From the UHGV virus genome UHGV-1362164: DNA of 39,735 nt; one strand, given 5' to 3'. This document shows positions 1 through 39,735 of the stretch, piece after piece (position 1 is the first letter of the stretch; the number at the start of each line of letters is the position of its first letter). The position numbers and the translations under genes were made by a program. Source of the DNA: a virus. Under the pieces are notes generated by a model. That model had not been told where the DNA came from. It saw only the letters and a program-made list of their open reading frames with translations, and searched no databases.

Positions 1-2
1 AT

Positions 3-1232
3 GTGGATGCGGCGAAAGGTGATCAAGGGGTTGACTGGGCAATCTATCAGGGAGCACAAGGACAATTTGGTTATGCGCATGATAAGTTCGCAATTGCTCA
101 AATCGGTGGTTATAATGCTGGTGGTTTATACAACCAGTGGACTTATGAGAGTCAAGTAGCTTCGACGATCGCACAAGGTAAACGAGCGCATACCTATATT
201 TGGTATGACACGTGGGGGAGTATGAGTATTGCAAAAACAACAATGGATTACTTTTTGCCTAAAATCCAAACGCCGAAAGGGTCAATTGTCGCTCTGGATT
301 TTGAACATGGTGCAAGCTCTAATAAGCAAGCGAATACTGATACAATTCTTTACGGCATGAGGCGAATTAAACAAGCCGGTTACACTCCGATGTATTATTC
401 GTACAAGCCTTTCACGCTTCAGTATGTGTACTATCAGCAAATTCTTGCAGAGTTCCCTAACTCTCTGTGGATGGCCGCATATCCAAATTACAATGTTACT
501 CCAAGTCCTGTCTGGTCAGTTTTCCCATCGATGGAAGGTGTAGCCATCTATCAGTTTACATCTACGTATGTCGCTGGTGGCTTGGACGGTAACATTGATT
601 TAACTGGTATCACAGATAACGGCTACAACGGAGCTATCAAAGACGATGACGGCAAAGTTACTGTGAAGCCTGATACTGAAACGCCTGCGATTGATCAAGG
701 TCAGCAAGCGAACGAAACGCCTAAGAATGACATCAAAGCTGGATTCAAAGTAAAAGTGAACTTCTCTGCTTCTACTTGGGCAACCGGCCAAGTGATTCCT
801 CAGTGGGTGAAAGGTAATAGTTACACCGTTAAGGAAGTCAGCGGAACGAAAGTATTGCTCGATGGCATCATGAGCTGGATCAATCGCAAGGATGTTGAAA
901 TCTTGCAAACAACCACTCAAACGCCAAGCACTACTACATCGACACATTTTGTTCGTTCGGGTGAGACTCTATCAGGTATTGCTAGCAAGTATGGGACAAC
1001 ATATCAAACGTTAGCGAGCCTAAACGGACTAGCTAATCCGAATTATATTTATGTTGGTCAACAACTGAAGGTTAGCGGAACAGCGTCAACTAGTCGAATA
1101 TACACTGTAAACTATGGTGAAACTCTATCAGATATTGCAGCTAAACTCGGTACGACATATCAGGCATTGGCTCAAAAAAATGGTATTTCAAATCCAAATT
1201 TGATTTACTTGGGTCAACAATTAACATGTTAA
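3..1232 (+). CDS. Endolysin/autolysin, GH25 muramidase domain plus two C-terminal LysM repeats (5' end lies just outside the window)
   Basis: N-terminal GH25-like region (DWAIYQG...[14 protein letters not shown]). Two LysM motifs: [29 protein letters not shown]...IYVGQQLKV and [29 protein letters not shown]...IYLGQQL. A hairpin plus T-run terminator follows at ~1330-1360. Confidence 0.8.
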
Positions 1233-1546
1233 AAAACGATTGTAATTAAATGATTAAAGAGTTATAGTAAAATTGTAAGTTACCATAGCTTACTTCTTCT
1301 TTCATAATTAAGTTTCATTTTGATAGCAACCAGTCACGTGCAGGCTGGTTGTTTTTTTAGTGCATCTTACATTACCGTGAGTGTATCATTTGCAAAGAAA
1401 ACGATTTATGGGTAAGTTTATTGTAATGGGAAGTCACTCGCCCATAAAAAAGGAGCGTCAGATACAGTCGTTTGGGGAAGCGGACTGTATCTGGCGTTCT
1501 ATTTCTTTATTGTACCACGTTTTAAAAATAATGTGAGTTATTAAAA

Positions 1547-1620
1547 GTACCCTTAGCTCAGTTGGTTAGAGCAGACGGCTCATAACCGTCCGGTCGTAGG
1601 TTCGAGTCCTACAGGGTACA
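1547..1620 (+). tRNA. tRNA-Met (anticodon CAT; could also be the tRNA-Ile2 lysidine type)
   Basis: Cloverleaf folded by hand. Acceptor GTACCCT/AGGGTAC plus discriminator A. D arm TAGCTCAGTTGGTTAGAGCA. Anticodon stem GACGG/CCGTC with loop CTCATAA. T arm GTAGG-TTCGAGT-CCTAC. No encoded CCA. Confidence 0.85.
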
Positions 1621-1814
1621 TTCTATTTTTGAAAGAAAAATGAAAACTGATTATAAAGAGTTTTCGCCAATTGACAGCGTAAGTTTTTTGTAGTTTACTT
1701 AAGTTAGCTAATGACATATACGTCATTTTTGTAATGAGATGAGCGTATATGTATAAAGTACGCTTGTTTTCTTATGCTTTTGATGATTGACAAAATGTGA
1801 AAGAGGTGACTAGA

Positions 1815-2462
1815 ATGATTTGGACTAATGAACGAAGAAAAAAATTAATCTCTTGGCTAATAAAAAATGGACCAAAAGAGTATTATTCTGCTCTCAAAAC
1901 TCAGAAGTTCTTATTCTTTTTTGAGTCTTTTTCAAAAATCAATAATCAAGACTATGATTTTTCTAAATTAAAAGCGTATAAGAACGGGCCTGTTTTTAGT
2001 GAAGTCTATGGTGATTATAAATATAACTTTGAAGAACTTACGGAAGAAAGTTCGAAAATGACACTAGATAATATAGATACTATCACTGCGAAAAAAGCTC
2101 ATTTTCTAACTCAAATTATGAATAATGATGAATTATCTACTCTAACTCATCAGTTTGACATGTGGAGAACGCACGAGAGTGAAATAGAAAATGGAGTATT
2201 ACAGATTGAAATGAAGGAGAAAGATTTCACACATTCTGATTGTGAGTTAGCACAAGAATTGTTCGATTTATACGATATTTCTTTTGTAGATAGATCAGAA
2301 GTATTAATCGTTGGGGATAAGCATTTCCTATTCACTAAAAAGGATTTTGCTAGCTTGAATGAAACACAAAAGTCTACTTTAGAGAAGATCGCATTGGAAG
2401 AGGATTTAATTAATCCTGTATATGTAGAGATCGGTAATGAAGGAGATTTGATAATTGACTAA
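1815..2462 (+). CDS. Panacea (DUF4065, SocA/GepA-like) domain protein with ~100-aa C-terminal extension; candidate PanA-type antitoxin
   Basis: RBS AGAGGTGA 6 nt upstream of ATG 1815. Motif block KTQKFLFFFESFS...FSKLKAYKNGPVFSEVYGDYKY matches the Panacea signature (K.QK.L.F.E / AY..GPV...VY..YK). The 3' end overlaps the next gene. Confidence 0.55.
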   Translation: MIWTNERRKKLISWLIKNGPKEYYSALKTQKFLFFFESFSKINNQDYDFSKLKAYKNGPVFSEVYGDYKYNFEELTEESSKMTLDNIDTITAKKAHFLTQIMNNDELSTLTHQFDMWRTHESEIENGVLQIEMKEKDFTHSDCELAQELFDLYDISFVDRSEVLIVGDKHFLFTKKDFASLNETQKSTLEKIALEEDLINPVYVEIGNEGDLIID

Positions 2463-2877
2463 AGTCAAAGATGTTTTTACAGTGAAACTACCTTTCCCAG
2501 ACATTTCTTCTAATCTTGCCACAAAAGCACATATGTATTTATGTATTCAAGCTGGTGAAAATAAGAAAATATTATCTTGTCAAACTAAAAAACCGTTATT
2601 ACTAAGAAATGATAGACCTCCATATAGATATGTAGATTGTAAAGCAGATATTAAAAAAAATCCGTTCAAGAGAGACACGATTATTGCTTGTGATTATTGC
2701 TTCGAACTAAAGGGGATACATGTAGATAGTTCTCTATTAACTTCTTCCAGAAGAGACGTATGTTCAGAAATGTATTATGAAGTAATGAAAAAAATTTCTT
2801 TTTCAAATTTTGGTAGTAAAGTATTAGAAGAAGGAGTATTATTGGCTCTCAATCCGTTATTATCCAAGATTAATTGA
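2455..2877 (+). CDS. Hypothetical 140-aa protein translationally coupled to the Panacea-domain gene; candidate toxin partner
   Basis: TTG start at 2455 with GAAGGAG RBS 9 nt upstream. Overlaps the upstream stop by 8 nt, an operon-like coupling. No TM segment and no family recognised by eye. Weak hairpin (TAGC-GAGA-GCTA) plus T8 at ~2900-2925. Confidence 0.4.
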   Translation: MTKVKDVFTVKLPFPDISSNLATKAHMYLCIQAGENKKILSCQTKKPLLLRNDRPPYRYVDCKADIKKNPFKRDTIIACDYCFELKGIHVDSSLLTSSRRDVCSEMYYEVMKKISFSNFGSKVLEEGVLLALNPLLSKIN

Positions 2878-2972
2878 TTAAAACAATATTAATGCCCCTA
2901 GCGAGAGCTAAGTTTTTTTTCTCATTAAAATAGATGTAGAATAAACATGAACTTTTGAAAGGGGTTAAAAAG

Positions 2973-3200
2973 ATGATTGATGGACGTGAATGTTTTAATC
3001 CTATGATGGTCCCAATCACGGAATTCAGTAGAGGGTTATCTTGGCCACCCACTTATATTAAATGTGATTGTGGCGAGATATTAGCTAGAGATCAGCGACC
3101 TAACGCGACTTATTATTGGAAATGTTCTGAATGTAGGAAGGTGTTCTCTATGGTTAGAGGGACAATTTGTTTAGAGGAAAAAAGGGCTCTTCGTCAATGA
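2973..3200 (+). CDS. Small Zn-ribbon protein (CDCGE...CSECRK); C-terminus altered by the IS insertion
   Basis: ATG 2973 after an AAAGGGG RBS. Two CxxC pairs. Stop codon TGA lies inside the IS left inverted repeat. Without the IS the frame would end a few codons later (..EEK-SSHK*). Confidence 0.35.
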   Translation: MIDGRECFNPMMVPITEFSRGLSWPPTYIKCDCGEILARDQRPNATYYWKCSECRKVFSMVRGTICLEEKRALRQ

Positions 3201-4720
3201 GTGTTGGTGAAGAAATTCAATAGAATAATCGAGATACTCACACGGCTAGACAGCTATCTTGTCTAGCCGTGTTGTTGTTCTGGCTTTAGTCAGTTGGGTA
3301 GTATTCTTAGTTTTCTTAAAATATTTTCCTCGATATAAAAAGATTCGTTCTCGGTAGTTTTGAAAGTTTCTAAAGCCATAGGCAATTCGTTTTAGTACTT
3401 TGATATGGTTATTCAAACATTCTATAGGGCCGTTGGAATAGGGAACGCGCAACGCTCGTTTGATTTCTGTTTGGTATTTCTTGAAGGTCGTGAACACTGG
3501 TTGGTAGTGCTCTGGCAACTCCTTGTAGTCTTCTTTTAGGAGCGCGACGAATTCAGGAACATCTTGTCTTCTGATAACGGAAAGAAAATCCTGGTAGACT
3601 TCATAGCCTCGCTTTAAGGAATCATCATAAGATAATAGCCGATCGACTATCTCTGCTTCTGTCAGATGATCTCGAAATGACGGACGCCAGTAGCGATGCT
3701 GACCTTTCAATTCCCACGCATTCTTTTGAAGTAGTCTCCAGTATTTCTTTAAGTGCTTCGACCGACGATCCCCTTTTTTAAAGGTCTTCATTACTTGAAT
3801 TCGGTGGTTGGTAAAAGCCCGACCAATGTGTTGGCTAATATGAAAGCGATCGGCGACGATTCGGGCATTCGGAAAACACTCTTTCACCAATGTGCGATAG
3901 GGTGTATAGAAATCTGAAACCACTAGACGCACTTGTTCACGGACTTTTATAGGGTAGCGCAAGAAATAGTCGCGTAAAGGATCAAGTTGCCGATTTTCCA
4001 CAATATCAATCAGTTGATGGGTTTTGCCGTCCATCATGACAAAGCTCATGGCTCCCGAGACGTTTTTCACCGATTTGAATTCATCGAAACACACCACTTC
4101 TGGTAACGGCTGGTTCAAAGAAACGGTTTTAGGCCGAAGGCTGCGAAGTATTCGAATGACAGTGGTCGGAGAAATGTGCTTCATACGTGCAATCAAAGAC
4201 ATAGAAATAGGCTCACTTAATAGCTCAAGAATGGCTTGTTTGACTCTGCGGGCAATGGAGCAGCGACGATCACTAACTGAATCTTCTGCTAAAAAAGTCT
4301 TTCCACAGTGTTTACATTTGAAGCGCTGTTTGTTAATCCGCACAATGGTCTTGTAGTTACTGACATCATATTCAATAAGATGGATACTTTTTTCCAGCCC
4401 CATTTAATGATCGTTTGCTTATTTTGATAGTGGCAATGGAAGCATTCCTCTGGTTGATAGGTCAATGTGCCATCAAAAACAAAACATGTTTCGTCATTAA
4501 TGCGCTCTTTGCGAAAGGCATCTTCATGAAAGGTAAGATTTAGGTCTAGAATATCTAGTAACTCTTTGGTAAACTCTGAATAGGACATCTTGAAACACTC
4601 CTTTGAATGGTTTTCGTCGACTTTATTCTAAAGGATTTCAAGGTGTCTGTTTGCGTTTATTAGAAAAAAGAAAAAGTATTGGCAACAGAAGGCGTCACCA
4701 ACACTAGATATTATAGAGCC
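3185..4720 (-). mobile_element. ISL3-family insertion sequence (1536 bp), complete, flanked by a perfect 8-bp target-site duplication GAAAAAAG
   Basis: Imperfect terminal inverted repeats: GGCTCTtcgtcaatgAGTGTTGGTGA at 3185 and the reverse complement of cACCAACACTagatattatAGAGCC ending at 4720. Direct repeat GAAAAAAG at 3177-3184 and 4721-4728. The size and the 8-bp TSD are typical for the ISL3 family. Confidence 0.75.
3246..4588 (-). pseudogene. ISL3-family transposase split into two overlapping ORFs (4289..4588 and 3246..4403) by a -1 frame change in an A6 run
   Basis: The N-terminal ORF carries a zf-ISL3-like CxxC..HxH motif (ECFHCHYQNKQTIIKWG). The downstream ORF continues with RINKQRFKCKHCGKTF and a DDE-type body. 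The two frames meet at TGG-AAAAAA-GTA (plus-strand T6 at 4388-4393). RBS AAAGGAG precedes ATG 4588. This could be a homopolymer error, an inactivating mutation or slippage. Confidence 0.7.
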
Positions 4721-4852
4721 GAAAAAAGTTCCCACAAATAGAATATGTTATACTGATTAGGTGGATAGCTTGGCTAACCACCTCACTTTCGATTGCTCCA
4801 CTTCTTGCTGATCCGAGGAGTGGGGTATTTTTTTGTAGATAGGCTAAAGTTG

Positions 4853-5173
4853 TTATACAATAATTTTCCCATGATCAATGCGATAACTGTAGATTTCGAT
4901 TTTCCTATTATTCCAACAGAATATTTGTTTATTCTTATGAAGCAGTAAAATAGAAAAAAAGGTTTTAGTGCTCATTGGAGCCTTCCTGTTCTGGCGAAAA
5001 AAGATGAGGTTTCCCTCATCATCGGGTTTGGCAGTAGTCAGGGGAATTAAGGTACTACCCATCTGTGTAAAAATCCCTGTATATTCCTCATGAAAAGGAT
5101 TCGCAGTTAGTTGTCTCAATAATTCGCCAGCCTTCATTTCATACCTTCTTCCGTTGGAATCTACTTGATTCAA
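4853..5173 (-). CDS. Hypothetical ORF (106 aa), possibly a gene remnant
   Basis: Open frame only. No convincing RBS, and a low-complexity C-terminus. Kept at low confidence. Confidence 0.15.
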   Translation of the reverse strand: MNQVDSNGRRYEMKAGELLRQLTANPFHEEYTGIFTQMGSTLIPLTTAKPDDEGNLIFFRQNRKAPMSTKTFFSILLLHKNKQIFCWNNRKIEIYSYRIDHGKIIV

Positions 5174-5379
5174 ATTTTAGCATGATACTTGTCTTGCCGA
5201 CAACTGAATATCTTCTTACGATATCAGTTCCTGATTTTTAAACACGATTTACTTATAGTATGCAGGCTTATATTAAAATTAAATTATAAATAAACAATGT
5301 TATTGAAAAACAATAGATAAAACATTAATATATAAAAGTTGCAATGTCGCTTTTATATATGAAAGGAGAAAATTGAATA

Positions 5380-6066
5380 ATGAAAAGGAAAAAATATGTA
5401 GTCGTAACACTCATCATTGTAATAGCTTTTATTGGTTTAGCCGGTAAAAATTATGCAGACAGTATTTTAAACTGGGGTGGGGAACAGAATATTTCTACCA
5501 TCAATGATAACTTAGATAAGTTGAATGATTCATTATCAGATAAAGAACAGAAAATCATACAATTATCCAATAAATCAGCAAGTACAGAGGGCCAATTAAC
5601 TCAATTTCAAAAAGATATTGATAGTTACAAGCAACAGTTAGAAGCTTTGAAAAATGAAAAAAATCAATTAGCTGGAGAAAAAACTAGTTTAGAATCTCAA
5701 TTAAATAGTAAAAATGGAGAACTTCAATCTAAACAGCAAGAAATCGCAGATAAATTAAAGGAAATTGAGCAGAAAAACCAAGAGATCAATCAGAAAAACC
5801 AAGAATTTAATACTAAATTGCAGGATGCACAAAATAAAGCTAATGATTTACAAAATACCATTAATTCACTAAATAACCAGATTAACACTTTAAACAGTGA
5901 AAAAAATTCTTTGCAAGCAGAACTGGATTCTACTAAACAACAATTAGCAAGTGCAAACAAAGAAAATTCTAATTTAAAAGCTTATATTGATAAATTAAAC
6001 AAGGCTAAACAAGATGTAAAAGATACAGCTAACAAGTCTCAACAAATAGTTGATCAACATCAATAA
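5380..6066 (+). CDS. Membrane-anchored coiled-coil protein (N-terminal TM or signal anchor, Q/N/K/E-rich heptad region)
   Basis: RBS AAAGGAG plus ATG. Residues 7-22 are hydrophobic (VVVTLIIVIAFIGLAG), followed by ~190 aa of coiled-coil-like repeats (NEKNQLAGEKTSLESQLNSKNGELQSKQQEI...). Possible promoter TTGAAA-17-TAATAT at ~5302-5330. Terminator at 6168-6204. Confidence 0.6.
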   Translation: MKRKKYVVVTLIIVIAFIGLAGKNYADSILNWGGEQNISTINDNLDKLNDSLSDKEQKIIQLSNKSASTEGQLTQFQKDIDSYKQQLEALKNEKNQLAGEKTSLESQLNSKNGELQSKQQEIADKLKEIEQKNQEINQKNQEFNTKLQDAQNKANDLQNTINSLNNQINTLNSEKNSLQAELDSTKQQLASANKENSNLKAYIDKLNKAKQDVKDTANKSQQIVDQHQ

Positions 6067-6167
6067 AAGAGAAAAGATTTCTAGCCCACGATAAGTTATT
6101 TTCCCATTGCACATGAAACCGTTTCATTGTATACTATTCATATCCTAAAAACATTTTTTTCATTACT

Positions 6168-6204
6168 TCAGAACGCTCGAACGACCGGGCGTTCTATTTT
6201 TTTG
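6168..6204 (+). terminator. Rho-independent terminator after the coiled-coil gene
   Basis: Hairpin AGAACGC-tcgaacgaccgg-GCGTTCT followed by a TATTTTTTT run. Confidence 0.5.
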
Positions 6205-6251
6205 AGTAAATCTATCTTGTCAAATGTAACCGCTCGCTGTATACTTTAGTT

Positions 6252-6319
6252 ACCAACAACCCTAAAACACTTTTTCATAATCCTTGGAGCCCTGGACTAA
6301 TCGGGAGCTCCTTTTTTTT
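6252..6319 (+). ncRNA. Candidate small RNA (~68 nt), defined only by a near-consensus promoter and an intrinsic terminator
   Basis: Promoter -35 TTGTCA (6217-6222), 17-nt spacer, -10 TATACT (6240-6245). The terminator hairpin GGAGC...GCTCC (6286-6311) is followed by T8. No ORF lies between them. Confidence 0.3.
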
Positions 6320-6421
6320 ATTGTTTTATGTTGGTAAATTAAAAAGCCCGAAAAATCAAGCTTTCAGCATTTTAAATTCCATTATGATTATGGTTTTTCG
6401 ATGACGCGTGTCCTACATAAA

Positions 6422-6637
6422 TTGAATACTATTTGAATACCAAAAAGTAGGTATTCAAGAAAGTTCAAGAGTATCAAACGCAAACTGAAACATTGATATC
6501 ATCGTGTTTTATCTTCGATTATCATCTATTAGCAGGATGATATTTGATGATAAGAATCAGATTAGTAGTGATATGATCGGCTTTGTACCAGCAATGTTTG
6601 TTGCTTTTGGTAGGAATGAATACCATGTTGAATACCA
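6422..6637. promoter_or_regulatory. Cluster of (T)TGAATAC(C) repeats next to the int 3' end; putative integrase arm-type binding sites (attL/attP arm)
   Basis: TTGAATAC at 6422-6429 and 6433-6440. An inverted copy GTATTCAA at 6451-6458. TGAATACCA at 6617-6625 and 6629-6637. Further short palindromes (TTATCATC...GATGATAA) at ~6520-6570. Confidence 0.35.
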
Positions 6638-6640
6638 TTT

Positions 6641-7783
6641 TTAGGAATTCATGTATTTTAGAAAATTTGTTGCAGTATCTTTTTCAGCGTTCTTAGTGAC
6701 ATGGGCATACACATCTAAAGTTGTTTTTACGTCTGTGTGCCCTAACCGCTCTTGAACCTGCTTTATGGTTGCGCCAGACTCAAAAAGCAAACTCGCATGA
6801 GTGTGGCGAAAACCATGAGTAGTTATTTTGAAGTCTCTATAAGATGGTTTTGCTAAAATACTCTGAAGTATACTTTTATAAAAAAGTTCATTTTGAGGGT
6901 TTGAGAATAGTAGTTGTTTCTCGTCAGATTTAATTCTAATTCCTCTGCTGAACAACAATTTCTTTTGATTAAGCCGCCAGTTTTTCAAAAGAGTAATAGT
7001 ATCATGGTCTAATGAGAGCGATCGCTCGGATGCAGTAGTTTTTGTTGTCGATACAAATTTTTCGTTTTCCACATATGATGCATTTTTTGTAATAGAGAGT
7101 ATTTCGTTTGAGAAATCGACATCTTCCCATGTTAATGCCAGTAATTCACCGCGGCGGATTCCAGTATAGGCTAGGACATGAAACATGGTGTAAATCTGTT
7201 CAGACTCATGATTTTTTATTTCGGAAAGAAAACTCTTCAACTGTATTTTATCCAGAAAATTTTGTTTGTCTTTAGATTTCAATTCGCGCTGCACTTTAGG
7301 TGTAATGACTCGATCCATAGGATTCTCTTTCAACAGTCGTTGTTGTATTGCAAATGAGAATATTTTTGAGGTGTACATCTTTATAGCTCTATAACTCTTA
7401 TACTTCTCACTCCAGGCGTTGACGATTTTTTGGCAATAGGTAACAGTGATTTTATCCAATTTAAGATGTCCGAATTCTGGAAGAATCTGTTGATCAAAAT
7501 AATATTTTATCCGATGTGCTGATGCGCGTTTTACAGTATTTTTATATTGAACAATCCATAGCTCATATACATCCTTAAATGTACTATAGTCCTGTTTAAT
7601 GAATCCCTGAGACCCAACCTCAAGCTGCAATTGCGCAAGGGCTAGCTTTGCTTCCTTCTGCGTTTTAAACCCACGCCTTGTAGTTCGTTTACTTTTTCCA
7701 GTCAACGGATCAACGCCCAAGTATGCGTTAAACATATAAGCGGTTGAACCATCTTTTTTTGTGTATTTTTTGATATTTGCCAT
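6641..7783 (-). CDS. int: Phage tyrosine integrase (site-specific recombinase, phage integrase family)
   Basis: 380 aa. N-terminal SAM-like/arm-binding region. Catalytic C-terminus with ...TGIRRGELLALTWEDVD...HGFRHTHASLL...LGHTDVKTTLDVYAHV (R..HxxR..Y). Transcribed towards the tRNA side, the classic prophage-end arrangement. Confidence 0.9.
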   Translation of the reverse strand: MANIKKYTKKDGSTAYMFNAYLGVDPLTGKSKRTTRRGFKTQKEAKLALAQLQLEVGSQGFIKQDYSTFKDVYELWIVQYKNTVKRASAHRIKYYFDQQILPEFGHLKLDKITVTYCQKIVNAWSEKYKSYRAIKMYTSKIFSFAIQQRLLKENPMDRVITPKVQRELKSKDKQNFLDKIQLKSFLSEIKNHESEQIYTMFHVLAYTGIRRGELLALTWEDVDFSNEILSITKNASYVENEKFVSTTKTTASERSLSLDHDTITLLKNWRLNQKKLLFSRGIRIKSDEKQLLFSNPQNELFYKSILQSILAKPSYRDFKITTHGFRHTHASLLFESGATIKQVQERLGHTDVKTTLDVYAHVTKNAEKDTATNFLKYMNS

Positions 7784-7847
7784 AGTATCGCATCCTTTCG
7801 AATGTATGTTCTTTTTGAGTATTTAAAGAAAAGCCCGAAGGCTAATC

Positions 7848-8000
7848 TTAATCATTTTCTTTTAAAACTTTTTCAATGTCTTTTTTTGCTTGTACATAGT
7901 GGCTAGCCACTTGCTTGGCAGACTTGTGATCTAAGTCTACTTTTCCTAAGTAAATGATCGCTACATCGTGAGCAGCTTTCCTAATTTCTTCATCTGACAT
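7848..8000 (-). CDS. Small hypothetical protein (50 aa), below the size cutoff of the ORF track
   Basis: ATG at 8000 preceded by AAGGTGA. Translation MSDEEIRKAAHDVAIIYLGKVDLDHKSAKQVASHYVQAKKDIEKVLKEND. The stop is followed immediately by the hairpin AGCC-TTCG-GGCT plus a T-run on the minus strand (plus coordinates 7832-7843). Confidence 0.35.
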   Translation of the reverse strand: MSDEEIRKAAHDVAIIYLGKVDLDHKSAKQVASHYVQAKKDIEKVLKEND

Positions 8001-8074
8001 TTTGATTCACCTTCTTTCTTTTTTGATCTAATCAAACTAGCAACGCTAGGTGGTAAAAAGCCCGAAGGCTATTC

Positions 8075-8290
8075 TTACTTTTCCATCCAAGTTTTACCAC
8101 AAGAGCTGCATTGAAATTCACGAGTTTTTTTCTTTCCACCTAAAATACTTCTCTTTGCTTTCTGTTTGTGATTAAAAACTGTCAGGTTTAAAGGGTTTAG
8201 ATTGATACTTGTTTTTTGTTTAGTATTTAATCCTGATGCAATAAGTTGCACGTTTGTAGACTTGCATTTTGGACATTTCAATTTCCCCAT
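8075..8290 (-). CDS. Small zinc-ribbon protein (CPKC...CSSC), 71 aa, between int and repressor
   Basis: Two CxxC pairs at the ends. Stop followed by hairpin AGCC-TTCG-GGCT plus a T-run (plus coordinates 8059-8070). Confidence 0.45.
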   Translation of the reverse strand: MGKLKCPKCKSTNVQLIASGLNTKQKTSINLNPLNLTVFNHKQKAKRSILGGKKKTREFQCSSCGKTWMEK

Positions 8291-8380
8291 TTCTTAAATT
8301 ATCCTTTCCAATATTCCAATATAAAATATTTTAAAACAAGCTTACCCTAGCCGAAGTTGCAACTTCGACTGGGGTATTTT

Positions 8381-9088
8381 TTATATAATCACACGACCAA
8401 TAATATACAGATCATCTAATTCGTCAGAATAAAAATCGGGATACAAACGGTCACCATTTTTATCAACGTCTGTATTCAATGAAACCAACCTCAATCTATC
8501 GCCTTCTAAATACATCTTCTTTATAAAAGCTTCTTCATTGATTTCAACAGCCCCGATTTGTCCATTAAACACATCGTTCGTTTCTTTCACGAAAACTATT
8601 TCCCCATCTTCAAATGTAGGGTACATACTATCGCCTGCTACTTGAAAAGCTAGGTCGTAATGAGAAGGTGTACTTCCGACTTCAACTGTTTCTACACAAT
8701 TTTTATCATTATATGTTCCTCCACCAGCAGAAAGTTTACCAGCTATTTCAACAGTAGTAGATTTCGTAGGCATCATTACGATAACTTTATTGTTAGTTTG
8801 TAATCTCGTTTGTTCGTCTAGTTGATGTTGAGCGAAGTTATAGACTTTGGATTGACGTTCAGGGATAAGCTGATTGTAAATGGTCTCTATAGAAGAAACA
8901 TTATCAGACTCCCAACCCATTAAATAAGCAGGTGTTGTTTGTAGTATCTTTGCGATATCATCCAAGATATTAGTTGGTAATTTTTCTATTTCACCTTTTT
9001 CGTATCTAAAAATAGTTGAGCGAGAAACACCAAGTCGTTCAGCAACCACATCGGCGCTGAGTTTTAACTGTTTTCTGCGCAACTTCAT
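8381..9088 (-). CDS. CI-like lysogeny repressor: N-terminal HTH_XRE domain plus C-terminal S24 (LexA-like) autopeptidase domain
   Basis: Start chosen at MKLRRKQLKLSADVVAERLGVSRSTIFRYEKGE (RBS GGAGA); an alternative GTG start lies at 9106 after AGGAGG. The C-terminus has AGDSMYPTF...G (S24 Ser in GDSM) and a later Lys. The six-frame ORF extends further upstream, but that extension is nonsense. Confidence 0.85.
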   Translation of the reverse strand: MKLRRKQLKLSADVVAERLGVSRSTIFRYEKGEIEKLPTNILDDIAKILQTTPAYLMGWESDNVSSIETIYNQLIPERQSKVYNFAQHQLDEQTRLQTNNKVIVMMPTKSTTVEIAGKLSAGGGTYNDKNCVETVEVGSTPSHYDLAFQVAGDSMYPTFEDGEIVFVKETNDVFNGQIGAVEINEEAFIKKMYLEGDRLRLVSLNTDVDKNGDRLYPDFYSDELDDLYIIGRVII

Positions 9089-9119
9089 GCGTTCTCCTAT
9101 GTTCACGTTAACACCTCCT

Positions 9120-9266
9120 GAAAACAGTATAAAACAAATGTTGCAAAAACGCAACAAAAAATATCGCATAAATGCAACTTTTTTATTGACAGTTGCTTTT
9201 TTTGTGGTATATTGAAAATACGAAGTCGCGATAATGCGACTTAAAAAGTTGGGAGGTGGAAATATT
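9120..9266. promoter_or_regulatory. Genetic-switch region: divergent cI and cro promoters with repeated operator half-sites
   Basis: Rightward promoter: TTGACA-16-TATATT (9187-9214) then RBS GGAGGTGG. Leftward promoter (minus strand): TTGCGT-17-TATACT then AGGAGG. Operator-like dyads: GTTGCAAAAACGCAAC (9140-9155), the related ATCGCATAAATGCAAC (9162-9177), GCAAC...GTTGC (9174-9196) overlapping the -35, and the separate palindrome AAGTCGCgataatGCGACTT (9224-9243). Confidence 0.6.
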
Positions 9267-9473
9267 ATGATCAACACTTCAAAATTAAAAGGACTTATCG
9301 TTGAAAGAGGAACTACTCAACAGGCGGTAGCTGATTCTATTGGAATCGACAGAAGTACTTTTTATAGGAAAATGAAAAAGGGAGGAGATTTTTCTATCGA
9401 AGAAGCGAAAAAAATGAAAGAAGAAATTCCCTTATCTGATGATGAAGCAATAACTATTTTTTTTTGGAAATAA
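9267..9473 (+). CDS. Cro-like HTH_XRE regulator
   Basis: ATG 9267 after GGGAGGTGG. HTH segment TTQQAVADSIGIDRSTFYRKMKKG. Divergent from cI. Confidence 0.7.
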   Translation: MINTSKLKGLIVERGTTQQAVADSIGIDRSTFYRKMKKGGDFSIEEAKKMKEEIPLSDDEAITIFFWK

Positions 9474-9524
9474 AGTCGCATTTACGCTACAAAACAAACA
9501 ACCAACCTAGGGGGTGTAACCACA

Positions 9525-9851
9525 ATGTCAACCACAACAGACGAGTTAGCAAACATGATTAAGCGAATGGTTGATGAAATCGTTGACGAGAAAATGAAAG
9601 TTATTGAAGATACCTACTTTGCCAAGTCAAAGCAAACACTTTTCACCAAAGCTCAACTCGCTGAAAAGTGGGGGTGCTCGGTTGGAACTGTGGATAAAAT
9701 TCTTAAAAACGGTGGTGTAGAGCCTGTTGCGAAACGGGGTAAAAATTTTGAGTATCCAATCGTACTCGCACAAGAAGCAAAAGATTATCACGACAGCCGA
9801 GGCATAAAAGATCATCAAGTATCTGTACGAGCAAGAGCGATCAAAACATAA
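9525..9851 (+). CDS. Small HTH DNA-binding protein (excisionase/MerR-like fold by motif)
   Basis: RBS GGGGGTG. Motif FTKAQLAEKWGCSVGTVDKILKNGGVEPV. The location after cro is typical for Xis-like or early regulator genes. Function is an inference. Confidence 0.4.
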   Translation: MSTTTDELANMIKRMVDEIVDEKMKVIEDTYFAKSKQTLFTKAQLAEKWGCSVGTVDKILKNGGVEPVAKRGKNFEYPIVLAQEAKDYHDSRGIKDHQVSVRARAIKT

Positions 9852-9864
9852 AGGAGGCAACAGA

Positions 9865-10746
9865 ATGAATCAATTACGTGTAACAGGAACACAAAGAATT
9901 GGCAACTATGAATTTGTCGGAATCGAAGGAGGTTTCGGTGAGGGCAAGAAAGCAATGACTGTGAAGGACATTGCTGAGATTCACAATCAGGCCCAAGGAG
10001 AAATTAATAGGAGAATCAATAAGAGTCGCAATCGGTTTAAAGATGGCATAGATATTATCGACTTAAAATCCGTTATGGGTCTGAGCCATAGCGAAATTGC
10101 ACAGTTTGGATTTACTCAAAATGCATTCAATGCATCCAAGAACATTTATATCCTATCTGAACGAGGATACGCTAAGCTGCTAAAAATATTAGAAGACGAT
10201 ACAGCATGGGAAGTTTACGATCAGCTGGTTGATAACTACTTCTCTTATCGTAAAGCGGTGCAGTCTATTGGTTCCGATATGTCTGATTTAGATGTTAGAC
10301 GAGTGAATGCTACAGCTAGATTAGAAAATGCAAGGGTTCGTAAAGCCAAACTGTTGTCAGAATTATCAAAGGATGCAGATTCTAAGGTAAATAAGATTTT
10401 GCTTCAAGAAAAAGCAGCCGAAATTTTAACTGGTGAAAAATTACTAGAAATGCCTGTACTAAAACAAAAGATGTTTGATAGTGAATCAATCGCCAAAAAA
10501 CTTGGCATTTATTCTAAAAGTGGAGAACCACACACTACAGCAGTAAGTCAGTTGATTCAGCAAAATATTATTTTGAACGAAGACGAAGCGGAAATCGTTC
10601 CATTTTTTGACGGGCGAAAAAGCGGAACGATGGTCAATTATGCAGAATCTGTAATTGAAAAAGTCGAAAATTGGTTAATTAAAAATAGTTATCCGACGGT
10701 AATTAAAGGAAAAAGTATGAATTACCACATTATTTACGAAGGATAA
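9865..10746 (+). CDS. Phage antirepressor-like protein (ORF6N/KilA-type N-terminal domain plus C-terminal domain)
   Basis: RBS AAGGAGG. N-terminal region ...AMTVKDIAEIHNQAQGEINRRINKSRNRF...DGIDIID... resembles ORF6N-family antirepressors. 293 aa. Confidence 0.5.
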   Translation: MNQLRVTGTQRIGNYEFVGIEGGFGEGKKAMTVKDIAEIHNQAQGEINRRINKSRNRFKDGIDIIDLKSVMGLSHSEIAQFGFTQNAFNASKNIYILSERGYAKLLKILEDDTAWEVYDQLVDNYFSYRKAVQSIGSDMSDLDVRRVNATARLENARVRKAKLLSELSKDADSKVNKILLQEKAAEILTGEKLLEMPVLKQKMFDSESIAKKLGIYSKSGEPHTTAVSQLIQQNIILNEDEAEIVPFFDGRKSGTMVNYAESVIEKVENWLIKNSYPTVIKGKSMNYHIIYEG

Positions 10747-10807
10747 TTCGTCCATTAGGTGGACAAATTGAGTTGTGTATTTAATACGCAAAACATTAGG
10801 AGGAACA

Positions 10808-11221
10808 ATGATGAACAAGCAACAAGAGTTATGGGAAAAACAGGAGCAACTTGTCGATGAAGTCGGATTCATTTTGGCAGCTTATCATGAAGACACACCG
10901 ATTTTCACAGACATGACAGACAAATCTCCAACGATTGAAGCTTTTATTGGTCAGTCAACTTTAGAAACGGCTGACGGATTACCAGGATATACGACACAAG
11001 GAGAAAACGGCGAGACAATTTTCATTCAGTTCTTTTCGGATGGAAAGCAGATATACACTTATTTAAAAGACGGTCAAGTAGTGAGACATCAATTCCTAAA
11101 AATAAAAAAAGATTTAGACACACCTTCTAAGCGTCTAGATCATGTATCTAAGTTGGTGCAAGAGCTAATAACAATCCAAAAAGAACTTGACGAGCTGGAA
11201 GAGGAGCAGATCGATGAATAA
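10808..11221 (+). CDS. Hypothetical early protein
   Basis: ATG after AGGAGGAAC. Acidic C-terminal coiled segment. No family recognised. Confidence 0.5.
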   Translation: MMNKQQELWEKQEQLVDEVGFILAAYHEDTPIFTDMTDKSPTIEAFIGQSTLETADGLPGYTTQGENGETIFIQFFSDGKQIYTYLKDGQVVRHQFLKIKKDLDTPSKRLDHVSKLVQELITIQKELDELEEEQIDE

Positions 11222-11378
11222 AAAAATCAATCTCATTTTAGCCGCTTTTTTGCTCGGAGGTGTCGCTACCGTCCTACCTATGCTACTGAAAATATGTTTG
11301 TTTGTCGGCGTTGGATTGCTGCTGTTTATGAAGTATGACGAATGGGAGTATAGCCAAAGGAAGGGAGTGGAAAAATGA
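11214..11378 (+). CDS. Small two-TM membrane protein (54 aa)
   Basis: ATGA overlap with the upstream stop. Sequence MNKKINLILAAFLLGGVATVLPMLLKICLFVGVGLLLFMKY... Confidence 0.4.
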   Translation: MNKKINLILAAFLLGGVATVLPMLLKICLFVGVGLLLFMKYDEWEYSQRKGVEK

Positions 11379-11605
11379 ATAAAGGTGAACAGACAAAACA
11401 ATTATCAAAGGTAGCTTCATTAATTGATTTGAGTGTCAATTATTTATCTTGCTTGGGTTTATAAATCGTACAAGGCAACAAAGACTTCACTATCTATTCC
11501 TTATCAAATGAACGGGGGCTTGATAATTTAATGAATAATTTAGAAGAGGCAAGCGAATCAATTAAACAATTATTTCAACATATTGACGAATCGGAGGAAT
11601 AGAAA

Positions 11606-12109
11606 ATGAGCAGTAACGAATCACCATATCTAAAATACGGGCTGGGCTTTGAAGAAGATGAAAGAGTAATTGGAAGTGAACCGTTTCATCAAGATGTTCT
11701 TAATTTAGCAGAATATTTACTAAAAAAGTTTCCAAAGGAACGAGTAAGCATTATGCATTATATGTTTCAAATTGGATTTAACTGTGGTCAACGATCAATG
11801 GGTGATAACTCTGGACTAGATGAAATTCTTAAAGAAGCTGAGACTTTTAAAACTAACATGAACACTACTGTTATTGAAATGGATCAGATAGCACAGAGCT
11901 TAGATATTGTTTTAGAACATATCGAAGTGCTTAGAACAGGAGATAAAGAAGTAGAGCGTGCGGTCAATTTACTAGATGTTTTAGTTCGCAGCCTGACGGA
12001 CTGTTGTGCTGCTAGTGAGGATTCGGTCACATCTTTTGAGCGGTTTATTTCTAAGAGCAAACAAAAAAATATGCCTACCTCGTCGGCCAACGAAGTAAGC
12101 AACTCATAA
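11606..12109 (+). CDS. Hypothetical early protein (167 aa)
   Basis: RBS GGAGGAA plus ATG. No family recognised. Confidence 0.5.
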   Translation: MSSNESPYLKYGLGFEEDERVIGSEPFHQDVLNLAEYLLKKFPKERVSIMHYMFQIGFNCGQRSMGDNSGLDEILKEAETFKTNMNTTVIEMDQIAQSLDIVLEHIEVLRTGDKEVERAVNLLDVLVRSLTDCCAASEDSVTSFERFISKSKQKNMPTSSANEVSNS

Positions 12110-12166
12110 AATTTACGATTAATTAATTTTACCATAATTCAAAATGATTTGTTAGAGGGTGATTGA

Positions 12167-12868
12167 ATGCCGGAACGAAAAATAGCAAAGGCGAATAGGG
12201 GATTCAAAGGAGTTTGGATCCCAGCGTCATATTGGCTAGATGAAAGTTTAACAATCCAAGAAATGTTGTTTCTAGCTGAAATACATAGTTTGGATATTGA
12301 TGAAAAAGGTTGCTTTGCCAGCAATAAACACTTTGCAGACTTTTTCGGTCTAAGCAAGAGCAGAGTTTCAGAAGTAATAAACTCTTTATCAAAAAAAGGA
12401 TACATCAAAATCGGTTACAAATATAGCGGAAAAGAAGTGAAAAAAAGAGTCATTAAGGTATTCGGTAAATCGAAGGGGGGTATTCGAGATTCCGAAGGGG
12501 GGTATTCGGAAAACGCGAAAGGGAGTAATACATCTTTTAGTAGTACATCTTTAGAAAACATTATGTCGAGCAAGCCCGACCCGATCCCCTATTCAAACAT
12601 TATCAATTATCTGAATGAAAAGACTGATAGGTCTTTCAAAGTGACTGAGAAATGGAAAAGTCTAATCAAAGCACGTTGGAATGAAGGCCAACGGTATGAC
12701 GAGTTTGTCAAAGTCATTGACAATAAGGTAGCTGAATGGCTAGACAATCCAAAAATGAACAAGTATCTAAGACCAGAAACACTATTTTCCAATAAGTTTG
12801 ATGGTTATTTGAATGAACGACAACCCGCGAAAGAAGAAAGAACATCGAATAGTACGGTGGTGTTTTAA
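12167..12868 (+). CDS. Phage replisome organizer / replication initiation protein (DnaD-like N-terminus plus conserved phage C-terminal domain)
   Basis: RBS GAGGGTG. The C-terminal block IINYLNEKTDRSFKVTEKWKSLIKARWNEGQRYDEFVKVIDNKVAEWLDNPKMNKYLRPETLF matches the conserved phage replication-protein C-terminus. Internal iterons are present (see repeat feature). Confidence 0.7.
   Translation: MPERKIAKANRGFKGVWIPASYWLDESLTIQEMLFLAEIHSLDIDEKGCFASNKHFADFFGLSKSRVSEVINSLSKKGYIKIGYKYSGKEVKKRVIKVFGKSKGGIRDSEGGYSENAKGSNTSFSSTSLENIMSSKPDPIPYSNIINYLNEKTDRSFKVTEKWKSLIKARWNEGQRYDEFVKVIDNKVAEWLDNPKMNKYLRPETLFSNKFDGYLNERQPAKEERTSNSTVVF
12455..12530 (+). repeat. Direct repeats (iterons) inside the replisome-organizer gene; putative phage origin of replication
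   Basis: CGAAGGGGGGTATTCG at 12471-12486 and 12493-12508. Flanking partial copies GGTATTCGG (12457) and CGCGAAAGGGAGTAATAC (12514). They encode a low-complexity linker (KSKGGIRDSEGGYSENAKGS). Confidence 0.5.
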
Positions 12869-13759
12869 ATGGATTTTCCATTATTGAACGAGTTGAAAGA
12901 AACAAAAGAAGTTTGCCCGGTACATGGCAGACCGTTAGTTCAGTTGAGAACCTTAAAACCGTTTTGTACCGAATGTAGAAAACAACACCTGATAGAGGCG
13001 GAACAAGAAGAAGCAAAGCAAGCATCGATGAGACACCAAAGGCGGCGAACGATTGAAGTTCTAAAAACTGATTCAATTGTCGGTGATCCTAAGTTATGGA
13101 CCGCATCTTTTGATAACTATGTTCCAGACGGAAAAGAATCTGCTGACGCTTTGAAATTAGCAAGATTATCAGCTGGTGGATACATGAAAAGTTTGCAAGA
13201 GGAAAAAAGATGTCAGCGAATCATCGCAAATAAAGACCTAGACGAATCTGAGAGAGATCAGGCCAAGAAAGAGCTATCCGAGTTGGACAAGTTCAATACA
13301 ATTTTTTCTGGTGTTCCGGGAGTCGGCAAATCCCATCTAGCAATGTCAATGCTACAGGCGGTTAACGATCACTCAGAAGAGTTAATTAGTTGTCTCTTTA
13401 TTTCATTGAATGACATGTTCCGATTGATCAAATCGAGTTTCGGTAAGCCGGATAGCAAATATACAGAATTAAACATGACTGATTTACTATCTAATGTCGA
13501 TTTATTAGTATTGGATGATTTAGGCTCTGAATCGTCATTTAAGCGTGAGAATCGGGAAGCAGGGGAATATATCCAAAACGTAATTTTCGGCGTACTAAAC
13601 GCAAGACAGCGAACCATAATCACTACTAATTTGAATAGCAGAGAGTTAGAAGAAATCTATAATCCAAAAATTATCAGTCGAATATACAAAGGCGTGGATG
13701 GCCACGTTATCAAATTTACCAAAAGTACGAAAGACAAGAGGAATAAACCAATATTTTAA
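12869..13759 (+). CDS. DnaC/IstB-like AAA+ helicase loader
   Basis: Walker A GVPGVGKSHLA, Walker B LLVLDDLGSE. N-terminal Zn-ribbon-like region CPVHG...CTEC. Confidence 0.8.
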   Translation: MDFPLLNELKETKEVCPVHGRPLVQLRTLKPFCTECRKQHLIEAEQEEAKQASMRHQRRRTIEVLKTDSIVGDPKLWTASFDNYVPDGKESADALKLARLSAGGYMKSLQEEKRCQRIIANKDLDESERDQAKKELSELDKFNTIFSGVPGVGKSHLAMSMLQAVNDHSEELISCLFISLNDMFRLIKSSFGKPDSKYTELNMTDLLSNVDLLVLDDLGSESSFKRENREAGEYIQNVIFGVLNARQRTIITTNLNSRELEEIYNPKIISRIYKGVDGHVIKFTKSTKDKRNKPIF

Positions 13760-13778
13760 GAATGGAGAATCAATCCGA

Positions 13779-13961
13779 ATGAGAGTTAAAAAGAACAATA
13801 CAAGATCATTAGTTAAGCATCTAGAAACTTTAGTACAAGGCGTAAAAAATCAATTAGAAAGTGATTTTGACAATAAAGAAGCAATTCAACAGGATTTGAT
13901 TTTGATAGTCAGCACAGCTTCTGATTTGTCGGATGCTTTAAGCGAGGAACAACCAAAATGA
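13779..13961 (+). CDS. Hypothetical small protein (60 aa)
   Basis: ATG 13779 after AATGGAGAA. The listed ORF track start at 13698 lies inside dnaC. Confidence 0.4.
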   Translation: MRVKKNNTRSLVKHLETLVQGVKNQLESDFDNKEAIQQDLILIVSTASDLSDALSEEQPK

Positions 13962-14503
13962 AATGTCCGATTTGCTCAGGAGAAAAAGTAGTTTGGCAGG
14001 GGAATGATAACATTGGAGTAATGAAATGTGCTCCCTGTCCATTATGCAACGCTAAAACCACATCGAAAGGAACTAATACAATGCAAAATGTAGATGAAAT
14101 TCAAAAAAATATTGCAGTGCCGCTAGTAGTTAAGCATGTTAGCGAGCATTTTCAATCAGATGAATTTAAGGAAACAAGAGACAGCGACTTTTCTGAACAT
14201 GAAAAGAAAATGTTTGTTGTTATGGATGTTTATAGAAAAGTGAGGTTTTCTCTTATCGAGAGAGAGCTTAAAACACTCGTTGAGAAAGATGATTTCTCGC
14301 TGATAAGCAATAAGCTAGTGGAGTTATCAGAAAGGGTCTTATTTTTTGAAGAGGAATTTTATAGGTTGCTGCAAAATGCGATCCATGATGAAGAGCCAAG
14401 CGACAATATCATGAATGTTTATTACGGAACCATGAACAACGATCATCTTAACCTTATCGATGTGATTGAAAAAGCCGTAGATGCAGTATGGGTTAATTGT
14501 TAA
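13958..14503 (+). CDS. Hypothetical protein with N-terminal zinc-ribbon (CPICSGE...CAPCPLC)
   Basis: ATGA-coupled to the upstream gene. 181 aa. Confidence 0.5.
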   Translation: MKCPICSGEKVVWQGNDNIGVMKCAPCPLCNAKTTSKGTNTMQNVDEIQKNIAVPLVVKHVSEHFQSDEFKETRDSDFSEHEKKMFVVMDVYRKVRFSLIERELKTLVEKDDFSLISNKLVELSERVLFFEEEFYRLLQNAIHDEEPSDNIMNVYYGTMNNDHLNLIDVIEKAVDAVWVNC

Positions 14504-14507
14504 TTAA

Positions 14508-14699
14508 TTGAAGAGGAATGAGCGCATGAAACGTAAACGATATTCAACAAATAGACAGTTGCACGATTTAGCGCTCATTCTTTCGAATGGCGAAGAATGG
14601 CGCCGTTTAGGTATCTACTATGATTTACAACGATATTTGATTATCAATGGTAGAAAGTGGATAACCGAATCTCAGGCAAAAGAATGGATTAACAAATGA
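14508..14699 (+). CDS. Hypothetical small basic protein
   Basis: Open frame in the operon context; the exact start is uncertain. Confidence 0.35.
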   Translation: MKRNERMKRKRYSTNRQLHDLALILSNGEEWRRLGIYYDLQRYLIINGRKWITESQAKEWINK

Positions 14700-14851
14700 G
14701 CGATCGAGGTGAAACAGTGAAATCATATTTAAAAGAGTTAGGACGAGAGTTTGTCATCGTTTTTAAGAGAGCAGCAAGTTTGATTGGAATGTTTTTTAAC
14801 GATCATGAAGCTGCACTCAAAATTTGGAAAGACTATTTTCGTCAAAAGTAA
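14696..14851 (+). CDS. Hypothetical small protein (51 aa), not in the ORF track
   Basis: ATGA overlap with the upstream stop. Sequence MSDRGETVKSYLKELGREFVIVFKRAASLIGMFFNDHEAALKIWKDYFRQK. Confidence 0.3.
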   Translation: MSDRGETVKSYLKELGREFVIVFKRAASLIGMFFNDHEAALKIWKDYFRQK

Positions 14852-14871
14852 ACATAACAGGAGGTCTTCTT

Positions 14872-15183
14872 ATGGAATCGAAAAACAATTTAGCCGAAAT
14901 CAATGCAGATGATGATTTCCCATTAGAAATTAGAGAAGCTGCAGATCAAAGTGCAGTTGCAGATTTTATCGAGGAAAGCAAGACGTTTGAAGAGTTAGTT
15001 TTAGCGTTGAAAGTGTATTTCGGTTTAGACGATGAATACTATAAAGAACGAGCAAAATTCAAAGCGGTGAGTAACGCTCTAAACGAAGCGCAAAAAGAGC
15101 GTATCAAATACGCTAGGGGTTTTGTCGATAACGGCGGTACTATATTCGAATTATTGAAAGATGAAACGTTTTGGGCTTTGTAA
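14872..15183 (+). CDS. Hypothetical acidic protein (103 aa)
   Basis: RBS CAGGAGG plus ATG 14872. Confidence 0.5.
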   Translation: MESKNNLAEINADDDFPLEIREAADQSAVADFIEESKTFEELVLALKVYFGLDDEYYKERAKFKAVSNALNEAQKERIKYARGFVDNGGTIFELLKDETFWAL

Positions 15184-15253
15184 AACAGAAAAAACAATTT
15201 GAAAACGATGAAAAAATGTTTTCTGATTCAGCCGAATAGAAAGGATGGAGTGA

Positions 15254-15592
15254 ATGAAAATTGAAGTCTTTTTGGTAATTACAGTGAGTTTTTTAGCCGG
15301 AGGGTTTAGCGGCTACAAAATACGTAGCATATTTGAAACAAAGAAACCCAATCAAATAAATGAACCAGTTTTAGAAGTTTTTAAACCAAAGCCTCGATAT
15401 TGGACTGTTTCATACAAGCGAAACAATTCATTACTTGGAGAAGTGTGCACGATCATCGCACCTACGAAACAACTTGCTATCGAAGAAGCATATAAAAGTC
15501 TGAAATTTGCCTACGGTAAGAATGGATTTGCCATAACAAAGATTAGTGAGTTTGTTTTTAAGGAGAACGATAATGAAAAAAATGTGGATTAA
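15254..15592 (+). CDS. Hypothetical protein with N-terminal TM helix
   Basis: RBS AAGGATGGAG. Hydrophobic N-terminus IEVFLVITVSFLAGGFSGY. Confidence 0.5.
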   Translation: MKIEVFLVITVSFLAGGFSGYKIRSIFETKKPNQINEPVLEVFKPKPRYWTVSYKRNNSLLGEVCTIIAPTKQLAIEEAYKSLKFAYGKNGFAITKISEFVFKENDNEKNVD

Positions 15593-15776
15593 AGTCTTGT
15601 GTTGGGTTGCCATGAAAAGCGGCTATATCCTAATTAGAAACAAAGGATTTGTTAAAGGCTTTGAACAGTGTATCCCTTTGGTTGATTGGTATCGAATAGA
15701 GCACAAGACAGAATTTTATGAAGATCGTGAAATCATTGAGATGACCGGCAAGGTAGATCGTTACAAGCTGCTTTAG
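15573..15776 (+). CDS. Hypothetical small protein (67 aa)
   Basis: RBS AAGGAGAA plus ATG 15573. Overlaps the upstream gene's end. Confidence 0.4.
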   Translation: MKKMWIKVLCWVAMKSGYILIRNKGFVKGFEQCIPLVDWYRIEHKTEFYEDREIIEMTGKVDRYKLL

Positions 15777-15967
15777 TTGGAAAATGTGATTAGTCGAAAA
15801 GGGGGTAGCTACTATCGACACCCTTGGCGGATAACAAGGATTAAATATTTGGTAAAAGCCGTGTACGCCAAAACAGTGTATACGAAAAAAGGGTACCGCA
15901 AAATGGAGTACCGATTTATCAAATCGTGGGAAATGCACGATTAGACAACAATCAAGGAGGTTTTGAA

Positions 15968-16237
15968 ATGAGCAAAGAAACACTAGAAGCATGGACGGCC
16001 GGTTTTAAAGAAAAATATCCGCTGGGATACTCTCAGTATCAGTTGAATTATATCACTGGTCATGCTAGTGAAATTCAAAAGCAAGCTATCCAGCTTGAGA
16101 TGATCTGGGCAAACATAAATGCATTTAAAAGTGACATTGATGTGCAGGAAGCCATTATTAACAAAGTTAAAGAGATCAAAAAGACGATAGGGTATCTTGA
16201 AGGGTATTTGAAATCTACGAAGGAGGAGGGCGAATGA
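15968..16237 (+). CDS. Hypothetical protein (89 aa)
   Basis: RBS CAAGGAGG plus ATG 15968. Confidence 0.5.
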   Translation: MSKETLEAWTAGFKEKYPLGYSQYQLNYITGHASEIQKQAIQLEMIWANINAFKSDIDVQEAIINKVKEIKKTIGYLEGYLKSTKEEGE

Positions 16238-16443
16238 AAATGATTGCAGTAGTAAATGATCATACAATGCAAATCGTTTACGTTTTGAGAGGGTACGAAG
16301 ATGGCTTTGAAGGAAAGATTGTTGTAGACAACATCATTCAGGCTGGAATTCACGGAGAAGATGCGATTGCCATTTTTGGAAGGCGAAGACACTTTTTGAA
16401 TGGTCAACACTATTCATTCATTAGTGAGGAGGACGGCGAATGA
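16234..16443 (+). CDS. Hypothetical protein (69 aa)
   Basis: ATGA-coupled, RBS GGAGGAGGG. Confidence 0.45.
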   Translation: MKMIAVVNDHTMQIVYVLRGYEDGFEGKIVVDNIIQAGIHGEDAIAIFGRRRHFLNGQHYSFISEEDGE

Positions 16444-16628
16444 AAGATCAAGTATCAATGCCAGATGTGCGGGAAGCCATCAAAATGGCAAAAGACATCA
16501 CACCAATAATGAATCAAACAGAATATCTTCAATTGGTCGCATTGTACGCTCGTGTATTAGAACGATATGAAAAAGAGGAATACCCAGACGGGTTGCCAGA
16601 AGAAAAAAGTGCTCCAGATAAATTGTAA
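16440..16628 (+). CDS. Hypothetical protein (62 aa), last gene of the early rightward operon
   Basis: ATGA-coupled, RBS GGAGGACGG. Confidence 0.45.
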   Translation: MKDQVSMPDVREAIKMAKDITPIMNQTEYLQLVALYARVLERYEKEEYPDGLPEEKSAPDKL

Positions 16629-16640
16629 GACCCAGAGCAC
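16609..16640 (-). terminator. Intrinsic terminator for the minus-strand gene 16654..16860 (convergent with the early operon end)
   Basis: GTGCTC...GAGCAC hairpin preceded by an A-run on the plus strand. This reads as hairpin plus U-run on the minus strand. Confidence 0.45.
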
Positions 16641-16653
16641 CGATGAGACAATA

Positions 16654-16860
16654 TCAGTCTTCAATTACAACTCGTTGTACAACAGCCAAGTTAATCAACC
16701 TGGAGTTGCTAGATTGACTATGTCTTACATGAATCCAATTAGGTTCTTCAGGTAGTTCGTTAATAAGTGTGTCAGCGTGGAAGCTATTTCCGCGATCATA
16801 GCGAAATGCAACTTCTTTTCCACTTTTCAAAGTATCAATAATTATTTTTTTAACCATAGT
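16654..16860 (-). CDS. Opposite-strand hypothetical protein (68 aa) with its own promoter; moron-like
   Basis: ATG 16860 after AAGGTGA. Extended -10 TGATATAAT on the minus strand (plus coordinates 16887-16895). Terminator hairpin downstream. Confidence 0.45.
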   Translation of the reverse strand, partial: TMVKKIIIDTLKSGKEVAFRYDRGNSFHADTLINELPEEPNWIHVRHSQSSNSRLINLAVVQRVVIED

Positions 16861-17080
16861 ATATTTCACCTTCTTTCCTAGAAGGATTATATCATTCAAA
16901 ATGCTGAACAGTAAAAGTAATTCCGGTAACTCTAATATTTACGGAGGTGGCTGAATGATCAGCATAGAGAAATTTACTGCATTCTTTTTTTAGGATTTTC
17001 TTATGGTTATTAGTTATGGCCGTCATTGACTACAACAAATATTACAGAAAATAAAGATCCGGTAACCGAAGATATAGCAG

Positions 17081-17580
17081 AAAAAAAGACTGCCACGGTA
17101 TGAAACGGCAGTCAATGAACTATGGATAGCTGATTAGAATAGCTCAAAGATATTTTACCATAAAAATAGACCACTGGGATTAGTCAGTGGTCAGCAAGCT
17201 AGAGAAAGTGACTCTTGTAGTATTAGGAAGATTCGTCTAGCTCTCTTCTATGATACAACAAATGATCAAACAAAAACAGACCGCTGGGGATTGGTCAGCG
17301 GTCGTGAGCTGATTGAAATATGCTTTTAACCCGATTGAAAAAAGGAGGGGCCAGCTCACGTATATTGTACAACAAAAAAAGACAGCCGACCACTGGCTGC
17401 CTAGTGAAAGATTCTCTGTCTAGTTTCCGCTAGACATAAGCATTTTACCATAAAAAGGCCGCTGCATATAAGGAAACAGCGGCTTTGAGCTGGAATTGAA
17501 GTGTGATTGTAAGTTTGTGGGTGTCCAGCTCACCATGTATTATACAACAAAAAAGCACCAAGCGTTCGCTCAATGCTAAA
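17081..17580. repeat. Array of 5-6 degenerate ~100-115-bp tandem units, each an A-tract, a GC stem-loop, a second longer stem-loop and a TACAACAAAAAA/TTACCATAAAAA linker
   Basis: Stem-loops: GACTGCC..GGCAGTC (17088-17112), GACCACTG..CAGTGGTC (17169-17192), GACCGCTG..CAGCGGTC (17279-17303), CAGCC..GGCTG (17385-17400), GCCGCTG..CAGCGGC (17458-17479). Second hairpins: AGCTAG..CTAGCT, GTGAGCTG..CCAGCTCAC, TGTCTAG..CTAGACA, GAGCTGG..CCAGCTCAC. No ORF of 60 aa or more lies in 16900-17445. Confidence 0.6.
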
Positions 17581-17625
17581 AGGATTAACTGGTCATTAAT
17601 CATTATAGCATAAGGAGCGATCGCC

Positions 17626-18042
17626 TTGGAACTGTTTAAAGATATAGATGTTAAAGAAACAAAGCTTAGAGCTAAACGAGTGTTATCAACATACCGTCGT
17701 TTGAGAAGGATCGCAGGACAAGATGAAATAAATTTGCGATCGCCCATTATTACCGATATGCCGAGAACACCGAGTTCGTATACAAATAAGTCAGAAGATG
17801 CTACGTGCATCAGAGTGGATGCTGAAAATGAATTAAAAGCAATAAACGCAGCATTGAATAGAGTATCTCGAATTAGTAGAGAGGTAATATCGATGACCTT
17901 TTGCGAAAACGAAAAACTGACGGCTTTTGCTATCGGTTTGGAGATTGGATACTCAGAACGAAGTATTAAAGATTTGAAGGCACAGGCTCTTTTAGAGTTC
18001 GCAGATGTGTATAGAGATGGAAAATTAATTGTGAAGAAATAA
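17626..18042 (+). CDS. arpU: ArpU-family phage late-gene transcriptional activator
   Basis: 138 aa. The N-terminal FKDIDVKETKLRAKRVLSTYRRLRRI and the C-terminal sigma-region-4-like segment match the ArpU family pattern. RBS TAAGGAG. Confidence 0.8.
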   Translation: MELFKDIDVKETKLRAKRVLSTYRRLRRIAGQDEINLRSPIITDMPRTPSSYTNKSEDATCIRVDAENELKAINAALNRVSRISREVISMTFCENEKLTAFAIGLEIGYSERSIKDLKAQALLEFADVYRDGKLIVKK

Positions 18043-18385
18043 ATTGCCCTTTTTCTGCCCTTTTTGTTCGGAAAAAGGTGCTATGATAGTAGTATCAATT
18101 AGTATGTAGATGGCACACAAAATCAAAAGAAAGAAGTGAATAGCTCCTCTTCCTTTAAAGTTTACGTGCCGTCTATTTATTATTTATTATTGAATATTAT
18201 ATTGAGGATGGTATACAGATGAAGACTTATGAAGAGAAGCTTCAAGAGTTATTAGACAACAAAGAAGCTACACCTATTGAGTGGAGTCAAAGCAACGAAG
18301 AGAAGAAAAATGGTTACACGGAAACGGAAGTTACCTTCAAATACAAAATAAAAACCCCCGTAAAGAAATAGCGGGAGTTCAAACA

Positions 18386-18664
18386 TTAGAATCTCGGCAA
18401 GTTTAACAGATTATCCTTTGTTGTATGATTTGCCCTTGTTCTAATATAGGGCTCCCCGTATGTTGGATGAACTGATTCCACCTGAGCTTTTGAGTAAGCA
18501 GTAGTAGTGTAGTAGTATTCCATATTCATATCTAAGTAACGGACTACTTGTTCTACTGTTTCTATAGTTCCTCCTTCTAATTTTACATGAGTAATTTTGT
18601 CTGTAGAAGTCACGTAATTCTCAGAAGTTCTAATGTGAGTAATTCTGTATGCCATTTTTATCAC
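18386..18664 (-). CDS. DUF3892-family small protein, opposite strand, own promoter and terminator (moron)
   Basis: Motifs YRITHIRTS...ITHVKLEGG...NLLNLPRF fit the DUF3892 pattern. RBS AGGAGGTGA. Minus-strand promoter TTGTCA-16-TATAAT (plus coordinates ~18682-18708). Minus-strand terminator ACTCCCG..CGGGGGT plus a T-run (plus coordinates ~18345-18375). Confidence 0.7.
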   Translation of the reverse strand: MIKMAYRITHIRTSENYVTSTDKITHVKLEGGTIETVEQVVRYLDMNMEYYYTTTAYSKAQVESVHPTYGEPYIRTRANHTTKDNLLNLPRF

Positions 18665-18946
18665 CTCCTAGTATTTATTATACAACGATCGTTATGTTTG
18701 ACAATATAATTATGTCACTGTGGCAGACTGGGGAAATGCAGAGGATATGCACAAGGTGTGTACGACTCGTTAGCAAGGTTAGGATCCTTGCCAGTGACTT
18801 AGGGAGGACTCTACTGCTACTGCATGGAGTATCTGACCCAAAAGAGATTGAGCAATAAGCATGAGGCAATCAGACCACTGAATTATCCCAGGGCTTTTGC
18901 TGGATAAACAATCTCAATAGCATGCTAGGAGGTAGCTCCTCCAAGT

Positions 18947-19022
18947 TGACGTGTAGCATCATTGGTGATGCGTCTGACTGTTAGAGTTGGAAATGAGGTC
19001 GGTTCGAATCTGGCCGCGTCAA
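18947..19022 (+). other. Degenerate tRNA-like element (not a confident tRNA)
   Basis: 7-bp acceptor TGACGTG/CGCGTCA with one G-U. Perfect D stem GCAT/ATGC. Canonical T loop TTCGAAT with a G-U-containing stem GTCGG/CTGGC. Weak anticodon stem CTGAC/GTTGG with loop TGTTAGA (the central triplet would be TTA, but position 33 is G). 7-nt variable region and 2-nt D/anticodon spacer. Confidence 0.25.
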
Positions 19023-19103
19023 TTAATGCAACCGAGGATAGAAGTGGTACGTGGAGGATCAGCACGATGACGGTGCTATGTAGGTTGCTTTATACATAAT
19101 CAA

Positions 19104-19126
19104 GATCGCTTCGGCGGTCTTTTTGT
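19104..19126 (+). terminator. Intrinsic terminator (UUCG-loop hairpin plus T-run) downstream of the tRNA-like element
   Basis: GATCGC-TTCG-GCGGTC followed by TTTTTG. Confidence 0.5.
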
Positions 19127-19192
19127 TATTAGACATAGTTTTGTCTATTTACTTGTAGTATTCTTTATCTAAAAGGGTAAGGAGACAATGAT

Positions 19193-19813
19193 ATGCTATT
19201 AACTTTTCAAAATGTAATTATGCTTCTAATTCTTGGAGCTACAGCAATCATGGGTTATTTTATGAAAGAGCTACCTAAGTTACTAAAAGAGCTAAGAGTT
19301 GAAGAATCAAGAAGTATTAATGAAAAGGATATACAACGAGAAGCTTTTTTTAGACAAATTAAAGGTTCTGAATTAGACGAGGCTTTTTCTTACTGGACAA
19401 GCATGATAGTTGATATGGATAATCAGATGGAAGGTATCACGAGCAAAGAAGGACAAAAAAAGCTTATGGAAATGCAACAAAGGGTATTAATGTATGGTTC
19501 GACTAAAACCGTATTAATTTTATCTTTGATGATGCAGCATGTTTACAAAGGCGATAAATTGGAGAATCGAATAAATGTTGACTTTGGTGTTAAGAACGAT
19601 GAAAAACAAACAATGCAGTCCTATAAGTTGATGTACTACATTGCGTTGCTAATTAGCTCATTGAAGGAAGATTTTACAGGATATAAAATAGGACCCAAAG
19701 ATATTCTAGAAATAAAAATAACTGATATAGATAGCGATAAAAATAAACCCTTGTTTGATAAAGCTAAAAAACAAGTCTTAGATGAAATTAAAAAAAGAGG
19801 GGTGACTATCTAA
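19193..19813 (+). CDS. Membrane-anchored hypothetical protein (N-terminal TM, 206 aa); candidate superinfection-exclusion/abortive-infection moron
   Basis: RBS AAGGAGA. TM at residues ~8-24 (IMLLILGATAIMGYF). Soluble K/E-rich remainder. Sits between arpU and terS, bounded by terminators. Confidence 0.55.
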   Translation: MLLTFQNVIMLLILGATAIMGYFMKELPKLLKELRVEESRSINEKDIQREAFFRQIKGSELDEAFSYWTSMIVDMDNQMEGITSKEGQKKLMEMQQRVLMYGSTKTVLILSLMMQHVYKGDKLENRINVDFGVKNDEKQTMQSYKLMYYIALLISSLKEDFTGYKIGPKDILEIKITDIDSDKNKPLFDKAKKQVLDEIKKRGVTI

Positions 19814-19826
19814 GATAGGAGTAAGT

Positions 19827-19985
19827 ATGTTAACTATAATTTCTGTATTATTTTTATGTATGAAAATATTAGGAATAGTTAATGTGTCATGGAACGTAGT
19901 TCTGTTATGTGAAATTATTTTTCTGTCTGTTTCTTATTTAGAGTTAAGATTGATTTATAAATGGATCGATAAAAGGTTTAAGTGA
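19827..19985 (+). CDS. Small two-TM membrane protein (52 aa), co-transcribed with 19193..19813
   Basis: RBS TAGGAG plus ATG 19827. Sequence MLTIISVLFLCMKILGIVNVSWNVVLLCEIIFLSVSYLELRLIYKWIDKRFK. Confidence 0.4.
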   Translation: MLTIISVLFLCMKILGIVNVSWNVVLLCEIIFLSVSYLELRLIYKWIDKRFK

Positions 19986-19987
19986 GA

Positions 19988-20018
19988 TCACTCATTCGAG
20001 TGGTCTTTTTATTTTGCG
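19988..20018 (+). terminator. Strong intrinsic terminator after the membrane-protein cassette
   Basis: 8-bp stem GATCACTC-ATTC-GAGTGGTC followed by TTTTTATTTT. Confidence 0.6.
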
Positions 20019-20020
20019 CA

Positions 20021-20298
20021 CAAAAATAGACCACTACCGGGTAATAGTGGTCAGGAAATAAATGAAAAAGATGTTAGGGTTGTTAGATGAGTATAACATC
20101 ATAGCGCTTACATAGCAATACAAAAAAAGAGCCACTGTTTCCGCAGCAGCCCTTTAGTGTAACAAGTAAACATAATATATCATCCTTAGTCATGTATTTC
20201 AACACACAAAAATAGACCGCTGTTTCCGCAGCAATCTATCTGTGAAACGTAAACAATTTATGCATAAAGCATGCAATAATAACGCTTACATTGAAACG
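20021..20298. repeat. Three degenerate ~88-98-bp tandem units related to the 17.1-17.6 kb array (each starts ACAAAAA(T)AGACC/AGAGCC plus stem-loop)
   Basis: Unit starts at 20021 (GACCACTA..TAGTGGTC), 20119 (GCCACTGTTTCCGCAGCAG) and 20206 (ACCGCTGTTTCCGCAGCAA). Shared downstream segments GTAAACA and A(A/G)CGCTTACAT. Confidence 0.5.
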
Positions 20299-20315
20299 CA
20301 GAAAGGGATAGAGTA

Positions 20316-20540
20316 ATGAGAACTTACTGGTATGTGTCATTAAACAATAAATATCCGCTGCCGATGAAAGGACAACGTAAACGTGTAGTGATGTCTGTTC
20401 AAATGAAGGCGAAGTATTCAATTGTCGAAATGACCAGAGAGGCAACGCCAGTAGAGATTGATTATTGCAAGCTAGTCTATTGTGGGAACGGATATTGGAA
20501 AGATGAGCATGTGCAGGCGAACATCAAAAAGCATTTATAA
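20316..20540 (+). CDS. Hypothetical small protein upstream of terS (74 aa)
   Basis: RBS AAAGGGATAGAG. No HNH motif seen (checked because HNH genes often sit here). Confidence 0.45.
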   Translation: MRTYWYVSLNNKYPLPMKGQRKRVVMSVQMKAKYSIVEMTREATPVEIDYCKLVYCGNGYWKDEHVQANIKKHL

Positions 20541-20557
20541 GAAAGTGATGGTGGAAA

Positions 20558-21043
20558 ATGAGTAAGTTAAGCATAAAACAACAAGCCTTTGCTGATGAGT
20601 ACATCATCACGGGTAATAAATATCAATCAGCAAGAAAAGCTGGGTATAGTGAGAATTATGCTAAAGGTAATGTTTCGAAATTGTTGGAAAATGAGAGAGT
20701 TAAGAAATATATTGAAGATCGACTAGAGGAAATCCAGAGTGAAAAGATCGCCTCTCAGAAAGAAGTGTTAGAACACTTAACTAGGGTTATGAGGCGAGAG
20801 GAACAAGAGCATCAAGTTGTTACTTTAAGGACAAAGCAAGAGAAGTGGCTCCCTGATGACCAAGGCACCATGAGAAAGCAAACGGTTGAAACCGAAGAAG
20901 CAGAAGTGGTACCTATGCCTACGAGAGTTAGCGATACGAATAAAGCAGCGGAGCTTTTAGGTAAACGCTATGCGATGTGGACTGATAAGCAAGATATTAC
21001 TGCGACTGAAGTAGTCACGATTGTAGATGATGTAGATGACTAA
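20558..21043 (+). CDS. terS: Terminase small subunit (P27/Terminase_2-like)
   Basis: N-terminal LSIKQQAFADEYIITGNKYQSARKAGYSENYA matches the small-terminase HTH pattern. Directly precedes and overlaps terL. Confidence 0.8.
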   Translation: MSKLSIKQQAFADEYIITGNKYQSARKAGYSENYAKGNVSKLLENERVKKYIEDRLEEIQSEKIASQKEVLEHLTRVMRREEQEHQVVTLRTKQEKWLPDDQGTMRKQTVETEEAEVVPMPTRVSDTNKAAELLGKRYAMWTDKQDITATEVVTIVDDVDD

Positions 21044-22367
21044 AATCTTTCTATCAGAGATCATTTTGGATCAGTTTAAAACGTTTTGGATTGCTTCAAA
21101 GAAAAAGAAACATCTTCGATATGTTCTGAAGGGCGGACGTGGGTCTGGAAAATCCTTTCATATTCCAATGAGAATTCTTCTGGATATTATGGAATACCCT
21201 GTGTCTGCGCTAGGTGTTCGAAAGGTTCAAAACACAATTTTAAAATCTGTTTATGCGAATTTTAAAGGTGCTGCAAACGTTTTGGGCGTGCGGCATCTTT
21301 TTCGTTTTGTGGATTCTAAACTAGAAATTACGTATAAGCCTAGGGGAAATAAAATTTATTTCGCCGGTGCCGATGATCCAGAAAAGATTAAATCAATTAA
21401 AGATGCTGACTTTCCCTTAGCTATTATGTGGGTTGAAGAATTAGCCGAGTTCAAAAATGAAGATGAAGTGACTACTATCGAGAACTCCGTACTTCGAGAA
21501 GAATTAGAAGGAAAAATAGAAAATCAATCAGGGCGCAAAGCAGCCTATCCTTTCGATTACAGCTTCTATTACTCTTATAACCCACCTAAACGAAGACAAT
21601 CATGGGTTAATAAAAAATACGAATCCAGTTTTATTGATGCTAACACATTTGTTTGCCACTCGGATTATCTAGGAAATCCACATTTGTCTAAGAAATTCAT
21701 TGAAGAAGCAGAAAATGTGAAACGAAACAAACCGTTGAAGTATCGCTGGGAATACTTAGGCGAGGCAATTGGATCGGGAGTAGTTCCGTTTGATAATCTT
21801 CAAATTGAAAAAGGAAGTATTACGGATGAGATGGTCGCGAACTTTGACAACATCAGAAATGGTCTCGATTTCGGATATGCTACTGATCCACTAGCGTTCG
21901 TTCGTTGGCATTATGACAAAAAGAAAAATGGGATTTACGCTATCGATGAAATTTATGGTCAAAAAATAAGCAATCGAGAATTCGCTGGAAAAGCCAAATC
22001 AAAAGGCTATCAAACAGACAGGATAAATGCAGATTCGGCTGAACCTAAGTCAATTGCAGAGTTAAGGAATGAACACTTTATGACAAATGTTTATGGAGTC
22101 AAAAAAGGTCCTGATTCTGTAGAGTACGGGGAACAATGGCTGGATGATTTAGATTTTATCTGCATAGACCCTTTACGAACGCCGAATATTGCAAAAGAAT
22201 TCGAGAATACCGATTATCAAACGGATAAGGACGGCAACCCAAAACCGAGATTGGAAGATAAAGATAATCATACGATTGATGCGACTCGATATGCTTTTGC
22301 TGATGATATGTATACGAAACAGGATATTAGACAAAAGATGGACGCAGCCAAGTTCTTCTTTGGCTAG
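21036..22367 (+). CDS. terL: Terminase large subunit (PBSX/Terminase_3-type ATPase-nuclease)
   Basis: Walker A GGRGSGKS. 443 aa. Position between terS and portal. Confidence 0.85.
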   Translation: MTKIFLSEIILDQFKTFWIASKKKKHLRYVLKGGRGSGKSFHIPMRILLDIMEYPVSALGVRKVQNTILKSVYANFKGAANVLGVRHLFRFVDSKLEITYKPRGNKIYFAGADDPEKIKSIKDADFPLAIMWVEELAEFKNEDEVTTIENSVLREELEGKIENQSGRKAAYPFDYSFYYSYNPPKRRQSWVNKKYESSFIDANTFVCHSDYLGNPHLSKKFIEEAENVKRNKPLKYRWEYLGEAIGSGVVPFDNLQIEKGSITDEMVANFDNIRNGLDFGYATDPLAFVRWHYDKKKNGIYAIDEIYGQKISNREFAGKAKSKGYQTDRINADSAEPKSIAELRNEHFMTNVYGVKKGPDSVEYGEQWLDDLDFICIDPLRTPNIAKEFENTDYQTDKDGNPKPRLEDKDNHTIDATRYAFADDMYTKQDIRQKMDAAKFFFG

Positions 22368-22382
22368 AAAGGAAGGTGTTCA

Positions 22383-23912
22383 GTGGATAAAGGAATTACT
22401 TTTTTAAGAGATCATCGGTATCACAAAAACGCGAATTCAGTGTTTAGAATGTCTCAAGAAGATTTCGATGGCATCGAGTTTGAAAGCGAAAAGTGGGTAT
22501 ATAAATTAGAAAAGTTTATTAATCGACACCGAACGGAGCAATTACCTCGTTTGCAAGAGTTAAAGCGTTACTATTTAGCAGATAACAATATTAAGTATCG
22601 CCCGGCAAAGACTGATGAATTTGCGGCAGATAATCGAATTGCTAGTGATTTTTCAAGATACATCACCATTTTCGAACAAGGTTATATGTTGGGGCAACCA
22701 GTACAGTATAAAAATGAGAACGACGAGTTGCAACAGCAAATTGACGAATTCAACAAGCGCAATAACGAAACCTATCATAATGTTTTAATAAAAACGGATT
22801 TGTCCATCTATGGGCGAGCGTATGAGCTTGCAACTGTTGGGTTGGACGAAAAGCAAGCATTTGTAAAAATAGTGAAATTGGACCCTGAGAAGACATTTGT
22901 TGTATATGACGATACAACAGACAATAATTCACTATTTGGTGTTTATTACTACTCAATTGATTATGGGAATGGAGAAAGGAAAGATTTCGTAAACGTCTAC
23001 ACCAGCGACATGGTTTATATCTATCTGAATGATAATCAGGAAGAACGCGGACTGCACTTAGACGACTACGATGATTATGCTTTTGACGGAGTGCCAATCA
23101 ACGAATACGCAAATAATGAAGATCGAACAGGAGCTTACGAGCCTGTTTTAGATGCCATAGACGCTTATGATCTATCACAATCAGAACTGGCAAACTTTCA
23201 ACAAGATAGTATGGATGCGATTTTAATGATTACTGGCAATCCTTACACAGGAACTGCGAAAAACGACCTAGACGAAGAAGGAAACATTGTTCCTAATTCG
23301 CGCTTGGCCGTTTCTTTGGCATTTAAACGAGCTCGAATCATGATTATGGATGATAATCCTAATCCTAATGGTTCGACACCAGATGCGAAGTATCTAGTTA
23401 AGGAATATGATGCAGCTGGATCGGAAACCTATAAGCAACGCTTAGTCGATGATATCTTACGTTTTACATTCACGCCAGATACGTTGGATACCAATTTTAG
23501 CGGGACGCAATCTGGTGAAGCAATGAAATATAAACTCATGGCTGCTGACAATAGGCGAGTGATGCAACAAAGATTATTTGAAAAGGGATTGATGAGGCGC
23601 CTACGCTTAGCAGTCAATATTTGGCGAGTTAAAGGGAATGAATCGACGGCGTATGAAGATATCAACGACACGAATATTATCTTTACCGCTAATGTTCCTA
23701 AATCTGATAACGAAATTGTTTCTTTAGCTAGCCAATTGTACGGAACAGTATCTGACGAAACTCTATTCGAGATTCTAAACACAGTAACTGGTATTGATCC
23801 AGAAGTGGAGTTAGATCGGATCAAAAAAGAGTCCGCCAAAGAATCAGATCCAAGGCGTCCGAGTGAAATCGATAAGAATGCTAAGGATAAAGAAAAACAG
23901 TTTGGAGAGTGA
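22383..23912 (+). CDS. Portal protein (SPP1 gp6-like)
   Basis: 509 aa. Segment LQELKRYYLADNNIKYR resembles the SPP1-type portal N-region. The true start may be an internal Met (MSQEDF...). Confidence 0.85.
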   Translation: MDKGITFLRDHRYHKNANSVFRMSQEDFDGIEFESEKWVYKLEKFINRHRTEQLPRLQELKRYYLADNNIKYRPAKTDEFAADNRIASDFSRYITIFEQGYMLGQPVQYKNENDELQQQIDEFNKRNNETYHNVLIKTDLSIYGRAYELATVGLDEKQAFVKIVKLDPEKTFVVYDDTTDNNSLFGVYYYSIDYGNGERKDFVNVYTSDMVYIYLNDNQEERGLHLDDYDDYAFDGVPINEYANNEDRTGAYEPVLDAIDAYDLSQSELANFQQDSMDAILMITGNPYTGTAKNDLDEEGNIVPNSRLAVSLAFKRARIMIMDDNPNPNGSTPDAKYLVKEYDAAGSETYKQRLVDDILRFTFTPDTLDTNFSGTQSGEAMKYKLMAADNRRVMQQRLFEKGLMRRLRLAVNIWRVKGNESTAYEDINDTNIIFTANVPKSDNEIVSLASQLYGTVSDETLFEILNTVTGIDPEVELDRIKKESAKESDPRRPSEIDKNAKDKEKQFGE

Positions 23913-23916
23913 TTGA

Positions 23917-24819
23917 ATGAGAAGCTCCCAAGCATACTGGAAAAAGCGCATGGACGAAATCTTTGTATATGTTGATCAAACAGATCTTGATTTCTTTGAT
24001 GAATTACAAACCATCTACACAGAAAGTCGCCAAAACATCCAGAAAGAGATTTATGCTTTTTATGCTCAATATGCTAAAGAGAATAAAATCACTTTACAGG
24101 AAGCGAAAAAACGGCTAATACGAGAAGATTTGTCTGATTATCGTGAGAATGCAAAGAAGTATTTTAAACAATTCGAAAAAGACCCTGAGTTGCTGAAGCG
24201 ATTAAACGAACAATATGCTGCTGGAAAGGTCACACGATTAGAAGCGTTGCAGTTTGACCTAGCTTATCAGTTAGGGAAAATGTCTGATAAATTGCATAAA
24301 TCATTTGAGTCTTATCTAAAAGAAGTAGGGAAATATGCTTATCGCAAAATCAATTTTGGTAATTCTGCCAGCACGTTAAATGGGCCAACTTTACAACAAT
24401 TAGTAGAAACTCCGTTTAACGGAAAGAATTATTCTCAGAGTATATGGGGCAACGTTGATGATTTGGCTAAAGATTTGAAAGATGTTTTGATCAAAGGATT
24501 CATTCGAGGGTCAGGACCTGCCGATATTGCTCGTGAATTACGAAAAAAGTACAACGTTGCTAGAAGCAGAGCTGAAGCAATCGTTCGAACGGATGGAACA
24601 AATATCATCAATAATAGCGCAGTCAAAAGGTATCAAGAAGCTGGATTAACTGAATACGAATATCTGGCTCATATCGACAATCGAACCACAGAGATATGCA
24701 AGGGACTGAATGGTGAAGTATTTAAGATTAAAGATTACCAACCAGGAACTAATGCGCCACCTATGCATGTAAATTGCAGAAGTACGATTGTGCCGACAGA
24801 TAACGAGTTAGGATTATAG
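23917..24819 (+). CDS. Minor head / head morphogenesis protein (SPP1 gp7, Phage_Mu_F family)
   Basis: C-terminal motif ...MHVNCRSTIVP typical of the gp7/Mu F family. Follows the portal. Confidence 0.8.
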   Translation: MRSSQAYWKKRMDEIFVYVDQTDLDFFDELQTIYTESRQNIQKEIYAFYAQYAKENKITLQEAKKRLIREDLSDYRENAKKYFKQFEKDPELLKRLNEQYAAGKVTRLEALQFDLAYQLGKMSDKLHKSFESYLKEVGKYAYRKINFGNSASTLNGPTLQQLVETPFNGKNYSQSIWGNVDDLAKDLKDVLIKGFIRGSGPADIARELRKKYNVARSRAEAIVRTDGTNIINNSAVKRYQEAGLTEYEYLAHIDNRTTEICKGLNGEVFKIKDYQPGTNAPPMHVNCRSTIVPTDNELGL

Positions 24820-25051
24820 AGGAGTGAATATTTTGATTGTTAAAGCTATTTGCGTATTGGTAGGGATGCCACTTTTGGCGCTATCGCTTTTTATCACAAT
24901 AGGAATAATTAAAGAAACGGTCAAATATCTAAGAAAGTGAATCAGCGTAGCTTTTGCTAGGCTTTTTTATTTTGTCCAAGCGTGATGACATTAAAAGCAT
25001 CGGAAGTGTAAGCATTGATCCACGTTAAAAGCTATGGAAGGAGTAACAACT

Positions 25052-25672
25052 ATGTTTAAAAAACAATTAATGCCAATGCATCTACAATTTTTCGCTGATC
25101 CTGGTGACAACGATACTCCATCGGCCGAGGAGCAAACACCTGAATTTGATGCGGAAAATTTAACTGATGAACAGCTGGCAGCCATCAAAGAAAAATTTGG
25201 ATTTAAGGATAATGACGAGATCGACACCATTGTCAAAGGCAAAAAATCAAAATGGCAGAAAGAACTTGAACAGGAAAAAAACGAGGCAGCTCGACTTGCT
25301 AAACTTTCTGAATCCGAACGTCAAAAAGCATTGATACAGAAAGAAAAAGATGACTTCGAGAAAGAAAAAGCTGAGTTTCGCAAAGAGCAGTTATTTGTCG
25401 AAAAAGGAAAACAACTCACTGCAAATGGGATGCCTGCGGATTTCGCTACGCGTGTTACTGGTGAAACAGCTGAAGAAATCCTAGAAGACGTAAAAGCGTT
25501 ACGCGAAGAATGGGATAGAGCAGTAGAAGCCAAAGTGAATGAACGGCTTGCTTCGAAATCAAAAACACGTGTAGGAACAGGGGCCGGGCAAATGACTAAA
25601 GCTGAAATCATGGCAATCAAGGATTCTAAAGAACGTCAGCGAATGATTGCCGAAAACAGAGATTTATTTTAG
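25052..25672 (+). CDS. Scaffolding protein
   Basis: RBS GGAAGGAG. N-terminal MHLQFFA motif. Highly charged E/K-rich coiled body. Immediately upstream of the capsid gene. Confidence 0.7.
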   Translation: MFKKQLMPMHLQFFADPGDNDTPSAEEQTPEFDAENLTDEQLAAIKEKFGFKDNDEIDTIVKGKKSKWQKELEQEKNEAARLAKLSESERQKALIQKEKDDFEKEKAEFRKEQLFVEKGKQLTANGMPADFATRVTGETAEEILEDVKALREEWDRAVEAKVNERLASKSKTRVGTGAGQMTKAEIMAIKDSKERQRMIAENRDLF

Positions 25673-25683
25673 GAGGAAGACAC

Positions 25684-26640
25684 ATGAAAAATATGTCGAA
25701 AACGAACAAAAACAATTTATTAAAAATGGATTTACAAACGTTTGCTGCGGAGACAGACTTAACAAAAATGGACGATCTAGGAGAAATTAAGTCCATTGAT
25801 TTCGTTAACCGTTTTGAAGCAGGAATCAGAGAATTACTTACTTTACTAGGTGTAACTCGTCTAGAAGCGTTGTCACAAGATATGAAGATCCAAATGTACA
25901 AATGGACAGCAACGTTAAAAGATGGAGCTGTCAATGAAGGAGAAGATATTCCGCTATCTAAAGTTACTCGTGCTAAAGATAAATCTTTCCAAGTGACTTT
26001 TAACAAATGGCGTCGTGCTGTTTCAGCAGAATCAATTGCTCGTCATGGGGCTTCATTGGCTATCGATCAAGCGGACAACAAATTGTTGCGTCAAATTCAA
26101 GGAGGAATCAAAACGAAATTTGTTGATTTCTTAGGAACTGCGCCAACTAAAATTAATGCAGAAGGGTTACAAAAAGCTTTAGCCCAATCTTGGGGAAAAT
26201 TGAGTACTTTTGAAGAGTTTGATGGTGCTGAGTTCGTTTCATTTATCAACCCAATGGATGCAGCAACTTATCTAGGAGATACAAAAGTTTTGGCTGATGC
26301 TTCGAATGTGTTTGGCATGACTTTGCTTAAAAACTTTCTAGGAGCTAACAATGTAGTTGTGTTAAACGCAGTTCCGGAAGGAAAGGTTTATTCGACTGCT
26401 GTTGATAACATCGTTTTAGCCTACTTAGATATGAAAGCTTCTGATTTGGGAGATATCTTTGTAGACTTTACTGACGAAACAGGGTTTATCTCTGCAACTC
26501 GTGGACGTACATTGCGTAATGCGACTTACGAATCATTGTTCATGAATGCATTGGTATTATTCCCTGAAATTCCAGCAGGCGTTGTTGAAGCAACAATTAC
26601 AACAGAACCTGTAACACCGCCAGATAGTGGTGGCGAATAA
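25684..26640 (+). CDS. Major capsid protein
   Basis: RBS AGGAGGAAG. 318 aa. N-terminal DLQTFA motif. Position after the scaffold. Confidence 0.75.
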   Translation: MKNMSKTNKNNLLKMDLQTFAAETDLTKMDDLGEIKSIDFVNRFEAGIRELLTLLGVTRLEALSQDMKIQMYKWTATLKDGAVNEGEDIPLSKVTRAKDKSFQVTFNKWRRAVSAESIARHGASLAIDQADNKLLRQIQGGIKTKFVDFLGTAPTKINAEGLQKALAQSWGKLSTFEEFDGAEFVSFINPMDAATYLGDTKVLADASNVFGMTLLKNFLGANNVVVLNAVPEGKVYSTAVDNIVLAYLDMKASDLGDIFVDFTDETGFISATRGRTLRNATYESLFMNALVLFPEIPAGVVEATITTEPVTPPDSGGE

Positions 26641-26656
26641 GGAAGGATGAAGCTTA

Positions 26657-27007
26657 ATGATAGAACAAATTAAGCTGCTATTGGGAATAACTGATGATCT
26701 CCAAGATGGGTTATTAGAGTTGTTGATCGAGGATAGCGAGGAACGAATCCTTGCTACCTTAAATCAATACGCTTCAAAGAACGGAACAGATGAAATCAAA
26801 TCCATTCCAGAAAAATTTAACTACATCAAACGAGATGTGACTATAAAACGATTCAACAAAAGAAACAGCGAAGGTGCAAGTTCAGACAGCGAAGAAGGAC
26901 GTTCCTACACATGGGAGAAATCTTATCTGGATGAATATCTTTCTTTGTTTGACGAGTACACAAAACCTAAAAAAGTTGGCGGTAAAGGTATTGTGAGGTG
27001 GATTTAA
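26657..27007 (+). CDS. Head-tail connector (gp6-like / Phage_connect_1)
   Basis: MIEQIKLLLGITDDLQDGLLELLIEDSEERIL pattern typical of gp6-like connectors. Confidence 0.65.
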   Translation: MIEQIKLLLGITDDLQDGLLELLIEDSEERILATLNQYASKNGTDEIKSIPEKFNYIKRDVTIKRFNKRNSEGASSDSEEGRSYTWEKSYLDEYLSLFDEYTKPKKVGGKGIVRWI

Positions 27008-27288
27008 TGAACTATAACCATCGATGCAAGTTTACTCTTTCCAAAAAGGTGCCTGGTTATCTCGGAGAAGATGAAATCAAAACCAAGACCAAAGTCTTGC
27101 CATGCGGAAAAAGTGCACTAACTAGTGACGAACAAATCTCTATGTTCGGGAAATACACCAATACAGCGTTTAAAATACATCTTCAAGGTCATTGGGAAAA
27201 TATAAGTGATATTGAATTCGAAGGTGTCAGACGTAATTTATTCACCATAAAGCATCCTCGTAATTCGACTGTAGTTGTTGTCTCATGA
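26998..27288 (+). CDS. Head closure / head-tail adaptor protein
   Basis: Size, overlap coupling and position (gp16-like). Confidence 0.5.
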   Translation: MDLMNYNHRCKFTLSKKVPGYLGEDEIKTKTKVLPCGKSALTSDEQISMFGKYTNTAFKIHLQGHWENISDIEFEGVRRNLFTIKHPRNSTVVVVS

Positions 27289-27629
27289 GTAAGACGGTAA
27301 AAATTGTAGGGCTAGATAAGTTTACTCGTGGTGTGATCCAACAAAAGAAGAAAATGGAACAAGTAGTACATCAAGAGGTCATAAAATCCGGCTTACGTGT
27401 CGAGAAACGCGCGAAACAACTAGCACCGTTTGATACAGGTTGGTTAAGTGACAATATTTATGCGTATGAATCAGGAAGGCTTCGAACGATCGTGTCATCT
27501 CCTGTTGACTACTCTATCTATGTGGAAGAAGGTACAAGATACATGGCCGCTCAACCGTTTCTTTTTCCTGCGGTAAAAGAAGAGTTTCCAAGATTTATTA
27601 AAGCAATGACAAAAATAACGAGAGGGTGA
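27285..27629 (+). CDS. HK97 gp10-family tail-component protein
   Basis: Motif APFDTGWLSDNIY matches the gp10 family AP.DTG.L..SI pattern. Confidence 0.65.
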   Translation: MSKTVKIVGLDKFTRGVIQQKKKMEQVVHQEVIKSGLRVEKRAKQLAPFDTGWLSDNIYAYESGRLRTIVSSPVDYSIYVEEGTRYMAAQPFLFPAVKEEFPRFIKAMTKITRG

Positions 27630-27633
27630 TTCA

Positions 27634-27993
27634 ATGGAACACGCTCCGAATACGGGATTTTTAAAAGGAATTTCTGATGGCTTAAGTCAAACAGGAATTC
27701 CTATTTATTTTAAGCTCCCTGGCAAAGATGTCATGGAGCCTTTTTACGTGATAGGAACTCACCTTGACGATGACAGTCCGAGTGCTAAGTTTGGTCCTGC
27801 AGTTGTGGATACAGATTTACAGATTGATTTGTTCTACCCGACTAACAGCCGTACAGCTGCAGAAGATGCAATTCATCAGACAAAAGCGGCGCTTGGTGTG
27901 CGTAAGAAAGTGTCATCTGACATACGAATTGACGACACAATTGGGAGAGAAGTTTATCACATAATTTTTAGAATTTCAGATTATATATTTTAG
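27634..27993 (+). CDS. Tail completion/terminator protein (positional)
   Basis: 119 aa between the gp10-like gene and the major tail gene. Confidence 0.45.
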   Translation: MEHAPNTGFLKGISDGLSQTGIPIYFKLPGKDVMEPFYVIGTHLDDDSPSAKFGPAVVDTDLQIDLFYPTNSRTAAEDAIHQTKAALGVRKKVSSDIRIDDTIGREVYHIIFRISDYIF

Positions 27994-28004
27994 GAGGAAT
28001 ATTC

Positions 28005-28631
28005 ATGAAGAAAAATCAATTAATGCAAATGCGCCTACAATATTTTGCGGATCCAGTGAATAATGGTGTAACAAAATTTCAAGGCACACCAATTAAAGGG
28101 AACCGTGTTTGGTATTTCATCCAAGCAGTATCCGCACCAATCGGATCACCAGCATTATTACCAGCATTTCAAACGGAAGGGACTACAACTATCGGTGGTG
28201 ACAACATTGATGAACAAACCAAGATGGGACGAATCATCCTTAAATCGACAGATGAACATAGTATTGAATTAACACAATACTTTGCCCCTGATGATAACTC
28301 TATTCAAATTATTGAAGATGCAAAGAAGAACGGACAATCAGTCAAAGTATGGCGTGTTGTAGTTTCAGAAACATTGGGTGTGCCAGAAGGGGAAGAAAGC
28401 TTAAAAATCAAAGCATATCCTGCAAAATTTGGCTATGGTATCCCAGATGAATTGGAATACGACGAGGGCGATGATTTAGTAGAAATTAGCTATACTTTGA
28501 ACATTATCGGTAAATTACAAGACGGGACCTTCCCTCTTTCTGACGAAGATGTCGCCATGATCGAAAGTCTGTATCAGTTCCAACGTCCAGGGGAAACTAC
28601 TGGTGATTATGATGATATCCAGTCAAAATAG
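28005..28631 (+). CDS. Major tail protein
   Basis: RBS TAGGAGGAA. N-terminal MRLQYFA motif. 208 aa. Upstream of the chaperone and TMP genes. Confidence 0.7.
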   Translation: MKKNQLMQMRLQYFADPVNNGVTKFQGTPIKGNRVWYFIQAVSAPIGSPALLPAFQTEGTTTIGGDNIDEQTKMGRIILKSTDEHSIELTQYFAPDDNSIQIIEDAKKNGQSVKVWRVVVSETLGVPEGEESLKIKAYPAKFGYGIPDELEYDEGDDLVEISYTLNIIGKLQDGTFPLSDEDVAMIESLYQFQRPGETTGDYDDIQSK

Positions 28632-28891
28632 TAGCCCCAGTCGTAGGAAATGTCACTCCTAAGGCAGATGGGGCGTCTGTAGAATTGTCACATGAGTTCC
28701 TAAATACATTCAAAATCTATAAAAAAGAAGGTTCTGAAGTATCTGAAGGGGCTTCTCCATTAGCAATCACAGGATTAGCTCCAGGGACAGAAGTGGTTAA
28801 AGGTGGTTTCGTAGCTGTGGCAGTAGAAGGTGATAGGATTTCCGAACCTGTTGATATTCCCGCTTTTACAGTCCCAGCAGTAGAAGGTTAG
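28616..28891 (+). CDS. Probable -1 frameshift extension of the major tail protein (Ig-like decoration domain) rather than an independent gene
   Basis: The -1 frame opens at 28616 and overlaps the last codons of the tail gene. The tail gene ends UCA AAA UAG, so an A4 run sits at a stop codon. The extension ...TGLAPGTEVVKGGFVAVAVEGDRISEPV is beta-rich and Ig-like. No RBS exists for an independent start (the track start is TTG). Confidence 0.35.
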   Translation, partial: YPVKIVAPVVGNVTPKADGASVELSHEFLNTFKIYKKEGSEVSEGASPLAITGLAPGTEVVKGGFVAVAVEGDRISEPVDIPAFTVPAVEG

Positions 28892-28939
28892 TCTAACGGC
28901 TAGCCTTTTTATTTTTGTACAAAACAAGGAGGAAACGAA

Positions 28940-29440
28940 ATGGCATTTACAGTTGAATTAAAAGGAAAACCATTAGAAATAAAATTTGGATATGGCATGT
29001 TGTTCAAAGCGAATAAAAAACTAGCTAGCAAAGATAAAAACGGGAACTCTCAAAACGACGGTGCAGGAATTCTTTTTGCACAAGTTCTTGAAGAAGATGA
29101 TGACGCACTAGTCAATATTATCAAACTCGCCGCAAAAGGTGACCCATCAGAAAACGATGTATTAACTGCCATTGGTGAATACGTTGAAAGATTTGAGGAT
29201 GAAGAAGAGGGATACGGTAAAATCTTTTCTGATTTGAAAGCAGAGATGTTGGCTTCAGGTTTTTTCGTGAAGAAACTGAAGAAATATATTGGCAATCTAG
29301 AGAAAGCAAGCAAAGCGGTGAAAGGGATGAATCCGACCGAGGATATCGAAAATCCCGAAGCTCAATCCAAGGCTATGCAGGAATTGGCGGATCGGATGAA
29401 GAAAGAAATCTCATTATCGACTGTGCAAGACAAGGATTAA
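28940..29440 (+). CDS. Tail assembly chaperone (gpG-like)
   Basis: RBS AAGGAGGAA. Acidic 166-aa protein immediately upstream of the TMP. Confidence 0.65.
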   Translation: MAFTVELKGKPLEIKFGYGMLFKANKKLASKDKNGNSQNDGAGILFAQVLEEDDDALVNIIKLAAKGDPSENDVLTAIGEYVERFEDEEEGYGKIFSDLKAEMLASGFFVKKLKKYIGNLEKASKAVKGMNPTEDIENPEAQSKAMQELADRMKKEISLSTVQDKD

Positions 29441-29730
29441 CAGACATCGATCTAATTATGAATTGTTATTTGTGGGAACTTGAATCAATCCTTGAAGGTT
29501 TAGCGTTAAGGGATATTGATATACAAGAACGACAATCAATTTTTGCGTTCAATCTTCGATATGTTCTAAATGCAAAAAAACCAAAACTCACAAAAGTTTT
29601 CGACAAGAAAAAAGCGGAGAAAAAAATCAGGGATCTATTCTCAAGAACAAATTCCTCAAACGAGAAACATCAAATGGCGAAACAAGTAAAAACGGTAACA
29701 GACTATTTCAAAAATAAGAATTGGAGGTGA
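29233..29730 (+). CDS. gpGT-like -1 frameshift product region (overlapping frame of the chaperone gene)
   Basis: The -1 frame is open from 29233 to 29730, ending 4 nt before the TMP. Canonical slippery heptamer T-TTT-TTC at 29259-29265 (GGT TTT TTC in the zero frame). An alternative A-rich site lies near 29398-29406. Confidence 0.45.
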   Translation, partial: FESRDVGFRFFREETEEIYWQSRESKQSGERDESDRGYRKSRSSIQGYAGIGGSDEERNLIIDCARQGLTDIDLIMNCYLWELESILEGLALRDIDIQERQSIFAFNLRYVLNAKKPKLTKVFDKKKAEKKIRDLFSRTNSSNEKHQMAKQVKTVTDYFKNKNWR

Positions 29731-29734
29731 GGGA

Positions 29735-32700
29735 ATGGCTTTTGATGGATCAATCAATGCAATTATCGGCGCAGATTTATCACAATATAACGATGCTATG
29801 AACAAGGTTGTAAACATGACTAATTCTGGCATGAAGGCTGCAGCAGCTGCAGCGACGAATCACAGCAACTCAATGGTCCAAAAGGTTGGGCAGATTATGA
29901 GTAAATTAAGTGCGAATATGCCAACGAACTTGGCCGGCATTGCCCCAGCAATGACTGCAGTTTTCACAAAAGCAGGCGGTCAGATTCAGCGGGTAATTGC
30001 CTCTATTGGCGAAAAAATCCCCCAGCCGTTTAAGTCGGCATTCAATCAAGTTGCTAGTATTGCTCAGTCAGGGTACTCGAAAATAAGTAGCGGTTTTTCG
30101 AGTGTTCTGAATTCCATTTCTAAATCGGCTAGCGGGCTAGGGTCATCCGTTAGTAGCGGCTTTGAAAAAATTGCTTCTGTGGCCAATTACACAGCAACAA
30201 AAGTTCCGGCACCATTCAAGCAAGCTTTTCAAACAATTGGATACACCGCAAGTACATTAGGCAATTTAACAAATAAAGGATTCTTAGGAATTGCTAGTGT
30301 TGCTCAGAATGCAAGTAACAAAATTCCTTCAACATTTACTAAGGCATTCTCTGCAGTGGTATCTGGTGCCAATAATATGGCAAATAAGATCACTGCTCCA
30401 ATTAATAAAGTTGTTACTACTACTGGGAATTTAGCCACACAGGTAGGATCGAAGCTAACCAATGCTTTTAGTACTGCTGGTTCTAAAGCGGCCAATGCTT
30501 TGAATAGTATTGGTTCCAATACGGATAAGGCTTCCTCAAAAACAGCAAGCTTAGTCAAACAAATTGTAGGTGTAGGTGTTGCGTTCGCTGCTTTAAATAA
30601 GATCAAAAGTGGCATTACGGATACTGTTTCGAAAGCTGCAGAGTTTGAGCAAAAGATGAGTAACATCAAAGCAGTAACCGGTGAGAGCTCGGAGACGATG
30701 AAGAAATTCAATGATGCGGCAATCAAAGCTGGTGCAGAAACTGCTTATTCAGCTAGTGAAGCGGCAGATGCCATTGGAGAGCTTTCTAAAGCCGGAGTCT
30801 CTACTAAAGATATCTTAAATGGTGGTTTGACAGGCGCTCTAAACTTAGCAACCGCAGGAGAACTAGATTTAAAGAGCGCAGCAGAAATAGCATCGACGGC
30901 ACTGAATGCATTTAAAAACGACAATCTCACTGTTGTAGATGCTGCAAATCAATTAGCCGGTGCAGCAAATGCATCAGCGACAGACGTTGGAGAATTGAAA
31001 TTCGGCTTGTCCATGGTTTCAGCGGTCGCTTCTGGTGTTGGATTAAGTTTTAATGATACAACAGATGCTCTTGCAGTATTCGCTCAAAACGGTTTAAAAG
31101 GATCAGATGCGGGGACTTCATTGAAGACAATGCTTCAAAACTTACAACCGCAAACGGATAAAGCACAAGCTAAGATGCAAGAGTTAGGCTTGATGACGGA
31201 AGAAGGAGCCAATCAGTTCTTTGACGCAAATGGGAAGATTAAATCTTTTGCTGATATTTCGCAATTGTTAAAAGACAAATTGTCTGGTCTTACCCAACAG
31301 CAGCAACAACAAGCACTAAAAACGATGTTTGGTACGGATGCAGTGCGTGCAGCTACTATCGCAATGAATGAAGGTGCTGATGGAGCTAATTCTATGCAAG
31401 AAGCCATCAACAAAGTCACGGCGGCAGAAGTTGCAAAAGAGAAGCTCAACAACCTAAAAGGTGCAATAGAGGGACTAAGCGGATCTTTTGAGACGTTACA
31501 GATTAAAGTTGGAACAGCCGTTTTACCATTGTTAACAACATTAGTACAAGCTGTTGACAAATTCGTTGATAAACTTGGTCAATCTCAAGGGCTTGATAAT
31601 TTCGTCAATATTTTAGGCCAATTGAATCCGATTTTAGACCATTTTGTAAATGGAACCAAATTATCAGGCGATCAATTGATTAAGTACAGAAAAGCTGTTA
31701 TGGATGTCACGTCAGCAATTAAGCCTTTGATTCCTTTAGCATCTGTGGTGGGAGGGGCTTTAGCGTTAGACGCTGCACTTCCAGGAATCAAAAAATTATC
31801 TACTGGTGTGACCGGTCTGTCAGGTAATTACAAGAAAGCAGCTCAAGCAGCAATCGACTTAGCGGAAAAAACAGGCGAACCAATTAAACCTTTAGAAGGC
31901 TTTAATGGATTAATTCAGAAATCTGGTACAGGAATTAAGACTTTTCAGTCAGGTGTTTCTGGATTGGTAGGTAAAATCCCGTATATTGGTTCCAGTCTAC
32001 AAAGTGCGAGCTCAGTTGGTATGGGAGCACTTAATGGAATGGTTATGAGTATGGGAACCCTTATGCAAGTAGCTTTAGCCGCCGTCGGACCAGCTGCCAT
32101 TTTAGGGTTAGTAGTAGCCGGATTAGGTTTAGTAAATAATCAATTTGGAAAACAAATTGATGAGATGTTAAATACAGTTACGACCAAAGGTCCCGAACTT
32201 ATCACGAAACTAGTAAATGGCATCACTTCCCAACTGCCACAATTGATGGCCAGTGGAACAGAGCTGATTTCTAAGTTTGCTGGTGCGATTTCTACAATGA
32301 TTCCAGTGCTGATTGATGCAGGCATGAAGATTGTCGGAACATTGGTTCAAGGTGTTGGGCAAAATGCTCCTTCACTAATCAGTTCAGCTTTACAAGTAGT
32401 GACATCATTTATTAGCTCTATCGCTTCTGCCTTACCGCAGTTGATTAATATGGGGATGCAACTGTTACTGAACTTAGTAAATGGGATTATTCAAAACATT
32501 CCGCAAATAGTTAGCTCGGTTCAACAAATACTCTCTTCTTTTGTTGGATCGATCACTGAGAATTTACCACAAATTATACAAACGGGTATTCAGATTCTTT
32601 TAGGATTGATTGATGGGTTAACCCAAATGCTCCCTCAATTATTGCCAGTGGCCTTAAATGCAATCTTGCAATTGATTCAAGGGCTGATGAGTAATATCCC

Positions 32701-34285
32701 ACAATTAATGCAAGGAGCAGTTCAAATTGTAAATGGACTTTGCAATTTTATTGTTCAGAATTTGCCTATGCTATTACAAGCGGCTATTCAAATAATCATG
32801 GCTATCGTGAATGGGTTAGTTCAGAACTTGCCTCAGATTATTTCTGCAGGTGTTCAAATTATTATTTCGTTGATTACAACGATCATACAAATGCTTCCTC
32901 AGATCGCGATGGCGGGCTTGCAAATTATCACCTCATTAGCATCCGCAATATTAGAAGCCATACCTAATGTTTTGCAAGGGGCATGGGATGGTATTAAAAA
33001 TGGATTCTCGAACCTATGGGATACTATCACAGGAAAATCTAAAGAAACTAGTACAAAAGTTTCTAATGATGCTACAAGTACCTCGAATACTATGGGCTCA
33101 GCCTATAGTCAAGCAAATATGAATATTACTGGTTCAATGAACCAGATGAATGCAAATGTTAGCAGTTTGAGCACAATGAGCTCAAACAATGCCATCAATG
33201 CAGCTGCAAACGCAAAAAACCAAACTACTGCGCAATATCAAGGGATGCAAAGCAATGTTTCTGCTAGCACAAACAGTTTAGCTAATAGCGTAGGTCAAAA
33301 TACACAATCGGCTTCATCTGCGGCTTCTAAGAATGCTAGTCAAGCGAATGCCAATGTCTCTAAGGATTTTCAAAGTATGTATGGAAATGTTAATCAGACA
33401 ACAGCGAGCGCTTCGAATGCAGTAAGTCAGAATATGAATCAAGCTTCAAGCAACGCCTCAAAAGCATCTAGTACGATGTACAAGAATGTAACTGGTAATG
33501 CCAAAAATATTAATACTGGTTCAAGTAAAGAGATATCTACTATGACTCGAAACGTGAATCAGTCAATGAACAATATGAGTCAGACCGTTACATCTGCTAT
33601 GAATAAGGTAACGAATACGATTAATAGTGGTTTCTCTAAAATATCCACTTCAAATACGCAGTCAATCAGAAACATGGTTCAGACCTTAGCATCTGGAATG
33701 AATCAAATGAGTAATACTTTTTCTAATGGAATGAATAATATGATTTCGATTGCTTCCAATGTTTCAAGTCGTATATCGTCTGCTTTTAGTTACCTAGGAA
33801 ATTCTTTATATTATGTGGGATATAACGCGGGCATTGGCTTAAACAATGGTTTAGTTAATGCGGCAAATACGATATACAACACAGCAAATAGAATTGCGAA
33901 TAATGTAGCCAACCAGATGAGAGCAGCGCTTGATATCCATTCACCGTCTCGTGTTATGGCAAAAATTGGGGGCTTTATTGGTTCCGGCTTAGTCAATGGA
34001 ATGGCAGCGATGTTGCCGAGAATTGATGATCAAGCCTTTGCCTACGCAAATGCCATTTCAGATCAAGAATATTCTGCACGATCTGTTGTTACTGCAGATA
34101 CTAGAGCTGTAACTGGTAAGCTTTCTTCATCTTTTAGTGAATTAAGCGATGATGTGCAAAACAGTCCTAATGCTGATATTAATCTTACGATTGAACAAAA
34201 TTGGGATGGAAAAAAAGTTTACAACTATATTAAGACCGAAGATGCGCGGAATGCAAATCGAATCAATTTGATCAATAAGAGCTGA
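29735..34285 (+). CDS. Tail tape measure protein (1516 aa)
   Basis: Very long. Ala/Ser/Gln-rich repeats, a central hydrophobic glycine-zipper region and an extended NxS/T-rich C-terminus. Follows G/GT. Confidence 0.9.
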   Translation: MAFDGSINAIIGADLSQYNDAMNKVVNMTNSGMKAAAAAATNHSNSMVQKVGQIMSKLSANMPTNLAGIAPAMTAVFTKAGGQIQRVIASIGEKIPQPFKSAFNQVASIAQSGYSKISSGFSSVLNSISKSASGLGSSVSSGFEKIASVANYTATKVPAPFKQAFQTIGYTASTLGNLTNKGFLGIASVAQNASNKIPSTFTKAFSAVVSGANNMANKITAPINKVVTTTGNLATQVGSKLTNAFSTAGSKAANALNSIGSNTDKASSKTASLVKQIVGVGVAFAALNKIKSGITDTVSKAAEFEQKMSNIKAVTGESSETMKKFNDAAIKAGAETAYSASEAADAIGELSKAGVSTKDILNGGLTGALNLATAGELDLKSAAEIASTALNAFKNDNLTVVDAANQLAGAANASATDVGELKFGLSMVSAVASGVGLSFNDTTDALAVFAQNGLKGSDAGTSLKTMLQNLQPQTDKAQAKMQELGLMTEEGANQFFDANGKIKSFADISQLLKDKLSGLTQQQQQQALKTMFGTDAVRAATIAMNEGADGANSMQEAINKVTAAEVAKEKLNNLKGAIEGLSGSFETLQIKVGTAVLPLLTTLVQAVDKFVDKLGQSQGLDNFVNILGQLNPILDHFVNGTKLSGDQLIKYRKAVMDVTSAIKPLIPLASVVGGALALDAALPGIKKLSTGVTGLSGNYKKAAQAAIDLAEKTGEPIKPLEGFNGLIQKSGTGIKTFQSGVSGLVGKIPYIGSSLQSASSVGMGALNGMVMSMGTLMQVALAAVGPAAILGLVVAGLGLVNNQFGKQIDEMLNTVTTKGPELITKLVNGITSQLPQLMASGTELISKFAGAISTMIPVLIDAGMKIVGTLVQGVGQNAPSLISSALQVVTSFISSIASALPQLINMGMQLLLNLVNGIIQNIPQIVSSVQQILSSFVGSITENLPQIIQTGIQILLGLIDGLTQMLPQLLPVALNAILQLIQGLMSNIPQLMQGAVQIVNGLCNFIVQNLPMLLQAAIQIIMAIVNGLVQNLPQIISAGVQIIISLITTIIQMLPQIAMAGLQIITSLASAILEAIPNVLQGAWDGIKNGFSNLWDTITGKSKETSTKVSNDATSTSNTMGSAYSQANMNITGSMNQMNANVSSLSTMSSNNAINAAANAKNQTTAQYQGMQSNVSASTNSLANSVGQNTQSASSAASKNASQANANVSKDFQSMYGNVNQTTASASNAVSQNMNQASSNASKASSTMYKNVTGNAKNINTGSSKEISTMTRNVNQSMNNMSQTVTSAMNKVTNTINSGFSKISTSNTQSIRNMVQTLASGMNQMSNTFSNGMNNMISIASNVSSRISSAFSYLGNSLYYVGYNAGIGLNNGLVNAANTIYNTANRIANNVANQMRAALDIHSPSRVMAKIGGFIGSGLVNGMAAMLPRIDDQAFAYANAISDQEYSARSVVTADTRAVTGKLSSSFSELSDDVQNSPNADINLTIEQNWDGKKVYNYIKTEDARNANRINLINKS

Positions 34286-34299
34286 TAGGAGGAGCATAG

Positions 34300-35151
34300 A
34301 TGGATTTATACATTGAAAAAGATGGCCTAAAGACAAGAATGTCCTCCTTAGGCGTTCTTGTTCAAGATATTCAAGTGTCCAACGCTGCCGTTGAATCGAA
34401 TCGCAAAAGAATCAATGGTAAGAACGGCAATTTATTTATGGGTGCAACACATACTGAAAAAAAGATATCTGTTGTTGGGAAGTATTATGTTTCTGACGAA
34501 CTACAGGATGAATTAATGAAAGATAGGCTCAATGGTATCTTCGCTGATACTGAGCCTTATTTTATTACTCGAATGTACAATACAGGGACAATATATGAAT
34601 TTGAAAGACCCGGCCAAAAACTAGGGTTTGACTTATTAAAACCTGATAAACAAAGAAAATATCATTATCGCTATAAAGTATTACTAGATGGTGAGATTGA
34701 TTATTCTTTTCAAGGATTTAGCGATGCAGGGCTACTTTATGAGATTAGCTTTACCTTGGTAACAGCAGATGTCCCTTTTGGTATGACAGAACCAGGTACA
34801 ATCGAATTGTCAGGAGAGGGTGGGTTCATCGAGTACAAGGGGACCGCACCCTGTAGTCAGTTAGAATGGCCGTGGGCGGTACAAGTTATAGCAAATTCCA
34901 GTCCTGGAACAAAATTTACTGTGACGATTGGTGATCGCACGCTAAGCTATGAAGGTAAAAAATCTATAGTATCAGGTGATATTTTCTTATTAGAGGGATC
35001 AAGTTTTACTCTTAATGGTCTCAATATTAACGATCAGACGAACCTTGAATATTTTGTATTGGAACCTTCCGAACGAGGTTTTATTTCCTATAGTACATCG
35101 ATGAATAGCGCATCAATACAACTATTAAACAAAGTTGATTTTTATAGATAG
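34300..35151 (+). CDS. Distal tail protein (Dit, siphovirus tail family)
   Basis: Position immediately after the TMP. 283 aa. RBS AGGAGGAG. Confidence 0.7.
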   Translation: MDLYIEKDGLKTRMSSLGVLVQDIQVSNAAVESNRKRINGKNGNLFMGATHTEKKISVVGKYYVSDELQDELMKDRLNGIFADTEPYFITRMYNTGTIYEFERPGQKLGFDLLKPDKQRKYHYRYKVLLDGEIDYSFQGFSDAGLLYEISFTLVTADVPFGMTEPGTIELSGEGGFIEYKGTAPCSQLEWPWAVQVIANSSPGTKFTVTIGDRTLSYEGKKSIVSGDIFLLEGSSFTLNGLNINDQTNLEYFVLEPSERGFISYSTSMNSASIQLLNKVDFYR

Positions 35152-35169
35152 GTTTGAAGGTGAAGACTA

Positions 35170-37230
35170 ATGACAGTATTTAAAAATGTTAAAAGTGAAG
35201 AATTTATTGCGCTTACTGAATTAACCTATAGCCATAAAGTAAATGGAGAAAAATCAATAAAAGGTACAATCTATTCTGGTGAAGAAGTTATTCGGGGTAT
35301 TGATCGCGGTTGGTCAATGGAGTTTCAAGGAGAAGTCTATTTTATTACCTACGCTTTGCCGGTTGATAATGGCGAGTCAGTTACAGTTGAGTTCGATGCC
35401 ATCCATGAATTTTTTTACAGAATGGGAAAGTCTTCAGTTTACAAAGTGCTTAATGGATCTAATACCGCTAAGTCTTATTTAGACCTGATTTTTAGCGGTA
35501 GTGGATACGGTTATTCATTAGAGGTCGCACTACCCGCATTTGAAAAACAGAATTTCGGACTTAAGAATCGGCTTGCTTTGTTCAATGACTTTATTAATAG
35601 CACATCCACTGAATTTAAAGTCCTTGGCAAGACTGTAACGATTGTAGAGAAAGTAGGTAGCGATCTTTCAACGATCGTTCGAAAAGGATTCAATATGCAA
35701 GACTTAGGATTAGAGCACAATATCGGTGATTTTGTAACTTACGCAAAAGGATTTGGTGCTTTTGTAGATCCTGAGAATGAATCAAAGGGAAGATTGGAAG
35801 TCACCTATAAAAGTCCGCTAGCAGAAATTTATGGAATCCTTGAAGCTGATCCAGTTGTAGATGAACGTTATACAAAAACAGAAAGTATGTTGGCTAGACT
35901 AAAAGAACTTGTAGAGTCTTCCTACAGTATTTCCGTTTCTTTGACTGTTGAGGATTTACAGAAAGCAGGTTATAAGTATGCTTTCCCTGATCCAGGCGAT
36001 TATATCACTGCAGTCAATGAAGACCTTAAGTTCCAACAGAAAATCCGAATCGTCGGCATTGATGAATCATTCGATGTATTAGGAAATCCTATAGAAAAAA
36101 GCGTCACTTGTAATTCTTTAAATCTGATTGATCAAAAAAACCAAGCGGATGCAAGCAATTCTCAAACATGGTCAGATATCGCCAATGGCGTGAAGGTAAT
36201 TCCTAATGAGTGGTTAACAGTTGCGATACAAAACGCTACAAATGCACTATTAGAAGCTCAGACCGAGTTGAAATTTACAAGTAATGGAATCCTAGCCGTT
36301 GAAAAAGGGAATAGCAATAGATTGGTGATTTTAAACTCTGCTGGTGTTGGCGTTTCTACGGATGGAGGAAAAACGTTTGAAAATGCTCTTACAGCAGATG
36401 GAGTTAATGCTTCTGCAATAACTACAGGGATACTACGGGCTATCAATATTATCGGTGTAGCGATTTCAGGATCTACTATTACAGGTAGTACAATCATTTC
36501 TGCTCGTGGTATGTATAAAACTCAGATTTCAGGCGGTACCATGAAAGTTATGACAGGTGATTTACTTCATACTGAGTATGGTGGGTCGGGGATTGAGATG
36601 TATAAAAATGATGGTGTAACTCGGATCGGTACAATTACCAGATACACCGAAGCTTCAACTGGACGTGAATATTTCGGAATCGGTGCGCAAGGTTCAAATG
36701 CTGAATTAGCTATCGGTAATAGTTATACTGTTACTACGTTAAGTGGTGCAAAATTAGTAACTAGTCTTGAAGCGAATAATAATACTATCAATAATGTTCT
36801 TGTTGGATCGAGATTACAAGTTAACAACAATACAGATGTTGATTTCTACTCTTCTTTAGATATGCATGGATACTCGATATACAATCAATCTGATATACGT
36901 TTAAAGGAGAACATAGAAGAAACGCAGATCGACGGCATTGAGGAAACAAAAAAGCTAAACTTTGTCGAGTTTGATAGAAAGCAGAATTATCAAAGTAAAG
37001 ACCCCAATAGACAGCCAAATAACAAGAGAGAACTCGGGTTGATAGCACAGTATTCTCCTTTTCTTAGTGCAAAAGTCGAAGAAGACAATTATCAACGAAT
37101 CGACATGAACAAACAAATCATGCTTAATAGTCTGACCAATAAGCAGTTGATTGAAATAGTCGAACGACTGGAAAAACAACTCACACATGCGAAAAAGAAT
37201 AAACGGAAATATCACAGAGGGGGTGTTTAG
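35170..37230 (+). CDS. Tail-associated protein (Tal-like) with C-terminal intramolecular-chaperone (peptidase S74) domain
   Basis: 686 aa. The C-terminal SDIRLKENI motif is typical of S74 auto-processing domains. Glycine-rich beta-helix-like repeats in the middle. Confidence 0.65.
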   Translation: MTVFKNVKSEEFIALTELTYSHKVNGEKSIKGTIYSGEEVIRGIDRGWSMEFQGEVYFITYALPVDNGESVTVEFDAIHEFFYRMGKSSVYKVLNGSNTAKSYLDLIFSGSGYGYSLEVALPAFEKQNFGLKNRLALFNDFINSTSTEFKVLGKTVTIVEKVGSDLSTIVRKGFNMQDLGLEHNIGDFVTYAKGFGAFVDPENESKGRLEVTYKSPLAEIYGILEADPVVDERYTKTESMLARLKELVESSYSISVSLTVEDLQKAGYKYAFPDPGDYITAVNEDLKFQQKIRIVGIDESFDVLGNPIEKSVTCNSLNLIDQKNQADASNSQTWSDIANGVKVIPNEWLTVAIQNATNALLEAQTELKFTSNGILAVEKGNSNRLVILNSAGVGVSTDGGKTFENALTADGVNASAITTGILRAINIIGVAISGSTITGSTIISARGMYKTQISGGTMKVMTGDLLHTEYGGSGIEMYKNDGVTRIGTITRYTEASTGREYFGIGAQGSNAELAIGNSYTVTTLSGAKLVTSLEANNNTINNVLVGSRLQVNNNTDVDFYSSLDMHGYSIYNQSDIRLKENIEETQIDGIEETKKLNFVEFDRKQNYQSKDPNRQPNNKRELGLIAQYSPFLSAKVEEDNYQRIDMNKQIMLNSLTNKQLIEIVERLEKQLTHAKKNKRKYHRGGV

Positions 37231-37232
37231 AC

Positions 37233-39035
37233 ATGCTAAATTTGGATATTAATAAAGAAATTACCGGTAGACATATCGTTTATGGACGAGTGGGTGATAA
37301 CAATAGCCATATTGAAAAAGTGAGTGTTATCAATAGTGACGGAACCCCCTTCAGTTTGACAGGTATTTCTATCTGCTTTATGGGGAATACACATCAGAAT
37401 CAAACAAAAGTCATTGATTCTGATGGTGTAAAAATCGTAGATGCTGCTAAAGGGCTCTTTCAATATACTTTTCCAAGTATGGCTTTTGGTGTCGCAGGAC
37501 CATATGAACGTGCATATTTTCAATTCACTAACAAGGATGGCGTGATTACGTCAACTGGAGACTTTGAAGTTATCGTACTAGATAATACTGATATTACTTC
37601 TAATGAAGCTGAAACAGTAATCACTGAATACAATAAACTAGTGGCTGAATTAAATGAACTTCAAAATCAAGCTATTGATGAAATGAATCGTAACTTCTCT
37701 GAAGTTCAAGGGAGAATCTCTGAACTGGAGGTTCAAATAAATGATTTACGCAATAAAATTGATCAAGCCTTAACGGATTTTGAGAACGGGAACTTCTGGA
37801 CGAAAGAAGAGAGTTTCAATAAAGAAGAAAGTTCCGCAAACGTGATCTACCAAGTAATTGGGAAAGAGAAAGTTCGATTGACATTTACTCTTGATTTAAA
37901 TTCAGCATCGAGCATTGTCTTTGCTGCTGGATATTCTAGTTTACTTCCTATAACGAATACCGCATGGCGACAATTAACGGATGAACAACTACAAACAGTA
38001 CTTGCTTTGGACGGTTCGATTTTTGTCAGCAGGGATTTAGCGAACAACTATAGAAAACAGGTCAGAATTCAATGGAACGTCTTACCGTTCATCAAGGCAG
38101 AATTAGGTGACGATTATTTCATCGACAAAGGGATCGTTGATGATACAGAAATATTGAATCATTTAAAAGAAGTGATTATTGAAGATGAGGCTAATATCTG
38201 GGGATTCGGTGTTGGCGGATTGATCAACAAACTCAATATGTCAGTTCTGAATAAACAAAACCAATGGTTTGATCCAGTTTTCAACACAGATGCGACAGTA
38301 TCTAAGTTAACTCGATCGGGTGACTTTAAAAGTTTCGTTAGTGATACAGGAACACTTGAATATATAGTCTATCCCGAACCAACAGCAAGCAATAGTTATT
38401 CGACAGTTAATATAGATTATATGAATTTCAAATTTTCAATTGATGTGTCCATGAACGAACATATAAAAGCATTGATAGCGGCCTATCAAGCAGAAAAAAA
38501 TAATGCAACGAAAGAAGAGGCTGAAGCGGGCGAAGACAATACGAAAACGATGACTCCGTTACGGACTAAGCAGCAAATTGATAAAAGAATGGCAACAAAA
38601 GAAGAGGTTACTGAAGGAATTGCTACAGATAAACTCGTTTCGCCTGCAACACTCCCTAAATATCTATATGTAGAAGTTGGGGATTGGGTAGCATTAACAC
38701 TTAATCCAGGTTTTATTGCTGCAGACAGTTCAATTCCTCAATATCGCATAACCTCATATCGAACTGGTGATGTTGTTAAGAAGCTTGTTGAGTTTCGTGG
38801 AGCGGTGACACTATCTACAGGAACAATTGATAGTGTTTTTAACACAATAAGTGCTGCTACAATCGCAAGTGAACTGAGACCTGCTCAAAAAGTAATGGTT
38901 AGTTGCAGCACAAATGTACTCAGTGTTGTTGGCCGTGTGCACGTTGCGGAATCTGGGAACATAATGATTGGCCAAAATTCAGGGCAATCAGTCAATTATC
39001 TGTATCTGAACAATTTGAGATACTGGTTAGATTAG
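37233..39035 (+). CDS. Distal tail / putative receptor-binding protein (600 aa)
   Basis: Position after Tal. Central coiled-coil (ELNELQNQAIDEMNRNFSEVQGRISELEVQINDLRNKIDQ). The function is inferred from position only. Confidence 0.45.
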   Translation: MLNLDINKEITGRHIVYGRVGDNNSHIEKVSVINSDGTPFSLTGISICFMGNTHQNQTKVIDSDGVKIVDAAKGLFQYTFPSMAFGVAGPYERAYFQFTNKDGVITSTGDFEVIVLDNTDITSNEAETVITEYNKLVAELNELQNQAIDEMNRNFSEVQGRISELEVQINDLRNKIDQALTDFENGNFWTKEESFNKEESSANVIYQVIGKEKVRLTFTLDLNSASSIVFAAGYSSLLPITNTAWRQLTDEQLQTVLALDGSIFVSRDLANNYRKQVRIQWNVLPFIKAELGDDYFIDKGIVDDTEILNHLKEVIIEDEANIWGFGVGGLINKLNMSVLNKQNQWFDPVFNTDATVSKLTRSGDFKSFVSDTGTLEYIVYPEPTASNSYSTVNIDYMNFKFSIDVSMNEHIKALIAAYQAEKNNATKEEAEAGEDNTKTMTPLRTKQQIDKRMATKEEVTEGIATDKLVSPATLPKYLYVEVGDWVALTLNPGFIAADSSIPQYRITSYRTGDVVKKLVEFRGAVTLSTGTIDSVFNTISAATIASELRPAQKVMVSCSTNVLSVVGRVHVAESGNIMIGQNSGQSVNYLYLNNLRYWLD

Positions 39036-39070
39036 CCAAAGTAGCACACTTTCGGGTGTGCTTTTTATAT
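39036..39070 (+). terminator. Intrinsic terminator closing the tail module
   Basis: AGCACAC-TTTCGG-GTGTGCT followed by TTTTTATATT. Confidence 0.6.
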
Positions 39071-39092
39071 TGGGAGAGGAAGGGGAAGTCAT

Positions 39093-39449
39093 GTGGGAAT
39101 GGAACTTGAAGAACAGGTTCAACAGCACGAAGACAAGTTAAAACAGCACGACAAAGAAATTAGCCGTTTAAATGATCTTTCGCTAGTAATGCAAAAATCA
39201 ATGAACGAAGGGCTTGCTCGTGTGGATGAATCAAATAGATTTTTGCGAGAACAAAATACGCGCCAATCGGAACAAAACGCTGAAATTTTGAGAGAGGTCC
39301 TAAATCGAAACAAAGAAGAAGAGGAGCATAAGCACGAACTACGTATGATTGATAAGACTAACATATGGAAACTAATCTTGGGAATTGGCGGTGGTGCTGG
39401 CGTTGTATTTGCATTCGTACTGGAATTGCTTAAATTTTTGAGGGGGTGA
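39093..39449 (+). CDS. XhlA-like lysis-associated protein (coiled-coil plus C-terminal TM)
   Basis: Coiled N-terminal region and C-terminal TM ILGIGGGAGVVFAFVLELL. Positioned immediately before the holin. Confidence 0.55.
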   Translation: MGMELEEQVQQHEDKLKQHDKEISRLNDLSLVMQKSMNEGLARVDESNRFLREQNTRQSEQNAEILREVLNRNKEEEEHKHELRMIDKTNIWKLILGIGGGAGVVFAFVLELLKFLRG

Positions 39450-39454
39450 GATTA

Positions 39455-39661
39455 ATGCAAAATAAGACGTTTGAAATTTTGAAATGGGTGGCCGCAATTG
39501 TCATTCCTGCGCTGGCGACATTTGTTGGTGTGGTAGGAAAGGCGATTAATTGGGAGTACACCGATATCACGGTAATCATTATAACAGCGCTAGGTACTTT
39601 TTTGGGAACCGTGTTGGGGGTATCGAATCGAACATACAAGATGTTTTCAGCAGATGAATAG
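39455..39661 (+). CDS. Holin (68 aa, two TM segments)
   Basis: RBS GGGGGTGAG plus ATG 39455. TM segments WVAAIVIPALATFVGVV and VIIITALGTFLGTVLGV. Charged C-terminus. Confidence 0.6.
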   Translation: MQNKTFEILKWVAAIVIPALATFVGVVGKAINWEYTDITVIIITALGTFLGTVLGVSNRTYKMFSADE

Positions 39662-39671
39662 GAGAGAATAC

Positions 39672-39735
39672 ATGAAAAAGAAAATTATTGTAGGAGCTAT
39701 TGTAGCTCTTTTTTTGTTGCCAATTTTTCCAGGAA
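39672..39735 (+). CDS. Start of a small membrane protein (second holin-like gene), truncated by the window end
   Basis: RBS AGGAGAGAA. Sequence MKKKIIVGAIVALFLLPIFPG... The lysin gene presumably follows outside the window. Confidence 0.3.
   Translation, partial: MKKKIIVGAIVALFLLPIFPG

Follow-up and report, generated by a model that had tools for sequence, protein, structure and literature searches.

An array of six consecutive units lies on the minus strand of an Enterococcus prophage, where it takes up a gene-free gap of ~530 bp (17080-17612) upstream of arpU, the gene for a late-gene transcriptional activator. Positions are those of the window, the whole stretch of 39,735 nucleotides of viral DNA that was analyzed. 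Read along the minus strand, every unit shows a -10 box directly next to the preceding T-tract, then a 5' stem-loop, a GC hairpin and a T-run (Table 1). The RNA structure is conserved, and so are the position of the promoter-like box and the antisense location of the array at a fixed place before late-regulator genes. The function that we propose, for which acceptance and doubt weigh about equally, is that the units are antisense sRNA genes restraining read-through expression of arpU.

Table 1. Positions of the array units and neighboring features in the window (promoters are predictions; R1 is the covariance model described in the text).
Feature	Position	Strand	Promoter-like site	5' or first hairpin	Terminator hairpin	R1 match or remark
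U1	17548..17612	-	extended -10 TATGCTATAAT, 17612-17602		17577-17554, T-run to 17548	short body
U2	17452..17544	-	-10 TATAAT, 17544-17539	5' stem GTGAGCTGG/CCAGCTCA, 29-nt loop	17485-17457, T-run	17448-17533, 54.6 bits
U3	17373..17452	-	extended -10 TATGGTAAAAT, 17452-17442	TCTAG-CGGAAA-CTAGA	17402-17380, GGCAGCC-AGTGGTC-GGCTGTC (loop AGTGGTC), T-run	
U4	17270..17369	-	-10 TACAAT, 17369-17364	5' stem GTGAGCTG/CAGCTCAC, C/U-rich loop CCCCUCCUUUUUU ... AAGCAUAUUUCAA	17303-17279, T-run	17270-17359, 70.4 bits
U5	17162..17255	-	-10 TATCAT, 17255-17250	5' stem GAGAGCTAGA/TCTCTAGCT	17192-17169, T-run	17160-17245, 67.8 bits
U6	17080..17162	-	extended -10 TATGGTAAAAT, 17162-17152	5' stem GAGCTAT/ATAGTTC	17113-17088, T-run	17079-17147, 41 bits, though absent from the model seed
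Second array, V1-V3	20020..20262	-	TTGAAA-17-TATATT, 20202-20174; TTGCTA-17-TATACT, 20118-20090 (both with TG)		20241-20210; 20155-20126; 20052-20029	upstream of terS; V3, 26 bits
arpU	17626..18042	+				138 aa; the array is antisense to its upstream leader
68-aa gene	16654..16860	-	own site, 16915-16886			co-oriented with the array and next downstream of it

A first, sequence-only reading of this DNA had described five or six tandem structured units upstream of arpU, and six were found on the minus strand. The unit size of ~110 bp given there is not strict, the start-to-start spacing being 75-110 bp with a mean of ~93 bp, and the array does not end at 17580 but reaches 17612, where the promoter-like box of U1, a unit with a predicted RNA of ~50 nt, abuts the complement of the Shine-Dalgarno (SD) sequence in the ribosome-binding site of arpU. 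The linkers quoted in that reading are in place (ATTTTACCATAAAAA twice, at 17152 and 17442; TATTGTACAACAAAAAA and TATTATACAACAAAAAA at 17363 and 17538), as are the shared CCAGCTCAC arms at 17351 and 17525. GC-rich hairpins with an immediate U-run, as in intrinsic terminators, occur at six minus-strand sites. A consensus scan of 16.0-20.5 kb gave 16 terminator-like sites, against 2.1 ± 1.2 in shuffled sequences. T-runs lie 3' of the hairpins on the minus strand only; on the plus strand an A-run precedes the hairpins and no T-run follows them.

The array stretch is identical across four independent assemblies, which indicates that it is not a sequencing artefact. Tandem Repeats Finder reported no repeat over the array because the units are too diverged, being modules rather than sequence repeats. 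No identical direct repeats separated by unique spacers were found, in line with the earlier judgment that this is not a CRISPR. A protein-coding reading was rejected, since the array holds only unconserved ORFs of 30 to 40 aa, the indels among homologues are not multiples of three and the changes are compensatory. No small hydrophobic toxin-like ORF with an SD sequence was seen in the array.

The promoter-like boxes fall into two grades. U1, U3 and U6 carry an extended -10 of the TRTGnTATAAT type, with TGn one base before TAnnnT. In U2, U4 and U5 the TG is displaced by one base, so that the extended -10 is only partly present, and the predicted promoters of these three units have neither a -35 box nor a correctly spaced TG. 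Across 67 distinct units, a TA[TC]AAT hexamer stands exactly 4 nt before the 5' stem in 41 and TGn is present in 28, with a T-run preceding. Complete promoter-like versions occur in some homologues, both as TTGACA-16-TGnTAAACT (including TTGACA-16-TGtTAAACT) and as TGnTATAAT.

Folding of the minus strand gave two hairpins in each unit, with z-scores of -2.5 to -5.5 (U2, -5.5) that were lower than those of the plus strand in five of the six units. A covariance model built in this analysis, R1, finds U2, U4, U5 and U6 together with V3 of the second array at 20.0-20.25 kb. The units, described earlier as related but degenerate, are not all of one kind: U2, U4, U5 and U6 fit one model and form one family, U1 is a short promoter-plus-terminator unit, and U3 is distantly related, at a sub-threshold score, to Ref1C, an sRNA of Enterococcus faecalis. 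In 640 kb of arpU-centered loci, all 23 R1 matches with E < 0.02 are on the strand antisense to arpU. The junction pattern GGTCTTTTTGTGNTAWAAT gave mostly chance matches in IMG/VR and provided a specificity control for R1: its loci that were new relative to the first pattern included only four with a strong R1 unit and one weak match.

The compensatory changes expected of a conserved fold were found in related phages. In alignments that had been fitted to R1, 95.7% of the cells were paired among 17 distinct sequences, with double changes in 13 of the 15 pairs; none of 500 shuffles scored as high, and slid controls gave 30-46%. For 51 distinct IMG/VR sequences, from loci picked by a motif of the unit itself and likewise aligned to R1, the figures were 97.2% paired, 13 of 15 pairs with double changes, and 15-44% in slid controls. 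Covariation extends to all seven pairs of the 5' hairpin. These counts cover arpU-centered and motif-selected loci. On the minus strand, G-U pairs outnumber A-C mismatches by 13 to 3, which, together with the T-runs, assigns the RNA to this strand; the U1 hairpin holds three G-U pairs that form on the minus strand only. Paralogous units are only ~50-70% alike and keep the structure by compensatory changes, which argues for long-term selection on the RNA fold. The minus-strand promoter-sRNA-terminator modules envisaged in the sequence-only reading are supported by the covarying stems, the strand-specific G-U pairs, the T-runs, the fixed -10 position and the antisense R1 matches.

Homologous units were found in other Enterococcus prophages and in 35 IMG/VR contigs. 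A blastn search with 16650-18050 against 50,697 phage records gave no match. Array size ranges from 1 to about 10 units between phages, with at most seven detectable by the model and 9-10 in all. A regulator gene was within reach in 26 IMG/VR loci, and in all of them it is preceded, at 88-128 bp, by the array, which is on the opposite strand; these genes encode ArpU-like proteins or a 162-aa protein of the Sigma70_r4 type. Of 72 distinct regions upstream of arpU, 70 have an antisense TRTGnTATAAT directly next to the SD complement, and in 62 of the 72 a terminator follows it. Clusters of at least three same-strand terminators are antisense to arpU in all 19 cases, some of which are duplicate copies of one phage, and terminator-like hairpins total 541 antisense and 222 sense.

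The location before arpU is frequent and not exclusive, as shown by related arrays elsewhere in the early region of three loci (L033, L040 and L027). Prophages whose ArpU is 97-98% identical carry U1 alone, which indicates that the array is dispensable. One locus, L141, has close homologues of U4 (with few differences) and of U6 in front of a regulator from another family. Between phages that differ in their regulator, single units are closely conserved together with their loops, and the unit order is shuffled. The loop motif AAGCAUAUUUCAA is conserved across units with differing stems and terminators and is present in 35 viral contigs.

The arpU product is 98% identical to the NCBI entry [quoted passage not shown] and has a weak Pfam Sigma70_r4 match. 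From the end of the last early gene (16628) to arpU, no plus-strand promoter-like site and no convincing plus-strand terminator was found; two weak plus-strand hairpin matches lie inside the array, both without a T-run. Ltr genes, including arpU, form the end of the early, cI-controlled transcription unit, and their constitutive expression is harmful (PMC3753634). This operon structure, together with the lack of such plus-strand sites, suggests that the arpU mRNA starts upstream of the array.

The 68-aa gene is called as 67 aa in the source assemblies and matches no Pfam or PHROG family. A link between it and the array was considered and rejected, as its closest viral homologue (in L037) has no array and other arrays precede unrelated genes. 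The comparison with 20.0-20.3 kb that had been suggested revealed a second, related minus-strand array there, with units conserved in L006, L010, L021 and L027. Both strands of the stretch from arpU to terS carry related hairpin modules, and tRNA genes and other cargo are also found in this region. Downstream of arpU, the nearest gene in leftward orientation encodes a DUF3892 protein and has its own hairpin and T-run at ~18376-18348, as judged by eye.

Rfam 15 gave no match in 17080-17612 at the gathering score, and thus none for U1, U2, U4, U5 and U6; at E <= 5 the sole match was Ref1C (RF02845, "Enterococcus sRNA 1C") over U3. The gathering score of 90 is not reached, the U2 terminator plus U3 scoring 29.2 bits (E = 0.2); relatives score 33-41 bits, also sub-threshold and on the antisense strand, versus 149.8 bits for true Ref1C as a positive control. 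Ref1C shares with U3 and its homologues the two-hairpin layout and the loops CGGAAA(A) and AGUGGUC. Both loop motifs, GCGGAAA(A)C and CCAGUGGUCGG, are present in U3 and invariant in nine homologues with covarying stems. Northern blots show Ref1C, which was detected as a primary transcript (PMC3074167); on the chromosome, a second unit, with a GGCGGAAACC loop, also precedes it. It differs in its location, which is core chromosomal DNA beside transporter genes and not a phage; the stems of the U3 type are shorter, and none of the other five units matches it. The literature searched (Ref1C, arpU with sRNA or antisense, tandem phage sRNAs) gave no account of the array, so that, against this literature and Rfam 15, the earlier statement that no such phage element had been described held.

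Under the antisense reading, the array would comprise six independent minus-strand small-RNA genes, each with a sigma-A-type -10 box placed after the T-run of the previous unit. Transcription would start at the foot of the 5' stem-loop and end at the GC hairpin and U-run, giving RNAs of ~50-95 nt. The array fills the leader that follows the rightward early operon and precedes arpU, which encodes the activator of the late packaging and lysis genes, and it points against both. We infer that the units give rise to transcripts, that arpU relies on read-through, probably from the early operon, and that the array gates it. Leftward polymerases from the six promoters would collide with or block the read-through, and the sRNAs, being perfectly complementary to the arpU leader, could pair with it. 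Together, collision and pairing may keep arpU expression low in the lysogen or postpone the late switch, with the strength of the gate set by the number of units, which varies from 1 to about 10 among phages. A purely cis-acting roadblock does not need the conservation of whole units, loops included, across phages with different regulators, nor that of AAGCAUAUUUCAA; these could reflect sequence-specific functions in trans or recent exchange.

A possible, if unlikely, reading makes the units moron-like cargo: "sibling" sRNAs, expressed from the prophage, that act in trans, either by loop pairing with mRNAs of the host or the phage, Shine-Dalgarno regions being one example, or by titrating the partner of Ref1C. 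The position before arpU would then be no more than a permissive insertion site. The C/U-rich loops of the 5' hairpins, such as CCCCUCCUUUUUU in U4, point this way, as do the retention of AAGCAUAUUUCAA in 35 viral contigs while stems and terminators differ, the conservation of units as individual sequences shuffled between phages, and the accessory nature of the array. Both loop motifs of U3 are, moreover, common to a chromosomal sRNA seen on northern blots, Ref1C, and the arpU-terS region hosts tRNA genes and other cargo. Against it, no outstanding target was found in the phage genome or in related phages: complementarities were 10-12 nt, and the sole longer ones (13-14 nt) were to paralogous units or A-rich runs. 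Nor does it predict that in all 26 loci the array is strictly antisense and at a set distance from the regulator gene, or that a promoter-like box abuts the SD sequence in 70 of 72 regions.

We regard as rather improbable a further reading, in which the arrays mediate an RNA-level interaction between phages and with the host: prophage sRNAs would block the late switch of relatives, and Ref1C-like units would mimic the host sRNA or titrate its partner. It draws on the presence of the same closely similar units in the late-regulator leaders of different phages, by which the sRNAs of a resident prophage would show almost perfect antisense complementarity to the leader in a relative that enters or shares the cell. 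If true, this would amount to a sequence-specific, multi-unit RNA immunity or dominance between phages.

Two other explanations seem to us very improbable, and equally so. In the first, the hairpins form a one-way terminator stack that insulates the early genes or the 68-aa gene from leftward transcription, the -10-like boxes being incidental A/T-rich sequence. Six strong hairpin-plus-T-run terminators on one strand would suit such a role, and a report on Tn916 (PMC11658703) offers a precedent from mobile elements for terminator insulators against untimely expression. An insulator does not account for the constant 4-nt gap that, in 41 of 67 units, separates the -10 hexamer from a 5' stem with covariation, for covariation in all seven pairs of a 5' hairpin that has no part in termination, or for the complete -35/-10 promoter-like sites of some homologues; the nearest leftward gene, that of DUF3892, moreover ends in its own hairpin and T-run. 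In the second, the units are functionless selfish or neutral intergenic repeats, mobile or recombination-prone terminator-promoter cassettes that pile up at mosaic module boundaries. The copy number of 1 to about 10, the shuffled order, the recurrent junction TTTTTGTGnTAWAAT, which could serve as a recombination site, and the related hairpin modules on both strands from arpU to terS are in keeping with this. The fold is, however, kept by compensatory changes in paralogues only ~50-70% alike, no terminal inverted repeats or target-site duplications were seen in the arpU-centered and motif-selected loci, and the orientation is uniform.

A DNA-level role, in which a protein such as ArpU, a packaging protein or a repressor binds the inverted repeats and no RNA structure is involved, was raised as a protein-binding array in the sequence-only reading and is hardly credible: regularly spaced inverted repeats do adjoin a regulator gene, with a conserved GCGATCGC palindrome at the arpU start and DnaA-box-like repeats in the U1 unit of E. 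faecalis-type phages, but wobble pairs are tolerated on one strand only (13 versus 3), the arms vary freely provided that pairing is kept, by compensatory and not symmetric changes, a T-run follows every 3' hairpin, and the ArpU boxes of phiFL2A map just downstream of arpU (PMC3753634), where the window has a different direct repeat, TGCCCTTTTTC twice at 18045-18065, just after the stop codon, that is absent from the array.

Known systems offer partial parallels to the array. One of them is LhrC1-5 of Listeria monocytogenes, which are reportedly closely similar chromosomal sRNAs, stress-induced and acting in trans on SD regions. They share with the array the head-to-tail genes of ~100 nt, each with a promoter and a terminator, the C/U-rich loops and a Firmicute host; both here and in the homologous arrays, predicted sRNA genes stand in tandem with a promoter-like box and a terminator apiece. 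The array units differ in being strongly diverged, phage-borne and antisense in the leader of one regulator, and no Rfam match to LhrC was found. The paQ and OOP transcripts of lambda, whose Q is a late-gene activator, and sar of P22 are single antisense transcripts of Gram-negative phages that overlap coding sequence. They are likewise short, with their own promoter and terminator, and oppose the transcript of a key lytic regulator. The array differs from them in having 1 to about 10 tandem units in a noncoding leader, none overlapping the arpU coding sequence, and there is no sequence relation.

In prgQ/prgX of the E. faecalis plasmid pCF10, one convergent promoter pair combines polymerase collision with antisense RNA pairing to give a threshold response. 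The same combination, in the same genus, is proposed for the array; prgQ/prgX is a plasmid system with one promoter pair, whereas the array strings together several short units that each end in a terminator. Short, near-identical repeats, transcribed from a single promoter and processed, make up the ToxI and CRISPR arrays. They too are noncoding tandem arrangements in mobile DNA, and in the window a small co-oriented gene follows the array; its units are, by contrast, 75-110 bp long, diverged and each equipped with a promoter-like box and a terminator. No toxin or cas gene was found linked to the arrays. A type III toxin-antitoxin array was rejected, given the silence of Tandem Repeats Finder, the diverged and individually terminated units and the downstream 68-aa gene that belongs to no family.

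With R1, at least one new RNA family is defined, which Rfam lacks and which the annotation of phiFL1A, the one deposited genome examined for this, does not show, and U3 links the host sRNA Ref1C to phage-borne relatives. In the existing model, the late-activator gene is simply placed at the end of the early operon. In almost every phage sampled from this ArpU clade, the studied E. faecalis phages phiFL1-3 and phiEf11 among them, the ribosome-binding site of arpU is in contact with a predicted and conserved antisense promoter, and the expansion of this promoter to arrays of up to about ten structured candidate sRNA genes offers a concrete and testable candidate for late-activator control. This bears on how Gram-positive temperate phages may silence their late activator (ArpU, RinA or other Ltr proteins) in the lysogen and time its expression after induction.

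The window is from a temperate Enterococcus phage or prophage, and an identical 39.7-kb scaffold is also present in a gut metagenome assembly. The product of the late-gene activator gene arpU (17626-18042) is 98% identical to the NCBI entry [quoted passage not shown] Upstream of this gene, the minus strand from 17612 to 17080 holds six units, numbered U1 to U6 leftward from arpU, and their sequence is the same in four independent assemblies. The -10-like box of each next unit lies directly after the T-run of the preceding one, and U2 to U6 carry an extra 5' stem-loop between this box and the terminator. A consensus scan of 16.0 to 20.5 kb found 16 terminator-like sites, versus 2.1 ± 1.2 in shuffles. 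The structured, repeated array described in the sequence-only reading is thus present, as are the linkers and arms quoted there. Its tandem units of ~110 bp stand as repeated modules, but the spacing varies from 75 to 110 bp, and the modules must be diverged, since Tandem Repeats Finder reported no repeat over the array. A comparison with 20.0 to 20.3 kb, also suggested there, revealed a second array, with three minus-strand units (V1 to V3), at 20020-20262, immediately upstream of terS.

Layout of the array and of the surrounding genes (window positions unless a comparison locus is named)
Feature	Position	Strand	Remarks
Rightward early genes	~9.5 kb to 16628	+	without large gaps
Small gene	16654-16860	leftward	after the early genes
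Gene-free stretch	16.9-17.6 kb		between the small leftward gene and arpU
Cargo region with tRNA-like gene	between arpU and terS/terL		
terS/terL	from 20558		after the cargo region
U1 GC-rich hairpin (T-run follows)	17577-17554	-	-10-like box TATGCTATAAT
U2 GC-rich hairpin (T-run follows)	17485-17457	-	-10-like box TTGTATAAT
U3 GC-rich hairpin (T-run follows)	17402-17380	-	-10-like box TATGGTAAAAT
U4 GC-rich hairpin (T-run follows)	17303-17279	-	-10-like box TTGTACAAT
U5 GC-rich hairpin (T-run follows)	17192-17169	-	-10-like box TTGTATCAT
U6 GC-rich hairpin (T-run follows)	17113-17088	-	-10-like box TATGGTAAAAT, as in U3
DnaA-box pair	L053, L054, L055, L067, L079: 3438-3457; L047: 2689-2708	-	52-63 nt upstream of arpU

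The units are oriented leftward. T-runs 3' of the hairpins occur on the minus strand only, and the stems contain 13 G-U pairs versus 3 A-C mismatches. The U1 hairpin has three minus-strand G-U pairs whose plus-strand counterparts would not pair, and its plus-strand fold is no better than shuffles (z of -0.3 versus -2.5 on the minus strand); the z-score is lower on the minus strand in five of the six units. Across 67 distinct units, the preceding 30 nt display a position-specific profile: a T-run, then G at -14 and T-A-[T/C]-A-A-T at -10 to -5, counted from the start of the 5' stem. The hexamer is found at the exact offset in 41 of these units, 28 of them with a preceding TGn. Complete promoters occur in a homologue at locus L028 (TTGACA-16-TGtTAAACT) and in the V array (TTGAAA-17-TATATT and TTGCTA-17-TATACT, both with TG). 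With a predicted start 6 to 8 nt past the hexamer, the RNA would begin at the foot of the stem, as is common among stable sRNAs.

Related prophages were obtained by way of ArpU homologues. Those with 97 to 98% identical ArpU have U1 alone, while two to four units precede arpU in prophages of E. malodoratus, E. xiangfangensis, and E. hermanniensis and in several IMG/VR contigs, some of which have additional arrays of three to five units at other early-region sites. In the E. malodoratus prophage locus L027 (1970-2929, minus strand), a transposase/integrase-core (rve) gene splits the distal array from the arpU-proximal units. Ten "GAGCT"-type units align well, with two hairpins predicted by RNAalifold and compensatory changes in 6 of 15 pairs. 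The covariance model R1, made from units of this type, recovered units outside its seed (U6, V3, and several in loci L027, L032, L033, and L040), and all 23 matches with E < 0.02 in 640 kb were on the strand antisense to arpU. In alignments fitted to the model, 95.7% of stem cells are paired across 17 distinct sequences, with changes on both sides in 13 of 15 pairs; 0 of 500 shuffles scored as high, and pairing in slid controls was 30 to 46%. An IMG/VR search with a 21-nt motif from the unit loop returned 35 contigs with 144 R1 matches and arrays of up to 7 detectable units, or 9 to 10 over ~1 kb where U3-like and U1-like units are interspersed. For 51 distinct sequences from these motif-chosen loci, likewise fitted to the model, pairing was 97.2% with double changes in 13 of 15 pairs (0 of 500 shuffles as high; slid controls, 15 to 44%). 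In a 170-kb set of largely unrelated viral DNA, R1 gave only four strong matches, and the two inspected are each followed by a U3-like unit.

The array is real, and the proposal that it consists of minus-strand promoter-sRNA-terminator modules is supported by covariation, one-strand G-U pairs, and the fixed -10 box. The same features, a covarying 5' hairpin, a fixed -10 box, and wobble pairs on one strand, disfavor a pure terminator stack, selfish repeats, and the protein-binding DNA array that had been offered as another option.

U3 is of a different type. Its loops, CGGAAA and AGUGGUC, are unchanged in nine homologues, while 5 of 14 stem pairs are changed on both sides. In arpU-oriented loci, GCGGAAAC is found 69 times antisense versus 12 sense, and CAGTGGTCGG 22 times versus once. 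U3 and its relatives score 29 to 41 bits against Ref1C ("Enterococcus sRNA 1C") in the permissive mode of Rfam, far below the gathering score of 90, which places U3 outside this family; the resemblance of U3 to Ref1C may reflect distant kinship. The Ref1C primary transcript has been mapped and detected by northern blot, and the sRNA is present in each of the 25 E. faecalis genomes surveyed (PMC3074167). In E. faecalis chromosomal DNA, a true Ref1C (149.8 bits) has unrelated host genes on either side and is preceded by a promoter-hairpin unit with a GGCGGAAACC loop (locus L173, 3860-4260, OR846590.1). This locus is a small cluster, with a BsrC-family sRNA on the opposite strand; the 138-kb "phage" record carries the flag UNVERIFIED_ORG, and the locus appears to be flanked by chromosomal genes.

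The arrangement of U1, the unit nearest to arpU, recurs in homologues. Of 72 distinct arpU upstream regions (ArpU 45 to 99% identical), 70 have T[AG]TGnTATAAT directly after the complement of the Shine-Dalgarno sequence on the antisense strand, and in 62 a hairpin and T-run come next within ~110 nt. The 45 to 47% group comprises E. faecalis phages, including phiFL1A-C, phiFL2A/B, phiFL3A/B, phiEf11, and IME197; the phiFL1A record, the single one examined, annotates no RNA feature at this site. The same layout precedes another regulator, a 162-aa Sigma70_r4-type protein, in loci L141 and L037. In all 26 IMG/VR loci with a regulator in reach, the R1 array is on the opposite strand and starts 88 to 128 bp upstream of the regulator gene, and the gap is a U1-type unit. 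Across 770 kb, our scan counted 541 antisense versus 222 sense terminator-like hairpins, and all 19 clusters of at least three regularly spaced terminators were antisense.

Several other elements surround arpU. The ~30 bp around its start are nearly invariant DNA, and an 8-bp palindrome, GCGATCGC (17617-17624), between the Shine-Dalgarno sequence and the TTG start is kept in every locus with ArpU at least 60% identical. In E. faecalis-type prophages, the U1 unit contains two perfect DnaA-box sequences (TTATCCACA) 11 nt apart and a third near-match. A direct repeat, TGCCCTTTTTC twice (18045-18065, plus strand), immediately follows the arpU stop codon, where the ArpU-binding direct repeats of phiFL2A were mapped (PMC3753634); the repeat is probably the late promoter's ArpU box, and this promoter would then lie ~2.5 kb upstream of terS. 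Within the late-leader region, a near-consensus promoter (TTGTCA-16-TATAAT, 18704-18677) serves a leftward DUF3892 gene (18386-18664), found in this phage only among the relatives examined. ARAGORN called a 78-nt tRNA with anticodon UUA ("tRNA-Stop") at 18946-19023 (plus strand), a possible ochre suppressor that falls below the Rfam tRNA gathering score; its homologues in loci L006 and L010 have an altered anticodon loop and are called tRNA-Lys(UUU), and other relatives have tRNA-Lys, Cys, or Tyr genes in the arpU-terS interval. Plus-strand terminators of the family GATC(A/G)CT...(A/G)GTGGTCTTTTTATTTTG are repeated in this interval (19102-19121 and 19984-20007; up to four copies in locus L026, 4637-5286), and their 3' half is similar to the minus-strand terminators of the arrays (…AGTGGTCTATTTTT).

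For the terS late operon to be activated, the only phage proteins required are the late transcriptional regulators (Ltr), ArpU among them. Ltr genes come last in the early, repressor-controlled transcription unit, and the cycle is perturbed when they are expressed constitutively (PMC3753634). Between 16628 and arpU, the consensus scan of the plus strand returned no promoter-like site and no convincing terminator, from which we infer that transcription crosses the array by read-through to arrive at arpU. Leftward transcription from the six promoters in the arpU leader would then run head-on into early transcription, and the unit RNAs would be perfectly complementary to this leader. Through polymerase collision or occlusion, together with antisense pairing, arpU would be expressed later or at a lower level, and would be insulated in the lysogen. 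Judged from the anatomy, we give an even chance to the array gating arpU in this way. The main rival reading, in which the units are cargo and encode sibling sRNAs acting in trans, appears less likely: the C/U-rich loops, a loop motif conserved over variable stems, the close conservation of single units across unrelated phage backbones, and the dispensability of the array are in its favor, but no trans target was found in the phage DNA searched.

The gating of arpU by its array would follow a logic similar to that of lambda Q antisense control (paQ) and the pCF10 convergent-transcription switch, and the architecture is similar to that of the multicopy sRNA locus LhrC1-5. ToxI and CRISPR arrays were considered and rejected, given the lack of near-identical repeats, of a single promoter, and of a linked toxin or cas gene; CRISPR had already been dismissed in the sequence-only reading. 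No Rfam family was found for U1, U2, or U4 to U6, and the literature search found no paper on an array before arpU, in agreement with the earlier statement that no such phage element is described. The predicted sRNA units belong to a widespread and apparently undescribed family, linked in temperate Enterococcus phages to the gene of the late regulator.

Follow-up and report, generated by a model that had tools for sequence, protein, structure and literature searches.

The repeat array that lies immediately upstream of terS (20021-20298 of the window, which is the whole 39,735-nt stretch of virus DNA analysed here) is, our results largely establish, a set of three tandem minus-strand transcription units, named V3, V2 and V1, each composed of a sigma-A type promoter, a predicted non-coding RNA of 45-65 nt and an intrinsic terminator. 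It is established to the same extent that the V units and the six units located at 17.1-17.6 kb are one collection of prophage small-RNA genes. Note that the promoters and RNA ends given here are predictions.

Terminator hairpins on the minus strand

The initial annotation had described three repeats of ~90 bp starting at 20021, 20119 and 20206. The three units were borne out, with spacings of 98 and 87 bp, as was the resemblance of the first one to unit 2 of the upstream array: V1 and the 17162 unit have AAAAATAGACCACT...AGTGGTC in common. The length of the repeat did not hold, as only ~30 nt (an A-run plus a hairpin) recur, together with pairwise patches (V2 and V3 are 71% alike over 41 nt, V1 and V3 76% over 29 nt). 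Tandem Repeats Finder detected no array at the 20-kb position because the copies are too divergent. Reverse-complementing the recurring element, AAAAATAGACCRCTG...CAGYGGTC, yields an intrinsic terminator with a GC hairpin and a U-run. Its motif AAAAATAGACCRCT is found at 17162, 17272, 20022 and 20208 with 0-1 mismatch and, when up to 2 mismatches were allowed, 8 matches were obtained in the window versus 0.9 expected, a number that no shuffle reached. Moreover, the region 16600-20600 contains 15 terminator-like sites versus 2.2 expected, mostly on the minus strand.

The assignment of the units to the minus strand is based on their TGnTAnAAT boxes, G-U pairs and folding energies, which agree in favouring it. 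Read in this way, the hairpins of V1-V3, like six in the 17-kb array, are GC-rich and run into a U-run, as in rho-independent terminators, whereas on the plus strand an A-run precedes the hairpins and the G-U pairs are lost from their stems. In support of this, the nine array hairpins fold with -12.7 kcal/mol on the minus strand versus -9.9 on the plus strand, and those at 17577, 20155 and 20241 rely on G-U pairs. In the 17-kb array, TGNTANAAT occurs three times on the minus strand versus none on the plus strand, and TANAAT six times versus once. No start codon or ribosome-binding site that would indicate small ORFs is conserved in the units. The features of the region are collected in Table 1.

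Table 1. Coordinates of the predicted units and of the neighbouring features in the window
Feature	Coordinates	Strand	Details
Reverse-oriented moron, 81-aa ORF	16654-16899	-	Unit-like promoter and terminator
Tandem unit of the 17-kb array	17081-17160	-	-10 box TGGTAAAAT 17160-17152
Tandem unit of the 17-kb array	17162-17259	-	-10 box GTTGTATCAT 17259-17250
Tandem unit of the 17-kb array	17271-17373	-	-10 box GTTGTACAAT 17373-17364
Tandem unit of the 17-kb array	17373-17450	-	-10 box TGGTAAAAT 17450-17442
Tandem unit of the 17-kb array	17452-17548	-	-10 box GTTGTATAAT 17548-17539
Unit P, arpU-proximal	17548-17610	-	Extended -10 TGCTATAAT 17610-17602, abutting the arpU ribosome-binding site; terminator 17577-17554 with three G-U pairs
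arpU, late transcriptional activator	17626-18042	+	Weak Sigma70_r4 match
Probable ArpU-binding direct repeats	18045-18089	+	TGCCCTTTTT twice, 18045-18065; -10-like TATGAT 18084-18089
Reverse-oriented moron, DUF3892	18386-18664	-	Unit-like promoter and terminator
Decayed solitary copy of the 17169-17192 terminator hairpin	18873-18903	+	Inverted relative to the arrays
Intrinsic terminator	19984-20007	+	Ends the gp35/gp36-like membrane cassette; back-to-back convergent with the V1 terminator; marks a mosaic junction
V1	20022-20118	-	TTGCTA 20118-20113, 17-nt spacer, TATACT 20095-20090, TG 20098-20097; predicted RNA ~20084-20022; terminator stem 20052-20029, then UAUUUUU
V2	20119-20202	-	TTGAAA 20202-20197, 17-nt spacer, TATATT 20179-20174, with TG; predicted RNA ~20168-20119; terminator 20155-20126, CGGAAA loop, G-U pairs, then U-run
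V3, orf74-proximal	20204-20290	-	Conserved block TGTAAGCG 20290-20283; terminator 20241-20210, CGGAAA loop, U-run
orf74, small conserved ORF (74 aa)	20316-20540	+	Packaging operon start, downstream of the V array
terS	20558-21043	+	Follows orf74

Individual V units behaved accordingly on folding: V1 reaches -13.4 kcal/mol, its z being -4.1 on the minus versus -1.8 on the plus strand, and the V2 hairpin has a dG of -14.6 (minus) versus -6.7 (plus), with z -3.3. The predicted promoters of V1 and V2 have a TG-extended -10 and score 9-10 of 12; they fit the sigma-A pattern looked for here, a TGnTATAAT-like box at a distance of 40-90 nt ahead of the terminator, whether a -35 is present or not. That of V3 is weak in the window, where no extended -10 is present and the candidates are TTGCATGCT (20276-20268) or TAAATT (20260-20255). 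Terminators of the V3 type were detected in 29 viral contigs. All of them are located 65-100 nt upstream of orf74, on the strand that does not carry orf74 and terS, and most of these V3 orthologues have a perfect TGATATAAT ~45 nt upstream. V1 is conserved in contigs L106, L145, L139, L085, L135, L095 and L142. As a separate observation, a 17-codon ORF on the plus strand of V1 was noticed by eye.

In the 17-kb array, unit P has a predicted RNA of ~50 nt, and each of the five further units has a -10 box, a predicted RNA of 65-90 nt and a terminator. Unit P and two of the others carry TGNTANAAT; the remaining three have GTTG plus TATAAT, TACAAT or TATCAT. Four of the five further units, classed as type A, begin with a GAGCUrG...CyAGCUC hairpin, the large loop of which is C/U-rich, and end with the terminator. 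The fifth, 17373-17441, is of type B and resembles Ref1C, an Enterococcus sRNA considered below.

An RNA family among related prophages

A multi-copy sRNA family was one of the readings offered initially, and it is now well supported, on the strand opposite to that then read, by the promoter and terminator of each unit and by RNA covariation. RNAalifold applied to 10 units gave a 5' hairpin plus terminator, with compensatory changes in 7 of the 15 pairs. R1, a covariance model derived from the larger units, produced 155 matches in all and about 150 copies in related Enterococcus prophage contigs; in the window, it matched 17271-17359 (76.6 bits), 17161-17245 (67.5), 17449-17533 (58.8) and 17080-17147 (41.8). 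All the features by which we define type A (the GAGCUrG...CyAGCUC hairpin, a 25-45 nt loop, a terminator and covariation) were found in four of the 17-kb units. Among the aligned R1 matches, 96.4% of the cells are paired and double changes affect 14 of the 15 pairs; double-change cells number 155 versus 42 in shuffles, and the slid controls collapse. Since this alignment holds 67 G-U cells versus 33 non-standard cells, it also favours the minus strand.

The 5' hairpin of the 17-kb units is missing from V1, V2 and V3. R1 scored 30.1 bits on V1, but the alignment borrows promoter sequence and contains no 5' hairpin, and the model did not match V2 or V3. It is the terminator and promoter architecture that would link the V units to the 17-kb family.

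The structured RNA family defined by R1 is absent from Rfam, whose only match at the gathering threshold was the host tRNA-Met. Rfam matches to mir-627, GibS and suhB (E up to 5) were discarded as chance hairpins. No GenBank phage matched 16600-20600 in a megablast search, and distant blastn against phages matched only the gp35/36 cassette of phiFL1; at that sensitivity, therefore, nothing in known phages matches the unit loops in a spacer-like way. Nothing was found in a first genome-contig search with the 206-aa cassette protein. We also rejected type III toxin-antitoxin (ToxI-like) repeats and CRISPR-like or solitary repeat units: the similarity between units does not exceed about 75%, every unit ends in a terminator of its own and no toxin-like ORF is adjacent.

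In the loci for which gene orientation is known, R1 matches run opposite to arpU, orf74 or terS in 133 cases of 134. Within 3 kb upstream of arpU lie 78 of 101 matches, a restriction to arpU and late positions that may partly be a sampling effect, since the related loci were all obtained via phage genes or phage contigs. In 13 arpU loci, TGNTANAAT is present 20-100 nt upstream of 34% of the 80 minus-strand terminators, versus 3% of random positions (P about 1e-19) and 0% of 36 plus-strand terminators (P about 1e-5). In all arpU-type loci that were examined in full, a unit lies head-to-head with arpU or alt, as it does in Lactococcus phage TP901-1 and its relative L020, where a P-like unit is present upstream of alt. 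The terminator lies at -68 to -82 from the arpU start in L066-L081 (Enterococcus) and L082 (Companilactobacillus), with a TGnTATAAT promoter beside the anti-RBS, while phiFL1A (L001) has a P-like unit with the terminator at -18. The number of units per phage ranges from 1 to about 10.

5' RACE and northern blots revealed Ref1C (Rfam RF02845, Enterococcus sRNA 1C) in E. faecalis V583, and its authors presented it as one core-genome sRNA of unknown function rather than as a member of a phage array (Fouquier d'Herouel et al. 2011, PMC3074167). Its model scores 29.2 bits (E 0.19) on 17374-17485, which is not a member at a gathering score of 90, and it matched neither V1-V3 nor the type-A units. 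The model aligns end to end: both Ref1C and the 17373-17441 unit have a GCGGAAA(A)-loop hairpin, then the CAGCCAGUGGUCGGCUG terminator and a U-run, and the unit reproduces the Ref1C architecture in its terminator loop region (CCAGUGGUCGG). Type B is a distant relative of Ref1C. V2 and V3 have only the CGGAAA loop in common with it, located inside their terminators. True Ref1C members were identified in two prophage contigs, L099 (129 bits, upstream of arpU) and L084 (93.7 bits, upstream of a small late ORF), in both cases on the opposite strand; a blastn search of phages with the Ref1C region of L099 returned nothing. These results place the orphan sRNA Ref1C in a phage context.

Cargo exchange and packaging around the arrays

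The V array is conserved at about 90% or more in at least seven other contigs, and its neighbours in these loci comprise three different cargoes upstream, with three types of plus-strand terminator on the cargo side, and, downstream, four types of small terminase: Terminase_2, two HTH_Tnp_1_2-like proteins (118 and 142 aa) and Phage_terminase (PF10668). A terminator closely resembling that of 19984-20007 recurs on the plus strand upstream of terS/orf74 in many related loci. Upstream of arpU, relatives have 0 to about 2.1 kb of cargo between a distal and a proximal array. As anticipated in the initial annotation, then, cargo varies across relatives and the repeats are kept. Conservation of the units amid changing neighbours makes them coincide with mosaic junctions, and this explains why such 'repeats' mark them. 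The correlate of a recombination hot-spot, as proposed there, is thus supported, but that the arrays exist for recombination is not thereby demonstrated.

A related proposal is that the units are module-boundary debris or recombination linkers, that is, leftover promoters and terminators of reverse morons, kept because short conserved sequences promote cargo exchange. The different cargo on either side of conserved arrays fits it, and two genuine reverse morons with like promoters and terminators lie nearby (16654-16899 and 18386-18664). The lone degenerate copy noted earlier at 18872 fits it too, as it shows that units move and erode. This copy is real (18873-18891 has 2 mismatches to the 19-mer; chance expectation 0.00) but inverted relative to the arrays; its A-run is absent, its 3' arm is broken, no folding signal was obtained (z -1.16), and it sits in a ~75-nt insertion relative to L068. 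We nevertheless consider this origin unlikely: debris would keep neither perfect TGnTATAAT boxes, nor compensatory changes in a 5' hairpin that is not a terminator, nor the constant head-to-head placement at arpU/alt that is seen in Enterococcus, Companilactobacillus and Lactococcus.

The packaging genes were as presumed, TerS being Pfam Terminase_2 and TerL Terminase_3. Could the arrays be protein-binding DNA, either a pac/terminase site (like pacL of SPP1) or the ArpU boxes of a late promoter? The V array does lie just upstream of terS, and Ltr activators bind direct repeats (PMC3753634). However, since the same array accompanies four unrelated small-terminase types, it lacks the specificity for a cognate TerS expected of a pac site and is not pac DNA; its independence of the TerS type is consistent with rejecting cos or pac. 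The ArpU boxes are found instead directly after the arpU stop (18045-18065), and TGCCCTT is absent from the V array and its vicinity; nor does the V array show the Ltr-repeat form (about three short direct repeats directly after the activator gene, then a -10). Moreover, stem covariation and G-U pairs indicate an RNA rather than a DNA site. Protein-binding repeats are therefore very improbable.

More improbable still is a replication origin with primer or activator transcripts. Lactococcal phage c2, whose ori produces an untranslated transcript, is the comparison for such an origin. Each genome, however, has the units at two or three separate positions and in 1 to 10 copies, neither iterons nor an AT-rich unwinding element are present, and the V array is within the late leader.

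A candidate role at the late genes

We lean towards the tandem minus-strand sRNA units acting as locks on arpU and the late operon, by way of cis-antisense RNA or convergent transcription. Such a role is what the geometry would probably indicate, the units being on the opposite strand in 133 of 134 matches and head-to-head with arpU, alt or orf74. The 17-kb array lies within the ~870-nt leader that precedes arpU, and promoter and terminator scans found neither a plus-strand promoter nor a plus-strand terminator between the early genes and arpU. Homologues of this arpU that are 86% identical are present in Enterococcus malodoratus, E. xiangfangensis and E. hermanniensis. Directly after its stop, the arrangement of repeats followed by a -10, which recurs in relatives, matches the Ltr-box arrangement shown experimentally for the ArpU of phiFL2A (PMC3753634). 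The TATGAT at this site is likely the late promoter.

As a lock, the system would operate as follows. Both arrays are predicted to be transcribed against the lytic direction. To reach arpU, early transcription would have to cross the promoter-less leader with the 17-kb array; the 20-kb array lies between the last cargo terminator and orf74-terS. The array promoters would fire head-on into the incoming plus-strand polymerases, and the hairpin-capped, stable RNAs would be perfectly complementary to the plus-strand leaders. In the lysogen, the units would suppress leaky expression of both the late operon and the late activator; after induction, late expression would be delayed until strong early transcription overrides the locks. 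Against this model, the -10 of V3 is poor in the window (TTGCATGCT versus TGATATAAT in relatives), and transcripts from the late promoter, if this is located just after arpU, must cross the plus-strand terminators at 19102 and 19984 before they arrive at the V array.

Selection on the 5' hairpin and on the loop motifs suggests that the RNAs do more than passive interference, and this fits action in trans too. The units could be sibling sRNAs whose C/U-rich loops or tails (e.g. CCCCUCCUUUUUU) pair with Shine-Dalgarno regions of the host or of the phage, comparable to LhrC1-5, RsaE/RoxS and the streptococcal csRNAs; their position and orientation would then only reflect where morons are tolerated. 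The Listeria LhrC1-5 sRNAs are chromosomal, controlled by LisRK, and act in trans on envelope mRNAs. They too are tandem paralogous sRNA genes, each with its own promoter and terminator and with C/U-rich single-stranded motifs, whereas the units described here are prophage-borne and fixed antisense to late-gene leaders. In favour of action in trans are the conserved scaffold of 5' stem and terminator with its covariation, the G-poor loops of 30-45 nt with CCC/UCC motifs, the copy number that varies from 1 to about 10 per phage, and the accumulation of Ref1C as a discrete RNA (PMC3074167). On the other hand, a duplex scan of the nine RNAs against the 101 translation-initiation regions of the window gave nothing beyond shuffled RNAs, and neither the strict orientation (133/134) nor the head-to-head placement at arpU, alt or orf74 is required for it. 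On balance, we regard trans-acting siblings as possible but rather doubtful.

A bolder version of the same idea is that of an sRNA battery, in which the scaffold would display hypervariable C/U-rich loops of 30-45 nt as exchangeable trans repressors of host or rival-phage mRNAs, the repertoire being shaped by duplication, loss and exchange of units (1 to about 10 per phage), with a parallel origin in Enterococcus and Lactococcus phages. If true, it would mean RNA-based host takeover or superinfection exclusion, although we consider it quite unlikely.

For a lock on late genes, there are precedents in the antisense control of other phages, namely lambda paQ against Q, P22 sar and P1/P7 c4, and in the convergent-promoter interference of coliphage 186. 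As in these systems, an antisense promoter or RNA here faces the path to late or lytic functions, with an expected role in lysogeny stability or timing. The precedents, however, are single antisense RNAs or promoters of phages of Gram-negative bacteria, whereas here arrays of 3-10 self-terminated, structured units are located upstream of Ltr-type activators in phages of Lactobacillales. Phages of the TP901-1 type have units of the same design next to alt; the architecture is common with the window, the sequence is not. L. lactis prophages are enriched in short asRNAs and sRNAs, and in strain MG1363 intergenic prophage RNAs of ~70 nt were mapped and detected by northern blot (PMC4829306). Van der Meulen et al. 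(2016) propose that prophage antisense transcripts suppress harmful induction; the part of their study used here mentions neither a family, nor a tandem organisation, nor a link to the late activator (PMC4829306).

In the temperate phages of Gram-positive bacteria, packaging and lysis have the Ltr activators (ArpU, RinA, Alt) as their master switches. Previous work placed ltr under cI control; the transcription units were not resolved there, and the silencing of Ltr activators in lysogens and the timing after induction were not addressed (PMC3753634). A conserved battery of self-terminated antisense RNA genes in the leaders of arpU and of the late operon, present in several Enterococcus species, is a concrete and mutable candidate for this control, and the same unit design is found beside alt in the model phage TP901-1. 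The units are also useful for prophage annotation, since some of them may be annotated as small hypothetical ORFs. Finally, the gp33 CDS of phiFL1A overlaps a minus-strand terminator and, from its coordinates, is possibly one such misannotated unit.

Minus-strand mini-genes in the repeat arrays

The initial annotation was right that the repeats immediately upstream of terS are a real feature, with cores where it had placed them, but it had read them on the wrong strand. The A-run and hairpin cores of the three terS-proximal units (V1, V2 and V3, the V array) start at about 20022, 20123 and 20208, and similar cores are found at 17162 and 17272, in the array at 17.1–17.6 kb (the 17-kb array). 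With up to two mismatches, AAAAATAGACCRCT occurs eight times in the window, against 0.9 expected. Tandem Repeats Finder reported no array at the V-array repeats; beyond the core of about 30 nt, the V units are alike in patches only (V2 and V3, 71% over 41 nt; V1 and V3, 76% over 29 nt).

Our results strongly support that the repeats are minus-strand intrinsic terminators of self-contained mini-genes. On this strand, each core forms a GC-rich hairpin followed by a U-run. A consensus scan of 16600–20600 returned 15 terminator-like sites (2.2 expected), at least 10 of them on the minus strand. Several stems require G-U pairs, whose plus-strand equivalents are A-C mismatches, and the hairpins average −12.7 kcal/mol on the minus strand versus −9.9 on the plus strand. 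Moreover, a minus-strand promoter-like site lies 45–75 nt upstream of each terminator. The −10 box of V3 is degenerate in the window, whereas most relatives' copies carry a perfect TGATATAAT; in the 17-kb array the boxes are TGCTATAAT, TGGTAAAAT (twice), and GTTG followed by TATAAT, TACAAT or TATCAT. In many units the terminator U-run continues directly into the −10 of the next unit. The predicted RNAs, of 50–89 nt, gave folding z-scores of −2.2 to −6.2. Across 13 loci, TGNTANAAT was present 20–100 nt upstream of 34% of 80 distinct minus-strand terminators, compared to 3% of random minus-strand positions and 0% of 36 plus-strand terminators. Note that the first minus-strand unit of the series contains an 81-aa ORF and overlaps convergently with the end of the early operon.

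The solitary degenerate copy reported near 18872 was also recovered. Located at 18873–18891, it has two mismatches to the 19-mer (chance expectation 0.00) and is a true derivative. Being the reverse complement of unit 17169–17192, it has the opposite orientation to the arrays. Its A-run is missing, its 3' arm is broken, it sits within a ~75-nt insertion relative to the related locus L068, and no folding signal was seen at this copy (z −1.16).

Features of the window discussed in the text
Feature	Position	Strand	Details
81-aa ORF	16654–16899	−	no Pfam match; promoter TTTACT-18-TATAAT (16915–16886), terminator 16641–16608
Extra terminator	17303–17279	−	our own terminator finder
Extra terminator	17483–17458	−	our own terminator finder
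Late promoter candidate	18045–18089	+	directly after arpU stop; two TGCCCTTTTT direct repeats, −10-like TATGAT
Long imperfect hairpin	18107–18190	+	U-rich tail, after the TGCCCTTTTT repeats and TATGAT; probably the arpU terminator
Conserved non-coding module	18715–19125	+	~400 nt; common to related loci L068, L069, L070
Second T-arm-like segment	near 18772–18800		within the module
tRNA call	18946–19023	+	ARAGORN; anticodon UUA (would read the UAA stop codon)
Module-end terminator	19102–19121	+	
V-array terminator	20052–20029	−	consensus scan
V-array terminator	20155–20126	−	consensus scan
V-array terminator	20241–20210	−	consensus scan
V1 promoter		−	promoter scan; TTGCTA-17-TATACT, TG extension
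V2 promoter		−	promoter scan; TTGAAA-17-TATATT, TG extension
74-aa ORF (orf74)	20316–20540	+	no Pfam match; 51–85% identity across many loci

A structured, multi-copy RNA family

A multi-copy sRNA family had been offered as one explanation of the repeats, and this explanation is right once the minus strand is read: there is strong support for the larger units being a structured, covarying, multi-copy RNA family. In the 17-kb array, a 5' hairpin (GAGCUrG...CyAGCUC) with a C/U-rich loop of 25–45 nt precedes the terminator in most units. RNAalifold recovered both helices from ten of these type-A units, with 7 of 15 pairs compensatory. The covariance model of type-A units (R1) gave 155 matches at E up to 1, in 81 sources, with one to about 10 units per locus. 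In the R1 alignment, which is itself fitted to the model, 96.4% of cells are paired, double changes occur at 14 of 15 pairs (155 cells, versus 42 in shuffles; slid controls collapse), and G-U cells number 67 versus 33 non-standard cells. In the window, R1 matched four times in the 17-kb array (41.8–76.6 bits) and once, weakly, on V1 (30.1 bits). The V1 match draws on promoter sequence and the 5' hairpin is absent, so the V units are not true type-A members; they are built more briefly, with the terminator preceded by a single-stranded 5' tail. We rate this as a new RNA family with a testable link to late-gene control, of a wider kind (phage antisense and sibling sRNAs) that is known.

Rfam Ref1C aligns over its full length, though weakly, to the unit at 17373–17441 (29 bits against a gathering score of 90; E 0.19), and the two have a GCGGAAA-loop hairpin and the terminator CAGCCAGUGGUCGGCUG in common. 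This 17-mer is present in 68 viral contigs and, in the 35 with recognisable genes, lies nearly always opposite to and upstream of arpU, orf74 or terS; two CAGCCAGUGGUCGGCUG contigs carry Ref1C above threshold (129 and 93.7 bits). Ref1C of E. faecalis V583 was mapped by 5'tagRACE and is visible on northern blots (PMC3074167). Thus, at least one relative of the window units is an expressed RNA, and Ref1C, too, is apparently a prophage sRNA. In phiFL1A, the minus-strand CDS gp33 ('hypothetical protein', 2631–2822) overlaps a terminator of the type-B/Ref1C kind (2705–2683, minus strand) and may be a mis-annotated sRNA region.

Conserved orientation with variable neighbours

The window represents a prophage of Enterococcus. 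It has a gp35/36-like cassette that matches phiFL1 phages, and its arpU has homologues in E. malodoratus, E. xiangfangensis, E. hermanniensis and Ca. E. ferrettii (77–86% identity) and in E. songbeiensis, E. entomosocium and Companilactobacillus keshanensis (34–49%). In Enterococcus loci with enough upstream sequence, arpU is preceded by one or several minus-strand terminators, in tandem arrays in close relatives. In the arpU loci examined in full, distant ones included, one unit has its terminator 68–82 nt ahead of the arpU start (18 nt ahead in phiFL1A), and the extended −10 of this unit adjoins the arpU ribosome-binding site. In 30 orientable loci, 133 of 134 R1 matches are opposite to arpU, orf74 or terS, and the 3 kb upstream of arpU contain 78 of 101.

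The V3-V2-V1 array is conserved at about 90% or more in seven relatives (L106, L145, L139, L085, L135, L095 and L142); three others (L132, L108 and L088) have a single unit. The surroundings vary around the kept repeats: on the cargo side stand three different plus-strand terminators, exactly at the convergent-terminator junction, and downstream, after orf74, four different small-terminase types. Because the array is retained beside all four, we rejected a TerS-specific pac site. The V2/V3-type terminator CTGCGGAAACAGYGGTCTA is found in 29 viral contigs, always opposite to orf74/terS and 65–100 nt upstream of orf74, most copies having the perfect TGATATAAT promoter. There is strong support that the units keep their orientation and their place with respect to arpU and orf74-terS while their neighbours vary. 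That the repeats are pure debris, protein-binding repeats or an origin of replication is in each case unlikely.

We propose that the units lock the late activator (arpU) and the late operon, by antisense action or by convergent transcription. Action in trans, as sRNAs, is a less likely alternative, and a scan for targets of the unit RNAs within the phage was negative.

The same architecture (TGnTATAAT, ~60-nt RNA, terminator), but not the sequence, recurs in a TP901-1-like Lactococcus contig (L020, 3500–4300), with five to six tandem units upstream of alt. In TP901-1 itself (NC_002747, 1010–1800), ORF27, ORF28 and alt each face one minus-strand unit head-to-head; these units matched no Rfam family. 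The terminator loops of such units (UUGGUCA) and their predicted RNA 5' ends (GACCA) are complementary. In a dRNA-seq study of L. lactis MG1363, prophages are enriched in short asRNAs/sRNAs of unknown function (PMC4829306).

Transcription and cargo between arpU and terS

Our scan and terminator finder detected no plus-strand promoter-like or terminator-like site between the early genes and arpU, so arpU is probably reached by read-through across the 17-kb array. The layout of the late promoter candidate, conserved across relatives, is that shown for ArpU-dependent late promoters in phiFL2A, with repeats after arpU and then a −10 (PMC3753634). If this is the late promoter, the tRNA-like module, the membrane cassette, two plus-strand terminators and the V array would lie in the late leader, and late transcripts would have both terminators to pass.

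The 74-aa ORF directly precedes small terminases of four or more unrelated types and looks like a first gene of the late operon that stays fixed. A strongly conserved plus-strand hairpin and U-run stands right before the first late gene, ~50 nt upstream of terS or orf74, in many phages of Enterococcus and Lactococcus (L002–L065; e.g. AGATCACTC..GAGTGGTCTTTTTATTTTG and AGGTTGTCCA.TGGGCAGCCTTTTATTG). Since a terminator would be odd there if the late promoter is upstream, this may be an attenuator.

The non-coding module contains GTCACTGTGGC..., GCTAGGAGGTAGCTCCTCC, GACGTGTAGC plus the tRNA-like segment, and GCAACCGAGG, and matched no Rfam family. L068 has a normal tRNA-Lys(UUU) (4875–4949) as positional homologue of the tRNA call. 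Since the Rfam tRNA model missed this call even with E relaxed to 5, the element may be tRNA-like but degenerate and not an ochre suppressor. Finally, a related Enterococcus prophage contig (L091, 1175–1706) carries a ROOL RNA (222 bits) downstream of arpU, and L085 (9019–9198) an rli28-family RNA (133 bits) between arpU and the small late ORF; the arpU–terS interval thus looks like a hotspot of non-coding RNA cargo.
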